From contig JAUZTB010000017.1 of assembly GCA_034780895.1 (NCBI GenBank), positions 29,833,573-29,897,572 on the forward strand: a stretch of DNA of 64,000 bases, read 5' to 3'. The notes beneath the pieces are model-generated. The model was not told the DNA's origin and did no database searches. It worked only from the letters and a program-made list of their open reading frames with translations. The DNA comes from Rhynchobatus australiae (Eukaryota). The stretch's first letter is position 1; each line of letters starts with the position of its first letter. Shown in pieces: positions 1 to 64,000 of the stretch. Made by a program: the position numbers and the translations under genes.

Positions 1-900
1 CCCATGGAATTTTAAAAGCTATATTCAAAAACTTTCTCCTAAATTCACTGCAGGAATTTGGGAAAAATTAATGAGAAGAATTAACAATTAATAGAGGGAG
101 GGAAGAAATATTCCTCCAATTACTTCCATTTGCACCAGTTTTGATGGTCACAAATCATTGCAGTGCAAGGTACCACAAGCAGCAGTTGTTGCACGTCCAG
201 CATCTCATTCAAGGTACCACAGGCAAATTGTGTTAACAAGCACTTGGTAACTACTGAGATTTAGCAGGCCTTCACAGCCACTCCCAACTTCGTTCTAATT
301 TCCAAAACTTAAAGTATTAACCCCCAGGAGCCACACCAGGCCAGAAACCAGACAGCTGTGAATATTCTGTGGACAGTTCTTTCACATATAATTTTTGAAA
401 TTAATCCATTCAAAATTGATATTTTATCCATAGGATATACATGTTATCCAAGCAAAAGATTAACTATTTTAGAACAGCCAAGGAGCTTAAAAAGTAGATA
501 AATATCCTCTCTAGAGTGTCTCAGTCTCAAATCTCATCATCATTTACTCAGTTACTTAGAGAGATCTTAGCTAGGCTTCCATGTAGAGTTTTATTCAGCA
601 ATGTAGTATCCCCCTTGTTCCAGGTAGAACCAACTCCCACAAGGAGATTCAATATGGCACTGACACCCTATAAATTTACTGTTAATCGATGCCAATAATG
701 CAGTTTGAAAATCTTGTTATGTTAAATCAAATGGACACTGCTATCATGATATAAGCATTAGAGATCCATAAGTTCCAATGGGGGCTTTTTAAGAACCTTC
801 CCTAAGCAAAAACTTGTTCTACATGAATTCTTTATGGAAATTGCTGGAAGATGCAGAAGATTTTTTTTTAAAAAAACAATAGAATAAAACTCACCAAATA

Positions 901-977
901 CATAGAACCATAGAACAATACAGGCCCTTCGGCCCACCATGTTGTGCCGCCCATCAAACCACACCTCACACTATCTA
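901..977 (-). mobile_element. CR1-type LINE/SINE 3' end
   Basis: catagaaccatagaacaatacaggcccttcggcccacc, the reverse of the 8-nt-repeat CR1 tail; same sequence as at 2185-2240; runs into a gap. Confidence 0.75.
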
Positions 978-1088
978 NNNNNNNNNNNNNNNNNNNNNNN
1001 NNNNNNNNNNNNNNNNNNNNNNNNNNNNNNNNNNNNNNNNNNNNNNNNNNNNNNNNNNNNNNNNNNNNNNNNNNNNNAGGGAGCGTCC

Positions 1089-1160
1089 CCCTGGGTCTGA
1101 CCCCGGGGTGGTGTGACGGGACGGTGCGGAGGGAGCTTCACCCTGTGTCTGACCCCGGGA
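1089..1160 (+). repeat. About 52-bp GC-rich minisatellite unit (about 1.4 copies visible)
   Basis: ccctgggtctgaccccggg at 1089 recurs as ccctgtgtctgaccccggg at 1141; adjacent to an N gap. Confidence 0.6.
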
Positions 1161-1544
1161 GGCCCTCTCTGCCCCTCCCTCCCCACTGTACGGTTAAACA
1201 CCCATCGTTATGGAGTCTGGTCCTATAACCTGAGTGTTTGGAAAAGCAGAAACGCTTCATGAGAGGTTTCTGGACTTCCTGTCTCTGCTGCTGTGCACAC
1301 TTTGCAGTTGACAGCACAGTTATTGCCTTGTGGTTGAGCTGCAGACGACTGAGTGATGTTTGAGGGGGAAGTGATAGGAAAAGGGAAGTGAATGCTGTCT
1401 GACCTTTCCCTCTCCCTTGCTGCTTTAGCCGGACTCATGCCTGTCGCTCAGTTAGTGTCCCACGCTGTGGAGGCAGCACCTAAGAATTTGTTTTTAGGCC
1501 CCAACTCTGGCCATTCCTGGTCATAGTCAGCGTTGAGCTCACAA

Positions 1545-1900
1545 GTCCGTGTGGGCACGGGAGCAGTGAAGAACTTCCTTGCAGCAGCATCACAGGCTCA
1601 GCATCGGATCAGCAGCACATAAACCAGATATAAATTAAACACAATCTTTACAAGAAATAACAGGACAAGAACAAACAAGAAGTATATTTTAGTGCAAAGT
1701 GGTCATAATGTTGCTGAGGTGGGGTTAGGGCTGTTTCGGTTGCTTCAAGAACCGACTGGTTGAAGGGAAGTCGCTGTTCCTGAACCCGGTGGTGTGGGGA
1801 CTTCAGGCTTCTGTACCCCCTGCCCGACGGCCGCTGCGGGAAGACGGCGCGGCCCGGATGCTGGGCGCGGGGAACCTTTGTTGATGGATGTTGTGAAGGA
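1545..1900 (-). mobile_element. Rex1/Babar-like LINE 3' fragment
   Basis: Minus strand encodes ...PSGRGYRSLKS..., the C-terminal motif of Rex1-type ORFs; similar in reverse to 8650-8985. Confidence 0.65.
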
Positions 1901-2184
1901 GGTTGTCTTTGAGTTGTATGAGGCATTAGCGAGACCCCGTTTGGTGCATTGTGAATCGCCAAGGTGCAGAAGGCTACGGGCTGAGGACTGGAAGGCAGGA
2001 TTAGAGGGGGGACGTGGGTCTGGAAGGATATGGTGGGCTAACACCTGTTAGCCAGGTGTATCATCATCCCAGTACCGTCGGCGGGACCAGTTGTCGGAGC
2101 CTCTGGCCCAAGAAAACCGGTTGAGAGGCCAAGTGAGACTTCTGTTGTGTCCACTGTCCGCTTTAAGCCGCCTGACGCGCATTT

Positions 2185-2690
2185 CCATAGAACCATTGAA
2201 CAATACAGCACAAGACAGGCCCTTCGGCCCACAAAGCTGTGTTGACCATGGCCCTACCCTAGAAATTACTATTTTTCTCAGCTCCATGTACCCATCCAAC
2301 AGTCTCTTCAAAGACCCTGTCGTATCAAGACAGGCCACTCGGCCCACCGTGTTGTTCGGCCCATCAAACTATCTCACCCTTTCCTCCCGCATATCCCTCT
2401 ATCCCACATTACTCCATATGCCTAACCAACAATCTCTTGAACCTGTCCAACGTACCTGCCTCCACCACTGCCCCAGGCAGCGCATTCCATGCCCCAACCA
2501 CTCTCTGGGTGAAAAACCTCCTTCTTACATCTCGCCTGAACTTTCCCCCCATTACTTTAAATCCATGCCCTCTTGTCTTGAGCATTGGTGCCCTGGGAAA
2601 GAGGCGCTGGCTGTCTACTCTATCTATCCCTCTCAACATTTTATACACCTCTATCATGTTTCCCCTCATCCTCCTCCTCTCTAGTGAGAA
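2185..2690 (-). mobile_element. CR1-clade LINE 3' end with a duplicated tail
   Basis: ORF 2409-2711(-) FSLERRRMRGNMIEVYKMLRG...TRGHGFKV...FFTQRVVGAWNALP...FKRLL is the CR1 ORF2 C-terminus; acaggcc..tcggccca occurs twice. Confidence 0.92.
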
Positions 2691-4124
2691 AAGTTCAAAA
2701 ATGCAGAACATCTATTGATCTACCAACAGAGGAACATAGGGAACAGGTATTGTTTGTTCATCCCTTCAAGTCTGCTCCCCATTCATTTAGATCTTAGCTG
2801 TTCTATGACCTAATACCATATCCCTATGACTTTAGTTAACAAAAATTCCTTTCAGATTTAAATTTAACAATTGACCCAGAATCAGTTATTGCTTGTGGTA
2901 GTTTTCCAAACTTCTATGACCCTGTGCATTTGGAAGTGTTTCCTAACTTTGTTTCTGAAAGTTCTGCCTCTAATGTTTATGCCCTATAGTCCCAAAGCCA
3001 AGCCAGAAGAAATGATTAACACAAACCTTTATTTCTGACACAACAACTGAGCAAAAAGACCCAAATTAAATCATTAACTTACCATGATCATTGGCCAAGA
3101 TATGTTTATCCTTTTATAAATAGAGCATCAAGCATAGGTTCTTGACCCATGTTACATGCCTTAATGCATTCTACAGTTTAAGTATGACTTTAAAAATTAT
3201 ATTAGTATATATTTTAATGTATAGCTTACATACAACAATTAAGATGAACATAGTGAAGACACAGCAGAGTTAAGTAACTCAATTAAATCACTTGGGGAAG
3301 TGTATTAAAGCAACAGCACATAAAGGTAGTCAATTAGGTGGTTTGTCCTGAATAACCTACACTGGAGTATGTGTAGCCTTACGGATTACTGAGGCAAAGA
3401 AGGAATATGTTCCTGAACGGTTATAGGTACTTAAGTGCATCTTGCAAACCATCAAGCCACCCAACTGAATGGAAATCAAGGGGAATTCATGAGGAAATAC
3501 TGAGAATATTTATATTGGTTCCTCCCCAGGTTTAAAAATGTCCTTTTTCTGGTTTCCTTCTGCCACTCACGCTGTCCAGATGGAGGTGGTGAGCAGGCAT
3601 TAAAGCCCCTAGCAAATACACTGGAGACATGGGATATTCTATAATAGATCCGGTCTCTCTCCTACAGGAAAGCACTTGATTTGCACTCAAACACTCCCTC
3701 TGGACACCATGACTGGAATCTTTTAAAAAAACACTTAAACAACAAAGTGAAGTACATTTATGTCAACCAAAATACTAGACTCAAAGGAGATCTCAATTTT
3801 TTTCAAACTGCTGATGAATAATATTTCTTGAGCCACAATTAAAAACCCATTAGATTCTACAATTTTAGAAAGAAACACAAATTAATTTTGTCTAAACTTA
3901 TGAAAGAATTTTCAGAGCAACAAACTGGAACCAACCAATTTCAGACCATTTGATGTTCACTTTAGCATTTAGGGTAATTCCAAAAGGACGAGAAAGTAAA
4001 TTAAAATTGTGGTAATTAACCGGAAGTTAATAAAAGCAACTGGAAAATGTTAATCACTCCAGTATAGCATTGAAATGTTATTTGATTGGAAAAGCAAACA
4101 CTTGAATATTAAAAGTTACTTTAC

Positions 4125-4148
4125 CTCTTCGCCGCCCAAATGTCCTTG
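4125..4148 (-). CDS. CPEB3: CPEB3 24-nt alternative microexon (B region)
   Basis: tttttctttgtttacatgcag|CAAGGACATTTGGGCGGCGAAGAG|gtaaag; exactly 24 nt, phase 1/1; encodes (T)RTFGRRR(G), matching the 8-aa xR(S/T)YGRRR microexon of CPEB2-4. Confidence 0.93.
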
Positions 4149-6249
4149 CTGCATGTAAACAAAGAAAAATTGGGTAGTCCTGTCACCTATTAAACATTGT
4201 AATCTTTTCATGAAATGCGCACAAAATTCACATGATATGAAGCAATTCATCGTCAAATCTACCTGTGGATGTGTTTCAGAGATACAGAAAAATATAATTT
4301 TACCTATTTTTTTTTAAAAACTATTCTCACCAAACTAGTTTTGAAACTTTTCACTACTATCCCCCTTGCTTTGTTAAATGCAACAAATAAACTGGGTTGG
4401 AAGAGGCTGCCAACAGGTTCCCATTAAAAAAATTCACTCATGCTTCCTCCAGATAGCCTAAAGTTGATCTAGTACGTAACTAAACAGAGAAACTGTATTA
4501 TATTTGTGCAATCAGTATTTCTGACTGAGGAACTAACTTCTAACCCTACAACAGAATTAAACCAGCTTGATTTACCATGGGGCAGGGGGGGGGAGGTCAG
4601 AAAATAAATGAGCATGAACTTTGATTAATCTGTTTTGTAACCATTTGTTACCATTCATAACCACACTACATTAAAAATTGGGCAAAAGCACATTTAAAAA
4701 AAGTTTAAATGCTCCCCAATATCACTAGTATCTTCCTGTGACGATATCAATCCCAGTTGCTTGTGCATACTTGTACAGGTCCTACATCCTCAACAATCAA
4801 AAGTGATGGTTCCTGCACCATCATTTAAAATACATCTTCATCTGCTCATACTCCTCTTTGTACATCCGTGTAAAGAGGAATCTGGACGTTACCTACTTTA
4901 AGGTCCTGCGAGTGCATTTGTCCCTTAAATTAAAATTTGTTTACAAGTCAAAGTTGTTGGTACCTATATGAACCACAAACCTTGCTGTTCACCTTTCCAT
5001 CTCTGAATGTTTAAAGTACACTTATTTAAATAGAAAATTTTCATTTTGTGAACAACATTCTCAAACCTTTAAAAGGTAATCCAGAAAGGGTTTCAGCGAT
5101 GTGAAAAATACACTTTTTTTATAGAAAGGAATTATAATCTTATAATTCATAATGGAAACACATGAACAGTTTACTAAATGAGAACCTGCAACACTTGAGT
5201 TCACACATTTAAATGTGATCCATCACAATAATCCAAGTTAGCTCAAATCAAACAAGTCCTTATTGATAAAAAAAATGTGCTTTGGATTATTCTTGATTAC
5301 AAAATACATTCAAAGATAAACTTATAGTATTATTAAATATTTAAAATGCAATTAGCAGTGATCTGTGGAAAAGGTTAATGTGCAGTGCCTAAACCAGATT
5401 CTTCCCTGAAGGTTTCTGTTTTGCAGAAAATACAACTTAATTCAATCTCATGCTCATTATATAGGACTTCCTTGGGCTACAAACTTTGTGCTGATTTAAC
5501 TCTGTAGTCAACATAGAAGCAGAATTGTGGTTCACCTATAAATTGATTTATCAGCCTTTATCACCTGGTTGCTAAAGGAAGCAACACTAATGAATGCAGG
5601 AACATCAGAGACCAATTTTGGAGGTTCACAAACAAAAAAAAGGAATTCAGTGCCTAAAATAAAACAGTTAATTTACATAATTTAATTTCACTGACATCTA
5701 AATAGGGGTAATGGAATTATCAAGTTGTTAAATAGAAACTGGTATGATTCTGCTATCTCCATTAACCCTACATCTGGATCTCCCCATTTTCTCTTTACCT
5801 GCCTCATCATTAACCCAGTTTACCTTGCATAAATATCCCTTTTGTCACACAATCCCAAGTTCTAGCTATCACAGACACCTGAAAGCAGAAATTGTTTCCG
5901 AGGATTTGGCTGCATGAATTATGTACTAACCTCCGTTCACCATGCCATTGCAGATGAATATTGCCAAAACAACTTTTATTTGGATTAATAACATTCAAAA
6001 CAAACCTCACCTTCCTTCATATTCAAATTTTCTACCTGAGCAAACCTGGCTGTGATGAGATGCTGCCTCCAGTGGGGTCGTCCACAGGGAGCAGACAAGA
6101 ACAAGTTGAGTCAACAAAGCAACATTAATTTAGTAAAGTGTCCCAAATACTTCAACAATGAAAAAGAACGTGTGCCTGATATTTCATGGGTAGATTTGCA
6201 GAGGCATTGAAAGCATGACTGCAGAAGATGGTTTTTAAAGAAGCAATAA

Positions 6250-6770
6250 ACAATACCTCATATTCCACCTTGGGGGTCTCCAACATTGATGTGGCCTCAA
6301 AGATCAATTTCTCCAACCAGTTAACCCCACCCTTTCTTCTCCTTCCCTCTCCTCCCCCCCCCCCACCTCTTCGTCTTCCCTTATTCCTGTGGTTCCCTTC
6401 CCCCAACTTGATAACCTGTCCATCTCCTCTCCATCCTTTATTCCATGGCCCACTNNNNNNNNNNNNNNNNNNNNNNNNNNNNNNNNNNNNNNNNNNNNNN
6501 NNNNNNNNNNNNNNNNNNNNNNNNNNNNNNNNNNNNNNNNNNNNNNNNNNNNNNNNNNNNNNNNNNNNNNNNNNNACCTACCTTCCCCGTTCTCACCTGG
6601 ACTCACCTACCACCTGTCTCCGTGTGCTCCTCCCCCACCTTCTTATTCTGGCTTCTGCCCTCATTCTTTTCAGTCCTGATGAAGGGTCTTGACCCAAAAT
6701 GTCAACTGTTTATTTCCCTCCATGGATGCTGCCTGACCTGCAGAGTTCCTCCTGCACTTTTTGTGTATTG
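6250..6770 (+). mobile_element. Penelope-like element 3' part (GIY-YIG C-terminal remnant, pyrimidine-rich UTR, hammerhead-like terminal motif)
   Basis: caatacctcatattccaccttggg (QYLIFHLG) and ...atcaatttctccaac resemble the end of the PLE endonuclease; followed by a C/T-rich tract and CTGATGA...GACCC at 6671-6708. Confidence 0.75.
6671..6708 (+). ncRNA. Degenerate minimal type I hammerhead ribozyme
   Basis: cagtc CTGATGA a GGGTC tt GACCC AAAA t GTC aactg. CUGAUGA and stem II are intact, but GAAA is changed to AAAA, so probably inactive. Confidence 0.65.
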
Positions 6771-8649
6771 CAATAAGTTACACAAATGGTATTCAGAAGA
6801 GATTGAGAAGAATACAGCTGAAGCCCTTGCCACCGAAGATAGAACTGAAGGTGGCAAGATACATAGCAATTCGGGCCCAATGACTGCAAATATTGGAAGG
6901 GTATAAGGATATTGATGGTCATCAAGGAGAATGCAAAGAAATTTATGTTCTAAGATTTTAAAAAAATTATATCCATTGGGAAGTGTGAAACCAAGATGTA
7001 CAACCCAGGTGGGACTGTCAACAAACAGGGATTAGAGTGTAAAAGGTATATTAATGATTTTGCAGGTTGGGAGGACTTGGAAGCTACATCTGGATAACAA
7101 AGGAAGTGAATAAGGATTTCAACAGCAATAGGGCAGGGCTAAGATAGGAGTGAAAAAAAAATCATTGAAATTAATTTTGTTTATTTGATGTTTTAAATTG
7201 AGCACAGAATGCCAAGTTTTCACGCCGATTGGTACAGCTTGATTGAGCAACCAAAGATAAATTATATGGTACCGATGCAATGGCACAAATTTTGCAAAGG
7301 AACATCAGCATTTGCCACTGCAATTGCCTCATTTTAGAGTCAGTCATAAATGCAGTGGAAAGGTCCTCTGACTCACCATGTCTATACCAACTATTAAGTA
7401 CCCATTTACCTACCCTTATTCCATAGCCTTCTATGCCTTGCTGTTCTAAGTGCTCACTTACCTATCAGTTGTAAGAGTACCTACTTTACTCTCTGCATAA
7501 CTACAACTTTGGTATTTTAAACACAAATACTGCTCTCAAAGTTGGGTTCAGCGGTTCGTTAGTTTTTCTGAATGTACTCTTCTGCTGGAATTCAGTGCAA
7601 GAGAGTGAAGCTGCAGTAATCCCCATGAGTTAAGGCTGGGAATCCATGCAAACATTCTGCACTGATTTGGACCCAATGAAAAATGTGCTTCACCATTCAT
7701 TTTAAATGGAGAGCAACAGTTACAAAGGACTAAGATTAAATTGACTTCAATTCAATAGCACCAAAAACTTCCAATTTTAGCATTTTAACCATCTAAGTCA
7801 CCCACCCCCACCCGCAACAATTCTTTGATGTTTGAGATACTCAGAAACATTTCTATTGTTTTAAATATTTGATGGCCTTGACAGTTTTTTCCCCCCGATA
7901 TGAGCCATGGCTTACACAACCAAAATGTTTGTCTCTTTTACGTGCAGTTTATTCAGGCTGCCAACATAGTGGCACTACTTCCTGAACACCCCCATCAACA
8001 AGCAATACTTCTGTGCTGAGGATTGGATCTGATTCATCAAACAGGAGCCAACTGAGTAATGGGTAGGAAACACACTCTGTTGAGTCTGAAATTTCCTCCG
8101 AAGTTAGTAGAGAGGCACAAATTTTGTGCCACAAGATCTTGGCTAAAGGATTGGCTGACCCTTAACATCTGACAGAAGAGGTTTTTGGCAGCCACCCTCC
8201 AGTTGTGATACAAATTGAAAAATAGTTTTGTTCAGTCCCTTCTCTGTTCCACCATAGGATGTTTGGATTCATCTACAAGTCATCATCATCAGACAAGGAG
8301 TGTGGAGAAGCTTAATGTTGGCAGCATCCTTGTGGAAGCTCAGTTTATCTTACAGATGCAATCAGCACAAGGAGTCACACAGATGAGAAAAGTGATTTAA
8401 GATGAATCCTAGGTAGACTTTGGAGCTGATCATGTGAAAACTAGAGGCAAGCCAATTGCTGAATTGCGTTGACTGCACCTGATCAATAGGGGTAAAACCA
8501 CTTAATAACATGACAATGGGGAATAGAGGAAGAGGTAGGAGCATCATTATGTTGACCATTGCAGAGAACGTCAATGACAATGGAGACAATAGTGGAAACC
8601 AGTCTGGACAAATCTGAATACTGAACTGAGGGAGAGGGGAATCTTCTCG

Positions 8650-9320
8650 CAGTTACCATCAGGTAAGTGGTGAAGAAGTCTGAAGTCCCACACTATCAGG
8701 TTCAAGAACAGCTACTACCCTTCAACCATTCGGTTCTTGAACCAACCGGCACAACCCTAATCATTACAGTTCAACGATGCTATGATCACTTTGCACTAAA
8801 ATCGACTTTGTGTTGTTGTTGTTCCAATTGTGTTCTTTCTTCTAAAAATTGGGTATAATTTACATCTTTCTTGTGAATGCTGCTAATCTGATATTATGTA
8901 CCTGTGATACTGCTGCAAGTTTTTCATTGAACCTATGCATACGTTTATTTGTGCATATGACGATAAACTTGACTTTGACTTTTCCAAGGAGTAATGTCTA
9001 AGCTACCTGGGTTTACATATAAGAACACAAGAAATAGAAACAGGATTAGGTTAATCAGGTNNNNNNNNNNNNNNNNNNNNNNNNNNNNNNNNNNNNNNNN
9101 NNNNNNNNNNNNNNNNNNNNNNNNNNNNNNNNNNNNNNNNNNNNNNNNNNNNNNNNNNNNTGTTTTATTCTAATTGTGCTCTTTCTCGTTAAAAAATTGT
9201 GTTTCATTTAGGTTTTTCTTGTGAACACTGCTCATGTGACGCTATGTGCCTGTGACGCTGCTGCAAGTTTTTCATTGCACCTGTACTTGTGCATGTGATA
9301 ATAAACTCGACTTTGACAAT
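8650..9320 (+). mobile_element. Rex1-like LINE 3' end, with the tail present twice around an N gap
   Basis: accatcagg...aagtcccacactatcaggttcaagaacagctactaccc (PSG..KSHTIRFKNSYYP); 8820-8980 resembles 9161-9317. Confidence 0.65.
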
Positions 9321-10299
9321 GACAACCTTCAATGATTTTGGAAAAGAATCACAGGATAGTGATTGGCAAGAATAGGCAGATTACATATGGATATTTTGAA
9401 GACAGAGTAATGATCCTTATTATTCAAGATTATTCCATTATATTTCAAAGAGAGATGTTACCTGAACAGAAGAAAGTAACACACCATGTGTCCTGAAGGC
9501 TGCTCAGAAGTTATGGACAAGGAAAATGATGGTCTGGACATAATGGCTACAATTTTCAATTCTTGGATACATGGGGCAAGAGATTTGACAAGGTAACACC
9601 ACTGACCAAGAAGGAAGAGAGGGATAACCTAATTATAGATCAGTCAGATAATACCATTTGTGAGCAAACTCAATCTAGCATTCAAGTTAATGCATGCTGA
9701 TGTTCAGGAAACCTGCACAGATCTGCCGACATTTAGTCATTTGACTGGGCAGAGGATCAGGATACACAAGTGCTCACTGAAGTTCCAGCCTTCCACTCCG
9801 GTTAAGTGTTGGCCACAGGTGTCAGCTGCACCAGCGGATTCCAATGGAAAATATCCCAGCTCTTAAGGTTGATACAAGTGAAGCAAGTCTATTGAAATCC
9901 ATGGAAAGAAACAACTGGCAACAGAACAAGTTGTTGATCTTCTCATTTGATTTATTTCCATTCATTGTTTTCAAGTGTGTACCAGTGTTTGTGTTTTCCA
10001 TCTTTATTAAAAATTCAAAGTAATGTTAAATTATAAAGTACCCTAGAATTTTTGAATGTTTGTGAAAGTCACAGGATTGATAGTCGGTAAGACTGGGGAC
10101 AGTATCTCATTCACTGTCAAAATCATTCTGGAGACTCAGTGACAACTTGTACTGATCGAGACTCCAGGCTGCACAGTGCCTCACCAACCTGCTGGAAGCT
10201 GGGTTCCTAATGTAAAATTGCAAATGGGACTATGCTGATACCATGGACAGGTAACTGCTCATATTTGGTGACTCACTGGAAGATCTGGCTCCAATCATT

Positions 10300-11090
10300 T
10301 GAATAAAAATCAATTGGCTAGAAAAAGGGAATGCAGTGGAATATAATGCATACAGATTTTCATAAATCTTAAGACAATTCCCATGAGATTTGGTAGAAAT
10401 ATTGGGACATAAAGTATATGGAAATACTGCAGTTTAGAAAATAAGTTGTTTGAAAAAGGAGCTGTAGAAGAGTTATGGTAAATGAGCACAGTTGGAATTG
10501 GAAAGAAGTGTTGGAAGTAGGTTATTTCTGGGCTTAGTGCTGGGTCTAACTCTGATCTGCAAAAAAAAATACAGCCAACTATTGACCTCCACGGTATCTA
10601 TTTCCACATATACATGAAATCTGCTGATGGCACTAAAGCAGAAAGATGGCAAACAAGGAGTGAAAAGGATTTCAAATTAATGGAATGGCTAGAGAGGTGG
10701 CAGAGGTAATTGTATGTACATAGGATGTGGGATAATGCCCCTTGGGAGAAAAGAAAAACACTAAAAGCAATGAAGAAAGGAAGGTTTAGTTGGCATTTAT
10801 AGAATGACAAGATTGGGCAAACTGACATCAGGGTTGAAGTACATCATTCACTTAGTCCACAAGAGCAAAGCTTTTGGTGAAAAAGAGCATGGGATTTTTT
10901 GATTTAGGGGGACAGATATATAAAGTGAAGCAGTAATGATTCATTTGTACAAAGCACCAGTCATGCCACAATTACAGTTTATCCAGGGTCAGTAATTAGT
11001 GATCCATTAAAGAAAGGAGATTCAAGTTACAGAGAGTACACAGTACAAATTCAGAAGAGTATTACCAAAAAAGGGTAACATGTGGAAGAC
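10300..11090 (+). mobile_element. Old degenerate CR1 reverse transcriptase fragment
   Basis: Degraded RT-like segments (gtggaatataatgcatacagatttt..., aaatctgctgatggcactaaa similar to KFADDTK, tgggcaaac, ttgtacaaagcaccagt) with many stops. Confidence 0.55.
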
Positions 11091-11849
11091 GGAACTGTCA
11101 GGAAGGCAGCTCCATAGCACCCACATTATAGCTGATTGGATCATGTACAAAACACAAGAGGAATATTAAATTTGCTATCAAGATTTCCATAGCCATAAGT
11201 GGTTGTGCTTCCTGATATNNNNNNNNNNNNNNNAAAAAAACAGGATCTGTATATAATGCATCAACAAACAAAATACTAACAAACAGAAACAGCATTTCAA
11301 TTAAAAGAAGAAATGAAAACATAACAGAAAATTCCAAGGGCCAAATGAATGAGTCAAATCAGTGAGTACACAATTCATTCTTGGGATAAATGCAAAATAT
11401 AGGAGAAGTTTCTAGCCACAAGTGTCTACAATAAACAACCACAGAACCATATGTTATTACAGCATAAAAGGAGGGCAGTCAGCCCAGTGTTTGTGCTGCC
11501 TCTTAGCAATACGAAGCAAATCTCTGTGGTAAAGAGCATTCTAGGCTGCAAAACCCTCTGTGTCCTTCTCCAAACTTCTTGCCTTGTTCTCAATAATTTT
11601 ACACTGATGGTCTCTTCTCAAGCACTCCCAAACTAAGGAAATACATTTTCCCACAAAATCAACCAGAATTCTTTGTGAGTACATTAAATATGCTTTAATG
11701 GACATGGACACAGAACCATTGTAGTTGTTCCCACCTTTAGTACTATCCTCTTGAATGTAACTTATACAGCATCAGCAGCTTTAATTGGCCAAATCTCATC
11801 TGTGAATCCCTTCTCAGAATCACCTTCCACAGTCACCCCCACGTACAAG

Positions 11850-12660
11850 GGAAGTGTGGGGTTATACACTTTGGTAGGAGGAATGAAAGTGTAGACTTTT
11901 TCCAAGTGGGGAGATAATTTAGAAATCAGAGGAGCAAAGGGACTTGAAAGTCCTAGTTCAAGATTCCCTTAAGGTTAACTTGCAGGTTGAGTCAGTAAGG
12001 AAGTCAAATGCAATGCTAGCATTCATTTCAAGGACGAGAATATAAAAGAAAGGATGCACTGCTGAGGCTTTATAAGCCATTTGTCAGACTGCATTTGGAA
12101 TATTGTGAGCAATTTTGGGCCTACATCCAAGGAAAGATATGCTGGCCCTGTAGAGGGTCCAGAGGGGGTTCACAAGAGTGATCCTGGGAATAAAAGGCTA
12201 AACATATGAGCAGTATCAACATATGACAGTTCTGGGTCTGTACCCAATGGAGTTCAGAAGGATGCGGGGGGGGGGGGCGGGAAGAAATGGGGGTGAAGAG
12301 GGGGATCTCATTGAAACCTACTGAATTCTGAAAGGCCTGGATAGAATAGACGTGGAGAGGATGTTTATATTAGTAGGAGAGTCTATGATTTAAGGGCCCA
12401 GCCTCGGAATAAAGGGACATCTCTTCAGAACTGAGCTGAGAAATTTTTTTCAGCCAGACGGTGGTAAATCTGAGATTCATTGCCACAGAAGACGGTGAAG
12501 GCCAAATCATTGGGTGTATTTAAGGCAGAAATTGATAGGTTTTGATTGGTAAAGCGGTTATGGGGAGAAGGTGGTTAAAAAGAAAAATCAGCCATGATTG
12601 AATGGCAGAGCAGACTCAATGGACCAAATGGCCTGATTCTGCTCCTATATCTTATGATAC
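11850..12660 (+). mobile_element. CR1-clade LINE 3' about 800 bp
   Basis: IHFGRRN, LEYCEQFWA, RVQRGFTRVI, GDLIETY and VFKAEIDR-like segments, then the tail aatggcctgattctgctcctatatcttatg. Confidence 0.88.
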
Positions 12661-15600
12661 ATCTGCACTTAGCTGATCTGGACAGAGAGGACCAATCCTG
12701 CTGCTNNNNNNNNNNGTTTGGAGAGGCAAGGGGCCACCAGCCAGTGGAGAGAGGATTTCCCACTTCTGGAAACATTCTGCCAACTAACAAAAAGGTGCAA
12801 ACCAGCCTATACCATTTACAAATGCTGTAACTGATTTTTAACAACTTTCAAATGTATCTGACACTCAGTCCAGCATCAGAGCCAGATTGGGTATTCCTAA
12901 TCTGCCAGCAAGACCTAGGCTTTCATGTTTGACAGGGCACATGCTTCTAGTCAGAACCAGCAGTAATAGCCAGCAAGATCAGCCCAATGTTTATTCTACA
13001 ATGAAACATTTGAAATTTATCATTGCTACTTTATTTTACTCTATGGCTGTATAAGACCCTAAAATAAACTTGCAATTTTAGCTATCTGCACATGTACTCA
13101 AAGGAATTGTGTACTTAAACCCCTAGGTTCATGTGCATTCTTTCCTAGCTTGCCATTAAGGATATTTTTCTATTTCATGTTTTCCTCCCAAGCTACATTA
13201 TTTCAAACTTCTTCACTGCAGATTGCAACTTTCATTGTTTCAGTCCCTGAATGTGCCCTTTGCAGTCTCTACAGTTTGACAAGTTTTGTTTCATCAGGAA
13301 ATTTTGATATTTAATACTTAATCTAATAAAGCTCTTCAAGCAACAAAGTTTAAATAAAAAGTCAGGAGTCAAATATATCCAAAATATACAGGCAAAATGA
13401 AGGGCATCTATTGAAGCTGCTCAATGAGATTTTCAGNNNNNNNNNNGCCAAATGATGTTTGCACTGTACATATTAAATAAACTAATAAATCTTTAACTAT
13501 AGTACATCAGTACACCGAGTCTGCCGCTTATCTGAAAATAAGTTTATATTACTATATGTTAAAATGATTGTATAAACACATTTGTACACTACATGTACAT
13601 TTCCTAATCTAATGAAGCAAACAAATGACCACTAATTCAGTATTTTATACTTTGCATCCTTTATTTCTCAGCCATGTTGGTTTGAGGCACTGTCGCTTGA
13701 TACTTACGCAAATAAAAATTTTTATTTCAATAGAGGACTGAAGAAAATGAACATGCAACTAATTTCAGAGTGAATGCATGCAAACTTTCCACTGACATAG
13801 CATAAAGATAACTAGCAACAGGAACTTAATTTTCGCAGTTCCAGCAGGACTGACATAGATTAGTGCGAGACTGAAATGGGTCATTTCTATTTTGCTTGGT
13901 TCAGTGTCATACCGTCTCAGTGGTGGTGGGGTGGGGTGTAGAGACAGGGGTATCATGATGATGGTGGGAAAAATATCTCAATTTATTTTAAACGTTTTGT
14001 AGACAGCATCTGGAAGTTTTCTTCATTATTTTATTATTTAATTATATTCTGCTATAAATTACATTAAATAAAATTTAAGGATAGTCATCTTTGTAACAGT
14101 GCTTTCTAATCACACTGAATCGCTGACAAGCGTTTAAACCCTTATCATAACCTATGATTATTTAAAGGAGGTTATTTCAAAGACCAAGGGAATTGAAGGA
14201 TTCTATCAGCAGCAGTCTATAATCAGACCTGGCAAACAGTAACTCATTAATGAGGAGTTGCTGAATTATTTATAATACTTTCCTCCTTCATTAATTATGA
14301 TTCAAGGATCACATACACAAGGACATTCAATTCCCTGCTTTATCTACTGGAGCATTTCTTTATGTTTGAAATGACTCAGAGTTAGATTTGAGGTCTTTTA
14401 ATTTCATTGGATATCAGTTAATGCCTTGTTTTAGGGTTCAGTATTGCCAATTTCCAAAATCACAAGTCCTTTCAAAAAACACTAATTGGGTCAGGGATAA
14501 CAAGTAACCCCCAAACTAAGAGAACCGAGACATGCTCATTGCTACATTAAATACAATGGAAGATGGTCTCCACAACATCTGCAATGTAATACAATTGCTG
14601 TGGACTTCTATAAATGAATGAACTCCACCATTCAGACAGTCATAGCAACACAGCAAGTAAACAATATTCCAAAGGTTAGAAGTTGTGGATTATCTTAGTT
14701 AAATCTTAGTCATCCTCTGAAAGATCAAACTTCATAAATAAAGTCTTATTCAAAGTTACAAAATGAAAAATGAAATGAGGTGGGAAGAAACTCAGCAAGA
14801 GGACAAACAGAAAGCAAATGCAAGAAACTAAGTTGATGCTAGAGAGGTACAGACAGGTATGAATAGCAGAACTGTTGATAGCCTCAATACAAGGATCACA
14901 ATGCTCACTCAGTTTCCTCTTGTTTGGCTATACAGAAGAAATTCAGTTATTCTAAAGATCAGAACAAAAGAAAACCTCAATCATACAAATGAAGTTAAAA
15001 CTTGCAAAGACTTTACTCAAGACAGCCAAGTGGTTATGGTGAACATAAATATTCCCCCATCAGGAAACTGAATATCTAAGATTCCAAATCAAAAGGCAGA
15101 ACGAGAAATAAAATATATTTTTTCCTGTTTTAACACTTCAGGCAAAGTTGAACACCAGAGACCCAAAATATTCTGAAACAATTGAAGTCTGTATAAATCA
15201 CAACAGCTTCATATTATCATGTCCCAATCTGTTGTTATTTGGCCACTGATAGAGCCACAATACAAATAGAATCAGCTGGAGTAACTCACCCCAGTCTAGT
15301 GAATAGCTAGTTATTCTATAATCTAGCTTACTGGATTTAAAAAAAAATCATTGTTCTGAATCAAAACATCTAGATTTGCAATTGTCTTTCATTGTATTCA
15401 AACAGAATTTGAAACAATAATGTGATTTAAGATAAATTTCAGTGTTGCAATATCTGCAGAAACAAAATGCAGTTTTAAACAGAAATTTCAGATCTGGATT
15501 CAAATATGGCCCCTGGTAAACTAAATATGCCAATGTGGGTGGATCAAGCCTCTACTCAAACTGTATTACATTGTTGAGGTACTGTGCAAATAAGATAGCA

Positions 15601-17579
15601 TACCTCAGATCGTAGCACAGGAATTCAAGACAGATAAATTAGGATCTAATTAGTTAGTACTAATTTGCTTCTGGTCTGATTCTCACCAATTTAGCCATAT
15701 TTCTTGATGCTCAAGATAATATTTGTATGCTAAAATGGGAATGTGCACACCCTTCCCAAGTACAATTACTATAAATTAATAATTCATAAAACAGTATCAG
15801 ATTGATGACACTAATCAATGATTTTGTCCGAATTACACTTCAACTTTCATTGAGCAATATTGGAGGTATCCATGAAAACAACAAAAGATGGTTTGGATAC
15901 AGATTTAATGTCAAAGGAGGTTCAACTGATGGTTCAAGCGGTTCCATCAAGAGACCCAATTCCCAAAGTATGACTTAAGGTTTGCCCTATTTCCAATCCC
16001 AAATTTGCAAGTATAATAAAAACTGAATCCGACTCTTGAACTTGGGAAGGAAACTACATTTAAATTATTTTATCACGAAGTGAAGTAAACCATATGTGAA
16101 GATGCTTAACTTGTTTGGCACCTTTTTCCTTTCAGTTAATGAATCACAATTTCAGAGATAAGCTTTGAATTTCCAAGTCTGAAATATGTAAGTATCTTCA
16201 GGAGTAATAACACAATTTTGGAATTAATAGTTAAAAGATTATATCCTGAGAAAGGCTGACAACTTTATTTACAACGATGTAAGATGCTTCCCAGAGGTAT
16301 ATTCAGACAAACGTACACAATGAGTCAGAGCAAAGGTTAATAGGAGGGGTAACCACAAATTTAACTCAATGGCGTAAATATTGAGAAGATCCTTGAAGGA
16401 GATGTTAAAGCAAAGTAATTTAAAAAGACAAGAGCATGGAACATAGATGGATAAGCCACTAATGGGAGGGTGAAAGCACCACAGAGAGAATGACATGATG
16501 AGTCAGGACTTTAAGACTTGTTCCGTGCTCCAGGCCAAAGGGGGAGACACTATTGTCGAGGCTTGAGCTCATTGTGGAATCAGTCCATTCACTGTGGAAT
16601 ATTATTTTTCCCAAAGAACAAAAGTTTTGTAATGGCCAGACTTCAAAGAATATAATTCAGGTGGAAGTGTAACAATTTTAATACTTCTCCTCGAGAAGGA
16701 ATTTCACTCACAGGAAGATGAATTTAAAGCTTTCCCTTCTTCAGCACAAGACATTCTTCATCTGAATCAAATAACCTTCTCACAATTACCTTTGCAAATT
16801 GTCCAAGAAAAAAAATTGCCTCAAATCCCATCATTTCTGTGGAACAAAGTGGCCTCCATGAACAGTTTATTTCACTGAACTATCCATTCACCAATAGAGT
16901 GCAAGAAATCCCATTAAATACTGTAGATGATTCGTTTTCTTTTTGAACAGTTGCAGTCAACTTGATGTACGTTTGAAGTGAAAGATGAAAAGCCCTATTA
17001 CTTTAAAAGAAATTAACTTCTATCAGAAAGAAAGTAGAAGATGAGTCTAAAATCAAGATACATTCCCTTGGGACAGACCAGAAATTGTTACTTGTAGTTT
17101 TAATTTAAATTTCTCAGCATGGTTTCTAATCATTCTTTCAACAGATTCTCCTGAAGAAAATAAAGTTCCAATGTAGGCTGAAATATTAAACCAGGTAAGA
17201 AGAAGAAAAAAAAAGTCTGATGCAAATATAATTATATTTTCCCCAAGTATTTTAAATGAGCAATTAGATTGACATCAGGAAGACTTGAGGAATTAAGATC
17301 CAACTAGCCCAGTACAGTGTTCACTGGGATATTCAAAATCATTTCTGAGATCATACTGCAAGCAAGCAGAATGCACTTTATTAGGCCAGAATAGAGAAGG
17401 GATTGCTTTTATGATTCCTCAATGCCACTCAAAAGATGCTAGTTAGTTGCTTCAGCCAGAATAATGGGCCCAGGCAAATAAACAAGTTTATGAATCATGA
17501 AGTTGAAGGTGTTATCCTGGGAATTGTAATCAGTGCCAGAGTATAATCACTGAAAATAAAATGAGTCTGAAAGACACCG

Positions 17580-17850
17580 ACAGGTAGATCATAAGAGATT
17601 ATTTCCTCCGAGTCTCAAGTATCATCTCAGGATAAAGGGATGAGGAGAATTTCTTCAGTGAGTTGTGAAGCTTTGCAGTTCTCCTAAAGGGCTCACTGGT
17701 TGAATATATTCAGGGCAAAAATAGATCTCTGGATCCAAAAGGAGTCAAGAAATAAAGGGAAACAGAACCGGAAAATGGATGGGATGTAGAGAACTAGACA
17801 CGGTCTTACTAAATGATACAACAAACTTAAGGGACATTATAGCTTCCTCC
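17580..17850 (+). mobile_element. Degenerate CR1 3' fragment
   Basis: aggtagat...tatttcctc...tgaggagaatttcttcagtgagttgtgaa...atattcagggcaaaaatagat. Confidence 0.5.
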
Positions 17851-19132
17851 TCCTCCTCCTAGTTATTAAAGTCTCAAACACTGATATTAATAGGAGTCAG
17901 CTGGTTTCTGTTACAAGCAAATCCAAAACCTGACCTGTAACAGTTGTGGATAAGTATGACAGATATTAATCAGAATTGTTGTGGCCTTGGTTAGCTCTCA
18001 GACTTGTATGGAATAAAAGCTAGTTAAGTAGGACTGGTACAATGATTCCTGCAACACTGATTGATCACCATTTTTGCCTGAAACTGCAGTTGCTCATATG
18101 GGACTTGATTTATTGCATCAGATGACAGATTGTATTGGCTGACATATTAAATCATCGTAGCGGCTTTTGCCCTGTTGCAGTTTCCACCAGAAAAACAAGA
18201 GCCTTAAGATTTCATATCACACTAACTCCTACAGCACCTTGAGAGGACAGTGGCATGACCAGTGCTGCTTTTTGGTTAATAAATGTGACAAAAATGATTA
18301 AACTTTTGCACAGTGTTGCCATGGAGCAGAAAGCAACACATGATTCCTTATGTTTAAAACTCATTAATGCAAGCTGTTATTATTATTTGTAACATTTAAA
18401 TACTAGTTGAAAGGAAAAACGTAAAACACACCTTTGAGGGTCAATTGCATATGGTCTGGTTAATAACAATTTTCCTTTTTACATGTTTTAATAACATTTC
18501 TACCAGTTATGAAAAAGTACATATGCATTCAAGATGTACACATCCACGCAAAGACCACTGCAAGAACATAGACAATGTCCAAGTCACTTTCCTCAACCCA
18601 CTTCACCCAGCCACCACCCTTGCTTTGGTGGTAAGCTACTTATTTACGTACATAATGCTGTTAAAGCTGCAAACACAAATACTTGTGCAGATAAAAGTAC
18701 AATAGCTACTAATCAAGTAAATTATTGACCTACAAATGGATTTGCACGTACCAGTCACGAGCAACTTAAAAAAAAGTTTCTTATTCATATCCACAACTTG
18801 CTGTATAAAATTGTTCAAGTGAAATGGACTGTACGTGTAACACAGAACAGGACATTGCACTTGCTCCTTGCCAAAATTAGTCTCATGGATAATTTTTAGT
18901 CAAACTAGCTTAATTTATCATGTATCACATGATGCAATAATTACACATATTAAAATATACTTGTAGATTAAATATTACATAAAATACCTTTCCCTGCAAT
19001 AAATCAGCACTCTCTGTGCCAAGAGGTTTACTTGCTTAACTACTTGTAATATTTAAAACCATTTGAGTAAAGGTAAATGCTCCATACCCCACAACACAAG
19101 AAATTACTACAGGAAAGAATAATAGTACTTAC

Positions 19133-19192
19133 TATTATTTAGTGCCACAAGATTATCTGTTCCAGGGTGAGGAAAATTAAGGCCCAAACGTC
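19133..19192 (-). CDS. CPEB3: CPEB3 third coding exon (60 nt)
   Basis: ttttacag|GACGTTTGGGC...CTAAATAATA|gtaagt; phase 1/1; encodes (G)RLGLNFPHPGTDNLVALNN, homologous to mammalian GRMGINFHHPGTDNIMALN. Not in the ORF track. Confidence 0.95.
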
Positions 19193-21054
19193 CTGTAAAA
19201 TAAAACAGCTACTGAAATGTTGCTAGTGAATTTCTGAAAGCTATTTTCCCTCAGTAATTTAAATTACCATTCTTCTCACTAAGCAATTAAAAGACATTAG
19301 TTCAAGGCCAAGGAACATGTCAGTTATCCTGACAACATTCAATTAAATTCAAGTTGAAAAACAGTTGGTTAATATTAATTAAGTCAAAGAATCTATATAG
19401 CCATAATCCAAAAATCTGCATGGAAAAGAAAATCTGCTTGAAAAAAATTTTAGCCCAATATTAAAGCAACTGTATATAGTCAGTCTCTAATTAGAGACAT
19501 TACTGCACAACACCTCAATGTCGATAAAATAAAATGTTTAGATAATAGTCCCATCCATTCCTAACTTACGATGCAAAATATTGATTTATCATCTTGCAGC
19601 TATTTTATTTTCAAATCTACTTGAACTGCCAAAGACAATACTAACTCAAAATTCCAAAGATGTCACTAGCAGCTAAGCAGCCAAAAATAACATTGAAAGT
19701 CACAGAGTAAACAAAAAAAGTTTTTATCAATGTATGCTCCACAAGATTATCTGTTAAAAATCTACTGCTAATGCAAGATAGAGAACTTTATCNNNNNNNN
19801 NNNNNNNNNNNNNNNNNNNNNNNNNNNNNNNNNNNNNNNNNNNNNNNNNNNNNNNNNNNNNNNNNNNNNNNNNNNNNNNNNNNNNNNNNNNNAGATGCTC
19901 CAAATGAAGAAATTTTAATTTTCCTGATTTTGCCGACAAATGCAAAGCAACGACCTTCAACTCTAATCTCAAAAAAAGCTTTCCCTATAGTTTTATTGAA
20001 CTCTGGAGCGCAAACTTCTATTTCAAGGTCAGTTTAGATTCAATGCTTTCCATAGGGGATCTTTGACATTCAGCAATTGGTCCTATAGCAGCCAGACTGA
20101 TCTGCCAACTATACTAAAGAATTCTCAGAGCCAGCCTGGAAATAAAAACAAAATGATGCAAGTATGATTTACATCCCATTGTGTGATTTTAAAAAGGGTC
20201 AACAGAAGGGATTTAAAGTGTATTAAGATGTTTTACTTTTGTTTTAAATCTGCATTTTTTTTTAAAACATTATCTTAAGGATTGAGACTCCACACATGCA
20301 AAATTAGATTTTCAGGGCCAGTGAAGTTGTTCAACAGTAGATGTGATTTTAGTATGCATTCAAAAGCTTGAACTGATCAATACAACTTTTCCATGGCTCC
20401 TTATAGAAAAGAAGTGGAAAACTTGTTTGAGTTCACAAGAAGTTGATGATTTCTATTTTGGTATCACAGACAGCAGTTTCTGAGCTTTGGTTGAATTGCA
20501 CAAGTGTGAACATCAAAAGGTACTGTTAGAGACATTCTGGGCCAATATGTTTTTAGTTAATTTATAATTAAACTTCAGTTAACTGTAGTTAAAACAGTTA
20601 CCTTGTTGTGATTAGGATTGAGAGAATACTCAAAACTGTCTAAATATATCCTGTTTCCATAAACATGACCATTCTTTGTTGTCAGTTTCACTGACTACAT
20701 GTAAACTAATCAGGTCAAAGTGTACTTGAGAAATGTCTATAAACTACCAAAGTCAAGGGTGTGTATTATATTTAATAGACAGCCTATCAAGCATGCTTTC
20801 TTCTGGTAAATCTTTCAGTGTAGCTTAAATGCAGCACGAGACAAATGCAGTTCCTATTCTTATTGTGTGTCAAATATTCATGAAAAAGGATTTTGTTTAC
20901 ACTCGTGTTATTAAATGGTAATATCTCAATTGACTGACCACTAGAAATAACATGGTATCAAAATCTCCCTTTCAAAGTAGCAAATTTCCCTATTCTCTTG
21001 TTTGAACTTTGGCTACAAAGAGTAGCTAAAGGTAATCCCATATCATCCACTTAA

Positions 21055-21310
21055 TAAAAACAGAAATTATGGAAGTGCTCAGCAGGCCAGACAGCATCTG
21101 CAGAAAGAGAAACAGAGTTAACATTTCGGGTCAAAGAACGATCACCACAACCAGGAAGAAAAGAAAAACAAGTTAGTCTTCCCCAGTTCAGATGAAGGGT
21201 CTTTGACCCGAAACATTAACTCTGTTTCTCTTTCTGTAGATGCTAACCAACCCAGAGGGTCTCTAGCAACTTAAGTTTTTATTTTGGATTTGCAGCATCT
21301 GCAGTTTTTT
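21055..21310. mobile_element. Inverted pair of Penelope-type terminal repeats (fold-back element)
   Basis: 45-nt arms 21093-21137 and 21200-21244 are reverse-complementary with 3 mismatches; hammerhead-like core at 21184-21221. Confidence 0.85.
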
Positions 21311-23614
21311 TAAATTTTCAAGCTATCAGAGATATAACTACCACTAAAAATCAGTGTTAATATTTTGGATGTTTTTTTAAAAAGATATTCCTCATGTCAA
21401 ATAATAATCAAACTTCTTGCTGTGCATACTTCTGCTTCTATGCATAATGCAACTCATGCCTAATATTGCCAAGACAATGGTTGGACATCACTATATGCTT
21501 AAAATTGGAGTGGGCAAAAGAACCTGGCAGATATATCATGTGTTTTCCAGTGTATTTTACAATAACTGGAGACAACAATTCCATTCACAGTAATATTAGA
21601 GCATACCCGTTTCAGTTCACAGAGGCACAATAATATTTACCTTAAAAGGTACAATTTGAAACTAATAAATCAACAAGGATCAGCAGATGGTACACACAAG
21701 TGCGTGAGGGCCAATTTAACAATAAGAATATAATGGGCTCCGACAAGATGCTTGAAGTTTATTTGAACTACAGGAAGCATTTTAAGCTATTGATATTAAA
21801 AAAATTCAATTAATTTCTTCTCCCCTTTCATTTTGATTTGAAATTAAACTGTTTATGTAGTTCACACAACTTTATCAATTATGATAATATTTGCCTATCC
21901 CCTAAAAAATGGAAGTTCAAAGATAAAGAAGCAATTTATTCCATGGCACTCATGGATTAGAACTTGCAAGATTTTTAAAAAAGTAGTAATAGAAGCCAAG
22001 ACATATGACACAGAGGCTCCACCGTCTAAACATTTTCCAACTAAGACGAGCTAGCAAACTTTGATGGTTTTCATTTTCACAGGTTTTTTTTTAATGTTTG
22101 CGCACTACATGCAAGAACCCTTGAATACTGCAACTTTCAAACCTGCAAAGTGACTTGAACAAGCTTGATAGGAAATAGAATTGCTATTTAGTGCACATAA
22201 TACAAGAACAGCATGCAAATATTCTTACACTAACTTAAAATCCTTCAGCTTTGTTCTCTATGGTTTAGTGATGCAGGTTTTTTTTGCTTTGGGCAAACAC
22301 AAGATTTGCAGCACTAAACCATAGACAATAGTCATGGGCTAAAGCATTCAACCTCAATTTTGTGTGCAGTGAGTATTTGCAATATGGTAATGGGAGCTAC
22401 TTGGTANNNNNNNNNNNNNNNNNNNNNNNNNNNNNNNNNNNNNNNNNNNNNNNNNNNNNNNNNNNNNNNNNNNNNNNNNNNNNNNNNNNNNNNNNNNNNN
22501 NNNNNNNNNNNNNNNNNNNNNNNNNNNNNNNNNNNNNNNNNNNNNNNNNNNNNNNNNNNNNNNNNNNNNNNNNNNNNNNAAGACAAGCTTTTCACTGTAC
22601 CTCAGTACAAGTGACAATAATAAACCAATACATTTTAAAGTCAAGCATCTTGGCCACTCTTTAAAAAGCTTAGTCCATTAAAATTATATTTCACGTCAAC
22701 TTATTTGTAATCAGCCAATGCTAATCTCTAGCCCACTTTCTGGAATTTTATCTCAAATGCCTCCTTCCTGCTCCATCTTTTGAATAAAACTCCACACAGC
22801 TCATTTTCATTGATGAAGCTTTCACCCACATCATCTAATTGTCTCACTGCACTACTTGCTCCACATCAATTACTTCATTTTCTTCTCCCCATCTTCAACT
22901 GTGAAAAGGTTTGAAATATTTTCTGTGTTAGAGATGCTAAATGAAAGCAGACAATCACAACTGAGTATTGAAAAATAAACACAAATAGCTCCCACTTGTG
23001 TTTTGCACATACTCTCTGGTTTGGTGGAAGAGGCAGATATGAGGGTCTGATAACTTTTTTGACAAAAATTTCCCCCTTGGAGTATGGAAAGCTTTAGAGA
23101 TGTGGTGTTACCAAATAAAAATTAGAGGAAAAAAAGTGAATCTAATCCTCACAGCAAAAGGAAAAAAGGCTGGACTCCACACAAAGAATTCAAGGATATT
23201 GAAAAATAGTGTCATGCATCTGAGGGAACAATGGGGAATTTAGACATTTTCAGCCACACTAAAGGTGAACTTAAATGCAAAACAGCAAATTGTACAAGAT
23301 AACTATTTTTCAGATCTGCTTCCTTGCATTTGCAAAGGTACACAAATTCGTGATTATTTCAGTTTAAGTTACCGGGGCATATATTTCAAGAACATGTATC
23401 TTGTACTATTTAGCAGCTGTAACATAGAAAGAATTTTACATATTCATTGTGCCTGCAAGAGAAAAATATTGCGGACTGGTCAATTGTTTACTTTGTGAGG
23501 AAATTAATTTCCTTCTCTCTAACTGGAAGAATAAATTCAAATCCAATCTTCTACCCATCAGTTATGTTAATAAGAGAACACACTGAAGGGAGGACCGAAA
23601 GAGACCAAAGCTCA

Positions 23615-24010
23615 GGAGTATCACTCTCACCTCCACATCAGAAGGTTGCATGTTCAAGACTCACTCCATGGACTTCAGCACATCATCTAGGCTGACACCT
23701 CAGTAATGTAGATTGGATGCTGCATGGATGAAGGTTTTTGTTTCGGTACACCCAGCCCCCTTGTATTCTCTCACGTGGGCACAGAGAATCCCATGACATT
23801 ATTCAGAAAGCCATCACCTGGCTAATAATAATCCCTCAGCCAACACATTGCAGCATATGATCTCTTTTCTATTTGTGGGACGTTGCAGTGTGCAAATTGC
23901 CTTTCACACTTCCCAACATTACAGGAGTACCCTTCAAAAGTACTTAGCTTCACAGTCAATAACAGGAATATCCTGAAGTCAGCAAAATGTGACGAATAAA
24001 TGCATATTAT
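23615..24010 (+). mobile_element. Deu-domain SINE (SacSINE1/AmnSINE1-like)
   Basis: tRNA-like head (tcagaaggttg..tgttcaag), central atcccatgacattattcagaa and tgtgcaaattg, tail ...aataaatgca; similar to 61335-61650. Confidence 0.7.
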
Positions 24011-24239
24011 TTTTTGACCCTGGGAAAATTTTTAGCAAGAGTAACAGAGGAAGAAAAGGAAGTTTCACAGTACAAACTGTTTGATGGTCAAAAGCCCAGC
24101 ACTGGGGAGAAGGAATTAAATATACCACAGGCCAATCTGTGATGCCGATGGTCCGNNNNNNNNNNNNNNNNNNNNNNNNNNNNNNNNNNNNNNNNNNNNN
24201 NNNNNNNNNNNNNNNNNNNNNAAATTAGTACGTTGTATG

Positions 24240-24530
24240 ATAAGTGGCCACCAGAAGAGAGCAGGACAAGGGTAATCCTGAGGGGAATCTTTAAAAGGTC
24301 AATGAAAACCAACAACTGAAGTTCATGTGTGGAATTGTAATGGCCCTGAGGACAATGTTGGAAGTATTGGGGTGGCTGAAGTGAAGTGTAAAGATACATT
24401 TAATGGGAGGCTAGACAAGCATGAGAGAGGAGGATTCAGAGAGCTGTCAAATTTAGAGGCGGCTCAAGTGGAACATAAATGCTAGCAAGGACTGGTTAGG
24501 TCAAACGGCCTGATTCTGTATAGTGTATCC
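24240..24530 (+). mobile_element. Degenerate CR1 3' fragment
   Basis: atttaatgggaggctagacaagcatg (FxGRLDKH-like) and tail ggttaggtcaaacggcctgattctgta. Confidence 0.55.
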
Positions 24531-26361
24531 GATGTCAAAGCAAGAGCTGGCAAAGGCATGGATGGAACTTTCAGCTGTGTATTTATTTTAAAAAGTCCTT
24601 CAATTAATGTTTTTCTAAAATGCTTCCTTGTAGAAAACACCAGCACCCACCTCAACCTTGTGTTAATTCAGGGAGTTAATAAACTTCTAATTATTTTTTG
24701 ATCCATAAGTAATGTTATGGTGTCAAGGCCAAACCTCCAACATATAGGTTCACCATTTACNNNNNNNNNNNNNNNNNNNNNNNNNNNNNNNNNNNNNNNN
24801 NNNNNNNNNNNNNNNNNNNNNNNNNNNNNNNNNNNNNNNNNNNNNNNNNNNNNNNNNNNNNNNNNAATCCTGCTAACCATACCTTTAAAACCACTATGGA
24901 ATTAATGATAGTAGTTGTACTTTCCCCAAAACAGTGATGCTTTTCTGCAACTCCATTCAGTCATTCACACAATAAACTGTAGTGTTTAAACAGCAGAAAT
25001 TATTTTAAAAGCAAATTGTTACTGGATCCCCTAGAGCATACTTAAATGCGACCTAGTAAATCTTGAATAATTGAATCATTCCAGTTTTATCCTTTCAATA
25101 ACTGATGACATTTCACTCAGTCCTGTCTTTTCTACAGTTTTATCTTTGGTATTGCTCAAAAGACCTTTAAACTGTGTTGGCAACACTTGTGCTAGTCCTC
25201 TGTCAATATTTTTTTTAAGAAAGACAGCAGCAAATACAAATTTTGACTGGTAACCATTTACAATTGCAGCTTGAGCAACAAACTGATTTCATCAGAGGGA
25301 TAGATAGGGTAGTTGTTTGTTAACTAAGTTTAACCAACAAATACTTTGAGTTTTACCAAGATGAAATGCCTTCTTCTGAGAACTGAATGCAAACTGCATG
25401 TGTCAAGTCAATTACATTCAGTGAAAATATGAACTTCATCAACTACAATATTTAATTTTTGCATAGTTAGAAATTGCTTAGATAAAGGAGTTTCCTTAAA
25501 AATCAACTGCTGTGTCAGTTCTTCTGCAAGCAAAATAACTTTTTTTGAACCAGAATAACCTTAAAACCTTGCATACATGTACTTATACATAAGACAATAA
25601 ACTCCATTTTTGATTTTGAAAAGTGGTGGTCCAAATAGATTTAATCAGAACTTGGTAAGAAAGTATTTAGAAAAGAAAAATAGCTTGCTTTACACATTAG
25701 CTTTCAAGAACCCTGATGTCCCTAAGCAATTCATAAACAATGCCATATTCACTGTTGAACTGTTGGGAAAATATTCTTGTATTCAATAGCCAAAGTTCAT
25801 CGAGAACTAATAAGAGAGTAAAATAGAGTAACAAAAAGATCACTGGCAAAATGTAAACCAGAAATAACACACTGTTATTCCAAAAATGCTTTTAAAGTTA
25901 TCCAAGAAATGAACTGAATTTAAAAAGAATTTGCAGCTGAAAACTGACATACATTTGGGTTTTTACTCACTTATTGATCATCTGAACCAGAAATCTAAGA
26001 ATGAATATATGAGGGGGAGGAAATCTCAAAATTTTAAAAGCACAATATTTTTGATCCATGAAAAGTATGAAAATGTTAATAGTTGTCCTAAACTAGCATT
26101 TTGTCAACACACAAAAATTGTTTTATTGAGAAACATATGGATTAATCAAAATAAATTAGCAGTTATGAAGGTTTGTTTTAAATGTTCTCAAAAACCAACT
26201 GGGAAGTCCTCCCCATTTTGCAATTAGAAACAAAAAATATGGAATCTGAAACAGCAAATTATTTCAACAATTAACCAAAAACATACATTTAACATGCAAA
26301 ACCAAAGCATCACTTAAAAATTTTATATAGTGTCCATATTAAAAATAAGAAATTTGCTAAC

Positions 26362-26521
26362 CTGCAAAGTGATTCCTCCACATTATGTCAGCAATAGTCA
26401 TTGGTGGGCCACTGGGGGGATAGTGTTTACCTTTCATAGGTTCATGGTCACTCCTCATAATATCCATTAAGGAATTCTCCAAAGAGTGCAAGTTAAATGC
26501 ATCATAGGGCCGATTCCGGTC
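26362..26521 (-). CDS. CPEB3: CPEB3 second coding exon (160 nt), with an internal alternative donor giving a 91-nt form (26431-26521)
   Basis: Acceptor ttacag|GAC; encodes DRNRPYDAFNLHSLENSLMDIMRSDHEPMKGKHYPPSGPPMTIADIMWRNHFA(G); donor CAG|gttagc; internal AAG|gtaaac. Phase 0 start matches the upstream exon. Confidence 0.97.
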
Positions 26522-28169
26522 CTGTAATTGAAAAGAGAGAGGCTGTTGGAAGCGCTTGGTATCAAAGAGTTTCCAATACATCACTGAATTATGACAGCCA
26601 TGGAAACTACTGTGGTACTTCTGAAAGGCTACAGAACATTAATGGACACTTCTTTTAAAAAAAAGATTTTAGTGCATACAACTTTGTTGACAACTTCTGA
26701 ACCTCCCAATGACAAATTATTTTATTTCCCTCCAAGAGTTATCCAAGCATGGGTTCAATGATTTTCATTATTCAGAAGGGACTTAACAACTAGCTTTATT
26801 CCAATGCTTCCAAATTTGTAGTAGTTGAGCAGACTTGAAGGAAGGAGTTTGGCAATTCAACATGAATATCCTGCATGATTTAATCCTTCATTTTCATTCG
26901 CTGTATACTTTATTATGCCCAAGTAATATTTGGAAAGGACTAGACCAAAATGAACATTAATTTTAGATGTTGCCACAGAAGTAAGAGAGCATGTTGTCTA
27001 GCCTTAAAATCTTTATACCATGACCTGAGACAGCCCAACTCAACTTTTTCTTTACCTTTCATCAACTATTGTTGCTTATTTTCACATTTAAGATATTTTA
27101 ATTTAATCATTTTCTATCCATAATCAGGTCAGCAGGAAAGGACCATCCACTCTTTCAAATGAATGGGTCCTTATTAGATACAGATGCATTAACAGCAGGA
27201 ATTGACCAGGGAAATGAATATCTTAAGGATTTTAAAAATAATACTGCTCATTATGATGAAATAGAAAACGGCATAAACCAAATAAGTTTATCACCTGGAA
27301 AGATAAATGATAGAATGTTTCAAGAAAATTGCCTGGATAATTGTTATATTTGGATTGTTCCCACTTTACTACAATTTGGCTATCTTATTAACCGGATGTG
27401 GTGGATTTTAGTATCCAGTACTTAAAAGTATCACCCAATCAATTTAACTGAGTGGAAGAACTGGTGGATTTTGAGAAAAGGATGCATTTAGTAGCTTCAT
27501 ACATAAATTGATTCAGTCCACCTTGGATTCATTCCCAATTTGCTTGGCAGAAGACATTTTGCATGAGAAATCTAGTTTTAAAACAAAGGCCATGCATAAT
27601 GAAATATCAACTGGTTTTCATATATATATTGGCCAAACAATTTGCAAACATCTTTCTCTGATCTTATCTAAATTATTACCATGAATAATAATCTATTTTG
27701 GTTTACTTTTCATAACAGATTTCTATCAGGTTCCCACAAAATCAAAATGTTAAATTCTATTCAGAGCGCTATTTTTAAGGCAAGTTTATATAAATACATT
27801 TACAAATAACAATGTATCATCACAGAAACAAATTAAGGATAGGAAGAGGCGATCATCCATCTCTAACTACTGTGAAGACCAAGGAAATTAATAGTTACAG
27901 AAAGGATTTCTGTAACTGTTACAAGATATCTCAATGACAATTTCTTCATTTGTACATATTCATTTCTTTAAGCACTTTTCATGGTCGCAACTCACTGAGT
28001 GACATGCAAATTTACATGGCCTGATCTTGCTAGCCCAGCCCACCCATTCAGAGTTGACATTGGTGGTAGCCCCTACCACCACCCCACACCCCGTTCATAC
28101 TTTGTCTGGAAGTGGAGAGCCAATCCCACTGACACCTCACATCAGGCATTCAGAGATATTTAAAAGCTA

Positions 28170-28550
28170 TTTAGAACCATAGAACACTACAGCACAGAAA
28201 ACAGGCCATTTGGCCCTTCTGGTCTGTGCCAAAACGTTATTCCGCTAGTCCCATTTACCTGCACCCAGTCCATAACCCTCCAGACCTCTCCCATCCATNN
28301 NNNNNNNNNNNNNNNNNNNNNNNNNNNNNNNNNNNNNNNNNNNNNNNNNNNNNNNNNNNNNNNNNNNNNNNNNNNNNNNNNNNNNNNNNNNNNNNNNNAA
28401 ACCTTTCCCCTTTCACCCTAAAGCCATGTCCTCTCATACTTATCTCTCCTAATCTAGGTGGAAAGAGCCTATTCACATTAACTGTCTATACCCCTCATAA
28501 TTTTGTAAACCTCTATCAAATCTCCCCTCATTCTTCTGTGCTCCAAGGAA
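28170..28550 (-). mobile_element. CR1-clade LINE 3' end
   Basis: ORF 28255-28476(-) RLFPPRLGEISMRGHGFRVKGERF; tail tagaaccatagaacactacagcacagaaaacaggcc. Confidence 0.88.
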
Positions 28551-28914
28551 AATTTAAAATATAAAAGCTATATCTCTTTTAAAAAAAATGAAGGTAACAA
28601 AAAACGCATTTATAAATATTAAGCTAAAAGCAAAATATTTAAGAACCAGCCTCTTAATTCTTTGCAATTGCCATTCATATCAATGGTTTCTGGATCAAGC
28701 AGCAAGCAGGATTGAATAGTACCAGAGAATGCCAAGAAATTGGGCTCAGCGGCTGTATTCCCAGACAACCACATTTGTCAGTGCTTATATTGAATCTGGG
28801 ACTGGTTGCTGTTTGAACAGCTAAATGCCAATGGTTCTGTTTGGAACCACCAGCAAAAGCCAGTGAGATCTGGTGTAATAATTAGTACAGACAGCAAGCC
28901 GGAAGCAAAGGAAG

Positions 28915-29210
28915 AAAGGAGTAGCATTTATGCAGTTATCTTGTCACAGTCTTGGATGCCCCAGTCTTTTTACAATTAATAGATTGTTTTTCCAGTGCCA
29001 TCATTGCCTTTATGTAAGCAAATGTGGATTCAATCTATACATAGTAACAATCCACAAAAGCAAATGAACAAATAAATCAGAATTTGGTGATCATGGTTAT
29101 CGGGAGAAACTTTTGGCCAGGAAATCACAACTTTTGAAAGCATGCCACAGGATTCTTAAGCAGGCAAACTGACAGACAACATCTTTGACAATTCAATGCT
29201 CTCTGAATAT
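28915..29210 (-). mobile_element. Degenerate Deu-domain SINE
   Basis: Reverse-complement similarity to 23615-24010 (gcattta..., tccacaaaagcaaatg, tggccagg, tgccacaggatt). Confidence 0.5.
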
Positions 29211-30934
29211 ACTGTTTTAGCCAATACTTAAGTCAGAGATGAAATTTCAATCTACACGAAATCCATTCAAAAGTGCATCTTCTGAAACAATTTAAAATGT
29301 TATCCCATACCTTCCAGCAATTGCAATTCTCCATGCAAATAAAATGCCTAATAATCCAAAGTGGCCTTTCAAAATGAATTAGAAATCTCTATCATTTTTT
29401 TCTTCTAGATTCTTTATCATTGAGATTTTTTTTAAACTTTCAACTTTTATGTGAAAAAGTTGATCTTAGACTAGAAGTAGCTGCCAACAACAAGCACCTA
29501 TGCTTACTGCTGTCCTCTAGTATGGCAAATAAATTGGAAGTATAAATTAAAATAAATTCTTCTAAAATAACCTGATAAAGCAACCAACTTACACCAAGAC
29601 TTACTACTCTGAACATGGCAGAGACAAGTTACAAAATACATTTGGAATGTTTTTTTTTCCCCCAAAAAGGAACAAAGATTTTACTGAACCAACTGGACTT
29701 TGTTTCTAATCAAACAATTATTGTTTATCCAACATACAGTGAAACCACATCTTTACTCAGGTGCAAATACTAGTTTTTCCATATTACGTTAAAACAAGGA
29801 CTGGAACTTGCAGGGACGTGCTGGCAATTCCTTGACAAGCTGGCATTTATACCCATAAATGCCAGGGAAGTTCAGGACCCCCTCACAAATGCAAAACCCC
29901 AAGCTTCCTGTCTGCTCTGCATTGGGGATTTCCTGACAAGAGCTCCAGATCTTGTTTCCTCATGGAGTCACGGCAACATAATATGAACTTATTGCAATAT
30001 CCCAGCAGTCATGCTGGGGAAGCCATCCATTGAACCTGCCTCTATTGAGATCAGTCATGGTATCAGTAAGTCTACTCCATTAAAAAGCTGTGAAGATATG
30101 TTAAATATTAGTAAATCAAACATTTTGTTTTAACTGAGTTTATTTGAACATCTATAATGGGTTGTCCTTTTATAAAATTAAAAGATTCATAATTAGTTTT
30201 TTTTTATGTAATTTTGTTTTGAATGCTTCTGACCATCAGGTGCATTCAAAGTCCTTGACAGCTGCAACAAGGAATGTGGATTTGTTAGGTGTCAGGTGTT
30301 CTTCAGCCAATCCATGGGTGCAGCTTGTCCTGGCCTGCTCACATGACACCATTATATTGTGCTGGGTCATCCATTCCACAAGGACTCAACAGCTAAGATT
30401 GGGATGGCTTCGGAGAGCAGGTCAACATTGGCAGATTCAGAAAAGATCAAATTTGTTCTTATTCCCAGAGGAGCAGCAAACATGGGCGCTTGCTGCTGAC
30501 AGCAACTCCACGTCCAAGATTAATTTCTGAACTGCTGTTTCACAACAAAGCTGCAAATTACTTTTTAATCCCAATGAAAAAGAATCAAGCAGAAAAAGCA
30601 AGGCAAAAGGAGACAGAGGCAAACACAAAGAAAAAATGATTAAAACACCTGCCAATTTAGGACTTGGACTTGCTGTTCAATTAACAACTGTTTATTCACC
30701 TGTTGCTGCTAAGAGAAACATCAATTGTAGTTTTATTTGCTCTTGTATTCTCTCCCTGTAAGAACCAAATGAAAAAACACAATTTGTTATCTCTGGGGAG
30801 GTCTCATATGACCTTCTCTTTTCCCCTTGCCATCCTACCACGCAGCACATTGACACTAGTTTTGTCAACCCCAAACTGCATTGATTTAAACCATTAACTC
30901 AGCCAATTTCTGGGAATTTTAAACCCCAAAAATT

Positions 30935-31145
30935 CCAGGCAACAATCTGCTGGAGGAACTCAGCAGGTCAAGCAGCATCTGTGAGGGTAAAGGAACTGTT
31001 GATATTTTGGGTCAAAAATCTCCATCAGGACCCGAAGCATTGACAATCCTTCCCGTCACCCCACAGATGCTGCGTGATCCGTTGAGTTCCTCCAGCAGAT
31101 TGTTTGTTGCACAGATACCAGCATCTGCAGTCTCTTGCGTCCTGC
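30935..31145. mobile_element. Inverted pair of Penelope-type terminal repeats
   Basis: 43-nt arms 30941-30983 and 31062-31104 are reverse-complementary with 4 mismatches; decayed hammerhead core on the minus strand at 30995-31031. Confidence 0.85.
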
Positions 31146-34100
31146 TAGATTTGCTCCCAAGACAGAGATAAGTAAGATTCCTTCTTCGTGGATAATTATT
31201 ACAGTGCCCCAAAAGCTCAGCAATCTCCCATCCTGCAGAGTCTAGTCCCAAACCATGTGCTCCCAAGTTCCAAGATGTCCACCCTGGTGTTACCAAACCC
31301 TGATTTTTAATGGTGCTGTGTTCGCAAACATCATTTGACACCAACTCAGTATTCCTCCATTATTTCTAAGCAACAGCCACTTCCACCTTCTGTAGAACAT
31401 TAGGATACTTAAAAAGTTCTGCCAAACAGCAGAAACCCTCTGCTTCCCACTAACCCCAAAAAGTCCACCCCACCTTCTAAGTAGTAACAATTCCTTAAAT
31501 GTTCCTATGTCCAACATGAACTCTATCTCAAAGGTAACAAAGCATGACACATGTCAATCATGCAACTGATTTAATGCACCAGCCCCTGATAAAACATTAC
31601 ATAATACTGTACTCTTATTGTTATAAAACAGTGCAACTTCCAGTTCACTCTGAACAATGCTAGGAGAAATTCTGACTATTAAACACTACAGCCTGTGTAG
31701 TAACTGTTCTTTGTTATACTTCTGGCCAAATTTATTCCAGTTGATTGGCTGAAAATCAAATTTGCAGTCATTCAGAAATATCCTAATCAAGTGAATAGCA
31801 CAATTAACCTTAACATTTGTTGAAGGTATTGTTGTTCATTGGTCCTTCCATATCAATCTGACTGCAGGCTAAAACCTTAGATAAATGTGTATTTCACGGT
31901 ACAAATATTCATGAATTTGGAACAGCCTACCTTAATTAAGGCTTTTGAGCTTGTGCTAAAATTGTTCCTGTGTTCCTGAATTTGTTCATACAATTTCACA
32001 GAGTTATTATGTTACCAGCTGTTGGGACATAACCTGGTCTGAGCATTTGCACATTGCTCATATGTGCACATTGTCCCTATTATTTGCAAGTAGAAGGTTC
32101 TTTTACTTCATGTAACAATTCTTGTACTCTTTATATAACAAGTTAACTGTTATTTGTTCCAATGAAGAGACTTAGATGAGAGTGCATCTTCTCTTTACAC
32201 AGAGATTTCATAGTTGTTTGAATAAAAGATAGAGGTAAAGGAACATGTAACGATATATGGACATATGGGATAATGGCTTCTGCCCACGTGGGAAACAAAC
32301 AAGGATGAATCTCAACATTGCAATGTTTGCATAATTGGACGCAATAGTAAACATTAATTTTGGGGTTGTTATCTCATGTTTCTCCTCCAAGGTAAAAATT
32401 AGAAAGATATAAATAAGTTAGCCTGGCACACCGCTCACATTCTTGCCTGTGAGTCACATCTGCTGTGCGTTCAGGGCCCACACACAAGGTCATGAGCATG
32501 CATTCCAGACTGAAAGGCCTTGTGACATTTTGAATGAGAAGATAAAATTGTAGAATCGGAATGATACATCACAGATGGAGACCCTTAGCTATTCTATCTT
32601 TGCCAATCATTTAAGAGAAAGTGGAAGGCTTCCTTACTCTTGAAGCCAGCATGGACTCAGAAGACCAAACAGTTACCGGTGCTTTCCCACTTCCAACATT
32701 GGTGCTTTGCTATTGAAACCCCTCTCCTTCCTGTTTGATAAAACCCTCAAGAACATTTGAAAATTGAATGTACATGTAAAAATAAGTTAATGTAAAACTA
32801 GTTCATCTGGGGATTTTTATCCAAAAGTGAAAGAATAGAACTTTAATCAAGGACAATGAACTCAGGAGGTGAATACAGGGAAGGTTTTTTTTATATTAGC
32901 AATTCTGACATTCATAGAGTCTTACTGCCCCATTCACAACAGATGCAAAAATTGGTGAAAGTAGCTTGCTGACTCAAATAAAAATTACGATTTTCTTAAA
33001 ATACAACATGAACTTTTTAGTCTGGTAACTTTTAAATGCTGTATATTGCATTTTTAAAGTTCTCCAATTTGTTACTAAAGCAGTTGTGCGCTTTTTTTTG
33101 CCAAACTGCAGAAACACTGACAAAGTGGGGTTCTTAATAGGGATCCCAGGAAATGATTATTACATTTTCCTGAACCAAAGGTCATTTAATGCATTAACTC
33201 AAAATGTGATCCTGTGTATTTACAAAGTTGAGCCTCCAGACTGACTTCCCACTGCTGACAGATCTTAGGAATCTTTCAGCAGTCAAGCCACATATTGTAC
33301 TCCCTGCCAAATCCTAAATCCTCTGTGTAGTGTTGCAACTTGAAACTATTCCTTCTTTGCCACTATAAAGGGAGAAAGTAAACTACAACTTCACTGTCCT
33401 AACTGTCAGGACTACTTCTTACGCTTCCAAAGTTTAGTGCTTCACCATGACAATTGTCCTCAGCTTCCACTATGCAAAAGACAAACACAGAATCCAATTC
33501 TCTTTTGCATAGCTCTGTTTAGCAACAGTATATCCAGCTTCGTGTATTTTATGCAAAATGTATTCCTGGCTTTAACAAAAATGTTAAATGGCCAACCTGA
33601 TTTGGACAGCACCGCAGAACATGATATACAAAACACAGGTAAAAATTCCCCAGAATACCATTTATGCATTTGCATTACTAATTCAAAACCCGATAAAGAA
33701 TTGTTATTTGCACTTCATATCTGTATCAACCATAAGAATCACCATGAAATGAGACATAACTACACCTATCCCTTTCCATTTTTTTTGAAAGTCACAAAAA
33801 TTTTCACACACAAAACAGGAAAAATTACAAATGAATGTGATTGTGGCTTAAAATGGCATGGAGAAAGCAAACAAACTCTAGTGCTAGGCCTGAGGATTTA
33901 AGGGACCAGCAATGACTAAACAGGGAGAAAACAGAATATGAGTAAATTAACAGGGTTTGTTCTTGCTCTTATTTATGCTTCTGTGTTCAGTGAAAACTTG
34001 GCTCATATATCTGTCCCAAAGACAAGATGCAAAAACCATGCATTTTACAAAAAATGTTCCTGATCTGGAGCCCACGGATTGATTGCCCTCAGTAGTTTAA

Positions 34101-37100
34101 GGAACTGCAAATTACCTTGATTTGTGGATTTAGTAAAAGGTCATTCTGGCATCAAACATCCCAAATATTCTCTCATCTATTCTCAGGCACCACCACAAAC
34201 GATTCATTAACTACTACGCACAAATGATTTCCCCATGACACTAGTCACATCCTCGATAAGTAGAGGGAGAGAACATGGGAAGGACGATGGAAAATAGATT
34301 AATATTTTAACATGCGACTTACTGCAAGAATTGCACTAGGATCACATTCATTCAGAACCAGAAATCTGGAACATATGCTAAAAGATAAAATTACGTGTTC
34401 AGAATTATTTGGTTTTGTTTTAAAAATGCACATGCATGAGGATATTTATATTTGTCCAACTTAAACCAACCTGAATACATTGCTAATGATGGTGATTCCT
34501 GTTTCAACAAACAAATAATGCACATTAGAGTTTCTTGCGAGACCAATCACATTATGAGAATTTTATACCGAGACCATTAAAAGGGCAAACAATGTGGGCT
34601 TAGAGTTTAGTTGATAACCCACGTCCATAATATTATACAATTTTATTCCACCCCCCCCCCCAAAGATATCTACAAATAACACTTGTTGGTGCTTAAAAGG
34701 TCTGTTTAAGAATGATCAAATTCAGATATTTATTCAGAACCTCTCTCCAAGTCAGAATACCTACTATTCTCTCTACATAACATATTACAAATGAGGACTT
34801 TCTTCCCCACNNNNNNNNNNNNNNNNNNNNNNNNNNNNNNNNNNNNNNNNNNNNNNNNNNNNNNNNNNNNNNNNNNNNNNNNNNNNNNNNNNNNNNNNNN
34901 NNNNNNNNNNNNNNNNNNNNNNNNNNNNNNNNNNNNNNNNNNNNNNNNNNNNNNNNNNNNNNNNNNNNNNNNNNNNNNNNNNNNNNNNNNNNNNNNNNNN
35001 NNNNNNNNNNNNNNNNNNNNNNNNNNNNNNNNNNNNNNNNNNNNNNNNNNNNNNNNNNNNNNNNNNNNNNNNNNNNNNNNNNNNNNNNNNNNNNNNNNNN
35101 NNNNNNNNNNNNNNNNNNNNNNNNNNNNNNNNNNNNNNNNNNNNNNNNNNNNNNNNNNNNNNNNNNNNNNNNNNNNNNNNNNNNNNNNNNNNNNNNNNNN
35201 NNNNNNNNNNNNNNNNNNNNNNNNNNNNNNNNNNNNNNNNNNNNNNNNNNNNNNNNNNNNNNNNNNNNNNNNNNNNNNNNNNNNNNNNNNNNNNNNNNNN
35301 NNNNNNNNNNNNNNNNNNNNNNNNNNNNNNNNNNNNNNNNNNNNNNNNNNNNNNNNNNNNNNNNNNNNNNNNNNNNNNNNNNNNNNNNNNNNNNNNNGCC
35401 AAAATTACTTGAATCAGAATCTTCTTGTAAGATACGAACAGTGATTTCATCCCATTCTATATACTGTCAATGGAACAAACTGTAAAATGTTTATCAAATT
35501 GTTTACAAGCATTCTTTTAAAAAAATGTTTGGTAATACACTGGCCTAAATCACTTGCACCATATGAAGAATGGACGAACGTACAGTCAAGAGGAGCATTC
35601 AAAAGAAGAATACAAAGTAGGAGGGCATGTGCATGACTGGAAGAGAGAGAATGAGCAAATAGCAATAACTGCAAAATTTGCATGCATATGCCCATGGGTG
35701 CTACAGCTGCAGATTTGTGTCCTATTTGACATGCAACGCACATGTAAATGTTTCTAGCATAAATCATGCCATCTGCCATTTTGGGAAGCATAGGTCTGTG
35801 CAAGCAGCTCTGGCCTGCTGGAAACATGCAGCGTAGAGAAATTGTAACAGCAATCAGCAGGTAACAATAACATACAGCCCGCAACGACAAAATGGGCCTC
35901 AACAATGTAACTAACACCACATGCAGTACACCTGCCTAAGATCAAGCTTTCAGCAGAAAGGATTCTACTTGTGCTGTTTTACAGGGATCACATCAGTTGT
36001 TGCTGCCGTTGATTTTTTAAAAGAGTTTTCAATTAGTTCTTGGTGCTTCTAAATTTCTGTTCAAATTGCAGGTAGTGCACAAAGAGCTCAGTGTGTGTGC
36101 TGAACTCTGATTTCAAGGCTTCTGTAATACCACGTTGCTCTTGGACTCCTGTGCTTTAATGACCATTCTTTGCAGAGCGCAATGCAACACAGAGAATACG
36201 GAAGTAGGTGAGGATTGTGAAACCTTCTGGGAGGAGGGAGAGAAGGATCCTAAGAGTAGAGAATAACCACCAAGTCTACCTCAGCAAAGAAAAAAGCATT
36301 AAATACCAGAGATTCAGCAAGGAGAATAATAATGTACGGCCCAACTAGAACTAAAACTGCACTGACGTGAACATTGCTTTACCAGTGACAACCAAGATCA
36401 TATTGACCATGAACTTCTACATATCCAGCTCCTTCCAAACTGGAGTTGGAGATATCTGTAACATTGTGGTTTTCTGTACACTTTTGCTTCAGGAAGGTCT
36501 CATATCCTCTCTGAATCAAGATAGTTGAGTGCACCTTATTCTTCCTTGCAAAAGACTAGTGGGCAAAGGCGAGCAGACATTGTGGACTTCCTGATACAAC
36601 ATGCTGTCACTGACTGAAAGCTGATCGCTTTGTGGATGCTGTATCTCAACTCAAAGAGATGCACAGCATTCAGTTTATCCCCCAAAATGTCCTGTTAGTA
36701 TATGACCATGCCCACCAAAAGATGCTAGTCAATGGCCAGTATCCAGTCAGCAGTCAAAATCCTTTCATTTTCAGGCAATCCACCATGTCAATGATATCTG
36801 AATCTCTGTGGCTAACCAATGAGTGGCTTCTGGGAAACAAGGGCTTTTGCTTGACCCAACTCCGATGCGCACATATGGGAGAGTATATGGATGATACACA
36901 GGAGGACATTTAGTATAAATTGGGATCAAGATCAGCACAACATTGTGGGCCGAATGGCTTGTCTGGTACTGTCCTATGTTCTATGAAAGACATGCTGCTA
37001 CACACACACAATGTCCTTCAAAACCAAAGATTCACTCCCTGGATTGCCCAGTAGCCCTATAGAACTAACCACTAGTTTACGATATGGTGCAGAGCCTCAC

Positions 37101-38039
37101 CATCATGAGAGCACAGCCTCAATCATGAACTAAACAAAGAGGAGATAGAGGAAAAAGCAAACAGCCCTTTAATTTGACTGTACCAACAAGGAACATTAAC
37201 CCAATTTCCCATGTTTGTTTCTTCCTGTTGCTAACCATCACAGTGTCATATTGTCCAGAATTCAAAAAATATAATCCAACAAAATTAAACACCTTAAACC
37301 AAAACAACTTTGTCCATTAAGGTTGGTGAAACACCAGGACAGCTTCAACCAATCAGCCTTATGTATACTCGAAGCTTATATTCTCTGTACCTTTTCTTTA
37401 CCTAGTGCTCCTACCCCAATAACTGCAGCACAGCTAGCAGAAGGATGGTGATGCAGTGGAGACTGCAGATGGATCTGTCAGATGACTGACAGCCATTGGC
37501 CCAGTAAGACTCAGCCTCATGGGGTGCCTTCTTGATGTGAATAGTAGAAGCTGGGTTGGCTGCTTACCTGCAAACAGCAATAGAATTGATGCTGGAATGA
37601 CAAATGCTGATTACTTTTAATCTCTTGCGAGGAAGGCAAATGCTGTCAACCCGAGGGAGAAGAGCCAGTTTGTGCTGTGGCCCAGAGCCATTGTCACTGC
37701 CTGGGTAACATCTCAGCAATCCTAGTAATTGGATGTAACACAGGTTGTAGGACTACAAGGCCACGTTAGACCCTCAAAACCCCTTTGGATATTGTCTGAA
37801 TTTTCACTGCAGCCGATGCATTGTGTGACTGTGGCTGATCATGCATTGTTTTATGGCCGTCTCCACGAGTATGCTTGTAAAATTATTCACTGCACCCATT
37901 CTGAAAAAGTGAGGTCTAAGCTCCCTGCAAAGCCCCATGNNNNNNNNNNNNNNNNNNNNNNNNNNNNNNNNNNNNNNNNNNNNNNNNNNNNNNNNNNNNN
38001 NNNNNNNNNNNNNNNNNNNNNNNNNNNNNNNNNNNNNNN

Positions 38040-38470
38040 CCCGTTATAATGGACTTAAGCATTCTCCCTGCCACTGTTGTTAGGTTAACCCGTCTGTAGT
38101 TCCCTCTCTCCAGTTTCCAGGAACTGTTTCCTAATCTGTGGAATTTTGGAAGATGACGGCAGTTCATCCATTGTTTCTATAGATGCCTCGTTAGTACTTT
38201 GGGATGCAGGTTATCACACTCTGGGGATTTATTGTTTTTCAGTGTCATTAATTTCTCCAGAGCTTTTTTCACCAATACTAATTTTGTTTAATTCTTCCTA
38301 ATCATTAGGATCTTGGTTCCCTAGTGCTTCTGGCAAGGTATTTGTGTCCTCTTCCATGTATACACAACCAAGTTATTTGTTTTACTGCTCTGGCAATTCT
38401 TTGCTCCTCATTATGAAATGTTTCTATTTCTCTCTCATAAAGGCCCTACATTGGTGTTCATCAGTCTTTT
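38040..38470 (-). mobile_element. CR1 ORF2 internal fragment
   Basis: Minus translation GNYRRVNLTTVAGRMLKSII resembles CR1 GNYRPVSLTSVVGK.LESII; upstream KSPE-like (KSPG.D) motif. Confidence 0.75.
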
Positions 38471-39699
38471 TCTGCAGATTGTCCCTTTGGAATCTTCACG
38501 GGAGTCCTTTGTTGCAGAACTCATCTGTGACCTCACTCTTCTATGCTACATTTCTTTCTCTCTGCCCAGACTGCAGGCCATTTGTGCCATGCCGAATGTT
38601 GAGCGAAATTTTCTGAGCTGCTGGTCGAGAGGCCAGATCAACTGGTGGTGTTTCTGCACCTTCATTCTCTTCTTGCAGCTGCATCACCACACACCAGCTT
38701 TTTACCTGGCTATGTAAATAGACAAAGAGGCAAGATTATGGTGAGGGGATGTGCATGTTTACATCATGTGCAGCTGGTAAGTAAGAGATTGTGGGATAAG
38801 TGGGATGTAGCATGAGATGGCGGAGAGGTTTCAATTGCTTTACTGTCTGTGGCCTTCGTCACAACCATTCTAATTTTGGACCGTTATATCTCCTTGAGGT
38901 GACTTAGCTACATCTGATGCTAGCTGATTGGCTATTCATGCCAGTGATAATGCACCACTTTGTTCTGCAAAAGGGGGAAGTATGTTGGTGAACATTGCTT
39001 AATGTACTTGGGTACGTGGCAATCATTGTTGAGTAACTACGAGTGTGCACCACCTGGGAAAGTGGGTGTGAGGTTTGCAGCTGTACTAGTTGTTGAGGGT
39101 GTGGTACACTACATGAACATTAGGTATGAAATGTTATTCATACAGATTGTTGGTATATAAATGATTTAGGTGTGGTCCATGGAACACTGCAAAGCTGTAC
39201 AATGGTAGGATATCACATTCACAGATGAACTAATGTGTAAGAAGTCATTGAAGTTGTTATGGTACTACATTCAGGTTCTCAGTGCTTGGCTCCAGGGAAT
39301 TTCATTCTCAGCTATGTCCTCCCATTGCCTTTGCAGTTCTGTGCTAGGAGGACCTCCCATGGATTGATCATTTCACTTGTCTTTTCTCTCTCCTCCACCA
39401 AAGCCACCCTTAAAAAGTGTGAATCCCACTTCTTCATTTGCATTATGTCCATTTGACAAAGTTGTATTTGCCTATACAACTTTCAAAGGGTCTTAAAGGA
39501 TGCAATGCATCTGTCCTAATGGAGATCCAGACTAGATTAGGTTTGTGCAGGCTACTTTCAATTTGTGGTACCCATTCACAAATTGTGCTCTCTGCTAGGC
39601 CATTAATTAACTAAAGAGCATGATCAATATTGACCCAATACTTTGATCACATCAATCAGCAGAGAGCATAAAGTTCGCATGCTACTTGCAATTAGTGCT

Positions 39700-40660
39700 C
39701 ATTGAATAATACAGGAAAACAGACATGGATATTGCAATGTAATCTCCAGAGAGTATGCACGCAAGGTAGCAAGAGAGATATAACCGAGATGTACAACTAA
39801 AAAAAACAGCAGGAAGGGAAAGCAAAGGGTCCACAAGGGTGATTAAGACAAGGGGTATGGAAGTGAAGCAGGAGGGAACCAAAGGCCGTCAAAGTGAGAA
39901 AATGATACATAGAAGTGAGGATGAGCAGGGAAATAAACACACAAAAACATTAGTGGAGAAAGAGGGACTATGCAGCAAAATAATGGAAAATGTATCAGCA
40001 CATTTGAATGGCATAAGCAGAGCCTGAAAGCAGAGTGAATTCTTCAGGAAGAGAACGAGCAGACACATGGAGGAAAGTGTGTCAGAAGTACACTGGGAGA
40101 TTGAGTATTGTCTGCCCATCAAGAAAAACAGAACGAGGAGAAAGAAGGGAAGAGTGCAAGTTTTCACAGAGGACAAATCAAGTCCATGAGAGATCGCACA
40201 AGTAAGATTAAAAGGCACAGGGAAATGTAGAAAGATAGGTATTAAAAGACTGCAAGTGTAGGCTTTAAGACTAAGTGTGCCAAGGGGACAAAAGGGAAGA
40301 AGAGCAAGGGCAAGAAGCAGGTGCCAAGTATGAGGGGAAAGAACAGGTAATGTAAAAGCAAGAACAGATAACAATATCTGAGAATCACTGCCAGTAGACC
40401 AGGAAGGAGGGCAGAGAGGTATACAGTGAGGAGAAAGACTAGCTGTAACAGAAAGGGCAAGACAGAGATGAAAGAAAGGGTGCGGCAGGAAAAGCAGTAG
40501 CCTAGAATTTAGGAAGGTGGACAGCAAAAGGAGAGGGGTGAAGAAAGTGAGGAAAGATTAGAAAGGAGTCAGCAAAGAATTAGGGATGGAAATTATAACT
40601 GAGGGTTTGTGTTCTGCACAGGGAGGGAAACTTAAAGACAGGAAAATAATAAGTGTTTAG
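39700..40660 (+). repeat. About 1-kb purine-skewed low-complexity tract
   Basis: Strong A/G excess on the plus strand; no clear period seen. Confidence 0.7.
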
Positions 40661-41149
40661 GACAGGATTTTAAATTGATGGTTCAAAATAATGTAAAAAG
40701 GCCCACTGAGGAACTCAGTTTCAAGTATTCCTTCATGGTTACAGAGAGAATATTAAGAAAAATTGATAGTGTACTTCTTTTTAAAACTATATTTAGTATT
40801 TACTTCTTAGGCGGCCTGCCTCAAGGCATTACAATCCAGCAGCCAGATGACACTTCCCATTTTATTTTAGTGCTATCCTATATGAACACAAACATGCATT
40901 AAGTTTGCAAAGAGAGCATCCAGACAAATTGTAAAGGAAGAGATTAAACATAGGAAAGCTTTAGTAAAGGGATCCTTTGGGGTCAAAAGGGGGCTGTGGG
41001 TGGATCAGGAACTCTTTGATGTTGGAGCTTAATAAGCAAAAGCTGATGCTTTTTCCATCCTGTTTTTTCAGCTCTTGCAGCACCTAATCTTTCATCGTCA
41101 TCTACTTATCAGTGATAACATCCATCTCTCAACTAAATTCAGTTGTTTG

Positions 41150-41585
41150 AATGAGCCCCTTTTACACTCACGCCCCTTCCTCTTTGCACCATTTCCCCCT
41201 GTGCCCCCCTCCAAGACATTGAAGCAGCTCTGTTCCTTTCTTTAATAGTATTTCCTTCCAACTCTTTTAGCTTGCTCACCCTTTGTTTCTCTTGTTTTTG
41301 TTACCAACATTCACTTCCACAACCACATCTCTTTCCTACACAAATATTTCCAGCTCTCTCAGATGGCACCAAGGGCAATTTAATCACCAAGACAACCTTG
41401 GTTCCACCCTACCACAGACATTCCTTTTGTTCACCCCACCCTGCCTCCTCCCTGCAACTTAACTTCCTCACTTTTGCAGTTCTGATGAATAATCAACAAC
41501 CTGAAATATTAACTCAGTTTCTCTCCTCATAAATGCTGCTTAACCTGCTGAGCATCACCAGCGATTTTTGTTTTTATTTCAATTG
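41150..41585 (+). mobile_element. Penelope-like 3' remnant with a hammerhead-like motif at 41477-41514
   Basis: Pyrimidine-rich tract, then agtt CTGATGA ... GAAA tatt aact and the shared tail tgctgcttaacctgctgag. Confidence 0.6.
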
Positions 41586-41589
41586 TCCA

Positions 41590-42270
41590 GCATAATTATC
41601 ACCAATAGCCTGTCCCGGTCCAACCACGTAGACTCTATGGCCAAAAAAACACACCAGTACCTCTACGTCCTCAGGAGGCTAAAGAAATTTGGCATGTCCC
41701 CTTTGAAAGCATCCTATCTGGATGCAACACGGCTTGTTATGGCAACTGCTCTGCCTGTGACTGCAAGGAAATGCANNNNNNNNNNNNNNNNNNNNNNNNN
41801 NNNNNNNNNNNNNNNNNNNNNNNNNNNNNNNNNNNNNNNNNNNNNNNNNNNNNNNNNNNNNNNNNNNNNNNNNNNNNNNNNNNNNNNTAAAGCAGCCAGC
41901 ATAATCAAAGACCCCACCCACCCCAGGCATTCTCTCTTCTCCCCCTCCCATGGGGCAGAAGTTACAAAAGCTGAAAGCACATATCATCAGCCTCTAGGAC
42001 AGCTTCTATCCCACTGTTATAAGGGTATTAAACAGTCCCCTAGTACAATAAATGGACTCTTGACCTCACAATCTACCTCGTTACAGTTTTGCACCTTATT
42101 GTCTACCTGCACTCTCTAACTGTAACACTTTATTCTGCATTCTACTGTTGTTTCCCCTTGTACTACCTCACTGCACTGTTGTAATGAAATAATCTGTATG
42201 GACAGCATGTAAAACAAGTTTTTCACTGTACCTCGGTACACGTGACAATAATAAACCCATTTACCTATTT
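41590..42270 (+). mobile_element. Rex1/Babar-like LINE 3' end
   Basis: AKKTHQYLYVLRRLKKFGMSP...KAASIIKDPTHPRHSLFSP; tail ttttcactgtacctcggtacacgtgacaataataaacc. Confidence 0.85.
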
Positions 42271-45200
42271 ACTTTGCTTTTCAAATCCACCATCTATACG
42301 ATGGCTGATTCTGCAACCCCACACTTACTAAATGCTTGGAATCTTCATTTGAGACAAACTTTTTCTTCCCCTACCAAGTTCTCAATTCCCCTCCTTGGCC
42401 CTGCTGGATCCAAGTATCTTCCTTCCTCAGATCTTCCCTCAATTGTAAGATTCCCTTGGATCCCTCAGATATCCTACATCCCAGAATTGGCATTGTGTTT
42501 CAAAAGTCTCTATGTAGTGCAATTAAGTGCACCAAAATGCATCTACTTCACACTGAAAATTATTACTTTCTAATCCTTGCTCCCTTTTCTGGGTTCGTAG
42601 CCAATGTAAGTTAATGCACCGAGTAATTGTAATAAACATAAATTTGCCATACCTCCAAGTCATTGTGACCAGAGGCAAAGACCTGCTGATACACAAGTGC
42701 CCATCGATGGTGCACTATCAATGGTGCACCAAAATTGAGTTTGTGCCCAGATGTCCCAGGCATGCATTTCTCATCCTCTATTTACTATAGTCACCTGTTT
42801 TGGTCATAATTCAATGTCAATGGCTTTACATTAGGAGATTTTGACATTGCAATTCACATTCAATTTCACTGTCACCTGCTCTAATGTTGCTCCAGTCTAC
42901 AGTTGCTAACTGAATTAATGAAGCAGGTTTTTGAATCTAGCTTATTAAAGACCTTTATAATGAATTGATTGAGCGCACACACACACACCATCTTTTACTC
43001 AACTGACATTTATATACATTCACAAAAGATATTCATACACTCTCAGGTGTATATTACTTGAAGTTTTCAAAACATTTACATTTTCCATGGATGCACAAGC
43101 ACATAATTACAAAGCAAAGTATTCATGACTTGCGTCTGATTGCTAACCTCAAAGCTTTCATAGCTTATCAGATACATCAAGGATAACCAATTACTGCATC
43201 TGCAAACAGACTAAGGCTGGGCTAATTCAAACACAGTCTACTAAACCCAGGGCAAGGTTAACCTCGATCAGTGTATTAGAGCAAAACACCGCATTTAATC
43301 TTGCTATTCCAGTCCTGTTCCAAGAGAAAAACAGTTGCAGTCAACACCCTCAATTATACAATCTTATGAGTAAAAGTGTTCTGTATTGACAATAAAACAA
43401 TCAAAGTCACTTTAAGTTATTTCTATATCTAGGATATTAAACAAATCAAGTTGTATAAAACTTAATAAATGTGCATTTTTGTTTGCCTCGTTAATAAATG
43501 AACTCAAATAAAAGCTGTCTGGAAATGGTCTTCAATTTTGCACATTATATATGTATTTTGATACATACAATGTTCGATTACCTAGGCTTTTAATTGGAGC
43601 ACAGGTTACCATAGGTGAATTAAAAACAGTAAACCAGACCTTAGACTGCATTTAATTATAAAAATTAATCAGCATCTGGTAAACTTCTCCGCTACTGTAA
43701 CACTGATACATGGTCTCCATTTCCTCATCCTCCATTTCACATCACTGAGCAGAAATGGCTTTGTATATCAACACATACAATCTAACACTACGTACTAGCA
43801 TACCGTTCTCAGTAAAAATGCAGTATCATATAAGGTTACCCTGACAATATAGTGAAAGTGATGATAATCATCAAAATAATTTATCATGGTCAGATACACA
43901 CTAAACTCCATTGCTACAATCAAACTGAACTGTAATGTCTTTTTTTTAGGGTCAGCTTGCTATTCCAAACTGAGCATTCACAAACCTCAAACTGAAGGTA
44001 TTGGATTCATTTTAAAATGGGAAAAAATGTTGTAATTTGAAATCTACGAAAATGATGGGTTTGGCATTGTCAGCTTACAAAGATCAAATGCAAGCTATGA
44101 AACATACACCAGCATCTAGAAATTGGATGTGTCTTGTCAACAGATAATATTTTATCACAAAACATCATNNNNNNNNNNNNNNNNNNNNNNNNNNNNNNNN
44201 NNNNNNNNNNNNNNNNNNNNNNNNNNNNNNNNNNNNNNNNNNNNNNNNNNNNNNNNNNNNNNNNNNNNTAGTTATAGGAAATTTTGTGAGAGCATACTGC
44301 ACCTGATTAGATAACCTGGTTTTCAATTCGAGTTAGTTACAAACATAATTCCCTACTGATAAGGAGATAAATGCACAAGAATGACCATTTTTGTTAGAAA
44401 ATAGAATTATATTATAACTTTACTCAAAAATAATGATTAAACCAGTTTAAATCATTGTATCACGAAAGATGAGCAAGTGGCTCACTTGATCATCTTTATT
44501 TTCTATTTTAATGAGCACCAGTTAGTAGTTTTGACTGCATCATATGGTACTTTTATCACAAAACATCCTAACAATCCAATGTTTATATCACCCAGGTATA
44601 CAATATTACATTGTTCAGACCAGCGAAGTTGTCCCTTTCCTTCTGCATGCTCCATTAACAAATAAATGCAATGCAGAATTTGACACATTTGTTTAGGTTC
44701 TGCGCAATAGTGCACGGTGTCACTCTCTCCCGTTTTGCAATTAATTTCTACTCTTCTTACAATAAAGGATATTCTCCCAGCAAAATTTCAAACTTCTGAC
44801 CCAATTGTGTACTTTCTTGTTTTAAATAATATGGAAATATGTAAATTGATGTAAAATATATCCAAGGGCATCAGTGATACAAGAAACCCAACCACAGTAA
44901 TATAGGATAAAAAGAAAGTACCATGGTATCTTTTTAATTGGAAAAGATGAACGTAATGCTTAACATTCTCTTTGCATGCAGCAAACACTACAGCAAATAC
45001 GTGAGGATATCACAGAAACTGCCGTTCCTTTGCTTTATACAATTGGAATACTTTATGGTCAGGGATTTTGCTCCACCTCTAAATGTTTGACGTCAAAACA
45101 ATTGTCCAAACAAAGCGGCCTTAAAAAAAAGGTCAGCTGTCGCCATAATGCCAAAATGAATTAGAGAAAATTAAACACGTACAGCATTCTTCAAAAATTG

Positions 45201-45719
45201 TAATCTTCACTGACCGCAATGGGGGCCTACCGGATGATAACGTTGTCTACAGCTCATGCTTCTCAACAGTACGGCCGCTGGATTTTTCCTNNNACCAACA
45301 TATATTTTACTGTATTTAAAATTTATCTCTTATACTTTAGACAGCCAGTGAACAATGATAACGATACTCTCAATTTTATATATGAAGCAAAAATTATTGG
45401 CAACATAGTGAAAACGCTGCATAAATTAAACAAGTATTGAAGGCATCTGGGTCCATTGCTTTTCAGCCAAGATTTTTTGGGAGTAGGGGTTCACAAAGAA
45501 CCTCGGTGTTAGACAGTGACAAGAACATGTTCATAGGAACCGGGGATATATTTGGACCGATCTTTGTAACTGACCAGCTGAAAAGAACAGATGCGGTATT
45601 TTCACTGCAATGTCACATCCCTTAAAGATGGCACTACAATATGGCTGTGAAGGTCATGTCCTAACGCGTCTTTTGTACATCTGGTTATGAAGAAAATATT
45701 GGAGGGCGCATTACTGTAC

Positions 45720-46604
45720 CTGAAATTGCAACATGCCGTTGTTGTTGTCCGTCCTAAAGGCGTTGTCGTCCATCCAAGACTTGGGGTTCAATGTGGGTGC
45801 AGTTCGAGGGAACTTAGGAGGGGCGATCACATTGCTGGAGAAGGGTTTCTTGAGCGGAGAGATAGGATTGAGAGGGGACGGCACCCCAACGGCTCGCCGG
45901 GGATCCCTGGCTTGTAGCCCGCTCCAAGGGTTGGGGGCAGTGCTCCAGGTCGTGTTCTGGTGGTTGTTCCAAGCCGAAGAAGGCTTGCTTGTCATGATGG
46001 GCTGGTGGCTGTAGGCGCTGCGTTGGGCGAAGGGAGCCTGCGGGCTGACCGGCGACCTCCTCTGCTGCTGTTGCTGTTGGGCGGCTTGGTGGTGCTGTGT
46101 CTGTTGAGCCAGACCGATCTGCGGCGAGAAAGTGCCACCGAAAACCGGGTTGACGTGAGTGAAATTTTGGAACAGCATCGTCCCATTCACTGGCGGGATC
46201 CCTTGGAAAAAGCTATCATCTACGGTGTTGGTGGTGCCGGTGGACCACGTACTGAACGAAGGGGACAAGGAGGTACCAGGCTCCTGGGGTTGAAAGCTCA
46301 AACCGGGCAAAATTGGCGATTCCATCTGCGCCTTCTCTTTATTCTGGCCAGAAACCGGGGCGTTTATACTCACGGAGCTCTCTTCTGATTTGGGGGTTTC
46401 TGCGGCTTCGGTACTTTGCTCTGACCTTGGTGAAAGCTGCTGGGGTTTGCTTTTGTCCATCAGTAAATCATCCTGCATGGTTTGCGGAGCTGAAACAGGA
46501 AAAAACAAAGACGCATTATTATTAGCTGTGTTCTGGTACTCCGGCGCCGGCGAAAATCCTGTATTATTGCTAGGTGACTGTAAAGCAAATCTGTAATCCC
46601 CCAT
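45720..46604 (-). CDS. CPEB3: CPEB3 first coding exon (N-terminal disordered region). Long form starts at ATG 46604 (MGDYRF...); canonical-type start MQDDLLMDKSK at 46478
   Basis: Translation contains MQDDLLMDKSK, MESPILPGLSF, NGTMLFQNF, VNPVFGGTFSPQIGLAQ and PSPLNPISPLKKPFSSNVIAPPKFPR, matching vertebrate CPEB3 as I recall it. Ends ...FQ at donor CAG|gtacag (phase 0). Confidence 0.97.
46490..46512 (-). promoter_or_regulatory. CPEB3 proximal 3' splice site, 11 nt upstream of the MQDD ATG
   Basis: Minus strand reads gtctttgttttttcctgtttcag|CTCCGCAAACCATG: strong pyrimidine tract plus CAG, followed by an ACCATG context. Confidence 0.8.
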
Positions 46605-47059
46605 TTAGCAGAGGGGTGGTTGGGGGGGTAGGGAGCAATATTAATAGTTCTCTTTTGAAAGAAGGAGGAGCGGCTTCACCCTTTCGTGTTCTGGTTTGCC
46701 CTCGGAATGAGAGATTTGGGATGCGGGCACAGATATTCACCAATTTCGCCACGTCTTTCTTTACACCGGAACTTCAGCTCTCACCCGCAATGTGAAACTG
46801 ATTCTTGTTCCTGTTCAAGAGCTTTCAAAGCCCTTTGCTAATTTACATACGTCAATAAATAGTGCNNNNNNNNNNNNNNNNNNNNNNNNNNNNNNNNNNN
46901 NNNNNNNNNNNNNNNNNNNNNNNNNNNNNNNNNNNNNNNNNNNNNNNNNNNNNNNNNNNNNNNNNNNNNNNNNNNNNNNNNNNNNNNNNNNNNNNNNNNN
47001 NNNNNNNNNNNNTGCAGCTCTGGGCACCATACTGCATTTTATTTAAACTCCCTGACCAA

Positions 47060-47100
47060 CTGGAAGGGGGTGGGGAGAAAGAGATGCAGAAACAGAAACC
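47060..47100 (-). promoter_or_regulatory. Candidate distal 3' splice site for a long CPEB3 exon containing the MGDY ATG
   Basis: Minus strand reads tttctgtttctgcatctctttctccccacccccttccag|TTGGTC: about 38-nt pyrimidine tract plus CAG. Confidence 0.6.
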
Positions 47101-48569
47101 TGCCTAAATCGAGTAAACAACAGCCTGTTTTGCACCAAAATTATCTTCGAACGTTAAACGAATAGGCGATTCGTTGAAAATACGACTTCATAACAAAATA
47201 AATGAAACAACCCGCCCTTAAAGCAGCAAAAGCTCATTTGACACGTAACTTATGACCTTGTCCATTTTATTCACGTCTGCATATTATTGACACGAATTAG
47301 ATTTCCAGCCCCGAGCACAATGAGATTTTACAAAGTCCCCAAAATCTCCTGCGTATTGTCATTTCTCGAGCAGCATATTTACGCCATTTATCTACACTAA
47401 CAAAATGTTTTTTTTATATATAAAATGGCTCCTTGATTTGCACGCCAAACGACGATTGGACAACTCCTAATTCTACTTTCTGAAGGACAAATTATATTTA
47501 TAAAAAAAGACTGATATCAAAATGACGAACTACAAAATACTCTTCCGCATTCTATAATGGCATTATTCAATTGAAATTTTAATCTGACCACTATGCAAAT
47601 CAGCAATCAAATCAAAACGTCGCTAAATTAACATGTTTAAAATGCACGTGTATTTTTAATCAGAATAATTATTTATCGTCAGCAGCACCAGACCCTCAAG
47701 GTCATTGTCAACTCGTATCCACATTCATGCCAAATGTTGCCAGTTTCATTTTAATTGGTTACGTACAGAGCTTAAAAAAGAGATGGCATTTCCTAAAAAA
47801 AATCAATATTAGATACATTCATTGTTCTAAATACCAAACGCGAGAAGAATAAAAATGAGTTATCTCCAGCAGGGCGTAAATGACAAGCGCTCTTCTAAAT
47901 AAATTGTTCTCTTAAACATAGGCAATGCTTCGTTTCTAACAACAAAAGGTCAGCTTTACAAATAAAATATTAATCCAAGTTAACCGACGAACTATATAAA
48001 ACAGTATTTTAGAAGAAAATATAACATTAATGGATACACATTCCCTTATTTACCCGATTCACAGCCTGTTATGCAGTATTGTTTTATAACTTTAAAAGGC
48101 CGATTTAGACACTTGTAATGGTCAAGGTCACAAGAAACGTATCTTATCATTAAAGCACATGATTGGATTTATTGTTTGGACAATGGAGAACTAACAATAT
48201 CACAACCCTCAAATCATTGCACTATAATTAACATTTAGTCATAACATGCTTATATTTTATGTTACATCCTTAAAAGTAATTCTGGATTTAGCAGTTGATT
48301 TCTTGTAGATTTCCATTCTTCTTTTGACAACTAATACGAGTTACCTTAGTATGAAACTTTGAACTAGTTTGTAAGAAATATGTGCCAATTCTGTTCTGGT
48401 GCGCAGCGCAAACTTCCAAATGGTCTACCCAACTAACCAGGGACCCAGCAAACCCAGACTGTCGGATCCCATTCGTACGCCTGAATGGGCGAAGCAGTGC
48501 ATTGCGGCAAATGCAGTCCTGGCCCCGCCAGACCTGGGCGGCTACGCACGGCGCTCGGGCGAAGGTAGA

Positions 48570-48588
48570 ACTACATCTCCCAGCATGC
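48570..48588 (+). promoter_or_regulatory. ZNF143/THAP11-type composite motif
   Basis: ACTACATCTCCCAGCATGC matches the ACTACAnnTCCCA(G)nATGC consensus enriched at bidirectional promoters. Confidence 0.8.
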
Positions 48589-48631
48589 GCAGCGACACGG
48601 ACTCCTCCGCTGCGGTGAGTGGCGGAGCGCG

Positions 48632-48640
48632 CACTTCCGG
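48632..48640 (+). promoter_or_regulatory. ETS/GABP site
   Basis: CACTTCCGG (CCGGAAGTG on the minus strand) inside the CpG island. Confidence 0.7.
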
Positions 48641-48881
48641 TTGGCTCAGTGCTATTATTTCCTCACAGTCAGTGAATGGAGGCCGCGGCTTGGAAGCGCT
48701 GGTTTCTGTTTTGAAAATAACAGGCGTCTGTAATATTATATAAAAAAAAACAATAATCGGCCACATTTCAGACGAGGGAGTTTTATAGCTAGGTTGGTGC
48801 GCATTAGGCTGTAGGTCGGGAGCACTGCGGCTGAGGCGGACGTTCAGCCGCCCCCCTCCCGGTTTGTGGGGACCGAGGGTG

Positions 48882-48912
48882 GCTGCTGCTGCTGCTGCTG
48901 CTGTTGCTGTTG
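48882..48912 (+). repeat. (GCT/CTG)n trinucleotide tract in the presumed MARCHF5 5' UTR
   Basis: gctgctgctgctgctgctgctgttgctgttg. Confidence 0.85.
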
Positions 48913-49053
48913 GGCCTGGAAACGTTCCCGGTGGATCGCGGTGAGGTTGAGGCCGGACGCGGGGCCCAGTGCAAAACCTTCACATGAATCTCCTCAGATA
49001 AGCGAAGGCGAGGAGGGGGGGGGCGGGGGGAAGCGGTAGTGGATTTCTGGAAG

Positions 49054-49103
49054 ATGTCTGGCGGCGCGGATCTCACGGCGGCCCCGTCGCAGCCGCTCGA
49101 TAG
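49054..49103 (+). CDS. MARCHF5: MARCHF5 (MITOL, mitochondrial RING-CH E3 ligase) coding part of exon 1
   Basis: aagATGTCT... encodes MSGGADLTAAPSQPLD(R); donor AG|gtgagt, phase 2; joins in frame to the exon at 63800 to give LDRSCWVCF as in vertebrate MARCHF5. Confidence 0.9.
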
Positions 49104-52100
49104 GTGAGTGATTCGGGCAGTTGGTGTCCGCCTGCCGACGGCCTCCGAAAGCCCACTCACATCCGCTGGGTCTTCGCTTTAGAAACCGCTTTGTTTTTTA
49201 TTATTATTTGTTCCTGATCTCGTCCGTTACTCGCTCTTGCATTCGAAAAGGTGGTTGTATAGTTTGTGTCGAGAGGCCCCCTTTGGTCTCGGAAGGGCAC
49301 GTTTGTGTTGCTACTTGATCGCTTGTGTCTTTGCTCACGGGCATCAACAAAATGTATTTATGGAAAAACGTGCTATTATTTGGCGTATTTTAAATGTTAG
49401 TGCTTATTTCTGATTTTACTATTACCGTAAAACTTGAAATTTTATTATCTACGTATTATATAATATTGAGCGCTTACTCAGGTAGTATTACGTAGGTAAA
49501 AGAGGAGTTTTCATCTTTAAGAATTTATAAACATTTACCAATGTCAGTATCATTTTCAATTGATTTTTAGTGATTTTTTTAAAAATATAATTCTTAATAT
49601 AACTGATGGAAGAAGTTAAAATGAGCTGTCTTGTCTTAAATTTCAATTATATTTCCATTGATAATTTTTTATTGTCCAATACTTTGAATATTATTTAAAA
49701 GTAAAGTAGAGGGGACTGTTTTTTAAATATGGAGAGCTGCCTTTCTTGTCTGTTTGATGTCACTAAAGAATGTGTACAATTCCATAAGATTATTTAACAC
49801 TTAAATTGAATCTTACCAGTGAGTTTATGAAATCCTGCCAATTTCTTTAGGTGAAGTTGAGTAATAAGTATTATTATTTTGTTCATGGTAATTTTCATTG
49901 AGTTTAGATTATTGAACAATGTCCAATTAAAACATTCCAAAAGTAGATTTTTGCAGAGAGAGGTGTCATCTTTCTCTTTCTGCTGATACTGCTTGACCTG
50001 CTGAGTGTTTCTAGCAATTTGTTTTTATTTCAGATGTACAGAGGTGCAGTTTTTTAAAATTTGTTTTCATACAGATAGATTTTGGTTTAATGCTAATCAT
50101 GCGTGATTGTTCCAAAGAATTTTTTTTGCATTTCATTTATGGGGGTTTCTGTCTCCAAAGGATTTTGAGAGCAAAGAAATCTTGTTGATTAGTTAGAAAC
50201 TAAATGGAAAAAATCCAACTCCAAGTTGACTACAAGGTACTGTATTCATGTAATTTTGTTTGCAAGTCATTTAGTGTTTCCTAGTTAATGAGAGCAACTA
50301 TTCATCAGAACTCGTAGGTTGTGAATTGTGTTGGGACATTCTGTGGGTGAGGAAAGTGTTAGGTAAATACAATCTTTTATTTCTATTTTTCATTGTATCC
50401 AGAACTATCAGATCCTGTTTTCTGGCTAGACACCTGTGAATTTCAGATTCTTAACAAGAAATAGGCTGAAAGGATATTGATATCAGTTTCCTATGCAACT
50501 AGTTTTTATGGTGATCTCAGAAGCCAGGGCTTCACTAGGAGTTGCCCAACAAAACTATCCTTTTAATCAGAAAGTTTGGCACTTCACAGCTTTTTATTTC
50601 GAGTAATGTCTTCAATATACAGAACTAATGCTTACAAGTGGACACAATGAATATCAGCACAGAATAATGACTTAATTTTTCAGCCATTATTCAGCCATTT
50701 AACACCAAAATTATATCCACATTGCTTTAACAAGCTCCCACCCTAGTCTGACTGTTCCTCTTATTGCAAAATAGGTGTACTGCATGACTCCCTCATTCAA
50801 TAAAAGTCCAGTATACATCTCCCATCATTAGCAAACATTCACTTAACAAATCCTCATCACAACAAACTATTTTATTTAGTTTAATTTGTGGCTTAACAGT
50901 TTTGTTTCCCACAATGAAGGGTAAGGAACATGTTTGGTAACGTGCCTTTCAAACACAGGCCTGTGGAAACTAGTAATACTTATATCTTTTTTGATCAGGT
51001 TAGTGGGAAAGAGCCTGTGAAATAAACAAGCTATTTAAAATGGGGGTGGGGGGGACTGGGGAACTCTCTTGAGCATCTGCTCTCTTCCATCTGGCAACAA
51101 TGGTGATTAGATGAGTGACTTTTAAGTTTGAGCTTATTAAAACAAGGGTACTTTGGTTTTGATATACTGCATCCTTACTGGGAAGGGATTGACTAGCTTC
51201 TAACTTACTACCATCCGTAGCAACTGGTATCCCAGAATGGTTTACAGTACCTTACATATGTAAATTTTCCACACAACGAAGGGTTTGTTAACCTAGGGAA
51301 GTCTATATGTCTGTATATGCAACATGTTAAGAGGGTATTCAAGAGGCAGACTCAATAAAAGATGCGTATTAGAAATATTTGAGAATAGGGTAAAATAAAA
51401 GGTGAATTACTCTTTCAGAGCATCAGAATATATCCATGGATCAAATATCCTCTTCTTCTGTGCTATGATCTTGCCCTCTCAACTTAAATGATTATTATAA
51501 ACATCAATGGATTCCTGAATGGCTAAATCATTTATTTGTTTGGACAGAGATTCTGAACTGATTTTGAAATGTTATTTAGAAATTTAATGTTGCAGAAAGT
51601 AGTGCAAAGTATTTTTAATAGCAAGTTTAATGAAGTGAATTTTTACAAATGGAACATTGTGACAACAGTATCTGCTAGTATTTCAGGGTAAAAGTTTCTG
51701 ACAAGTTTTTACTTAATCACAGCTTTTCTTCAATGCCTTGTATACCTTATGGTTTTTGCACCACATCTGGTTACTTAGAGATGCACAATGATATAAGGTT
51801 AATTAATTCTATCTGTCCCATCTGTTCATTTCTTCCTGGTTACGCCATAGTGAAATATCCTGATAACTGGTGAAGAGGAATGTCTCCAGTGGAAATCCTC
51901 CATCATTGGGGGACCTTGAATAGAGAGTGTGGGACAAACTACATATGTCTTTCTGAGAGTTTATAGACCGGGCTGTGTGTGTGCATTCTGCAGCTTCGAA
52001 AATAATTTTCATGTTTCTTTATGGCATCAGAAGTCACAGCAACTCACTCAATATTTTATTTGTCAACTAGTGGTTAAATTTAGTTCATCACGTGGTAATC

Positions 52101-52379
52101 TTTGATCTGGACTACCTCTGCTCATGCATTCACAACCTGAGGAATCCATGTAGAGGGTTACACCAATGAGCTTTCCACTCATTTTGCAGCCTATCTGTCC
52201 TGGTCACCCTGAAATGAGATTAGAGTACCCATTGAAACCTCTGAACTTCTTTGCAATTGATAGACATCACAGAACTTAAACCAGATTTTGATGTAGGATT
52301 TTTCTTTTGAGTATCTGTATGTTGTAAAAGTTATAGCATGGGTGACCAGCTACCTAAGGAGAGCAGTTGAAGTGCTAGA

Positions 52380-52490
52380 GAAATAAAGGACTGCAGATGC
52401 TGGAATCTCGATGAAAAACATGATGATGCTGGCAGAACTCAGCAGGCCAGGCAGCATCCAAGGAGAAAAGCAGGTGGTCGATGTTTCAGC
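52380..52490 (-). mobile_element. Truncated Penelope-type terminal repeat
   Basis: ctgcagatgctggaatct...gaactcagcaggccaggcagcatc...gtcgatgtttcag; same family as the copies near 21 kb and 31 kb. Confidence 0.7.
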
Positions 52491-53684
52491 TGCTTTATTT
52501 GTTCTGATGTCATTGGGCTGGGTCAATGAGTGCTTTTCTAACAATTGACTCTGAATACTCCATATACTGGCCTAAATAGCTGATTCCAAAGTTGTCATCA
52601 ACTTGCATCCCACTGCACCTAGGTGCATCTGGTTTACTGAAATACTTTAACAGGAAATGAATATAATTTGATGTTAATATATGATGAGATATAGGATAAT
52701 GTAAACGTTTATTGTGGGAGAGGATTTCCAATAAATAGAACTTGGTCTGGAATTTTCTTCCTGATGTGAGTGAATTTCTAGATTTGAGAGTCCTTCATGT
52801 AAATTATAGGAACTGTATTGCATAATGGATTATCATTGTCTAATCACTGCTAATTTTTTTTATCATTTCTGGCTAGTCCATAAATATTTACTAAACACTT
52901 ATACCAACAATTCTTTCACTAGATGAAGTTGTGGAGTGTATTGTATTTGCCGAAACTTGAACTTCCATGTTTGTCAATATCCCAAGTAATCTGTGTTGTA
53001 TTTTCTAAAATGTTGCAAGAGCACGTGACAGTACGCAGAGTACTTGTGCTGATCTCTTTCACTTCCTTGTAAATGTAGTGCTTTTTATTAACCAGTGTGA
53101 ATTTCCTAAAGAATGAAAGAATTTGAGTGGATTAAATTAGTTGTTTGTGTATTCATTCCCAGAAGCTGAGAATGAATTAATCAGTTTGAGATAGTGAAAT
53201 CATATCTGGAATATGAAGAGTGACCAAGCAGTCTCTACTATGAGGCATCTAGAAGGTTTTGTTTTAAATGAAAGCTCAAGGAAAATATTCAACTTCCTGA
53301 AGAGGTGCTGACACACTTACAAATTAGAACGTTTTTATTAGAATAATATTCTTATGCAGAGGATGGCAAATTTATGAGAGGCAATGGACACAAATGGAAT
53401 TGAGGGAGAATTTTATAGGTATTAAGAGAGTGGATGGTGATTTTAGTCTTTGAGACCAGCCATGTGTGTGGCACAGTATTTTTTGTTCTTGTGCAATGCA
53501 CTGTTTATTCAAGACATTTTGTTTCATTTATTTTGTCTTTAATTTCAGTTTGTGGCTGCTTTTGTAAGTTCATCCCTAACTTTGTGCTTCCTAAATAATT
53601 CTAGTTGAAACAGACCAGAAAAAATTGCTTCCTTAGGTTGCAGATGTACTACCTCTCTATGTAAATGCAATGACTTCTTGAGTA

Positions 53685-53950
53685 GCAGCACAAAAACAGG
53701 CCTTTTGGCCCAACCTGTCCATGCTGACCAAGTTGTCTATTTGGGCTAGGCTTATTTTGCTGTGTTTGGCCCATGTCCCTCTAAATCTTTCCTATCCATG
53801 TACCTGTCTAAATGCATTATAAATGTTATAATTATACCTGCCTCTACCACTTCCTCTGGCAGCTTGTTCCATATGCCCACCACTGTGGTTTTGCCCCTTG
53901 GATCCCTTTTAAATCTTTCCCCTGTCACCTTGAATCTATACTCTCTAGGA
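53685..53950 (-). mobile_element. CR1 3' end
   Basis: ORF 53752-53994(-) FKVTGERFKRDPRG...VVGIWNKLPEEVVEAG...HLDRYMD. Confidence 0.88.
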
Positions 53951-56900
53951 TGCAAAGTGAAGAGAGAAATGAAGTTTGATCTCAGGGAGGCCATGCTTTT
54001 CTCATTTACATACCCTTGCAGTCTGTTGTAGCAGGTGGGCAGAGGAAAAGATTCTCAATACTCTCAAAGCCTCTTGGTAGGATGCATGGGATTGGGGAGA
54101 GTATTACATCCCCATGAATGCATGAGAATCTCTACATCTTGACCACTCAAACTGGAGGAGAAGCATTAAAGAAGTAATAAAGAACCTTGAGTCCATACAT
54201 CAAGAATCCAAGGAAAGAACTGCACCTCCTCCCAAACTACCTGCCTGTCCCACCAACACCTCCTGGCTCATCTGTTCACTTTTTACCAAAGAACTGGAAT
54301 GGAAGTAAATAATTCTCAACCCCAAGGGATTTCTTAAGAAGAGAAGAAGAATGGAAAATTTGCAAATGTGGTGTAACAATTATTGTGGCAGTTTTAGTAA
54401 TTTTTCTTTCTATGGAATGTAAAATAAGTTTATGGTTAAATGTCAGTTTGAAATGGGTCATGATCTCTCTAGTATTCACAATGGATACACAGGTCTTTCT
54501 GGGAAATCATCTCAAACAGTTTAGAAATTTACTGCATTCTTATTAATATAATTGGGGGGAGCAAATACTACTGCCCATTTTTTTAATGAACTTGTTATGC
54601 AATATAGAGCCAAAACAACCATCAGCAAATATTTCATGGTGTTTGCTCATTGCTTGTTTATATGGTGGGGTGGGATGCAATTGATTTTTAACACTTCTGT
54701 TTTGGGTTTTTGCACCATTATGGTGTGATATATACTTTTATTGAAGCATAAGGGAAGGGTACAACAATTACTCTCCCCAAGAGAAAGCAGACTCTAATCA
54801 CGTCACTGGTGACTAAAGCAGGCATTTTTTGTTTTAGGCCACACATTCCTGCTAAAATTAATTTGTGAAAATTGCAATAGATGTATGTTTGCTGATTAAT
54901 TTAAAAACTAAATCTTTCTTGTTGGTTTGCTTCACTACCTTCTACATACATTGAATCTTTATATCATGGGTCCACAGATGCAAATTTCCATTAATTGGCT
55001 ATTATTCAAGTGTGAGCATTGAGAGTTGGCATTAGCAGGAGGCACCCCAGCAAAGTCTGATACTGTGTTCACCAGATGTCTACAAGGGCAGCCCCAATCT
55101 GGAAGGCAAATAAGAGTAAGAACTTTCCTGGCACTGAGCTCAATTGTTGCCCTTGTCCAGCTGAGATCAAGCTAATTCGGTACAGACTGGCGATAACACC
55201 TGGGACTTCCTAGTATGGTTCATTTAATGCGAGTAAATATTTTGATTAAAATGGAATGATATGCATTTGTTCTTTGTGTCAAAAATGAAGTGGTTTTGAC
55301 TAATCTTAGATTTTAGTTGTTGTATAACGGTCAGAAAGAAAACAAACAAAGTTATGAATAGATCATCCAGTTTTGCAACTGCTTAATAAGTTGGCAAAAG
55401 TTAGAAGAAAGGCCAAGCAGCTCTTGAGCAAATGGGTACATTGTGATTTCCTGAACTACAATTAAGGTTAGCAAGCGTTTTTGAATGTAGTTATTTAAAT
55501 CCATATGTGCTATTTTCCATTTTTGCGTATGATTTAATGAGTTGAAGCAGTTCAACAAATTGAGTTGTGTTAGTTCAGCAATTGCCTTTAGAAACAGGTT
55601 GGGCTATTTAGTTACAGTTGAAATGACTTGGAATTTGATTAACTACAGAATAATTTGGTTATTTATTCATTTGACTAAATGGTTAGTGTAAATATTACAT
55701 GGTCAAAGACTGGTTAGGGAGGCTGTTTTGTCTGGCCTCGACAGCTCCAGCAAGATGCTGGTAGCTGGATTAGTAGAGTAATAGTGGAGGATGGCAATCA
55801 GGATGTATACGAGTAACAGCATGCTTAATCTGGGGTAAAGGCTTTTCTGGGGGTTTAAGTAAATACATTTTGTTCCTTTATAGAGGGAAATATTCTGTGT
55901 CTGCCTTCTTGAACCATCTAAAAGTATTGTTGATGTCGATGAGATCATGCTTGTTCTTTTAAATTCCAGGAAATACAAGCCTCAAATACTTGGTTTCTCC
56001 TTGTCTGATGGGCTNNNNNNNNNNNNNNNNNNNNNNNNNNNNNNNNNNNNNNNNNNNNNNNNNNNNNNNNNNNNNNNNNNNNNNNNNNNNNNNNNNNNNN
56101 NNNNNNNNNNNNNNTGCCTGGATCTGGTTTGGTAAATCTTCTCTGCATTCTGTAGCAAATACAGATGACATCCACATTACGGCCATTTGAGGAACAGAAA
56201 TTCGTCCTTACAGAATTTACAAATCACTATCTTAAAATTTGAGATATGGAATAAAATTTGCACTCAGAATTTACATGATTTTAAAAACTAAATAAATACA
56301 ATTGTTTTCAACTGACATTTCCTGAGGGGTGTGCAGATGACATATCACTTAATGAAGGCCAACATGCTGTTTGCCTTCCTACCTGTGTTGTGCCTTCGTT
56401 ACTGCCTGTTGCATCTTCATGTTAGCTTTGATTTGTGTCCAAGAATACCCAGGTACCTTTTAAACATCAGCATTTCTAAAAAAAATACTCGGCTCTTGTG
56501 CTTTTTCTGGTTGGGGGGGGGGGGTTGGTGGGGATTCATATTTTTGCCCAGCAATAATGGAGGAACAATAATTGTATGTGCAAGTCAGGATTGGTACATG
56601 GCTTGAAGATGGTGTTCAGATACACCTACAGCTTTTTGTCATTACTGATGACAGATTTTGCGTATTCAAGTGGCACTGTCAAAGAAGTTGCCTCCCTGCA
56701 GTGAATTATGTGCTGGGAAGAGGGTACAGTTGTGCAGTAGTGGGTGAGTTCTTGATGAAACAGACTACCCTCTCCTGGATCCTATTGAATTTATTGGGTA
56801 CTTGTATAATCAATGAACATCAATCAATGCAAGATGTCTGATGGTTTTTAAAATATCCTATTACACTTAATTGACAACATAATCTATCTCCTTGATCAAC

Positions 56901-58219
56901 TAAATTTTAAGGACTTTGGAAAAGATTAGCAAGGTAGGAGTAGGAGATTAGACATCTGATTATTTAAGTTACTTGTTACCAAAACATTTGTTATCTATTA
57001 TACAAGATATTTGAGACAGACACCTGTTAGTCTAATATCTATTGGAAACTGATAGGATCTATAATTGAGAACTAGCTGAAAATGCTCATTCAAGAGTTAG
57101 TGTGGAGTCATTGATTGTAGATTGTTGGCTATGTACAAGGTTCATGGAATACATGGTTAGGTTGTATAAGGTGAGGAATGGAGAGAATTCTACTGATTGG
57201 AAGGGACTTGTATTGTCCTACAAGGGTCTGTGCATGAGTCTCAATTGTTTACTATACTTCTTTCTATAAAGGCATATAACCAAATCATTATCTTATCTAA
57301 GTTTTCTGATGTGGAAAATTTTCAACTGTGGATTGTTTATTGTGTGGTGTAGATGGGAGCATAAAATTACAACATGACATTGATTAATTACCATTTAATT
57401 ACTAACTAATTCAAATTGGAAGGCCATTGGAAAATATCATTTATTCTATTAATGGGGTCATTGCACAGTTAAATAGCAGTCCTAAATTGTGTGAAGCTGA
57501 GAGAACCTTGGTGCCACGTTTGATTTAGAGATGGGCATTTGCTTATATTTCATCCTTCCCCTCAATTGAAGATGACTTGCTTCCATTCCAGTTCTGAGGT
57601 GCTTGCAGACTCCAACGGCTGGAGCAGAAGATACCTGATGGTGTGCGTTGGGAGGTAGTTGCTCTTTTCACCGTTTGCATTTGCTCCTGACAACTCAATC
57701 TCAAATTCAACAGCTGTGGACCTGGGTTTTCCATGTGATAATGTTCCATTTATTTTCCAGGAAGGCTTTGAGAATCCCATGAATTGTTTTCTTTTTTCAC
57801 CTGATAATCTCATTGTGGGAGACCTCTGACTAGAGTGGTGTTTCAGATATCTGGTGTCAAGCATGCAAGTGATGTGGCCTGCTCATTGAAGCAGGCTGTG
57901 TGTAATTAGGACCTCTGTGCTGGGGATGTTGGATAGGGAGAGGTGCACAATTTGATTTGCTTATCCTGCTAGTGAATTTGGAAGATCTTGGGGAGGTTGC
58001 CTTGGTAGTATCTCTCTGCTTTGAGGTGCCTGCTGCAGAGAGCTCACATCTCAGAAGTATAAGCATGACCTCTGTTACCTGTTAGAGCAGTTCAAACCCA
58101 GATTTTTTTTTCTACATTTTTTTACCTATTGCAATGTTCTTCTGGCTACCCTTGCACCCTTTCCCAACTTCTTGTGTTGTTTTTTCCCCTTCTTCTGCTT
58201 TCCCTCCCCCCCCCAATAC

Positions 58220-58720
58220 CAGCTTCCCATAATGTTGAATTGTCATCTTAAATCTGCTGCTCAAATCTTTAATTTATTCTGTCATATTCGTCCATCATGG
58301 AAGTCCTTGTGGCATTCACTCTGACAATGCTTCAGTTTTGATATCCATGCCTCAGCCTTATTTTCAAGACTAACCATTGTATTTGCTTCACTACCCCATT
58401 TAAACCTAATCATTCCACCTCTCCCTGCCTGCAATCTCTTGGATCCTTCCTCGCTTTCTAGATCTGTGTTCTCAGATCTGGATTTTATTATGCTCCTTTT
58501 GACGGGTCCATGCTTTTAGCTGCCTTGGCACTAAGCTCTGAAATCTTTCCTTCTCTGCCCTGCCATCCACCCTGCCAAACTCCTTTTTGGGATACTTATT
58601 AAAATGGAACTCTCTGATCTAGCATTTGGTCATCTGTTACATCTTTTATGTGCTTCTGTCAAATTTTTGTTTGATATCACTCTTAAGTGTCTTGAAGTTT
58701 ATGATATTAGTGGTGTAAAT
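58220..58720 (+). mobile_element. L2-like LINE 3' remnant
   Basis: ttttagctgccttggcactaagctctgaaat (FS...PKLWN-like) and cttattaaaa..ctctctgatctagcatttggtc (LLKT.LF..AF-like). Confidence 0.5.
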
Positions 58721-59564
58721 TAATTTCCATAAAGCTCATGATACCATTGTGGGGAAGGACAGTTTTGAAATGCTCTCTGCCTTGGAGACCATATTTTTAA
58801 GAAAAGCACTTTTGGCTGTGCATCTTCTGGTGTCAGCCATGCATTTGCTTTCAAAATGTGGATATAATGCATAGACAACGATCAATGGCATATGTTTGTG
58901 GGTGTGTAATAGAATGCCATTCAGTGACGTGACTGGGTAATGCGGGCAAGGCATAGAAGTCGTAGCTGGGTTAGTGAAACTGCTGCTGACAATGAATGGA
59001 TTTGAATTCACATTATTTATTAGTTGTCATTTTACTGTCAAAGCAGAAAGTTTAAATTGTTTTCCTGAAAATGTACCTGTTGTTTGCCAAACAATGTTAA
59101 TAATCAGGGGAAAAAACCTTCCCCACAAGAAATAAAAACAAATTTTGAGCCCTAATGATAATTGGTTTTGACAAATTGTTTCCTGTTTACGAAGGTATGT
59201 TTTTTAAGTTAGTGTACAATAGTAAAATTATTGTTGTATACAAGAGGAATAAACATTCCCAGAGAATATTATGTACTGTTGCTTTAAGGGAAGTTGTGGT
59301 AGTTCTTGTTAGAATATCCATTTTTTTGGAGCTATTTCCCAATAAGAGCAAAAACAATTCACATTAACAAAAGCAAATATTTTATTGATCAGAAGGGGAT
59401 AGTACTAGTAAATGAATCAACCAGAGAAATGCAGGAAAAATGAGATTGAAGTATGGAATAACAATATCATAGAGAGGATTTAATAACTTAATTGTTTTTC
59501 CCCCATAATTGAATTTTAGTCTTTAAAGAAATAATCATTAAGTATAACCTGCTTAACCACAACC

Positions 59565-59930
59565 ATAGAATTACTATGGCATGGAAGGAGATCACTCAGC
59601 ACCAAATCCATGCTGGTTCTCTGTCGAACTATTTAGCTCTATCCCATTTCCACTCTCGTACCTCCACAACCTTGCAAATTATTTTCCTTGGTCTCTATTC
59701 AATTCTTTTCTAAAGAAACTTGTTATAATTCTGATTTTGTTTTCGCCACCATTGTGGACAGTGGATTTCAAAGCATTATCACTGCATTTAAAAACAAAAT
59801 TTCTCCTTTCTTCATTGCCTGTTCCCCTTCTCTTTGAATCTGTATCCAGTGGTACTTGAACCATGTATTAGCCATCAGTTTCTATTTGTCCAATCTAAAC
59901 CCATAATGATCTTGCATAATATCCATAATA
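59565..59930 (-). mobile_element. Degenerate CR1 3' end
   Basis: catagaattactatggcatggaaggagatcactcagc tail; minus translation GNEERRNF. Confidence 0.55.
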
Positions 59931-60229
59931 TCTTCAGATATCCTCTGAACCACAAGAATCGAAATTGAGCGATTGTACAAACTTTGATTTGAGCATACTC
60001 TTTTTGGAATCTGTGAAAGATGATAGCTAAATTTAATACTGATTTTGGCAAACTTGCTCCATAATAGCTGAGTGCTTTGTGTAAACAGACTCTTTTTGTC
60101 GATGTTGCCCGTGGGGTGTGGTGAGTTGTTTGTTCATGTTTTTGTAAACTTTTGGTAATCTTCAGTGCAATTTATAATTTATTAATTTAATTATTTTCAA
60201 ATTATCTTTAACAACAACAACAACATTTT

Positions 60230-60910
60230 AAGTTGATTTATTATTGTCATGTACTGAGGTACAGTGAAAAACTTGTTTTGCATGCTGTCCATACAGATCA
60301 TTTCATTACAACAGTGCATTGAGGTAGAACAAGGGAAAACAATAACAGAATAAAGTGTTACAGTTATAGAGAAAGGGCAGTGCAGGTAGACAATAAAGTG
60401 CAAGGCCATAATGAAATAGATTGTGAGGTCAAGAGCCTATCTTGTACTGGGGACTGTTCAGTAGTCTTATAACAATGGGATAGAAGCTGTCCTTGAGCCT
60501 GGTGGTACGTGCTTTCAGGCTTTTNNNNNNNNNNNNNNNNNNNNNNNNNNNNNNNNNNNNNNNNNNNNNNNNNNNNNNNNNNNNNNNNNNNNNNNNNNNN
60601 NNNNNNNNNNNNNNNNNNNNNNNNGTGGGATAGAAGCTGTCCTTGAGCCTGGTGGTACGTGCTTTCAGGCTTTTGTATCTTCTGCCCAATGGGAGGTGGG
60701 AGAAGAGAGTGTCTGGGGTGGGTGGGGTCTTTGATTATGTTGCCTGCTTTACTGAGGCAGTGTGAAGTATAGACAGAGGCCATGGGGAGGAGGCTGATTT
60801 CTGTGATGTGCTGAGCTGTGTCCACAATTCTTTGCAGTTTCTTGCGGTCACGGGTAGAACAGTTGCCATATCAAGCTGTGATGCATCCAGATAGGATGCT
60901 TTCTATGTCC
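60230..60910 (-). mobile_element. Rex1/Babar-like LINE 3' end
   Basis: IIKDPTHPRHSLL...GRRYKSLKARTTRLKDSFYP; reverse-complement similar to 41590-42270. Confidence 0.87.
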
Positions 60911-61334
60911 TAAGTTTTTTTTTAAAATTGTGTTATGATCAAGAACCAAGTAACTTGATACAAGCTTAAGTCTTAGAAAATTATTACTATGAAAGCAGTA
61001 AATTTTGGAATTTGTCACAAGCTTTTCTTCACATTAAGGAACAGAATCCTCTACTCAATCCAATTTAATGCTTTTACCCAGGGAGTGGGATTGGTTAATG
61101 AGGTTATTTTTCACAGTCAAAATAATTTAACAAAGCTTATTTATCCCATTGTTCTTGTTCTACTTTTCTGCTTTTAATTGACAAGTTTGGTATATTAGTT
61201 TTGCTACTTTAACAGAATAAATAATATTACTTCTAGCACATAAAATTGGATCTGAGAATAGTAGCTGCAAGCAGTTTTGTTTGATTAATCAGCATGTATT
61301 TAAATAGACTTTTGTGTTGTAGCCCTAATACAGA

Positions 61335-61650
61335 ATAGTAAGGTTGTGAGTTCAAATCCCATTCATGAGTCTTCGGCACAAAATTGAGGTTGACAGTGAT
61401 GAATACTTTGAAGGTGATGACTTTCAGATGAGATGTTAAGTCAGTGCTCTGTCTGCCCTCTCAGATAAATATAAATGATCACATGCTGGTATGGAAAGAA
61501 GTTTTCTCCTGTGTCCTGGATAGTATTTGTCCTTAATGTATTATCTTGTCATAATTTCATTGCTATTTGTGAGAATTTATTTCCTTTACAAATTAGAAAC
61601 CACTGATTTATATTCCAAAATGTTTGGGGACTATCCAGAGACCAGAAATA
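61335..61650 (+). mobile_element. Deu-domain SINE (SacSINE1/AmnSINE1-like)
   Basis: aaggttgtgagttcaaatccca (B-box) ... ctttcagatgagatgttaa ... tgtctgccctctcag ... tgtcctgg. Confidence 0.7.
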
Positions 61651-62829
61651 GTAACACAATTTTTTTTGTGCTTTTACTAATTTTTTTTGTCATTGCAATT
61701 GCAGGTGTGCATTTTAAGAACCCATTGGTTGTTCATGCTTGTATTGGTAATACATTTTAATGGTTATTCTGAATACCTGTGCAGTATTGAAGCATTGTGG
61801 AGCTTTGAGTATAAAAAACATTCTTTCAGTATATATACATGGAGAGTTGGGATTTGTATCACTATAGTCTGCAAACAGTACTGTTGTAATTGTTGAAAAG
61901 AATTGTAATGCCCATTATGTCTGGCATTGTTTCGCACAGTAAATTTGAACATTTCTATTGCCTACAGCAGTGTAAGTCTTAGTCATTAGTTATTTGTTTC
62001 CTTGTGTACTCTTGTACTTTAATATACACGAGGGAGCAGTTTCTTATCAAACACATATTATTTAGATAGTTTAATAAACAGGACAATATTCTGTATATTA
62101 GTAACACCATCAAATATTTAATTGAAATTTCCATTACTTTATTAAGGTCAGAGATATAGTGACGCGTCCTGTATCTGAACGTTTTTCTCTTGAAAACCAA
62201 CACAAGAATCTGCTTTAGGGTGATTGAGAAGTGTTTAACCATAAATTTGTTTTCCACTAGGCATCCTGGAAAAATAAAACTGGGATGAACTGCATAAAAA
62301 CTGTCTTTTTGTTCTCCATGCATGTGAATGTACAGCAGAGAAATGTACATTAGCAATATTGATTGCTACTTGTGAACCTGTGTAGAAAGGAGGCTTGAGT
62401 TACTGTATTTTTTTTTAAAAAAATAAGTTTTGTTTTCACAAGAGGTTTCACCTAATGGGGTTTTTCCTGTTTCAGTTTATCTGACTACTGACCTAATTCA
62501 CTGTTTTATCAAGGTCATGTTTTATTCAATTGCAAGAAAATGGAAATTTAGCAAGAAGCAGAGATCCTGGGTTGAAATGGCATCATGTACTGCACATGCA
62601 AGTGATTTGTCTTTTTCTTTCTACAACAGCACCAGACTGTCTGAAAATAGAAGACTATGGTGAAGCATTATCACAATATTTTTCATTACTTGGATCTTTC
62701 TGGAATTAGTTTTGCTTGTGGCACCATGGGACTTAATTGGGACTTTTCCGACACATTGCCTTCAGGAATATTCAGAATGATGAATTTCTAATTTAGTAAA
62801 CCTACTGAATCCAGCTCAACCTGTAGTAT

Positions 62830-63450
62830 GAACAGAGACATGAGAGTTTGCAAGTGCTGGAAGAACTCAGTGGGTCAAGCAGCATCTGTGGAGGCAAAAG
62901 GATGGTTGACATTTTGGGTTGAACCCTACATCAGGGTTGAGTGAGGCAGGGGCTGGCTGGCAGGCAACAGGTGGAACCAAATGATGGAGCCAGGTGGGGG
63001 AGAAGGAGCTGTGGAGCTGGGAGATAGTGGCTACTGGATAATAGTTAGAGACAGAAAAGGAGAGAAGAAAGGAGGCAGATGGAACCAGTTGGGGGAGGGA
63101 AGAACAGCACCTCACATTTCACTTGTGTAGTCTCCCAATGGTATGAGCACTGAACTTTCCAATTTCCTGTATTCTTGCATTCCCTCTTCTGCTGTGCTCC
63201 TTTGTCTCTCTTCTGTTTTCCCTCCCTCTTCCCCTTGTCAACCAATTTCATTCCCTTCCTCCACCTGGTTCTCCTATCTCTTCCCCCATCACCTGCCAGC
63301 CCCTGCCTTATCCTTCACTCTCACCTCTTTATACTGGTTATCTTACCTCTACACTCAGTCCCGATGCAGATTCTCAACCCAAATAATCGACTATCACTTT
63401 TGCCTCCACAGATGCTGCCGGACTCACTGAGTTCCTCCAGCCTTTTTTGT
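62830..63450. mobile_element. Penelope-like element with inverted terminal repeats
   Basis: Arms 62863-62900 and 63397-63434 are reverse-complementary (22-nt perfect core). Internal EEQHLTFHL...PNGMSTELSNF is a GIY-YIG C-terminal remnant. Decayed hammerhead cores at 62904-62938(-) and 63356-63392(+). Confidence 0.82.
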
Positions 63451-63799
63451 AGTATGAACATTTTATGCAGCTTGTTTAAAGTCTTATTTCATAATAAAAA
63501 GCTGTCCATAGACAAATCTATGAACCAAATGATGAACNNNNNNNNNNNNNNNNNNNNNNNNNNNNNNNNNNATAATGGTGCAAAAAAGATAAAACAAATG
63601 AGAGGAAATAAAAATCAAGATTATTAAATTTTGTTATTACTTCTGTCAGCCACTCCCTTTAACTTTGATTTTGAAGGTTGTGGTTTTACTTTTCAATCAT
63701 CTATTTCCATGCTTTACAATTACTTCAGACTATTGCTGTTAGAAAGCTATTGTATTCTGCTTCAGTTTGGTGATACTGGAATTTTTGTTTTTGTTTTAG

Positions 63800-64000
63800 G
63801 AGTTGTTGGGTGTGTTTTGCCACAGATGAAGATGATCGAACAGCAGAATGGGTGCGGCCCTGCAAGTGCAGGGGATCCACTAAATGGGTTCATCAAGCTT
63901 GTCTACAACGATGGGTAGATGAGAAGCAAAGGGGCAACAGTACAGCCAGAGTGGCATGTCCACAGTGCAATGCTGAATATTTAATTGTCTTTCCAAAACT
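63800..64000 (+). CDS. MARCHF5: MARCHF5 exon 2, RING-CH domain (runs off the window end)
   Basis: Acceptor ttttgttttag|G; encodes SCWVCFATDEDDRTAEWVRPCKCRGSTKWVHQACLQRWVDEKQRGNSTARVACPQCNAEYLIVFPK(L), a C4HC3 RING nearly identical to human MARCHF5 as recalled. Confidence 0.98.

Follow-up and report, generated by a model that had tools for sequence, protein, structure and literature searches.

Work on CPEB3 has treated the protein as a prion-like regulator of long-term memory, with its residues numbered from a start at MQDD (PMC9166367, PMC2807433, as far as the available parts of both go). According to the available part of PMC9166367, the human protein's ten N-terminal residues form a partial helix that precedes a Q-rich stretch, and any extension of the N-terminus would therefore adjoin the prion-like region. 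In mouse, alternative 5' UTR exons 1-3 are spliced into the exon that carries the start codon, and Wang and Cooper called the 716-aa form that starts at MQDD the longest isoform (PMC2807433, available portion). A pair of N-terminal forms in a related protein is that of Drosophila Orb2A and Orb2B, which differ in N-terminal length and share their Q-rich and RNA-binding parts, with splicing gating the short form (PMC8011179, PMC12415542, accessible parts). Vertebrate CPEB3, by comparison, "appears to work in isolation" according to the accessible part of a 2025 review (PMC12415542), and the region of CPEB proteins outside the RNA-binding domain has been described as having no recognisable conservation across phyla (PMC10284499, in the part available).

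Here we describe the 5' part of a CPEB3 gene within 64,000 nucleotides of genomic DNA of Rhynchobatus australiae (the window), in which an open frame continues 42 codons upstream of MQDD. We think it likely that these codons are translated as a long isoform, and that splicing to a predicted acceptor within them leaves the canonical short isoform that starts at MQDD. A long CPEB3 isoform is already present in automated annotations and was not found discussed in print in the literature searched: the accessible portions of PMC11965684 (including its 5 supplements), PMC9465852 and PMC11711090 hold no mention of a long CPEB3 start, and no paper on an MGDY-start CPEB3 was found in a search that left most subscription papers and bioRxiv supplements outside its scope. 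No relevant paper on ribosome or peptide support for the extension was found in the same literature.

The gene and its open N-terminal frame

By sequence comparison the gene is CPEB3 of the CPEB2-4/Orb2 subfamily, nearer CPEB3 than CPEB2 or CPEB4. The exon that contains the MQDD start shares 96% identity with the CPEB3 of Mustelus and Carcharodon, as against 38-41% with CPEB4 and 45%, over partial length only, with a caecilian CPEB2. A tree of the N-terminal regions, which does not resolve the deeper CPEB3 node, places the exon with shark CPEB3 at 96/99. Downstream exons of the CPEB3 type are present in the expected order (Table 1); no tandem RRM exons occur within the window, as these lie past its end, and the domains of the orthologue P0002 are RRM_7, RRM_1 and CEBP_ZZ. 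No gene adjacent to CPEB3 was recognised in the window. P0044, labelled "CPEB4 protein, partial" in Polypterus senegalus, is likewise of the CPEB3 type by alignment and tree.

Table 1. Positions in the window of the CPEB3 features discussed in the text.
Feature	Position	Strand	Basis or remark
Conserved non-coding blocks (46854-46841, 46804-46795, 46756-46743, 46742-46730)	46730..46854	-	shared with positions 134-259 of the teleost-type locus L001
GC/CpG-rich core, candidate upstream non-coding first exon(s)	48250..49500	-	predicted donors 49160, 48344
Predicted 295-nt intron enclosing the first ATG	46490..46784	-	donor 46784, at the 98.9th percentile of GTs when scored with an approximate donor matrix
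In-frame TAA abutting the first ATG on its 5' side	46605..46607	-	also TAA in L001
Long-form start ATG	46604-46602	-	context T at -3, G at +4
N-terminal extension, 42 in-frame codons	46479..46604	-	ORF listing and homology to CPEB3/CPEB4
Out-of-frame 18-codon uORF spanning the second ATG	46460..46516	-	ATG at 46516; not in L001
Predicted splice acceptor: AG with its polypyrimidine tract, within the final codons of the extension	46490..46512	-	first exonic base 46489
Second ATG (MQDD), canonical CPEB3 start	46476..46478	-	A at -3; human start M1QDD (PMC9166367)
First coding exon used by the short form; low-complexity N-terminal region	45720..46489	-	donor at 45719
Next CPEB3 coding exon, including the GKHYPP...HFA segment	26362..26521	-	tblastn, 84% to lungfish CPEB3
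Third CPEB3 coding exon	19133..19192	-	tblastn; boundaries read from sequence

A single frame runs on the minus strand from the first ATG to a stop at 45711 (46604..45711). The earlier description of this frame, with an in-frame ATG 126 nt upstream of the MQDD codon (which begins at 46478), 42 additional residues and a TAA directly before them, was confirmed, and the residues are exactly as given. The openness of the extension, taken alone, is weak evidence, with 1740 of 18210 random 42-codon stretches of the window also open (9.6%); on the comparisons described below, what rises above chance in the extension is its homology and not its openness. The context of the second ATG is better than the weak context of the first (A against T at -3). 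Aromatic residues account for 6 of the 42 positions of the extension, as compared with 7.5% in the remainder of the exon. No Pfam family was found over the extension in four homologues, no PDB chain matched the N-terminal part of the tick Orb2 discussed below, the protein atlas gave no usable match, and Rfam returned 0 matches across the window. We also considered N-myristoylation of the extension, which was rejected on the consensus, since residue 3 is acidic and position 6 holds no Ser/Thr, and a structured 5' UTR, which was dropped when the fold of 46595-46865 proved not to be stabler than shuffles (z 0.79).

Homology to CPEB4, CPEB2 and tick Orb2

By alignment, the extension is homologous to the N-termini of both CPEB4 and CPEB2, as the sequence-only reading had proposed, with the match to CPEB2 the weaker of the two. 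The elements MGDYxF, LFP and xQD[DE]xL occur in the same order in human nCPEB4 (bioRxiv 2023.03.19.532587, available part) and in shark and ray CPEB4b, and a narrower search gave 6 matches from 41 candidates, all of them chondrichthyan CPEB4. Shark and ray CPEB4b begin with MGDYGF and retain LFP as well as the second Met; aligned globally to them, the 42 residues scored z 7.9-9.5 (0/2000 shuffles). The homologous start is the standard one in CPEB4, where the second Met is replaced by Ile in bony vertebrates, including human nCPEB4 with its MGDY start (same preprint, available part), whereas shark CPEB4b retains it; a His-rich linker further distinguishes CPEB4 from CPEB3. A caecilian CPEB2 has MGDYGF at its start and MQDELL at 84, and aligned with z 4.0 (2/2000 shuffles). 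The human CPEB2 start MRDFGFG, given in the sequence-only reading, did not turn up among the sequences compared.

The same arrangement is found in an invertebrate. When 50%-identity representatives were searched with a profile, the best 150 of 2859 matches included the Orb2 of the tick Amblyomma americanum, a single-copy gene in which isoform X1 (XP_077502055.1) has MGDYTF at 1 and MQDDLL at 40, and isoform X2 (XP_077502056.1) equals X1 from residue 40 onward. In these annotated models, as predicted for the ray, a long MGDY form is paired with a short one that begins at the internal MQDDLL, the tick starts being 39 aa apart. Global alignment of the 42 residues to tick Orb2 gave z 6.7 (0/2000 shuffles). 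Beetle, mayfly, horseshoe crab and hagfish proteins begin with MG[DE]F, and the beetle protein, which also has MQDE at 62, aligned with z 3.6 (5/2000 shuffles). A strict version of the start motif is present in 8 of the 54 Orb2-type representatives and missing from the other 46 (best 150 of 2859), and a looser motif, chosen post hoc, was found at 0 of 651 internal methionines. In Table 1 of PMC10284499, in the part available, the forward primer for Nematostella CPEB2 begins at an ATG and the reverse primer at a stop; the forward primer translates to MADFG, which at five residues only is suggestive only.

Because the tick outgroup has the MGDY...MQDD pair, the pre-duplication origin that had been proposed for the extension finds support. 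By parsimony, the N-terminus with two methionines would be older than the vertebrate duplications, and it is probably older than the protostome-deuterostome split.

The long form among CPEB3 orthologues

When residues 1-48 were used as a query, lungfish and anchovy CPEB3 were matched over the full query length (2 matches from 9 candidates). Orthologous extensions with the same MQDD end are present in the predicted long CPEB3 of lungfish (XP_043912635.1), anchovy (XP_063047828.1), macaque (XP_077802903.1) and gibbon (XP_030665121.1), and they are longer in the predicted RefSeq/UniRef isoforms (50-63 aa) than here (42 aa). Aligned globally, the 42 residues scored z 11.6-13.6 with the CPEB3 of lungfish, coelacanth, lynx and anchovy (0/2000 shuffles), and an alignment to one further protein was not significant (92/2000 shuffles reached its score). 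The anchovy protein is annotated with both starts.

A broader search with the lungfish N-terminus, from which the best 120 of 246 matches were examined and 3 CPEB4b rows excluded, left 117 CPEB3-type proteins. Within this set of best matches, 57 have a long start (MG/MR/MS-D/E), spanning 50-63 aa in 11 length classes, 22 begin at MQDD and 38 have other N-termini. A hand count of the matches listed places the long form in at least 41 named species: 19 eutherians (among the matches listed: primates, bats, cats, pigs, cattle and one rodent), 20 ray-finned fishes, the lungfish and the coelacanth. Every named long form is an automated gene model, and the search ranked proteins by likeness to the long N-terminus, so that intact frames are over-represented. 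Among the matches listed there was no long form from amphibians, reptiles, birds or afrotherians, and no long entry named as human or house mouse; nor did any named chondrichthyan CPEB3 model encountered have the long start. The sequence-only reading had supposed the extension to be lost from mammalian CPEB3, or unannotated there. Neither holds: an orthologous extension of 50 aa is present in predicted CPEB3 isoforms of at least 19 named eutherian species and is absent only from the canonical isoform.

The closest relative is a cartilaginous-fish ORF (P0356) in which all 42 codons are intact, with 3/42 differences in the extension against 2/252 in the residues that follow, so that the extension is more different than the downstream exon. 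Across orthologues the two ends of the extension are conserved as protein and the middle is divergent. A first metagenome scan for the locus gave no match, and a second, with patterns from downstream of the extension, recovered the teleost-type locus L001 (1 locus from 71 pattern matches), the sole orthologous DNA recovered. L001 has TAA-ATG followed by 55 open codons; its extension differs from the icefish model P0074 at 2/55 residues, by inspection, and its +1 frame is likewise open across the extension, the middle of which is barely alignable at the DNA level.

Several unusual N-termini look as if the eutherian extension were translated in its +1 frame up to a frameshift, and 4 of the 8 models tested fit this reading: Loxodonta (9/9; 1/150 shuffles), Elephas (9/9; 4/150), Ochotona (7/9; 7/150) and Manis (10/12; 0/150). 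Candoia, Rhinatrema, Nannospalax and Alligator showed no fit. The models that fit, from elephants, pangolin and pika (P0055-P0057, P0067 and P0068), suggest independent frameshift losses of the long form, which would therefore be dispensable in some lineages. The expectation that relatives keep the frame intact is borne out for P0356, lungfish, coelacanth, ray-finned fishes and eutherians, and fails for elephant, pika and pangolin, which look frameshifted. Both the frame and its protein-level conservation appear to have been kept across lineages, intact cases being over-sampled and some lineages apparently frameshifted. The long start may also be altered in some rodents; Acomys reads MRDY. Two rodent-type genomic ORFs (P0131 and P0133) are called from within the extension, without the MGDY start.

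A predicted splice acceptor within the extension

The codons for LFF near the end of the extension double as a splice signal, placing a predicted acceptor 11 nt upstream of the second ATG (Table 1). An ad hoc score ranks this acceptor in the top percentile of the 3764 AGs on the minus strand. Models of CPEB3 from sharks and other species meet at the same point, and the AG is present at the identical offset in L001. All 38 of the "other" N-termini (best 120 of 246 matches) share an xQT/xQI/xQA tail before MQDD, which marks the acceptor position. With an upstream donor, which is not kept in L001, the acceptor would define a short intron containing the first ATG. The extension had previously been taken as a fixed N-terminus; its frame is indeed intact, and the acceptor in its last codons, which had been missed, would make it an alternative isoform instead.

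In the Rhinolophus sinicus (horseshoe bat) model P0123, an MGDY start reaches the acceptor tail after 13 residues, which would imply transcripts spanning the first ATG. The splice in this model omits the middle of the extension and is exitron-like. A third N-terminus of CPEB3, 17 aa long (MKIHIW...) and near-invariant from sturgeon to teleosts (P0007, P0064-P0066, P0083, P0085, P0086 and P0106), also joins at the acceptor; no match to it was found upstream in the window.

Conserved upstream DNA and less likely readings of the extension

Upstream of the first ATG, four exact words totalling 51 bases are common to the window and L001, a total that 0 of 1000 random windows reach (maximum 29). These blocks are likely to be elements of a proximal promoter or 5' UTR. 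The first of them (46854-46841) includes a minimal ATG-TAA uORF (46848), conserved with L001, and a TGACG that we take to be a CRE-type half site; the TGACG and GACGTG cores of the blocks are presumably CREB/ATF- and XBP1/ATF6-type sites. The segment 46814-46724 matches the N-terminus of the python CPEB3 model P0171 (E 0.004), and the region is therefore treated as exonic in python. When upstream exons were sought with 10 shark/teleost alternative N-terminus queries, only python P0171 was convincing, the others giving E >= 0.56. Farther upstream, the core at 48250..49500 has a GC content of 0.47-0.59 and a CpG o/e of 0.91-1.31, compared with 0.26 for the window. Over the 4.7 kb of 45001-49750 the CpG o/e is 0.6-1.3, even where GC is 30-35%, and it falls to <=0.15 beyond 49500; this stretch is likely to be a long unmethylated promoter domain.

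Since the upstream non-coding DNA is conserved, part of the conservation of the extension may not serve the protein. Taken to its limit, this would make the extension an untranslated relic, formerly coding and now intron or 5' UTR, preserved by promoter and splice-signal constraint and reported as protein where predictors extend the open frame. We regard this as distinctly improbable. The conserved blocks do directly adjoin the extension, and the acceptor does overlap its best-conserved C-terminal motif, but such constraint sits poorly with protein ends conserved over ~450 My while the DNA of the middle barely aligns. A relic would be consistent with the apparent frameshifts in elephants, pika and pangolin and with the proportion of random 42-codon stretches that are open; however, the frame is open at 11 different lengths among the matches listed, in addition to the 42 aa here. 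Finally, a 716-aa MQDD form as the longest mouse isoform (PMC2807433, available portion) would agree with an untranslated extension, but the homologous start is the only start of CPEB4 (preprint cited above, available part), and the tick has the same pair of starts.

Two further alternatives concern how the starts are used. One is that cartilaginous fishes make CPEB3 chiefly in its long form, with the acceptor playing a minor part here; the intact frame in the ray and in P0356, together with the use of the homologous start by shark CPEB4b, would fit this, but all 5 named shark CPEB3 models lack the long start and either begin at MQDD or join by splicing immediately ahead of it, the acceptor belongs to the strongest-scoring class of the window and the second ATG has the better context, and we consider a dominant long form very unlikely. 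The other, that the first ATG and the out-of-frame ATG at 46516 serve mainly to damp initiation at MQDD on unspliced RNA while the peptide does little, is extremely unlikely: it would accord with the weak context of the first ATG, the overlapping out-of-frame uORF, the conserved ATG-TAA uORF at 46848 and the splicing of a non-coding Orb2A transcript that gates the short isoform in Drosophila (Gill et al. 2017, cited in PMC12415542, accessible part), but the in-frame start would yield a full-length protein instead of repression, the out-of-frame ATG is missing in L001, and a purely regulatory role does not need conservation of MGDYxF out to tick.

Discussion

The arrangement that we favour is one in which the choice between long and short CPEB3 would be set by transcript structure. 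If the 295-nt intron is retained in a transcript from a proximal promoter (46854-46730), or if the transcript begins below the donor of that intron, initiation would occur at 46604, and spliced transcripts, as well as those from distal first exons, would enter at 46489 and start at 46478. Given the weak context of the first ATG, some ribosomes may also scan past it to the second. What the extension might do is the most speculative part of this proposal: it would bring an M-G-D-aromatic terminus and the hydrophobic LFF/LFP residues, carried on a variable linker, in front of the N-terminal helix and the Q-rich region, and might in this way tune condensation or partner binding.

If the long isoform is real and conserved, 42-63 further residues would stand immediately before the N-terminal helix of CPEB3 and its Q-rich segment, and its two forms would give fly Orb2A and Orb2B a testable vertebrate parallel. 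In the ray, the pair of N-terminal isoforms is predicted from sequence and gene models only. The two systems would also differ in other respects: the fly short form has its own seeding peptide, whereas short CPEB3 would be a plain truncation of the long form, and the short form is rare in flies (PMC12415542, accessible part) but canonical in CPEB3. The long form is already annotated automatically, and it appears to be dispensable in several lineages, which limits how much weight it can bear. The conservation of the extension nonetheless qualifies, for CPEB N-termini, the statement that there is no conservation across phyla (PMC10284499, in the part available).

The distribution of the two starts suggests that CPEB2-4 divided an ancestral long/short pair after duplication. 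The N-terminus with two methionines would have been ancestral for the Orb2/CPEB2-4 subfamily; the long form would have become fixed in bony-vertebrate CPEB4, with the change of the second Met to Ile, and CPEB3 would have come to be known chiefly by its short form, with the long frame lost in some tetrapod lineages. A broader conjecture, which we think rather unlikely and offer tentatively, is that the MGD-aromatic...MQD arrangement constitutes an ancestral bilaterian switch of Orb2-type CPEBs, perhaps an older one if the MADFG of Nematostella belongs to it, in which vertebrate CPEB3 would still make both forms through regulated retention of the short intron in transcripts from a proximal CRE promoter and the two forms would co-assemble while differing in aggregation. 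If true, this would supply a vertebrate counterpart of Orb2B and Orb2A in memory.

Elsewhere in the window, ORF fragments at 2409-2711, 41544-42119, 53752-54054 and 60364-60870 resemble what we take to be retroelement remnants of the kind common in cartilaginous fish genomes.
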